DNA from: Chlamydiales bacterium
GTDB taxonomy: Bacteria; Chlamydiota; Chlamydiia; Chlamydiales; JBDQID01
Length of the DNA: 13,365 bases
Assembly (NCBI GenBank): GCA_047611865.1
Contig: JBLFWS010000093.1
Coordinates: 1-13,365, forward strand
Direction: 5' to 3'
Made by a program: the position numbers and the translations under genes. The notes beneath the pieces were generated by a model. That model was not told where the DNA came from, did no database searches, and was given only the letters and a program-made list of their open reading frames with translations. Positions 1 through 13,365 of the stretch are shown in pieces; the stretch's first letter is position 1; each line of letters opens with the position of its first letter.

Positions 1-82
1 AATCAAAGAAAGCTTTGAAGGATATGAAAGCGTAGCTTATCCCTCAGATCACCTGCCTATAATTGCAGATCTGACACTTTAG
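1..82 (+). CDS. 3' end of exonuclease/endonuclease/phosphatase (EEP) family protein (partial)
   Basis: Frame from base 2 reads IKESFEGYESVAYPSDHLPIIADLTL* (TAG 80-82). SDHxP(I/V)xA just before the stop is the C-terminal EEP-superfamily motif. Not in the ORF track. Confidence 0.8.
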   Translation, partial: IKESFEGYESVAYPSDHLPIIADLTL

Positions 83-96
83 ATCTGCCCTTCTTA

Positions 97-140
97 TAAC
101 CCCCGGGATTTTCTTGAGTCCGGGGGGTTAATTATATTTT
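97..140 (+). terminator. Probable intrinsic terminator after the EEP gene
   Basis: GC-rich hairpin: TAACCCCCGGGATT (97-110) pairs with AGTCCGGGGGGTTA (117-130), with one mismatch and one G-U pair. Followed by ATTATATTTT; lies 14 nt after the stop. Confidence 0.65.
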
Positions 141-164
141 CCGCATTAACTCCACTCCAATGGG

Positions 165-194
165 TTGACAAGCAGCAGTAAAATATTTAATGAT
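165..194 (+). promoter_or_regulatory. Candidate sigma70/sigma66 promoter for the comB-like gene
   Basis: Perfect TTGACA at 165-170 followed by an AT-rich TATTTAATGAT around 184-194. The -10 box is imperfect. Confidence 0.35.
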
Positions 195-224
195 AGTTTT
201 TTTGGGGGGAAGGGGAATTTCCAA

Positions 225-956
225 ATGGCAGATTATTCTACACAACATAGTCATCTACTTATAGAAAAAGTCTATACATCAAAGTGTGTATCTGAAGATT
301 TTGTGGTGGTCATCGATGTTTTGAGGGCCTTTACTACTGCAGCCTATGCGTTTGCTGCTGGTGCAGAGAAGATACTACTTGTCAAAGAGGTAGAAGAGGC
401 CTTTGCACTAAAAGAGGAGAACCCGGATTTCCTCCTGATAGGAGAGGAAAAGGGCCTTCCTTGTCAGGGATTTGACTATGGGAATTCACCCATACAGTTT
501 ACGGAAAGAAATGTTGCGGGCAGGACTCTTGTCCAAAGGACGTCTTGTGGAACAAAAGGAGTTGTTGGTGCGATTGATTCACGGATAATCCTCGTTTCAA
601 GCTTCGTTGTTGCTGGGGGGACTCTTGAGAGAATAAGATGTCTCTTACCAAACAAGGTGACATTTGTGATGACGGGTGGATCTGACGGGGACGAAGATCT
701 CGCTTTGGCAGATTATCTTGGAGAGAGCTTAATCCAAGGGGGGGGAGATCCTACGCCATATCTTAGGCGTGTGGTTAATTCCCCTGGAGGGAGAAGTTTC
801 GTGGATAAAACAAACGGGAACTTTCCCAGGAAGGACCTGGAGGCAGCTGTACTGCTGGATTTCTTTCCATTTTCTCTAGAAGTTTTTAAAGAAGATATAG
901 GGATTGTCTTGCGTCCTACCCAGTCTGATGGCGCTACTTATGTGTGTCATAAGTAG
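225..956 (+). CDS. comB: ComB-family (2-phosphosulfolactate phosphatase-like) phosphatase
   Basis: Motifs VVVIDVLRAFTT, GEEKG...GFDYGNSP, RTSCGT and ED are typical of ComB. Start moved to ATG 225, which follows a purine-rich GGAAGGGG. The track's TTG at 165 is part of a TTGACA box. Confidence 0.88.
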   Translation: MADYSTQHSHLLIEKVYTSKCVSEDFVVVIDVLRAFTTAAYAFAAGAEKILLVKEVEEAFALKEENPDFLLIGEEKGLPCQGFDYGNSPIQFTERNVAGRTLVQRTSCGTKGVVGAIDSRIILVSSFVVAGGTLERIRCLLPNKVTFVMTGGSDGDEDLALADYLGESLIQGGGDPTPYLRRVVNSPGGRSFVDKTNGNFPRKDLEAAVLLDFFPFSLEVFKEDIGIVLRPTQSDGATYVCHK

Positions 957-1164
957 GAGTGAAGCCTAGCAGTATCTTTGTTCTATAAGATCCTTGGGAA
1001 CTACGACATTAGGATTCATTTTTTTTATTAGTAAGCTGGGAGGTCGTGGAATAGTCATTATTTAATTACGTGGTTATTAGTAATATTACTTGGTGGTCAA
1101 CTTGGTTTTGCAACGTGGATCTTTTCATTTAAAACTATATCAAGTCAAGTGTTATAGTTAATTA

Positions 1165-1193
1165 TTTACAATTACTTACTTAAATGGTAGTAT
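1165..1193 (+). promoter_or_regulatory. Candidate sigma70/sigma66 promoter for the toxin-like gene
   Basis: TTTACA (1165-1170), 17-nt spacer, TAGTAT (1188-1193), with an extended -10 TG at 1185-1186. Lies 50 nt upstream of ATG 1244. Confidence 0.5.
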
Positions 1194-1243
1194 ATCTGTT
1201 TATTATTCGATTTTTGAGACAAAAGAGATAGGTTCTGTAATAA

Positions 1244-2524
1244 ATGGCTATTCCAAATAATCTCCTTCCCCCAATAAGTTCATGGCTTGATGGTTTACCC
1301 TTGCCAAATGAAATTTATGATTTTGATCTTGAAGAAAGACCTGTACTTAATGGACCAGAGGACCCCTTTTTATTTGATTTTTCAGGTGGGATTGATTTTA
1401 ACGAATTACTTGACACTCTAAATTATGAACCCACGCCACTTATACCTCAGCGCTTATCAGTAGCCGATTTTAAGATACTTCCACCTCTTGATTGCATGCA
1501 ATTTTTAGTACGGATGTTTGAAGATATTAACAGAAACGGCGGAAAAGAGAACTGTGGGCATTGTGCTATGCAAGTTCATAGGATTTTGAAAGGTACTGAT
1601 ACTTTCGAAGATCTATTTCCGGCGCCAACCGAAAACGCAAATCTTTTTTCTCCTTCTCCTCCTCTTCAAGACAAAAGTACTACTAGGGGTAAGCTGACAG
1701 ACGAGCGGATACTCAGTGTTTGTTTAAAAGCTTTTTCTGAAATAGTTACGATAGATCTTAGAGCAGGGGCTCCTGTTGAGAATATTCAAAGCCTGGATTT
1801 CCCCCAAATCGAAAAAGGAGTTCGACTACCAGTGTGTAATCGAACAGAGCTAACGGGGAAGCTTCTGGATCTACCCAGAAATAAAAATGGTCAGACAAGA
1901 GGCTTTTTGTTTTATACTCATCGTAACAATATTGGAATAGGCCATGTAAATAATTTTTTTGTAAATGGAGATGCTGTCTATTACATAGATGGCCAGAGAC
2001 AGGAATCTAATCCCGTTTCTCTTATCCCGGATTTCAGGAATTTTATGGATGACAGGGTTTGTTACTTACAAGACTCTCAGGATATCCCCTCTACAGAAGA
2101 AGTAGTACTTGTTAAATCAGAATTCGCGGAGCCTCCGCAGGCTAGTTCAGAAGCTGAAGAATGGTTTCTTTTGGGCCTTGTTGAGCAAAACGCTCAAAAA
2201 AGTATTGGATATCTCGGAAAAGCGGCTTTTCTTGAGCATTCTGACGCACAATTTTTTTTATCACAGTTTTGTAAAGACTTTGGAGATCTAGAGCAATCCA
2301 GCAAATGGTTGCTCAAGGCGATACAAAACAAAAATAAAAAAGCCTTGGAGTACCTCAAAGTACTTAACTCGACAGAAGTGCAAGCTCCCACTCTTCCAAG
2401 TAACAAGCGAGGGCTAGATTTGGAAGATGGATCTAGCAGCGGGCAAAGAAAGAAACTTCGGGAGGATGAGGCTAGTCCTCGTAGCCCAAGATCTTCAGCA
2501 TTGTTTGATTTTGCTGCGCCCTAG
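1244..2524 (+). CDS. Putative secreted effector: papain-fold toxin/glutamine-deamidase-like domain + Sel1-like repeats + bipartite NLS
   Basis: NCGHCA..VHRILKG (N103/C104), GHVNN (H234) and YYIDGQ (D249/Q251) match the NC...H...DxQ signature of papain-fold toxin (Tox-PL) domains. Sel1-like segment AEEWFLLG...YLGKAAFLEHSDAQFFL...KWLLKAIQNKNKKA. C-terminal KR-x12-RKKLR. Confidence 0.75.
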   Translation: MAIPNNLLPPISSWLDGLPLPNEIYDFDLEERPVLNGPEDPFLFDFSGGIDFNELLDTLNYEPTPLIPQRLSVADFKILPPLDCMQFLVRMFEDINRNGGKENCGHCAMQVHRILKGTDTFEDLFPAPTENANLFSPSPPLQDKSTTRGKLTDERILSVCLKAFSEIVTIDLRAGAPVENIQSLDFPQIEKGVRLPVCNRTELTGKLLDLPRNKNGQTRGFLFYTHRNNIGIGHVNNFFVNGDAVYYIDGQRQESNPVSLIPDFRNFMDDRVCYLQDSQDIPSTEEVVLVKSEFAEPPQASSEAEEWFLLGLVEQNAQKSIGYLGKAAFLEHSDAQFFLSQFCKDFGDLEQSSKWLLKAIQNKNKKALEYLKVLNSTEVQAPTLPSNKRGLDLEDGSSSGQRKKLREDEASPRSPRSSALFDFAAP

Positions 2525-2992
2525 CTAGAGAACTAGTCATTTCCATGACTTGTTCAGAGATCTGAGATTTTTTCATTAGAGCTTCAAAAACTGACTCAAA
2601 TTCTTTTGTGATAGCAAGTGTTATCCCTTCTTCCAGGCGATGACCGTCAATCTCGTGTTTTTTTAGGATATGAAGAGCTAGCTCTCGGTTGTTTAGTTCG
2701 AGGGATCTGACGAAAGCTTTTTGGATACAGCGAGAAGATAGGTCACCCATATCAATGAAATGTTTAGCAGAAGCAGTTTTGTTGCTTTTTACGGCATCCC
2801 AGAAACAGTTGTAGATATCAGATTGCGGAACTTTCTCGGTAGAGAGCATCGAGAGGAGAATTTATTGACGTAGGTTCTTCCTTGAAAGGAACTCTTCCGT
2901 AATGAGGACATAGTATCAGCGTCGAGCATTCCACAAAGATCTTCAGGGGGGACGGCAAGGGGAATCGCTGTAAAGGATTTCATCGTCATCAT
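2472..2992 (-). pseudogene. Ankyrin-like repeat protein split by a 1-nt frameshift
   Basis: ATG 2992 has a GGGAG RBS. Adding one A to the minus-strand AAA run (2861-2863) joins ORFs 2992-2789 and 2849-2472 into 173 aa. The junction reads LRKSSFQGRTYVNKILLS (ankyrin-like), and later repeats read AVKSNKTASAKHFI, SLELNNRELALHIL, AITKEFESVFEALM. Confidence 0.6.
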
Positions 2993-3020
2993 AAGTTATT
3001 CTCCCTAATTTTATTACGCA

Positions 3021-4460
3021 CTAGGAGGGTATAGCAGCCACCTGTTTTTTTTCGGTAATAAATTTTTGCCCGCAATAGGCTGACCAGATCCAGAATATCT
3101 TGATAATGGAGATGGAAATAATGGCTACAGGTAGCGCACTGGAAAGAGTTTGGAAGGTCCCTAAAAGAAATTGAAGGTATATACCTTCGCAGGATTTACC
3201 CAGTTTAGGGCAGAAGCTGTCTACAATGGGTTTTCCTTGCACCTTGGTTTGTAGGGGGAGATAGGTAAAGGCAAGTTCCTTGGATACATCGAAGAAGGTG
3301 TATTTGCAGACGCGGTTTAAAGTAAAGTAGATAGCTCCGAGTCCAACGGTATAATGTAAAAAGATGGGGTCTGCGGAAGCAGAAGCGGAAAAGAAGTAAA
3401 TTAAAATTCCGCAAGGAAGCAAAAGAATGGGGGTCGCTGAGGCGGCTATTCCCCAGGAGAAATACTTTACTATCTGTGCAGCTCCAACAAGGGAAAGCAG
3501 GGTAGAAAATACTCCGATATAAATGGTCACCTGGTTCAGGTACATATTAAAGGCAACGGGATCCGGATGCAGAATACTGAGTTGATTGTACCAGAGTACT
3601 TCCATGAGACTGGTGCTAAAGAAATAAGCACAAGTCATCCACATTAGTGGCCAAAGACCTCTTGTAGAGATTATCTGCTTCAGATGAACGGATAAAGGGG
3701 TTTTGCTGGCGTCGTTCTTGAGTTGCTCTTCTATCACCCCTTGTTCTTGGAAATGATAGCGATACAATAAGTAATAGATGCAAGCAACGATTACTCCCGT
3801 TATCACGATGAAAGTGGCTGTATAGTTAAGGAAATTTTCCCATTTCTCTATGGAGCTGAGGTCAGAGCCGGAGCTGGCCCAAAGGGTAAACTTTCCGGAG
3901 CAAACTCCGGAAAGGTTAGCGAGGAAAATGAGGAAAGGGTATAGCCTTTTCGCTTCTTCAGGGTGGGTCATTCTATTGGCAAAACCCCAGAAGAGCAAAA
4001 GAATGACGGTTGTTCCCCACATCTCAGAGATAATATAAAAAAAGGAGAGGTACCAGTGTCTGAAAATTTCGGAAATGGGTGCCATCCAATTAGGAAGGAG
4101 TTCTTTTAAAAATATCCCGGCAGCGTGCCATTCTATGAGTTCTCGGTTAGGGTAGAATACAAAGAAAAATAGCATGTAGTAGATGAGGAATGGGAAGAAA
4201 ATCATAAAGAAAAGTGCTTTCTGGCTAAACCGGGAAGACAGAGATATGTAACCCACAGAAAATCCCCAGGCAATCGGCAGCAGGAACCACGTTTTAATAA
4301 AAGGTAGTGCCTCAGCTTTTAAATGGGGGTGGGTGACGATAAGAGTTTCTTTAATGTTTCGTAGTAGGTGGTAGTCCGTTGTGAGCAATAAGCACATTAT
4401 TGCCATTGGGAGAAAGCGGAGCATCTCTGAACGGGAAAATGGAAACAAGAATTTTATCAT
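3021..4460 (-). CDS. ntt: Nucleotide transport protein (NTT/TLC ATP/ADP translocase family), divergent paralog
   Basis: Multi-TM 479-aa protein with LLRNIKETL, FIKTW, SEMWG, FWGFANRMT..EEAKRLYP and KYTFFDVSKELAF...KVQGK...D....LGKS. Confidence 0.9.
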   Translation of the reverse strand: MIKFLFPFSRSEMLRFLPMAIMCLLLTTDYHLLRNIKETLIVTHPHLKAEALPFIKTWFLLPIAWGFSVGYISLSSRFSQKALFFMIFFPFLIYYMLFFFVFYPNRELIEWHAAGIFLKELLPNWMAPISEIFRHWYLSFFYIISEMWGTTVILLLFWGFANRMTHPEEAKRLYPFLIFLANLSGVCSGKFTLWASSGSDLSSIEKWENFLNYTATFIVITGVIVACIYYLLYRYHFQEQGVIEEQLKNDASKTPLSVHLKQIISTRGLWPLMWMTCAYFFSTSLMEVLWYNQLSILHPDPVAFNMYLNQVTIYIGVFSTLLSLVGAAQIVKYFSWGIAASATPILLLPCGILIYFFSASASADPIFLHYTVGLGAIYFTLNRVCKYTFFDVSKELAFTYLPLQTKVQGKPIVDSFCPKLGKSCEGIYLQFLLGTFQTLSSALPVAIISISIIKIFWIWSAYCGQKFITEKKQVAAIPS

Positions 4461-4487
4461 TAAGGTATTATACTAGTTATTAATTGT

Positions 4488-5951
4488 TTAATCTTCAGAA
4501 TATTCTAAACGTTTTTTATATAAAAGTGAAAGGATATTAATGGATCGTATCCAAAACAAGCACATAACTACGAGTGTCCCTAATAAATAGATGAATGCTG
4601 AGGAGAAATTGGTAAAAAAGGCGAAAACTCCTTGCTGGATCAAAGAACCGGCAGACTTGCCGAGACGAACGCCCACAACATCTACAGCGGCTTTCCCTTT
4701 TACTTTAGATTCCTGATCTAAGGGAAGGTAAGCCATTTCCTTTGTTGGGTCAAATAATGCGTATTTGATGGATTTGCCGAAAATATTTGTAAGAGAGCCC
4801 AAGACGATCACGAGGAAAAGGAATGAGCTTCCGATTGCCTGTAGCTTAACGTCAAGAAAATTTTCTAAATACACACTGGAGAAGAACGATAGGCCAGAGA
4901 TCAGAATAAAAATTGGAGGTATCAGTGCTCCTATCCTCCACCCAAAGAATCTGAGGCAAAGGCTACCTACGCTCATCAGGAGAATCGTAGAAACTCCAGT
5001 AGCGACAGAGAAATATCCTAAGAGGGTCGTGAATTCATTTTTAGTCTCGGAGTAACTTTCAATGTAGTATTTCCAGGAGATCTCAAGAAGGTTACTAGTA
5101 ACGGCAAAGCAGAGAACCATGACGGCCATATGGCTAAGGTAAGGGGAGTTGGCCACGTGTTTTAGACTGTCTTTGATAGAAAGGGTGGTCTTTTTCTTTG
5201 TTTGGTTTCCCTTTTCCTCTGTATCCATGGGGACAATGTTTTTATTGATATATCTGTAAAGAAATAATATCGCTGTACTAGTCACCAAAAGGATAATGGT
5301 AAAGTAAGCAAAAGAGTGCTCCCAGCTCCTCTGATAGTTTTGCGATGTCTCACGGGATAACAATACGAGAGTGATGCCCCCCATGATCATCCCGAAATCC
5401 GCAATCTGACCAAAGAGAGGATAAAATCTTTTGGCTTGATCTGTGGAAACAAAAGAGTTGGTAAATTGCCAGAAAAGCAGCGAGATCATCACACTGCTCC
5501 ACAACTCAGAAATGAAATAGAAGAAAGTAAAAGGCCAGTATTCTATGAGCACAGCTAGATGATAGAGACCGCCGTGTAAGAAAGAGTCGGGTAGGTATGA
5601 GTAAATGCTTGTCAGCTTAAAGAAGTCCACATAGGGATGGATGACAAACCCAAAAACAGCAAAAACAAGCATGAATGCCAATATTATGCCGCAGAAAATG
5701 CTGCTGGGCTGAAAGTGGTTGCTTAATTTGGAATAGACGAAGAAAAAAACGAACATAAGGGGCAGTACAAACCATGTCTTGACGAATGCCAGGGAGAAAG
5801 CTCCATTGGTCATCACAATCAAAGTGTCTTTTAAGTTGCGCAAGAGGGTGTTACAAAATATGATAAGCAACATTAGAATGGCTAGAGACAAAAACTTTTT
5901 CATCTCATTGTTTTCTATGGGAAATAGGACTTTTCGAAATTTTGAAGTCAT
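4488..5951 (-). CDS. ntt: Nucleotide transport protein (NTT/TLC ATP/ADP translocase family)
   Basis: Multi-TM 487-aa protein with LLRNLKDTL, FVKTW, SELWSS, FWQFTN...AKRFYPLF and near-canonical KYALFDPTKEMAYLPLD...KVKGKAAVDVVGVRLGKS. Confidence 0.93.
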   Translation of the reverse strand: MTSKFRKVLFPIENNEMKKFLSLAILMLLIIFCNTLLRNLKDTLIVMTNGAFSLAFVKTWFVLPLMFVFFFVYSKLSNHFQPSSIFCGIILAFMLVFAVFGFVIHPYVDFFKLTSIYSYLPDSFLHGGLYHLAVLIEYWPFTFFYFISELWSSVMISLLFWQFTNSFVSTDQAKRFYPLFGQIADFGMIMGGITLVLLSRETSQNYQRSWEHSFAYFTIILLVTSTAILFLYRYINKNIVPMDTEEKGNQTKKKTTLSIKDSLKHVANSPYLSHMAVMVLCFAVTSNLLEISWKYYIESYSETKNEFTTLLGYFSVATGVSTILLMSVGSLCLRFFGWRIGALIPPIFILISGLSFFSSVYLENFLDVKLQAIGSSFLFLVIVLGSLTNIFGKSIKYALFDPTKEMAYLPLDQESKVKGKAAVDVVGVRLGKSAGSLIQQGVFAFFTNFSSAFIYLLGTLVVMCLFWIRSINILSLLYKKRLEYSED

Positions 5952-5957
5952 GTTTCT

Positions 5958-8018
5958 CTACTGCAGTTGGGTAAGTATTTTTTTTAGTTTCTGTCGGTCT
6001 GATTCATATCGGAACATAGGGTGACAATTTTCCCATATTTCAAGGAAAGAGTCATCAGGGATTTTTACAGGCGTTTTACCAAAGAAAGCTTTACACTCGG
6101 GAGTATGCTCCCAAGAGATGGATAAAAGACTTTCAAGGAATTCTGGCTTGATAGTAAATCCGCCCAAACATTCAGCTTCTACACCAAGAAAATGCCAGAA
6201 CGCCATAGCCTTTTCGTTAAGATCCTCTGTGGCAGGAGTCCAATAGCGATCATTCTTTTGAGCCCAAGGGACAAAGGGCAAGAGATCCTGGAGAATACCT
6301 GGCAGGGGAGGGCTGAGGGCAAAGGTCGTAGCTCTCTGATCATGATGGGGTATGCAGGCCAGGCTTATGCCTCGTGTGATCCAGTGTATTTTTTCGTATC
6401 GTTTGAGAAGAGGAATGAGGTTTTTAATCTGCTGCTCCCAAACATCCCTACTGAGAGGCAGGGTACTTTCCCCACAGCCCCCGAGGTCGAAGCGATAGGT
6501 ATGAAAACCAAGGTCTACACATTCTCGGGACAGGTCGTGGAAGATATAGTTTAAGCCAGAGCGATTTTCACCCAAGCCATGGAGGAAGACGACAGCTTCT
6601 TTTTTTTCCGATACCCAAGGGAACTGGTGGAGGACGTTAAAGCTCGAAGATGAGAAGGGGACGCTCTCTATCTCGGGGTGGGGGGCATTCTCATGGTGGA
6701 TCGGTTTTGTCATTCCGTGATTCTTTATTACGTTTGAATAATATTCGCCACTGCCTTTTATCGTCCGCTCAAATGTGTCAAAATTTACATGGTGCAGGCC
6801 AAAGCGTTTCTCGTAGCCATGGGCCCATTCGAAATTGTCCAGAAAGGACCACACGAAGTAACCCTTCAGAGGGCCTCCCTCTTCTCTGAAGCGGTGAGCC
6901 TGAGAAAAGTGCTTTTCGAGGTACTCTATCCTTCTGCTGTCATCTTCAACGGATGTGCCATTTTCTGTGATGAAGATCTCTTTGGGGGCATATTCCTTAT
7001 GGAGTCGATCCAGCGTTTGGTAAAGTCCGTCCTTGCTGTAACCCCACATATCCGAAAAGGGATTGAAAAAGGGTTCAAGGATTTGAGTGCTTAGAAGGCT
7101 GTTGCTATCATCAAAGCGAATCTTTAGGGAGGTGTAATAGTTAACGCCTATAAAGTCAGGTTCTTGGGAGATAATAGCAGGGTCTTCTTCGTGGATGAAA
7201 GACTCCATCTCAGGGAACTTGTCACGCAGAACTTTTGGATAAGGGTGACGATAGAGAGGGGCAAGAAAAAATTGGTTGAGATAAGCGTCATGAAGGCCAG
7301 CAGCGGCTTGGTCTTTTGCTTCGGAGCCTTCAATTTCAATAGGGTGTAAGTTGAGAGCTATACCTATTTTAGCGCTGCTGTCTATTTCTCGCATAGCCTG
7401 AACGGCCAGCCCGTGGGATAGCATAAGGTGGTGCCCGGTACTTAAAGCCTTGGAGGCATCTTTTACTCCGGGAGCATGGTCTCCTGTGAGGTGTCCAAGG
7501 ACAGAGACGATGTAGGGTTCATTGTGAGTGACCCAATATTTCACTCTCCGGTGGAAACGGCGGAACACGACCTGGGCATAATGGGCGAAATGATAAGCGG
7601 TCTCTCTCTCGGGCCAGCCTCCTTCGTCCTCTAAAGCCTGAGGTAAATCCCAATGATATAGTGTGACAAAGGGTTCTATTTTGTGCTTGAGGAGACAGTC
7701 GATAATTTTTTCGTAGAATAAGAGTCCTTCTTCGTTGATTTCACCTTTTCCCGAGGGGATTATACGGGGCCATGAGATGGAAAAACGATAGGACTTAAGA
7801 CCTACTTGGGCCATGAGCCTGATGTCTTCTTCAAAGCGGTGGAAATGGTCGGCAGCGACCTTTACGTCGGAAGCGTCCTTGATATTTCCTGGGACGGAAC
7901 AAAATTGATCCCAAATGGACAGGCCTTTGCCTCCTTCATTCCATCCTCCCTCGATTTGAACTGCCGATGTGGCAGATCCCCATAGAAAGTCTATGGGGAA
8001 AGACTTCTTATCTTGCAT
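5958..8018 (-). CDS. GH1 beta-glucosidase fused to a C-terminal alpha/beta-hydrolase domain
   Basis: GH1 (about 8018-6710): FLWGSATSAVQIEG, YRFSISWPRI, TLYHWDLP, acid/base HNEP, nucleophile ITENG, WSFLDNFEW. C-terminal domain (about 6640-5958): FLHGLGENR, YRFDLGGCGES, GISLA, late His (NCHPMF). Confidence 0.92.
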   Translation of the reverse strand: MQDKKSFPIDFLWGSATSAVQIEGGWNEGGKGLSIWDQFCSVPGNIKDASDVKVAADHFHRFEEDIRLMAQVGLKSYRFSISWPRIIPSGKGEINEEGLLFYEKIIDCLLKHKIEPFVTLYHWDLPQALEDEGGWPERETAYHFAHYAQVVFRRFHRRVKYWVTHNEPYIVSVLGHLTGDHAPGVKDASKALSTGHHLMLSHGLAVQAMREIDSSAKIGIALNLHPIEIEGSEAKDQAAAGLHDAYLNQFFLAPLYRHPYPKVLRDKFPEMESFIHEEDPAIISQEPDFIGVNYYTSLKIRFDDSNSLLSTQILEPFFNPFSDMWGYSKDGLYQTLDRLHKEYAPKEIFITENGTSVEDDSRRIEYLEKHFSQAHRFREEGGPLKGYFVWSFLDNFEWAHGYEKRFGLHHVNFDTFERTIKGSGEYYSNVIKNHGMTKPIHHENAPHPEIESVPFSSSSFNVLHQFPWVSEKKEAVVFLHGLGENRSGLNYIFHDLSRECVDLGFHTYRFDLGGCGESTLPLSRDVWEQQIKNLIPLLKRYEKIHWITRGISLACIPHHDQRATTFALSPPLPGILQDLLPFVPWAQKNDRYWTPATEDLNEKAMAFWHFLGVEAECLGGFTIKPEFLESLLSISWEHTPECKAFFGKTPVKIPDDSFLEIWENCHPMFRYESDRQKLKKILTQLQ

Positions 8019-8020
8019 AT

Positions 8021-9169
8021 TTATGCTTCAACCAAGCTTTTGCATTTGGACTGCGCATAAGCCAGGTGATAACCCAAGCCTGCGTAGCGCAAAATGCTTT
8101 CATAATAAAAGTCTCTGAAGGGGTCTCTCTCGCAGCGAGCAAAGAATTCCTCGTGGAGGAAGCCGGGATTTCTCCTGGCGACACCTTCGAAGATATCTTT
8201 AGCGGTGACAAAATCTTCTTGCGCCTGAGCCAGTAGGCCGAGGTTTACTCGTACGTGGTCCAAAATTGGCTCTATTTCAAGGGCCTTGTCGAAAGAGGCT
8301 TTGGCCTCGGAAAAGAGTTGGAGGGAGAGTTGCATGACACCGATCATATTCCACATCAAAGGGTCTTCGGGATTCATTTCCAAAGATTTCTTGTAAGCTT
8401 CAAGAGCTTCTTCATCCTTACCTACAGATCGCAGAACCTGAGCTTGACAGTAGTAGGAGTGGGAGGAGTCAGATCCTAGAGAGACGCTTTTTTCTACAGC
8501 TTCGAGAGCTTCATCGAATTTGCCAAGGGTACGCTGTATCAGGCCAATATATCCTAGTATGCGGTGGTTCTTGGGATCTTGCTTTACTTCTTCTTTCATG
8601 AGGCGCAAGTAATACTCTGCCTTTTTGTCGCGATCGTCAGCTGAGCGGCAGTGGCCAAAGTGATTGAGTACTACGGGAGCATCCAGGATTTCTCCGCCAT
8701 AACGAGTGATGGAGTTTTTAACGGACTCAGCTACAAGGCCTTCGTATCTGATGGTGGGGTCGTTACGGAATAGTTTAAGGTTTTTGGAGGTGTACCATCC
8801 GCCGTTTCCGAAGAAGTTGTAACGCCATACACGGTAGCCTGAGATATTAGAGGGGGAGGATTGAGCTACTTGAAGCAGAGCTTCAGCTTCCTTTTTTTCA
8901 AAACACTCGTCAGCATCAAGGTAGAGCACCCAGGGAGTATCGACAAACTGGAGGGCGTAGTTACGGGCTTCACTGAAATTGTTTTTGAAAGGAACTTCCA
9001 TGACATCAGGGGTGAGACTTCTTGCAATTTCTAAAGTATCATCAGTGGAGCCTGTGTCGACGATAACAATTTTAGAAACGATGGAATCAACACTGCGTAC
9101 GCACTTTTCCAGAAATCTGGATTCGTTTTTTACGATTAAACACAAAGTAAGGGGGCTTTGACTATTCAT
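8021..9169 (-). CDS. GT2 glycosyltransferase with C-terminal TPR repeats
   Basis: LCLIVKNE, VDTGSTDDT, FSEARN and YLDADE (DxD), followed by TPR helices (e.g. YCQAQVLRSVGKDEEALEAYKKSLEMNP). ATG 9169 with an AAGGA RBS is preferred over GTG 9196. Confidence 0.9.
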   Translation of the reverse strand: MNSQSPLTLCLIVKNESRFLEKCVRSVDSIVSKIVIVDTGSTDDTLEIARSLTPDVMEVPFKNNFSEARNYALQFVDTPWVLYLDADECFEKKEAEALLQVAQSSPSNISGYRVWRYNFFGNGGWYTSKNLKLFRNDPTIRYEGLVAESVKNSITRYGGEILDAPVVLNHFGHCRSADDRDKKAEYYLRLMKEEVKQDPKNHRILGYIGLIQRTLGKFDEALEAVEKSVSLGSDSSHSYYCQAQVLRSVGKDEEALEAYKKSLEMNPEDPLMWNMIGVMQLSLQLFSEAKASFDKALEIEPILDHVRVNLGLLAQAQEDFVTAKDIFEGVARRNPGFLHEEFFARCERDPFRDFYYESILRYAGLGYHLAYAQSKCKSLVEA

Positions 9170-9199
9170 ATTATATGTCCTTATTATCTTATTCACCCT

Positions 9200-9931
9200 T
9201 TAGACAAGGGGACTTGTTAGGTTTCCGAGGAAGAGATGCATTTTTTGAGCAAGACAGTTCCGAGCTTCCTCTGTTTCAAATAAGTGGTCGCTATCAGGTA
9301 TGGGTTGAGGGGAAACGCCCAGATCGGCAAGCTCTAAGGCTGCTACTACGACCTTGTGGTCTTTCTCTCCGTAAAACAGGGCGACCGGGACCTTTGCGGG
9401 GAGTGTCTCGCGAGGGGCAATGTGTGAGCGTTCTTCAAAAAAGGCTCTTTTCAGGTAAAGATCATCACCTCGGATTGCTTTCTTCTCACCGCTAAAAGAT
9501 AGTGTCGGCTTGTCGATGATATCGCTGCTGATTAAGAGGACAGCCCGGCAGTTGGCATGGTCAGGGTATACCATCATGGGAATCACACCACCGATGCTGA
9601 TCCCCGCAAGGATCAAGTGCTGAAAAGCTAACTCGGTCTGAACCCAGTGGATCACGTTGTTGAGGTCTTCTGCCATTCCGGAAAAGGTGGTATCTTCGAA
9701 AAGTCCAGAGGAGTCACCAGACCCCCTGAAATCAAAACGCAACACGGCATGGCCTTTCTCTACGAGGTGACGAGAAAGAGTTTCCAATAATTTCTGGTTG
9801 CCGACTTTGTCGCCAGTAAGTCCGTGGCAGAGGATGACGAGCTTATCTGTTGAGTTTGCAGGCTGATCTATCACGAGCGAAAGCCAATATCCAGGTTCTA
9901 CGAGATGAATTCTTTCGCTACGCTTGATCAT
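9200..9931 (-). CDS. Alpha/beta hydrolase (serine esterase type)
   Basis: LCHGLTG, RFDFRGSGDS, nucleophile elbow GISIG, YGEKD (Asp) and SDHLF (His) give an intact triad. ATG 9931 overlaps the upstream TAA (TAATG), consistent with translational coupling. Confidence 0.9.
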   Translation of the reverse strand: MIKRSERIHLVEPGYWLSLVIDQPANSTDKLVILCHGLTGDKVGNQKLLETLSRHLVEKGHAVLRFDFRGSGDSSGLFEDTTFSGMAEDLNNVIHWVQTELAFQHLILAGISIGGVIPMMVYPDHANCRAVLLISSDIIDKPTLSFSGEKKAIRGDDLYLKRAFFEERSHIAPRETLPAKVPVALFYGEKDHKVVVAALELADLGVSPQPIPDSDHLFETEEARNCLAQKMHLFLGNLTSPLV

Positions 9932-11664
9932 TAGGCTAGGGCATCCTTCCATTGTAAACCTGCCTGAACATAGCGCTGTTCCAGCTGAGGCCTGAATTTA
10001 TGCCAGCACTCTTTGGGGAAAAAGTGAACTCGCTTGTCGAAGTTGATGAAAGGGAGATAAACTTCAAAATTGTGTTTATGATCGTCACCGATGAAAAAGA
10101 GGTCCTCATGACAATCCTTACGGAAAGCCCAGTCCTGGATTTCTATGATGGGGTCGCGGTCGTTTGCAGAGAGATCAATGCACAGGGCGTCTTTAGTAGG
10201 AGGCTCTCCTCTCTCGAAATCCTCGAACGTGGCAAAGAAGTCTCCTTTAGTCTCGGGATTGAAGACTTCTTCAAAGAGAGAGAATGCCTGAGGACTCTCT
10301 TCAGGATGCTTGTCCAGAAAGCGCTTTAGATTGCTCTTCCACTGAAGAAAGCGAGCCTGAGAGAAGGATCGGTCATGATAGAGATGGTAGCCTGCGAGTG
10401 CACGAGAATAGGCGAAGCGGCCACCACCCTGATAAAGGCGATAGGCGAAGTCGATGTCTTCAAGGCCCCACCCGGTAAAGTCTTCATCGAATTTACAGTC
10501 TTGGACAAGAGAGGCATCTACCGAGAAATTGCAAGTGTAGGCAAGACTCCAGGGCTTGTTAAGAGAATGAAGGTCAAAATTATAATAACCTAAAAGCTTT
10601 TCGCGGCTATCGAGTCGGGCAAGTTCTGGGGACAGAGTAGTTACAGCTTCCGGGAGGTGCCTTCTGCTCCCAAGGAGAATCAGGTGGTTACTAAGGGCGT
10701 GGGTGCTACGCAGGTTTTCTAGAAAATCACTGGGATAAAGCATGTCTGAGTCGGTGAAGAGGATGATATCGCCAGTAGCCTGCTTCATGCCCTCGTTGCG
10801 GGCGGCGCCGGGGCCTCGGTTGGAGATTTTGATGGCTTGGGCGCCATACTTTTTGGCGACAGCAAAAGAAGCGTCAGTAGAGCCGTCATCCACGACGATA
10901 AGCTCTATCTCGGAGGGATTGATGGTCTGCGCCTTCATGGAACGCAGTGTTAGCTCAAGGTGATCTTCTCTATTATGAACGGGGATGATAACGGAAACTT
11001 TGAGTTTCTTTTGGCCTTGATGATGGAGTATACGCTTTTCTAATTGAGACACGGTCTGAGAGAATTCTGTTAGAGTAGAGTCCCAGACAATGGAATTACT
11101 GCTAAGGCGTAGGGGATTCTCTTTACGAGTCCAGTCCAAGAGATCCCTATCGCGACGCATAATTCTAACGTCTTCATCAGAAAGAGGCATGCCTATGCGT
11201 TGACTTTCTTGAACAGCCCTCCTCAATCGCTCTTCAGGAGACGCAGTAAGAAATATTTTGCAGGAGGCATCGGGGAAGAAGATTCCACCTGTTCGCCCTT
11301 CTACAATCAAGCTGTCTTGAGTAAAATTCTTTTGAATAAATGTCTCTATCCACTCCTGCACCCAGGGCTCCATGGCAAGCTGAGCACAGCGAGCCTCTAA
11401 TGCAGCATCTTGGAATAGCTCCCGATCAAGTAGCTGATTATCGACTTTCGGGAGGTACATAGGGGTTCCGTCATCGGCACTCTCCAGGGACAAACGGAAT
11501 CTACCAGCGTCAACTCTAAAGTCTATACCCCGGAGAGTTCCCCACGCAAGGGCGCGGAATAACATGCCCAGACTGAGAAAACGGCGCTTGAGTTTCTTGG
11601 CAAGACCAAGGCCCACCGCGGTTTTTCCCACACCACTGGGTCCATCAATTGTTATAGCGTCCAT
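9931..11664 (-). CDS. cmk: Cytidylate-kinase-like domain fused to a GT2 glycosyltransferase (577 aa)
   Basis: N-terminus: ITIDGPSGVGKT, EGR...FPDA..KIFLTASPEER, RD..D..R...PL (Cmk fold). From about 11001: VSVIIPVHN, VDDGSTD, GPGAARN, FTDSD, FDEDFTGWGLEDIDFAYRL (GT2 with GT7_C-like tail). ATG 11664 has a GGAGA RBS. The symbol refers to fold only; probably not the housekeeping cmk. Confidence 0.88.
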   Translation of the reverse strand: MDAITIDGPSGVGKTAVGLGLAKKLKRRFLSLGMLFRALAWGTLRGIDFRVDAGRFRLSLESADDGTPMYLPKVDNQLLDRELFQDAALEARCAQLAMEPWVQEWIETFIQKNFTQDSLIVEGRTGGIFFPDASCKIFLTASPEERLRRAVQESQRIGMPLSDEDVRIMRRDRDLLDWTRKENPLRLSSNSIVWDSTLTEFSQTVSQLEKRILHHQGQKKLKVSVIIPVHNREDHLELTLRSMKAQTINPSEIELIVVDDGSTDASFAVAKKYGAQAIKISNRGPGAARNEGMKQATGDIILFTDSDMLYPSDFLENLRSTHALSNHLILLGSRRHLPEAVTTLSPELARLDSREKLLGYYNFDLHSLNKPWSLAYTCNFSVDASLVQDCKFDEDFTGWGLEDIDFAYRLYQGGGRFAYSRALAGYHLYHDRSFSQARFLQWKSNLKRFLDKHPEESPQAFSLFEEVFNPETKGDFFATFEDFERGEPPTKDALCIDLSANDRDPIIEIQDWAFRKDCHEDLFFIGDDHKHNFEVYLPFINFDKRVHFFPKECWHKFRPQLEQRYVQAGLQWKDALA

Positions 11665-11697
11665 ATTAGCTTCTCCAAGTGGAAAAAGAGTTAGGTG

Positions 11698-11726
11698 ATT
11701 ATAGGAAAAGAAAGTGTTCAGTACAA
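11698..11726 (-). promoter_or_regulatory. Sigma70/sigma66 promoter for the kinase-GT-GH1-NTT operon
   Basis: On the minus strand: TTGTAC (11726-11721), 17-nt spacer, perfect TATAAT (11703-11698); 33 nt upstream of ATG 11664. Confidence 0.6.
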
Positions 11727-11782
11727 TAAGAAAGAATGTGTTATGCTTGTTAGCCGAAGTTAGTTTGTAAAAAGGAAATAGC

Positions 11783-12388
11783 ATGAACGGTAATGCTAAA
11801 GCAAAACTTGTAACAATATGTGGGATTGACGGCTCTGGCAAAACAACCTTAGCGGAAAATTTGCAGGAGAGCTGTAGAAAAAAAGGATTAAAAACTTTTC
11901 TTGTACATCCTCTTTCCATACAAGAAGAGCAAAAGCACGTACTCCAAGAGCTCCGAAATGCGGATTTCCCCTCTATAAAACAGAAAGAAAAGGTGCTAGG
12001 CGATTTCTTAAGCTTTTGCTTTCTAAGGAATGTCCTCACAAATGTTCAAGAGGCTATGGAAAACTACGATGTAGTGATATGTGACCGCTACCTGCCCTCA
12101 CACCTGGTAGCCCAAGCCTGCTTCGGCAATAACATGAGGCACCTAAAACCCTGCTTTGCACTCCTCCCAATACCCGATCTATCCATTCTGGTAGATGTAT
12201 CAGTAGATACAGCCCTCGAACGTATCGGCGCCAGAAAAAACATCATGATGCACGAAAATAGAGAATACCTCGGAAATGCCAGGCTCCACTACCTGAAACA
12301 GGCCAAACTCTCCAAGCTAACCGTAGTAGACGGGGCAAGCCCTCCCGACGAGATATTAAAGAGAGCTCTCGAGCAACTGGGCATCTAA
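11783..12388 (+). CDS. tmk: Thymidylate-kinase-like nucleoside monophosphate kinase
   Basis: P-loop CGIDGSGKTT, VICDRY..S, PDLSILVDV...ALERI..R; AAGGA RBS upstream. Divergent from the operon; base-binding motifs are atypical. Confidence 0.85.
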   Translation: MNGNAKAKLVTICGIDGSGKTTLAENLQESCRKKGLKTFLVHPLSIQEEQKHVLQELRNADFPSIKQKEKVLGDFLSFCFLRNVLTNVQEAMENYDVVICDRYLPSHLVAQACFGNNMRHLKPCFALLPIPDLSILVDVSVDTALERIGARKNIMMHENREYLGNARLHYLKQAKLSKLTVVDGASPPDEILKRALEQLGI

Positions 12389-12411
12389 ACGTTTTCTCGC
12401 TTTTACCCTTG

Positions 12412-12422
12412 GGGCTTTTCCC
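12412..12422 (+). repeat. Probable left target-site duplication of the IS231-like element
   Basis: GGGCTTTTCCC abuts the left IR and fits the 11-bp GGG(N)5CCC target consensus known for IS231A. The second copy is not in the window. Confidence 0.6.
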
Positions 12423-13188
12423 CATACGTATCAACCTAAAAATTTAAAGTGATATAAATAAAGAATTTAAGGTAAAAAGCCTCTAACTAGAAACCGACTA
12501 AAGCATTCAAGTTAGAGGTAAAAATGCATTTTGAAGATAGGCTAGAAGATATTTCATCAAAAATCAAGACAATTTTCGCTCAACATTCACTGGATACCTT
12601 TGCCAAAGAAACAAATTTCATACAGCGTTCGACATCCAGGGTTAATCCACTAAACTTTCTAATCCTTATGGTTGTTCATATTACCCTGAATGCCTTGCAC
12701 TCTCTTGAGACCATGACAGAGATACTTGGAGGGCTTTCAGGAGGTGTTAAAATTTCCTCTCAAGCACTATCTAAGTATCTCAATCGTAACTTTACTGTTA
12801 GATACCTACGCAGATGTTACGGCCACCTTTTGCAGAATTGGACATCTGATAGCATGGATAAACTTAAACAAAAAGGCCTTCTCAAGGGATTTAAAAAGGT
12901 TTTCATTGAAGATAGTACTTCATGTGAATTGCACGAACAACTCGCAGAGGCTTTTAAGGGTAGCGGTGGATGTGCTTCCAAAGCTGGATATAAAATCCAT
13001 CTGACTTGGGAAGCTATTTCTGGACATATTGAGGACCTTAAAATTACAGCAGGTTCAGTTCCAGATCAGGCTATGGCTAGTCAAATTCTCAATAGAATAG
13101 GACAAGGTGACCTCATAATTCGTGATCTCGCTTATTTTATTTTACCGATTTTGAAAAAATAGCCGAACTAGGGGCCTTTTTTTTAAGC
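12423..13188 (+). mobile_element. IS4-family (IS231-like) insertion sequence, left part
   Basis: Left end CATACGTATCAACCTAAAAA resembles the IS231 IR as I recall it (CATGCCCATCAACTTAAG). It is preceded by a GGG(N)5CCC site and followed by an IS4-type transposase ORF. Confidence 0.75.
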
Positions 13189-13191
13189 CGC
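12524..13191 (+). pseudogene. IS4-family DDE transposase, frameshifted and truncated
   Basis: Motifs AKETNFIQR, ISSQAL, EDST (first D), FKGSGG, KIHL and DLIIRDLAYF (second D). TAG follows the A6 run at 13154-13159; the -1 frame continues IAELGAFFLSR until the IS30 end. The YREK/Glu region is absent. Confidence 0.85.
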
Positions 13192-13365
13192 CGATTCAAT
13201 TCTGAAGTGCGACATTTAGGCAGCCTCACTAAGGGGGATAAAAACCTCTATAGGTGTGGAAAAGTTTAACACTTTTCGAGGTCTGTTGTTAAGCAGTATT
13301 TCTACCTCCATTAATTCATTTGCTGATACCTCATCAAAACGTTTAGATTTGGGAAAGTACTGCCT
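13189..13365 (-). mobile_element. IS30-family insertion sequence, right end (partial)
   Basis: The transposase stop is followed at once by an IS30-like terminal sequence (+ strand CGCCGATTCAATTCTGAAGTGCGACA). The exact boundary is uncertain by a few nt. Confidence 0.8.
13216..13365 (-). CDS. IS30-family transposase C-terminus (partial)
   Basis: Minus-strand translation RQYFPKSKRFDEVSANELMEVEILLNNRPRKVLNFSTPIEVFIPLSEAA* carries the IS30 motifs RQYFPK and LNxRPRKxLxxxTP. Not in the ORF track. Confidence 0.9.
   Translation of the reverse strand, partial: RQYFPKSKRFDEVSANELMEVEILLNNRPRKVLNFSTPIEVFIPLSEAA

Follow-up and report, generated by a model that had tools for sequence, protein, structure and literature searches.

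Enzymes of the GT2 family that glucosylate the 3'-OH of a nucleoside have been described, as has the removal of this glucose by a beta-glucosidase; in the available portions of two reports, the NucGT-type nucleoside glucosyltransferases belong to GT2 and NucGS is the beta-glucosidase (PMC11959488, PMC7017864). The original prediction cited this pair as the precedent for a locus that would mask and unmask a modified nucleotide, and the citation agrees with those portions. According to the same partial source, NucGT, a free-standing enzyme of 35.5 kDa, uses uncharged nucleosides and does not accept a charged 5'-sulfate (PMC7017864), and a nucleotide acceptor is therefore without direct precedent.

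The DNA analysed here (the window, 13,365 nt of contig JBLFWS010000093.1) comes from an environmental chlamydia (Chlamydiales bacterium, JBDQID01). Open reading frames, profile scores and junctions confirmed the predicted six co-directional minus-strand genes, their domains and the divergent tmk-like gene. The six genes run from a kinase-glycosyltransferase fusion (Cmk::GT2) through a hydrolase (ab1), a glycosyltransferase with TPR repeats (GT2-TPR) and a glucosidase fusion (GH1::ab2) to two TLC/NTT-family carriers (NTT-b and NTT-a). The packing is operon-like, as had been claimed, with successive gaps of -1, 30, 2, 6 and 27 nt; the Cmk::GT2 stop and the ab1 start overlap by 1 nt in TAATG, and NTT-b starts 6 nt past the stop of the GH1 protein. 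GC3 lies between 0.46 and 0.54 across all seven genes vs 0.31-0.42 in the flanks, and the seven genes form one compact, compositionally coherent unit. Strong family scores and a gene order retained in two other phyla put the genes far beyond chance. The claim of one clear promoter did not hold up: the promoter-like TTGTAC-17 nt-TATAAT, found by eye on the minus strand (11698..11726) of the 118-nt divergent intergenic region, was not listed by the site scan, which returned 13 promoter-like sites vs 13.8 +/- 3.1 in shuffles, so that the signal is not above chance. A GTG start at 12039 for Cmk::GT2 was dropped in favour of the ATG at 11664, which agrees with the N-termini of 13 homologues.

The core of the unit is a horizontally mobile five-part cytoplasmic module without an assigned function, and its kept order in two other phyla is what is new here. 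In a 'Bacillota' MAG (locus L001), ab2, the Tmk-like kinase, Cmk::GT2, ab1 and GT2-TPR follow one another on a single strand, and an Acidimicrobiia MAG (locus L002) has the same order, but with ab2 fused to the Tmk-like part. This conserved order across three phyla places the tmk-like gene within the system, as had been proposed. The expected co-conservation was thus found for both kinases, both GT2s and both hydrolase-fold proteins; it failed for the NTTs, and neither NTT nor GH1 genes occur at L001 or L002. The chlamydial unit is this module plus an acquired sugar-removing enzyme and two nucleotide carriers. At L001 and L002 the module sits inside larger clusters of tailoring enzymes, whose members include NTP_transf_5, a PCMT-like methyltransferase, an M16 peptidase and SBP_bac_5, a peptide-type binding protein. 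Neighbours of these kinds are often met with modified peptides.

All three phyla retain both kinase-fold parts, which gives the module a nucleotide theme. Cmk::GT2 (9931..11664, minus strand) joins a Cmk-like kinase (Cytidylate_kin, 100.4 bits), a K4CP-like GT-A domain (Glycos_transf_2, 96.9 bits) and a C-terminal domain of unknown kind; its AF2 model scores pLDDT 90.2 and pTM 0.89. The Cmk+GT2 fusion was found in 14 protein clusters, the window's and 13 others, and in a quick tree the fused kinase domains formed a single clade (SH-aLRT 99) apart from 78 ordinary Cmk sequences (L003-L080). Residue roles were assigned from the available part of a Cmk study (PMC3603445). P-loop, phosphate and ribose residues are retained in the fusions, with K18, R41, D185 and R188 kept in 14/14 and R131 and R181 in 13/14. 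The cytosine-reading residues differ: S/T36 and D132 occur in 0/14 fusions and R110 in 7/14, vs 78/78, 77/78 and 78/78 ordinary Cmk sequences, respectively. Such a remodelled base pocket is what a modified-nucleotide pathway, as originally proposed, would need. The Tmk-like P-loop kinase (11783..12388, plus strand) scores 70.9 bits against Thymidylate_kin and 73.8 against TIGR00041, below its cutoff of 83.25. It shares 28% identity with its L001 and L002 counterparts, which directly precede Cmk::GT2 on the same strand, and its P-loop and D-R-Y motif are kept in all three.

The most conserved part of the module is GT2-TPR (8021..9169, minus strand; Glycos_transf_2 67.9 bits plus TPR repeats), which shares 46% and 48% identity with the L001 and L002 proteins over 367 residues. 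Its relatives weaken the nucleoside-type reading of the glycosyltransferases, because this enzyme is closest to peptide and protein glycosyltransferases: GmaR (E 1.4e-25, matching its GT domain) and SunS (E 4.7e-21) among PDB sequences, and SunS/ThuS at Foldseek ranks 1-6, the sole whole-architecture matches. Neither glycosyltransferase is specifically like NucGT or AvpGT, the match to AvpGT (E 5.6e-9) ranking 13th of 19 by sequence and covering the first 100 residues only. These matches underlie the main rival explanation, polypeptide glycosylation, in which GT2-TPR would put a hexose on Ser, Thr or Cys, the K4CP-like GT2 would add a second sugar and GH1 would be the eraser in chlamydiae, an OGT/OGA-like pair for O-beta-glucose, while the kinases would only serve the donor's nucleotide side, or else use the glycan or peptide as phosphate acceptor, and the NTTs would supply nucleotides. 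TPR domains usually bind proteins, which fits this explanation, as do the tailoring genes listed above for L001/L002 and an ORF for a small 41-aa repeat peptide in L001. In addition, a lasso peptide that is first phosphorylated and then hexosylated requires a kinase and, in the wording of the available part of the report, an 'uncharacterized nucleotidyltransferase' (PMC6993621). However, the SunS family score of GT2-TPR is 70.1 vs a cutoff of 350, the structural match rests on a moderate model (pLDDT 69.5), no precursor-like ORF common to the window, L001 and L002 was found, and the window holds no peptide-tailoring genes of the L001/L002 type. Across phyla, the catalytic domain is 49-52% identical, the TPR region 39-44% and the C-terminal tail 44-57%; the recognition half is thus nearly as conserved as the catalytic domain, unlike in readers of variable peptides, which points to a conserved partner. 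Polypeptide glycosylation also fails to explain why two NMP-kinase-fold parts are conserved and why a nucleotide pocket is remodelled but otherwise intact, and we consider it doubtful, though deserving of serious attention.

A second alternative is that the GT2s assemble a di- or oligosaccharide that is attached to a lipid or acyl carrier (a glycolipid, acylated sugar or short polysaccharide), with ab1 as acyl hydrolase or thioesterase and the kinases recycling NMP by-products. The GT2 domain of Cmk::GT2, which retains its DxD and E-D motifs in 14/14 fusions, is closest to the glycan-building K4CP (chondroitin polymerase, the best match), TarP, TarS and RmlT, and scores 117.9 bits against NCBIfam EpsD, below the EpsD cutoff. 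Likewise, P0310, a full-length relative 42% identical to the window's GT2-TPR, is fused to an acyl-CoA thioesterase domain, and ab1 (9200..9931, minus strand) weakly resembles exosortase-associated hydrolases. With 54.9 bits for Abhydrolase_1 and 48.4 for Hydrolase_4, 42% and 41% identity to the L001 and L002 proteins, and G-x-S-x-G and D-H motifs kept in the window and L001, ab1 is predicted to be an active a/b-hydrolase of the serine hydrolase type. However, no membrane-spanning GT, flippase, polymerase, acyl carrier or lipid-linked primer gene was found in the window, L001 or L002, and the module proteins all look cytoplasmic from their translations. Moreover, since the by-product of a GT2 reaction is NDP and not NMP, its recycling would not call for NMP kinases, and the kinase base pocket is altered rather than ordinary. 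This makes a lipid- or carrier-linked glycan quite improbable.

The 686-aa fusion protein (5958..8018, minus strand) carries the sugar-removing activity predicted for the unit. Its GH1 domain (6702..8018, residues 4-435) scores 520 bits in Pfam and 532 against the beta-glucosidase equivalog TIGR03356, above the cutoff of 478.5, and shares roughly 50% identity with ordinary bacterial GH1. The translation contains NEP and ENG motifs, which we take to be catalytic, and no N-terminal signal-like stretch was seen in it. The C-terminal half (ab2, a pseudo-a/b-hydrolase domain, 5958..6701) is homologous to the stand-alone gene of L001 (8669-9358; 35% identical, E 4e-32) and to the N-terminal half of the Tmk fusion of L002 (2097-3431; 32%, E 1e-28). 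Because this half is ab2, GH1 is physically joined to the module, and its proposed membership in the system stood. The same C-terminal domain occurs in GH1 proteins P0121 and P0196, whose longest contigs equal in size those of two Cmk::GT2 proteins (11140 for P0121 and P0002, 18807 for P0196 and P0007); co-location is inferred from equal size, and both belong to the 7-row subclade of the kinase tree that holds the window. As judged by its profile matches, a beta-glucosidase has been fused onto ab2 in the chlamydial branch. The second 'esterase' originally assigned to this half is probably inactive: its hydrolase profile score is sub-threshold (20.4 bits vs a cutoff of 25.8), and the family has S, G or A at the nucleophile position and has not retained the His.

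Only in this genus does the operon continue into two divergent NTT carriers. NTT-a (3021..4460, minus strand, 479 aa, GC3 0.496) is a full-length TLC member (324.5 bits) scoring 298.9 against TIGR00769, below the cutoff of 387.2, and NTT-b (4488..5951, minus strand, 487 aa) scores 456.8 and 395.6, above that cutoff, and matches the solved NTT chains 9j3n (E 1.6e-96) and 9j3j (E 1.5e-89). The two are 29% identical to each other. They may be mere neighbours of the module: the five parts and GH1 would then be one unit and the NTTs ordinary chlamydial importers lying downstream by chance, rather than parts of a single seven-gene pathway. General nucleotide parasitism in chlamydiae relies on several NTT paralogues, the L001 and L002 loci lack NTTs, and NTT-a has a sole close relative (P0241, 88%) among 52 matches, with nothing corresponding to it on the other 11 Cmk::GT2 contigs as judged by matching contig sizes. 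The NTTs were thus not the co-conserved part originally supposed. Against chance placement, the site scan found no terminator-like sites in the 6-nt and 27-nt gaps before NTT-b and NTT-a, and GC3 is common to the NTTs and the module, unlike the flanks. In addition, P0241 lies on a contig size-matched (11140) to the relative's module, its 88% identity exceeding that of Cmk::GT2 (82%) and GH1 (78%), and a comparison of 52 proteins sets both carriers well apart from other NTTs (NTT-a <=33% to the other 51, NTT-b <=38.6%). Chance placement is accordingly regarded as unlikely.

Our best guess, with a probability of roughly 35%, is that a non-canonical nucleotide goes through a cycle of glycosylation and deglucosylation. 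The two kinase-like parts would bind a nucleoside phosphate that is neither cytidine-based nor canonical and phosphorylate it, GT2-TPR would beta-glycosylate that nucleotide, or a molecule carried on it, and the kinase-fused GT2 could then extend the glycosylated product. An ester or thioester would be removed by ab1 and the beta-glucose taken back off by GH1, with the NTTs importing the nucleotide precursor or moving the product. The TPR part and the pseudo-hydrolase ab2 would serve to keep the enzymes in one complex instead of binding a protein substrate, in line, for the TPR part, with the cross-phylum conservation of the TPR region and the tail. The earlier interpretation is supported in part, by the operon packing, module co-conservation, GH1 fusion, GC3 and base pocket, and loses the co-conservation of the NTTs, the likeness to NucGT and the second esterase.

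Compared with known systems, the locus resembles those of the nucleoside 3'-O-beta-glucosyltransferases (NucGT/NucGS, AvpGT/ScaGT) in combining a GT2, a beta-glucosidase and nucleotide-handling genes in one cluster. The Cmk::GT2 model aligns with AvpGT (9jma/9jn3; TM 0.63-0.64 by target length), but at 20-22% identity this is generic GT2 likeness only, and unlike NucGT its GT2 is fused to a kinase and stands beside a TPR-bearing GT2, two hydrolase-fold proteins and NTTs. GT2-TPR is built like the glycocin S-glycosyltransferases SunS/ThuS and the flagellin O-GlcNAc transferase GmaR of Listeria, which match it best in sequence and fold, with a GT-A domain preceding a helical repeat domain, whereas the window is without a precursor peptide, C39 exporter, disulfide enzymes or flagellin genes, and the SunS family cutoff is far above its score. 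NTT-a and NTT-b belong, over their full length, to the TLC family of chlamydial, rickettsial and plastid carriers, but are both distant from other members and lie in an operon with glycosyltransferases and a glucosidase, an arrangement for which our literature search found no published description. The fused kinase has the fold of bacterial (d)CMP kinase (E. coli or Yersinia Cmk; TM 0.83 to 2cmk) and its P-loop and phosphate/ribose residues, and differs in the replacement of S36 and D132 in 14/14 fusions and R110 in 7/14, in a score of 81.7 vs an equivalog cutoff of 135.55, and in its separate long-stemmed clade. The fused GT2 matches the first GT domain of E. coli K4CP best, in both sequence and fold, and the match takes in the DxD and G-W-G-x-E-D region; K4CP, however, has two GT domains and polymerises a glycosaminoglycan, whereas Cmk::GT2 combines one GT domain with a kinase and its own C-terminal domain.

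Comparison of the seven genes with other genomes revealed a module of five conserved parts that is differently joined from genome to genome and recurs in at least three phyla. The fusion of a Cmk-like kinase domain to a GT2 glycosyltransferase (Cmk::GT2) was found in 13 further protein clusters (36-82% identity), two of them named from chlamydial MAGs. Among the 80 loci listed in a scan of genome contigs with the Cmk::GT2 alignment, 78 are plain cmk loci and two are informative; further loci of the module may exist beyond the 80 listed. The first, L001, lies on a 'Bacillota' MAG contig (GC 31-35%) and encodes on a single strand a 229-aa hydrolase-like protein, a Tmk-like kinase (28% identical to that of the window), a Cmk::GT2 protein identical to cluster representative P0010 (37-38%), an α/β-hydrolase (42%), and a GT2 with TPR repeats (GT2-TPR, 46%). 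Downstream of the latter gene, no long ORF occurs in the roughly 900 nt that remain of the stored locus, and the contig extends about 600 nt more. The second, L002, from an Acidimicrobiia MAG, keeps the same order, with identities to the window of 28% (Tmk-like), 27% (Cmk-like), 41% (hydrolase), and 48% (GT2-TPR). All-against-all BLAST identified ab2, the C-terminal part of the GH1 protein of the window (5958-6701, minus strand), as the counterpart of the 229-aa L001 protein (35%, E 4e-32), and in L002 its counterpart is the N-terminal half of the Tmk-like protein (32%, E 1e-28). The conserved parts are therefore five: ab2, the Tmk-like kinase, Cmk::GT2, the α/β-hydrolase ab1, and GT2-TPR. The co-occurrence expected in the original prediction holds for both kinases, both GT2 genes, and the hydrolases; in L001 and L002 it does not extend to the GH1 and NTT genes, none of which is encoded there.

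Two of the L002 genes are themselves fusions. The one at 2097-3431 (plus strand) joins the pseudo-hydrolase ab2 to the Tmk-like kinase, and in the Cmk fusion at 3326-4654 (plus strand) the GT2 half has lost stretches with conserved motifs, leaving GT2-TPR as the sole glycosyltransferase intact in all three loci. The fusions in the module, of kinase with GT2, pseudo-hydrolase with kinase, pseudo-hydrolase with GH1, and GT2-TPR with a thioesterase, provide experimental handles. Searches of plasmids by tblastn returned no close relative, the best GT2-TPR places being 26-29% identical and none of 709 records covering 80% of the Cmk::GT2 query. No description of this gene combination was found in open-access papers and preprints.

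In the window, six co-directional genes on the minus strand and one divergent gene on the plus strand are present with the domain content described earlier. The minus-strand genes are two full-length TLC carriers, NTT-a (3021-4460) and NTT-b (4488-5951), a 686-aa GH1 protein (5958-8018), GT2-TPR (8021-9169), ab1 (9200-9931), and Cmk::GT2 (9931-11664, with its start at the ATG at 11664); the Tmk-like gene lies at 11783-12388 (plus strand). The junction sequences agree with the spacing noted before, giving, from Cmk::GT2 onwards, a 1-nt overlap followed by gaps of 30, 2, 6, and 27 nt. A longer GTG frame for Cmk::GT2, reaching 12039, was rejected because it overlaps tmk and is unsupported by the N-termini of 13 homologues. 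A public protein identical to the Cmk::GT2 of the window (P0001) is annotated with 617 aa, 40 residues beyond the form starting at 11664; that start would run into the beginning of tmk, and the 13 homologues do not back it either. The single clear promoter proposed for the operon is not distinguished from chance: in the site read by eye, TTGTAC-17-TATAAT at 11698-11726, the -10 is perfect and the -35 weak, and the scan was not above shuffled sequences, with 13 promoter-like sites in the window versus 13.8 in shuffles. Terminator-like sites were also not above chance (14 versus 10.8 in shuffles), and Rfam (gathering threshold) and tRNA scans of the window gave no matches.

The seven genes look like one island with transposase remnants on its right border. 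The GC3 values of the NTTs (0.48-0.50) and of the module (0.46-0.54) are similar and differ from those of the left flank genes (0.31-0.42) and of the IS4 fragment (0.31), which gives the seven genes the appearance of a single island. At the right border lies a truncated IS4-family transposase of 212 aa (12524-13162, plus strand; profile positions 2-193 of 332), beside an open-ended 49-aa ORF fragment (13216-13365, minus strand) without a Pfam match. On the left, 165-956 (plus strand) encodes a protein of the 2-phosphosulfolactate phosphatase (ComB) family (126 bits in Pfam; its NCBIfam scores lie far under all equivalog cutoffs), and 1244-2524 (plus strand) a 426-aa protein without a family match (best, Sel1 repeat, E 0.38), whose C-terminal stretch is rich in Ser, Lys, and Arg and whose GC3 (0.31) differs from the island. 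A PADLOC scan of nine window proteins found no known anti-phage system; seven of the nine had no match, and only weak single-protein matches were returned, of the Tmk-like protein to PDC-M51B (1.6e-11) and five weaker, together with a TPR match.

The two kinases belong to known families and score below the cutoffs for the canonical enzymes. The Cmk domain scores 81.7 against the (d)CMP kinase cutoff of 135.55 (TIGR00017), and the Tmk-like protein 73.8 against the dTMP kinase cutoff of 83.25 (TIGR00041). The latter scores above its Pfam family cutoff (70.9 versus 27), keeps the P-loop and D-R-Y, and was confirmed in its family by the protein atlas; the predicted model of the Cmk domain has the fold of 2cmk (TM 0.83). 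Cytosine contacts in Cmk are made by Ser36, Arg110, and Asp132, as described in a portion of one study (PMC3603445). Among 14 Cmk domains of the fusion type, the P-loop Lys, R41, D185, and R188 are kept in all, and R131 and R181 in 13. The cytosine-reading residues differ: S/T36 and D132 occur in none of the 14 and R110 in seven, versus 78/78 (S/T36), 77/78 (D132), and 78/78 (R110) in the ordinary Cmk proteins used as a control. Judging by these residues, the pocket looks still nucleotide-like and no longer cytidine-like. In a quick tree without bootstrap and with long-branch warnings, a long branch separates the 15 kinase domains of the module from the rest (SH-aLRT 99). The altered Cmk domain offers a test case for a change of base specificity in an NMP kinase.

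Both carriers match the TLC/NTT family PF03219 (324.5 bits for NTT-a and 456.8 for NTT-b, cutoff 21), and NTT-b (395.6) lies above and NTT-a (298.9) below the TIGR00769 cutoff of 387.2. NTT-a and NTT-b share 29% identity. Of 52 NTT-a matches, one is close (P0241, 88%) and the rest are at most 33% identical. The longest contig of P0241 measures 11140, and no other contig size of a Cmk::GT2 protein recurs among the NTT-a matches. The GH1 domain exceeds the beta-glucosidase equivalog cutoff (TIGR03356, 532 versus 478.5) and contains NEP and ENG motifs, which we take to be the catalytic Glu motifs of GH1. Among the 120 GH1 matches listed, the ab2 extension occurs in two, P0121 (78% identical) and P0196 (40% identical). 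The longest contig of P0121 equals in size that of the Cmk::GT2 protein P0002 (11140), and that of P0196 equals that of the Cmk::GT2 protein P0007 (18807); the co-location of P0002, P0007, P0121, P0196, and P0241 is putative, being read from equal contig sizes only. In the quick kinase-domain tree, the window, P0002, and P0007 share one seven-row subclade with a protein named from a Chlamydiota MAG, which makes the GH1-ab2 fusion probably old within that branch. The serine α/β-hydrolase motifs of ab1 are kept (GISIGG and DH in the window, GLSIGG and DH in L001). The nucleophile position of ab2 is occupied by S in the window, G in L001, and A in L002, the His is not conserved in the alignment, and Pfam scores lie under the cutoffs; from these residues, ab2 is probably not a hydrolase. 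Another explanation, which cuts across any assignment of the module's substrate and was rated separately, is that the NTTs are mere neighbours of the module. The carriers' absence from L001 and L002 speaks for it and the GC3 that they share with the module against it; this explanation is considered unlikely.

The reading favoured here, at a probability of roughly 35%, is that the module forms a pathway centred on a modified nucleotide. It is favoured by the conserved kinases fused to GT2 and to ab2, the non-cytidine nucleotide pocket, the NTTs, and a precedent for a GT2 and beta-glucosidase pair in nucleocidin biosynthesis, as far as sections of two reports describe it (PMC7017864, PMC11959488). 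The alternative acceptor is a polypeptide. GT2-TPR resembles a polypeptide glycosyltransferase, with sequence matches to the GmaR GT domain (E 1.4e-25) and SunS (E 4.7e-21); its score in the SunS family TIGR04195 is 70.1, far under the cutoff of 350. The non-chlamydial loci also look like peptide-tailoring clusters. L001 and L002 share around the module an NTP_transf_5 protein, a weakly GNAT-like protein, a PCMT-like methyltransferase, and a luciferase-like monooxygenase, all absent from the window, and L002 additionally encodes an M16 peptidase and a family-5 binding protein. Part of one paper describes a lasso peptide that is phosphorylated and then hexosylated by a kinase and an 'uncharacterized nucleotidyltransferase' (PMC6993621). 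Directly upstream of NTP_transf_5, L001 (4535-4660, plus strand) contains a 41-aa ORF with three 'GDAPV(I/V)xK'-type repeats, a candidate precursor peptide for this cluster. However, this repeat peptide has no counterpart in the window or L002, a precursor-peptide search found no small ORF common to the three loci, and the window lacks the peptide-tailoring genes seen in L001 and L002. Conservation across phyla moreover extends to the recognition half of GT2-TPR, its TPR region and C-terminal tail being 39-57% identical across three phyla versus 49-52% for the catalytic domain. On these points, the nucleotide reading was placed slightly above a polypeptide acceptor, which follows closely behind; both readings are inferences. 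Directly upstream of the module, L001 (7540-8664, plus strand) and L002 (959-2104, plus strand) encode a 374-aa protein that fits no family and is 61% identical between the two. Its sequence has no match in the PDB and only a weak radical-SAM-like one elsewhere (E about 1e-3), and the window does not encode it.

Environmental chlamydiae live intracellularly in eukaryotes and take up host nucleotides via NTT carriers. If the seven genes constitute one pathway, they would represent a new use of nucleotide transport, linking two very divergent NTTs to the kinases with their changed base pocket, both glycosyltransferases, and the glucosidase, in which a modified nucleotide is made or salvaged rather than energy or building blocks imported. 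The fullest version of the nucleotide reading is a long shot: the module would be a new, horizontally mobile pathway to a glycosylated non-canonical nucleotide or nucleotide-linked metabolite, coupled in this chlamydial lineage to a dedicated deglucosylase and to two NTTs that carry the glyco-nucleotide or its precursor through the membrane of the bacterium. If true, it would provide the first case of an NTT moving such a substrate, and also the first of a chlamydia making a nucleotide-derived small-molecule signal or antimetabolite for use within its host cell.

Among known glycosyltransferases, the fused GT2, which keeps DxD and E-D in 14/14 proteins, is nearest to the chondroitin polymerase K4CP and next to the teichoic-acid glycosyltransferases TarS, TarP, and RmlT. 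NucGT had been cited as a precedent, and no specific kinship to NucGT/AvpGT past the GT2 fold was found. AvpGT matches the predicted model of Cmk::GT2 at TM 0.63-0.64 by target length with 20-22% identity, and its sequence match (E 5.6e-9) ranks 13 of 19 and covers query residues 10-101 only. The Streptomyces GT2 relative P0024 was ruled out as a bridge to NucGT/AvpGT, K4CP again being its best match; for residues 436-577 of Cmk::GT2, the protein atlas gave no lead (best score 0.78). When 1.84 billion representatives were searched with a GT2-TPR profile, many long multi-repeat proteins came up, and among the best 150 also 28 proteins under 700 aa. The best dozen relatives per query are 37-54% identical (11 near full-length and one 308-aa fragment), and about 25 distinct full-length relatives occur among the best matches in the library clustered at 50% identity. 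In one full-length relative, P0310 (642 aa, 42% identical to the window protein), an acyl-CoA thioesterase (4HBT_3) domain lies at the C-terminus, a hint that some step of the pathway may involve thioester chemistry. SunS-type systems differ from the window in their adjoining precursor peptide and dedicated exporter, neither of which is present here. The build of SunS and ThuS themselves, a GT-A domain followed by a helical repeat domain, is shared by GT2-TPR (Foldseek ranks 1-6, 323-392 aligned columns) in a predicted model of moderate quality (pLDDT 69.5, three input sequences, tail below 50).

Follow-up and report, generated by a model that had tools for sequence, protein, structure and literature searches.

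The fusion gene and its neighbourhood

The window analysed, a stretch of 13,365 nucleotides from a Chlamydiales bacterium (GCA_047611865.1 JBLFWS010000093.1:1-13365), carries on its minus strand a gene for a 577-aa protein (9931..11664) in which a Cmk-like kinase domain is fused to a GT2 glycosyltransferase. This gene opens a tightly spaced operon. Its ATG start at 11664 is preceded by GGAG 8 nt upstream, its stop lies at 9931, and the homologues share the start methionine. A longer GTG reading of the frame (702 aa, 9931..12039, minus strand) was rejected, as its first 125 codons overlap the Tmk-like gene at 11783-12388 on the plus strand and have no counterpart in the homologues, which begin at the equivalent methionine. 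The ATG at 11664 was therefore taken as the real start, giving the 577 aa stated in the preliminary description of this locus.

That description had reported one uninterrupted frame across both domains, and this was borne out: the same architecture was found in 10 further distinct chlamydial proteins (37-82% identity). Neither a stop nor a frameshift was present at the junction in contigs of three public runs labelled as ice metagenomes; the stretch encoding the fusion was recovered as one contig in two of them and as several pieces in the third, with no indels and a single SNP; no RNA dataset was among the runs listed for the stretch. The three runs may be the source sample of the fusion and their contigs are non-independent evidence; the recurrence of the architecture in distinct chlamydial proteins is the stronger argument. 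Together, the recurring architecture and the indel-free contigs rule out an assembly artefact or a junction frameshift. The Cmk-GT2 fusion is real, and it is rare. The linker between the two domains comprises only about seven residues (216-222), and the full-length AlphaFold model is of high confidence, with a mean pLDDT of 90.4 and a pTM of 0.90.

Divergently transcribed from the fusion gene (11783..12388, plus strand) is a gene for a Tmk-like P-loop kinase of 201 aa (PF02223, 70.9 bits). It is an extra paralogue, scoring 73.8 bits against TIGR00041, under the cut-off of 83.25; the canonical tmk is encoded on contig C3 (156.7 bits). The genes described next, on the other side, lie on the minus strand. 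An alpha/beta hydrolase of 250 aa (9200..9952) overlaps the end of the fusion gene by 22 nt, and a gene of this kind also follows the fusion in genomes G324, G093 and G235. It is succeeded by a second GT2, of 391 aa and with TPR repeats at its C-terminal end (8021..9196), present in all eight clusters examined, and by a 686-aa protein (5958..8018; PF00232, 520 bits) that joins a GH1 beta-glucosidase to an alpha/beta-hydrolase-like domain, two parts that are encoded as separate genes in relatives. Two paralogous TLC/NTT nucleotide transporters complete the series (487 aa, 4488..5951, PF03219 with 457 bits; 479 aa, 3021..4460, PF03219 with 324 bits). The genome has seven TLC paralogues; both cluster copies are among the three lowest-scoring, and the second is the most divergent of all (TIGR00769, 299 bits, below the cut-off of 387).

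At the contig end (12524..13162, plus strand) we found the N-terminal half of an IS4-type DDE transposase (PF01609 profile positions 2-93). A C-terminal half (positions 115-199) stands at the start of contig C159, beside the NUDIX and GFO-like genes of the cluster; the two are probably halves of one transposase and contigs C93 and C159, which no sequence bridges, are probably adjacent. PADLOC recorded no families for the fusion or for the GFO-like protein and only generic matches elsewhere (NUDIX to PDC-S07, 65-93 bits; Tmk-like kinase to PDC-M51B, 42 bits), and a known anti-phage defence system was dismissed for want of a system-level match.

Domains of the fusion protein

The kinase domain (residues 1-215; 11020..11664, minus strand) matches PF02224 (Cytidylate_kin) over residues 4-208 with 101 bits (cut-off 26) and has an intact P-loop, GPSGVGKT. 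Its structure aligns with those of seven solved Cmk entries at VIA Z 24-26 (rmsd about 2.1, about 208 residues). It is a true Cmk fold with ATP P-loop, phosphate-clamping arginines and ribose/LID residues. With TIGR00017 it scores 82.2 bits, under the equivalog cut-off of 135.55. The canonical cmk was located on contig C99, downstream of uppS and cdsA (PF02224, 237.8 bits versus 104 for the fused domain), and the fused kinase is an extra paralogue beside it. The canonical copy and the changed base pocket rule out a housekeeping Cmk identity for the fused domain.

Kinase residues were mapped to E. coli Cmk numbering through the 1kdo alignment. All 11 distinct full-length members from chlamydiae retain the equivalents of K18, S14, R41, R131, R157, R181, D185 and R188. 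The hydrogen-bond partners of cytosine in Cmk are, according to PMC3603445, S36, R110 and D132. At the S36 position all 11 members carry L, I, M or V (L32 in the window protein) and at the D132 position T, S or N (T125); the R110 position is more variable, with R in six, Q in four and P in one (Q103 in the window protein). All seven of the nearest stand-alone kinases aligned retain S/T, R and D at these sites. By this mapping, two of the three cytosine-reading residues are consistently replaced throughout the family, and all three in the window protein. Retained catalytic residues combined with consistent pocket changes form the pattern to be expected of a working enzyme with a new specificity. 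We found no stand-alone form of the divergent kinase; the best short matches were ordinary Cmk proteins with at most 37% identity.

Alternatively, the kinase domain might be no enzyme at all but a module that binds nucleotides for, regulates or scaffolds the glycosyltransferase, a pseudokinase en route to loss. In eight database proteins and in the G235 cluster it is reduced to a P-loop-less remnant of about 100 aa, still joined to the glycosyltransferase and the tail, which indicates that kinase catalysis is dispensable for the glycosyltransferase in some lineages. Remnant and C-terminal subdomain always co-occur, and both are missing from the 260-aa GT2s of the variant-2 clusters described below, which suggests a structural role. 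The single Micromonospora fusion protein is degenerate, the last glycine of its P-loop being changed to D and the R131 equivalent absent. Such degeneration and the remnants, together with the lack of a Tmk-like gene within the 20 kb examined in G235, imply that the pathway can do without the kinase. The window protein itself has Gln at the R110 position, where an Ala mutant of Yersinia Cmk was inactive (PMC3603445), and judged by this residue it could be a poor kinase. Against a non-enzymatic role stands the retention of every phosphate-binding and catalytic residue in all full-length chlamydial members, with pocket changes that are consistent and not random, and we consider such a role unlikely.

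The GT2 domain (residues about 216-487; 10204..11019, minus strand) is of the inverting GT-A type and includes three C-terminal helices. PF00535 (Glycos_transf_2) matches from residue 224 with 97.3 bits (cut-off 23.3), and Glyco_transf_7C matches weakly at residues 392-430. The DxD (D305-S-D307) and GWGLED (399-403) motifs noted previously are both present, with D305, D307, E402 and D403 invariant across all 21 sequences aligned; an HLYHDR motif lies at 427-432. The acidic residue of the C-terminal xWGxED motif is presumably the catalytic base. Fold comparison with many GT2 structures gave VIA Z 20-26. The C-terminal part of the fusion is an intact inverting GT-A glycosyltransferase.

The pattern DSR...PW...CNFS...FDEDFTGWGLED had been read as pointing to small-molecule or nucleoside GT2 enzymes, and this reading is not supported by profile comparison. 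The GT-domain profile matches K4CP, a capsule chondroitin polymerase, over the whole domain (155 bits), GalT1, a protein O-glycan enzyme, with 91 bits, and AvpGT, the precedent for a nucleoside glycosyltransferase (PMC11959488), with 65 bits over the N-terminal 95 or so residues only, the half that binds the nucleotide. By fold, K4CP again ranks first (Z 26.2) and AvpGT second (Z 23.9; rmsd 3.3 over 254 residues, AvpGT chain 1-291, fusion up to residue 491), followed by teichoic-acid glycosyltransferases at about 21. As K4CP exceeds AvpGT, the fold match to the latter is non-specific and does not discriminate between acceptor types; with K4CP nearest in sequence and AvpGT second by fold, the motif argument fails. 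The best NCBIfam model for the domain is EpsD (NF041875), with 118.5 bits under a cut-off of 370.

The protein ends in a family-specific alpha/beta subdomain (residues about 488-577; 9934..10203, minus strand) with a predicted beta-alpha-beta-alpha-beta-alpha-beta topology. An unassigned tail of about 120 aa had been proposed here; it is really about 85 aa long, residues 435-487 forming three helices of the GT2 subfamily that are common to the fusion glycosyltransferase and the 260-aa GT2s of the variant clusters. The structural check suggested for it produced a confident model (pLDDT 88.6) and no clear relative, the best match having Z 6.4 and none of 48,161 chains reaching Z >= 8. Assignment to a known domain was rejected: Pfam was empty, and the fold matches, among them several CARF domains, GT-B halves and SDR N-termini, were only Rossmann-like fragments, none above the tool's stated noise level. 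A sequence search of 1.84 billion representatives returned 15 proteins, almost all of them being full-length, remnant or fragment members of the fusion family.

Family distribution and the conserved gene cluster

A scan of metagenomes for more clusters yielded one close relative, on a 2.3-kb contig, among 80 loci kept (79 distinct); the others encode generic GWGLED-type GT2s with 26-39% identity. The earlier list of known Cmk fusions, which named no GT2 partner, agrees with NCBIfam, which holds models for Cmk fusions with PanC, AroA and Der and none with GT2. Neither the architecture nor its cluster was found in the literature outside subscription journals.

We compared eight loci from related, non-independent genomes. 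Variant 1 of the cluster is conserved in four of four genomes (two contigs being used for G000) and comprises genes for a GFO-like protein, NUDIX, the fusion, a hydrolase, GT2-TPR, GH1, a further hydrolase, NTT and a histidine phosphatase of the His_Phos_1 family; in G235 the fusion has the kinase-remnant form. Variant 2, in four further genomes, consists of GFO-like, NUDIX, a 260-aa GT2 with 39-40% identity to the fusion GT domain, Tmk-like, hydrolase and GT2-TPR genes. These are followed by a gene for about 230 aa, of no assigned family, and a MATE gene, as confirmed in G123 and G159 (the contigs of the other two are short), the MATE gene standing in place of the NTTs. Tmk-like genes were identified in all three full-fusion clusters and all four variant-2 clusters. 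In G324, the 207-aa ORF that precedes the fusion proved unrelated to the Tmk-like gene of the window; the real Tmk-like gene of that genome lies beyond mdh. Pfam scans of the eight loci detected no aminotransferase family (Pur4 equivalent).

The GFO-like/NUDIX module is widespread: the GFO-like protein has 1124 homologues at E <= 1e-10, and five among 120 homologues listed are GFO-like-NUDIX fusions of about 650 aa. A Bacillus tropicus plasmid carries, after a fusion of this kind, genes for a histidine phosphatase, an AMP-binding NRPS-like protein, an MFS pump and a PPTase, a layout typical of natural-product clusters; a 272-aa neighbour on this plasmid showed no homology to the chlamydial hydrolase-like genes. 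We found no study of the GFO-like/NUDIX module in the literature. In Micromonospora, the homologue sits amid carbamoyltransferase, PhyH, GFO, A-KR-PCP and ABC genes, and there, as in Nonomuraea, the next gene encodes an APH-type small-molecule kinase.

The two glycosyltransferases could be taken as a sign of glycan or glycoconjugate synthesis, in which their product would be an oligosaccharide or a glycosylated protein or envelope component, with the kinase only supplying or balancing local pyrimidine nucleotides for the formation of sugar nucleotides. The nearest solved relatives, K4CP and GalT1, fit such a role, as do EpsD as best NCBIfam model of the fusion and the SunS peptide glycosyltransferase as that of GT2-TPR; yet both models score far under their family cut-offs, SunS reaching 70 bits of 350. 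No polysaccharide export or polymerisation genes were found in the eight loci, nor any membrane anchor, flippase, polymerase, ABC/Wzx exporter or lipid-carrier enzyme; NUDIX, nucleotide kinases, phosphatase and NTT or MATE occur instead. A GT2 reaction yields NDP and not NMP, so an NMP kinase would not recycle the glycosyltransferase product. We regard glycan synthesis as quite unlikely.

A putative nucleoside pathway and its known counterparts

The nucleos(t)ide chemistry first proposed for the fusion agrees with its context, as its neighbours are NUDIX, Tmk-like kinase, histidine phosphatase, GFO-like protein, two NTTs and GH1. The conserved chlamydial gene set looks like one that modifies, sugar-coats and transports a nucleoside-like small molecule. 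We put at somewhat under even the chance that the fusion is soluble and bifunctional and serves a specialised nucleoside or nucleotide-analogue pathway, rather than being a housekeeping CMP kinase or a cell-wall glycosyltransferase. The cluster logic recalls, by analogy, the puromycin-type (Pur10/Pur7/Pur3) and nucleocidin (NucGT/NucGS) pathways, and we infer from the fusion that its kinase and glycosyltransferase may act on the same nucleos(t)ide.

In such a pathway, the GFO/IDH/MocA-like dehydrogenase, NUDIX and histidine phosphatase would turn a nucleoside triphosphate into a nucleoside with a modified sugar, following the Pur10/Pur7/Pur3 logic. The two GT2 enzymes would then put one or two hexoses from UDP-sugars on a ribose hydroxyl or on the first sugar; the added hexose may be a masking group, as in the products of NucGT and AvpGT, to be taken off by the GH1 beta-glucosidase and the alpha/beta hydrolases, as NucGS does. 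The fused Cmk-like domain and the Tmk-like kinase would phosphorylate a non-cytosine, probably pyrimidine-type, nucleoside monophosphate form, which dedicated NTT antiporters would move, while in the variant cluster the MATE pump would export the unphosphorylated form. Joining the two domains would tie the phosphorylation of one intermediate to its glycosylation; it could also serve just to fix the stoichiometry of both activities.

Chlamydiae depend on nucleotide import, and the same genes might instead serve scavenging: NTTs would bring in host nucleotides or nucleotide sugars, NUDIX, phosphatase, GH1 and hydrolases would dismantle them, the kinases would re-phosphorylate UMP- or dTMP-type products, and the glycosyltransferases would build a storage or protective glycoside. 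This dependence, the seven TLC paralogues and a GH1 that passes the beta-glucosidase equivalog cut-off (TIGR03356, 532 versus 478.5 bits) are consistent with such a role; a storage or protective glycoside would suit an organism from ice, as the metagenome runs suggest, and the T, S or N at the D132 position would suit a uracil-type base. However, MATE proteins are exporters and replace the NTTs in variant 2, the GFO-like/NUDIX/phosphatase trio of Bacillus accompanies NRPS-like, PPTase and MFS genes, and two glycosyltransferases and a dehydrogenase would be odd in a catabolic route. Scavenging seems to us a decidedly doubtful explanation.

Within the analogue-pathway reading, one version, which we consider very unlikely, would have the intracellular chlamydial symbiont make a sugar-masked non-cytosine pyrimidine nucleotide analogue, phosphorylated by its own re-tuned Cmk-like and Tmk-like kinases and delivered by dedicated NTT antiporters into the host cytosol. 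If true, the analogue could terminate chains or serve as an antimetabolite there, for example against rival microbes or viruses that infect the host. CMPK2 with viperin is a case of a nucleotide kinase paired with a nucleotide-modifying enzyme, and the analogue pathway would parallel it. The analogue would also be the first nucleotide-level natural product exported via NTT, and its pathway the first of its kind in Chlamydiota. Environmental chlamydiae are known mainly as nucleotide parasites; the cluster content suggests that they make or process a nucleoside-type specialised metabolite, which could be biologically active. To our knowledge, Cmk-fold kinases are regarded as strictly housekeeping, and the consistently rebuilt base pocket and the glycosyltransferase fusion offer a test case for the evolution of NMP-kinase specificity.

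Among known systems, the Cmk enzymes of E. coli, Yersinia and mycobacteria (1kdo/2cmk, 4e22, 3r20) share the fold of the fused domain, including the bacterial NMP-domain beta insert, with only 22-29% identity in structural alignments. Unlike them, the fused domain has L, Q and T for S36, R110 and D132, is joined to a glycosyltransferase and is a second copy. The models for PanC-Cmk (NF010004), AroA-Cmk (NF008816) and Cmk-Der (NF007071) are matched in their Cmk part with 74, 62 and 58 bits, respectively; these fusions join a housekeeping Cmk to partners from primary metabolism, unlike the GT2 partner here. K4CP, through its N-terminal GT2 domain (2z86/2z87; rmsd 2.2, 227 residues, 24% identity), shares with the fusion the DxD and the xWGxED motif region, but it is a polymerase with two GT domains from a capsule locus, whereas the fusion has a single GT domain and no polymer machinery nearby.

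Pur10 (NAD-type dehydrogenase), Pur7 (Nudix, NTP-to-NMP) and Pur3 (monophosphatase), together with an exporter, act on a nucleotide (PMC11641026, PMC9239236). The enzyme classes of this module, known from puromycin, A201A, cystocin and 3'-amino-3'-deoxyguanosine, namely dehydrogenase, Nudix and monophosphatase, are represented in the chlamydial cluster by its GFO-like, NUDIX and histidine phosphatase genes, beside MATE or NTT transporters, a likeness at the level of enzyme class only. The chlamydial cluster differs in lacking a Pur4-type aminotransferase, in having a phosphatase of the histidine-phosphatase family and in the size of its GFO-like protein (about 500 aa); its two glycosyltransferases, GH1, kinases and NTTs have no counterpart in Pur clusters. 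For glycosylation, the comparison is with NucGT, AvpGT and ScaGT, enzymes of nucleocidin and tubercidin glucosides, which are stand-alone GT2 proteins of about 300 aa, whereas the fusion carries a kinase and a C-terminal subdomain besides; the inverting GT-A fold is common to both. NucGT and the beta-glucosidase NucGS act on the 3'-OH of adenosine analogues (PMC7017864), and the presence of a beta-glucosidase gene within the chlamydial cluster resembles the pairing of nucGT with nucGS described in that source.

The fusion gene, its frame and its distribution

The longest mechanical open reading frame at this place (9931..12039 on the minus strand, 702 aa) begins at a GTG, and its initial 125 codons overlie the divergent gene at 11783-12388 (plus strand); this reading was ruled out by that overlap and by the starts of the homologues. 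The ATG at 11664 has a GGAG 8 nt upstream and the homologues begin at the equivalent methionine, therefore the gene extends from 11664 to 9931 and encodes 577 aa, in agreement with the length given in the preliminary description. The Pfam matches are Cytidylate_kin at residues 4-208 (101 bits), Glycos_transf_2 from residue 224 (97.3 bits) and, weakly, Glyco_transf_7C at residues 392-430; no Pfam family was matched beyond residue ~435. The linker between kinase and glycosyltransferase (GT) comprises about 7 residues, and the AlphaFold model of the full-length protein is confident (pLDDT 90.4, pTM 0.90).

Contigs of three runs, possibly derived from the source sample, cover the stretch, as a single piece in two runs and as several pieces in the third; they differ from it by one SNP and 0 indels. 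More telling on integrity is the recurrence of the architecture: among the best 120 matches of a 5.8-billion-protein search, 10 other protein clusters with both Pfam domains carry the uninterrupted fusion (nine chlamydial or unlabelled metagenome, one Micromonospora), and the genome search added one chlamydial copy. The kinase-GT2 fusion noticed earlier in a single uninterrupted frame is thereby confirmed.

The fusion is rare. Among 400 genomes of the phylum Chlamydiota scored for it, three contain the full form (the present genome G000, G324 and G093), one (G235) has a form spanning only fusion residues 181-556, and four encode a stand-alone GT2 of 260 aa with 38-41% identity; the remaining matches at E <= 1e-20 were all ordinary Cmk genes. 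Eight other database proteins (442-453 aa) resemble the G235 form. Public records name the family members just ‘cytidylate kinase’ or ‘glycosyltransferase’, and our literature searches found no published description of this architecture or cluster. As a separate observation, ordinary Cmk matches of the chlamydial family f7 fall within open frames that are 444-480 aa long (L013-L016, L020-L023, L026); the housekeeping Cmk of this family appears itself to be joined to another domain, presumably in the acyltransferase fusion named in the preliminary description.

Kinase, glycosyltransferase and C-terminal parts

The canonical cmk of G000 is located on contig C99, downstream of uppS and cdsA (237.8 bits vs 104 for the fused domain), and its canonical tmk on contig C3 (156.7 bits vs 70.2 for the divergent Tmk-like gene of the window); each of the two window kinases is therefore a paralogue additional to a canonical gene. 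The fused domain is structurally a genuine Cmk (Z 24-26, rmsd ~2.1, ~208 residues), with its nearest stand-alone relatives <= 37% identical. Mapping onto E. coli Cmk numbering via the 1kdo structural alignment showed that S14, K18, R41, R131, R157, R181, D185 and R188 are kept (S10, K14, R37, R124, R149, R173, D177 and R180 of the fusion), as is the aromatic character of Y40 (F36), and that S36, R110 and D132 are changed (L32, Q103 and T125). Published work on Cmk reports that R41 and R131 bind phosphates, that R110, D132 and S36 hydrogen-bond the cytosine, that Y40 stacks on the base, and that R110A, R131A and R188A variants have no activity (PMC3603445).

In the chlamydial full-length set of 11 distinct sequences (P0007, present twice in the alignment, again as the G093 copy L029, was counted once), the phosphate and catalytic residues are kept in 11/11, the S36 position is hydrophobic in all, the D132 position is T, S or N in all, and the R110 position is R in six, Q in four and P in one. 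All seven aligned stand-alone kinases, including the Cmk of G000 itself, keep S/T, R and D at the S36, R110 and D132 positions. Such a pattern reads as the signature of a putative working phosphotransferase with altered base specificity, which may prefer a uracil- or thymine-like 4-oxo base. Against a working kinase stand the 445-aa forms, which keep just ~100 aa of the domain and have no P-loop, NMP-binding region or LID, and the Micromonospora protein, whose P-loop is degenerate and whose R131 equivalent is missing. These proteins would fit a kinase domain serving as a non-catalytic module; set beside the residues retained by every full-length chlamydial member, this appears unlikely to us.

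In the GT domain, DxD (D305, D307), E402-D403 of GWGLED, and H427, H430, D431 and R432 are invariant in 21/21 aligned sequences. The preliminary description took the motif pattern as a mark of nucleoside-type GT2s, and this was not borne out by profile, fold and NCBIfam scores. Against solved structures, the domain profile favoured the chondroitin polymerase K4CP (155 bits) and GalT1 (91 bits) over the whole domain, with TarS (78 bits), TarP (72 bits) and AvpGT (65 bits) matching in the N-terminal half. Structurally, K4CP (Z 26.2, 227 residues, rmsd 2.2) was followed by AvpGT (Z 23.9, 254 residues, rmsd 3.3, as far as model residue 491), with RmlT, TarS, TarP, WrtF and GalNAc-T2 at Z about 20-21; the top NCBIfam model, EpsD, reached 118.5 bits vs a cut-off of 370. 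At the level of the predicted fold, a nucleoside acceptor is neither proven nor excluded. Glycan synthesis as the role of fusion and cluster, with which the K4CP likeness would agree, is improbable to our mind when the neighbouring genes are considered.

Residues 435-487 form three helices, which occur also in the 260-aa GT2s and are matched by the C-terminus of AvpGT in the structural alignment; this section is therefore part of the GT. Residues ~488-577 are predicted to form a small alpha/beta subdomain, for which the best structural relative had Z 6.4, with 0 of 48,161 chains reaching Z 8. HMMER, run over 1.84 billion representatives, retrieved 15 proteins at E <= 0.001. Almost all are full-length, remnant-type or fragment members of the fusion family, and one weak repetitive match is probably spurious. 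The subdomain was seen solely alongside a kinase or kinase remnant, a co-occurrence suggestive of packing against the kinase domain.

Gene clusters in chlamydiae and in other phyla

The fusion gene shares its last 22 nt with the next gene, and the five minus-strand genes downstream are spaced by gaps of 2-27 nt: an alpha/beta hydrolase, a GT2-TPR protein, a GH1 beta-glucosidase with a hydrolase-like domain (532 bits, above its cut-off) and two TLC-type nucleotide transporters (NTT). Seven TLC genes are present in G000; by score, both cluster copies fall within the bottom three, and one of them ranks last. Nucleotide-sugar scavenging as the role of the cluster would make use of these transporters; we consider it doubtful at best. 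The GH1 protein (5958-8018, minus strand, 686 aa) carries a ~250-aa alpha/beta-hydrolase-like domain and is a second gene fusion of the operon; in G324, G093 and G235, GH1 (412-455 aa) and hydrolase-like (254-274 aa) proteins are encoded by separate neighbouring genes.

Upstream of the fusion lie the divergent Tmk-like gene and, at the contig end, half of an IS4-type DDE transposase gene (12524-13365, plus strand; Pfam profile positions 2-93). Another half (profile positions 115-199) occupies positions 1-1022 of contig C159 of the same genome (locus L122), followed there by genes for NUDIX, a 506-aa GFO/IDH/MocA-like (GFO-like) oxidoreductase, mdh, a gene of unidentified family and a histidine phosphatase. 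We infer that the two contigs join here, with no overlap of their ends found by exact matching; one IS copy between the NUDIX and Tmk-like/fusion genes probably interrupts the cluster or breaks the assembly. Read from its TTG start, the NUDIX protein (L122, 1069-1605, minus strand) has a hydrophobic, signal-peptide-like N-terminus, suggesting either a miscalled start or an exported enzyme; its G093 counterpart is a 336-aa double NUDIX.

Two further window genes were noted. No Pfam family was matched by a 426-aa protein (1244-2524, plus strand) whose central part contains Cys and His residues and whose basic C-terminus is rich in Ser and Pro and includes a KKLRED-type stretch; it may be an effector-like protein that this intracellular bacterium secretes. 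At the left contig end, a ComB-type 2-phosphosulfolactate phosphatase family protein (165-956, plus strand; PF04029, 126 bits) is apparently unrelated to the cluster.

G324, G093 and G235 share the gene set of G000 in nearly unchanged order. The contiguous run of G093 reads GFO-like, NUDIX, fusion, hydrolase, GT2-TPR, GH1, hydrolase-like, NTT, NTT, Tmk-like and histidine phosphatase, and adjoins mdh. In G235, which retains only the kinase remnant, no Tmk-like gene was found in the 20 kb examined. The shorter variant of four other genomes comprises GFO-like, NUDIX, 260-aa GT2, Tmk-like, hydrolase and GT2-TPR genes, followed in G123 and G159 by a gene of unassigned family and a MATE gene (in the remaining two genomes the contigs are short).

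The GFO-like protein is widespread, with 1124 homologues at E <= 1e-10; the 120 listed show 40-49% identity and include five GFO-like/NUDIX fusions of ~650 aa. On a Bacillus tropicus plasmid (NZ_CP078082.1, 8989-18485; L123), a 593-aa fusion of this kind is followed by an unassigned gene, histidine phosphatase, AMP-binding (987 aa), MFS transporter and PPTase genes; a macrolide-family GT and a hydrolase are encoded 3-5 kb upstream. This set is a compact candidate nucleoside-type biosynthetic cluster, apparently undescribed. In Micromonospora (L035, 10001-12601) and Nonomuraea (L036, 9767-12396), homologues of the chlamydial fusion have decayed kinase domains and an APH-type kinase gene directly downstream; therefore, in two phyla, the GT-plus-tail module is accompanied by a kinase, although not always of the same fold. 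The Micromonospora neighbours encode carbamoyltransferase, PhyH, GFO, A-KR-PCP, ABC, Glf and epimerase proteins, and the Nonomuraea pair, situated between IS481/rve transposase genes, resembles a mobile cassette for modification or resistance.

Relation to known nucleoside pathways

The fusion may well be a bifunctional enzyme in a pathway for nucleoside or nucleotide analogues, a reading we hold tentatively. The earlier proposal, in which phosphorylation and glycosylation would fall on the same nucleos(t)ide, is partly supported: the gene context points to nucleos(t)ide chemistry, and the motif lends no support. The domain architecture of the protein is new, and its cluster, although undescribed, is of a recognisable type.

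Clusters for puromycin, A201A, cystocin and 3'-amino-3'-deoxyguanosine are reported to encode the NTP dehydrogenase Pur10, which depends on NAD, the Nudix hydrolase Pur7, which converts NTP to NMP, the monophosphatase Pur3, the aminotransferase Pur4 and an exporter (PMC11641026, PMC9239236). For nucleocidin, the GT2 NucGT is described as adding a 3'-O-beta-glucose which the beta-glucosidase NucGS removes (PMC7017864), and AvpGT and ScaGT as acting equivalently on other nucleosides (PMC11959488). At the level of enzyme classes, the chlamydial cluster joins both logics, but, unlike the Pur-type clusters, it has no aminotransferase, and it adds to these systems two NMP-kinase paralogues and nucleotide antiporters.
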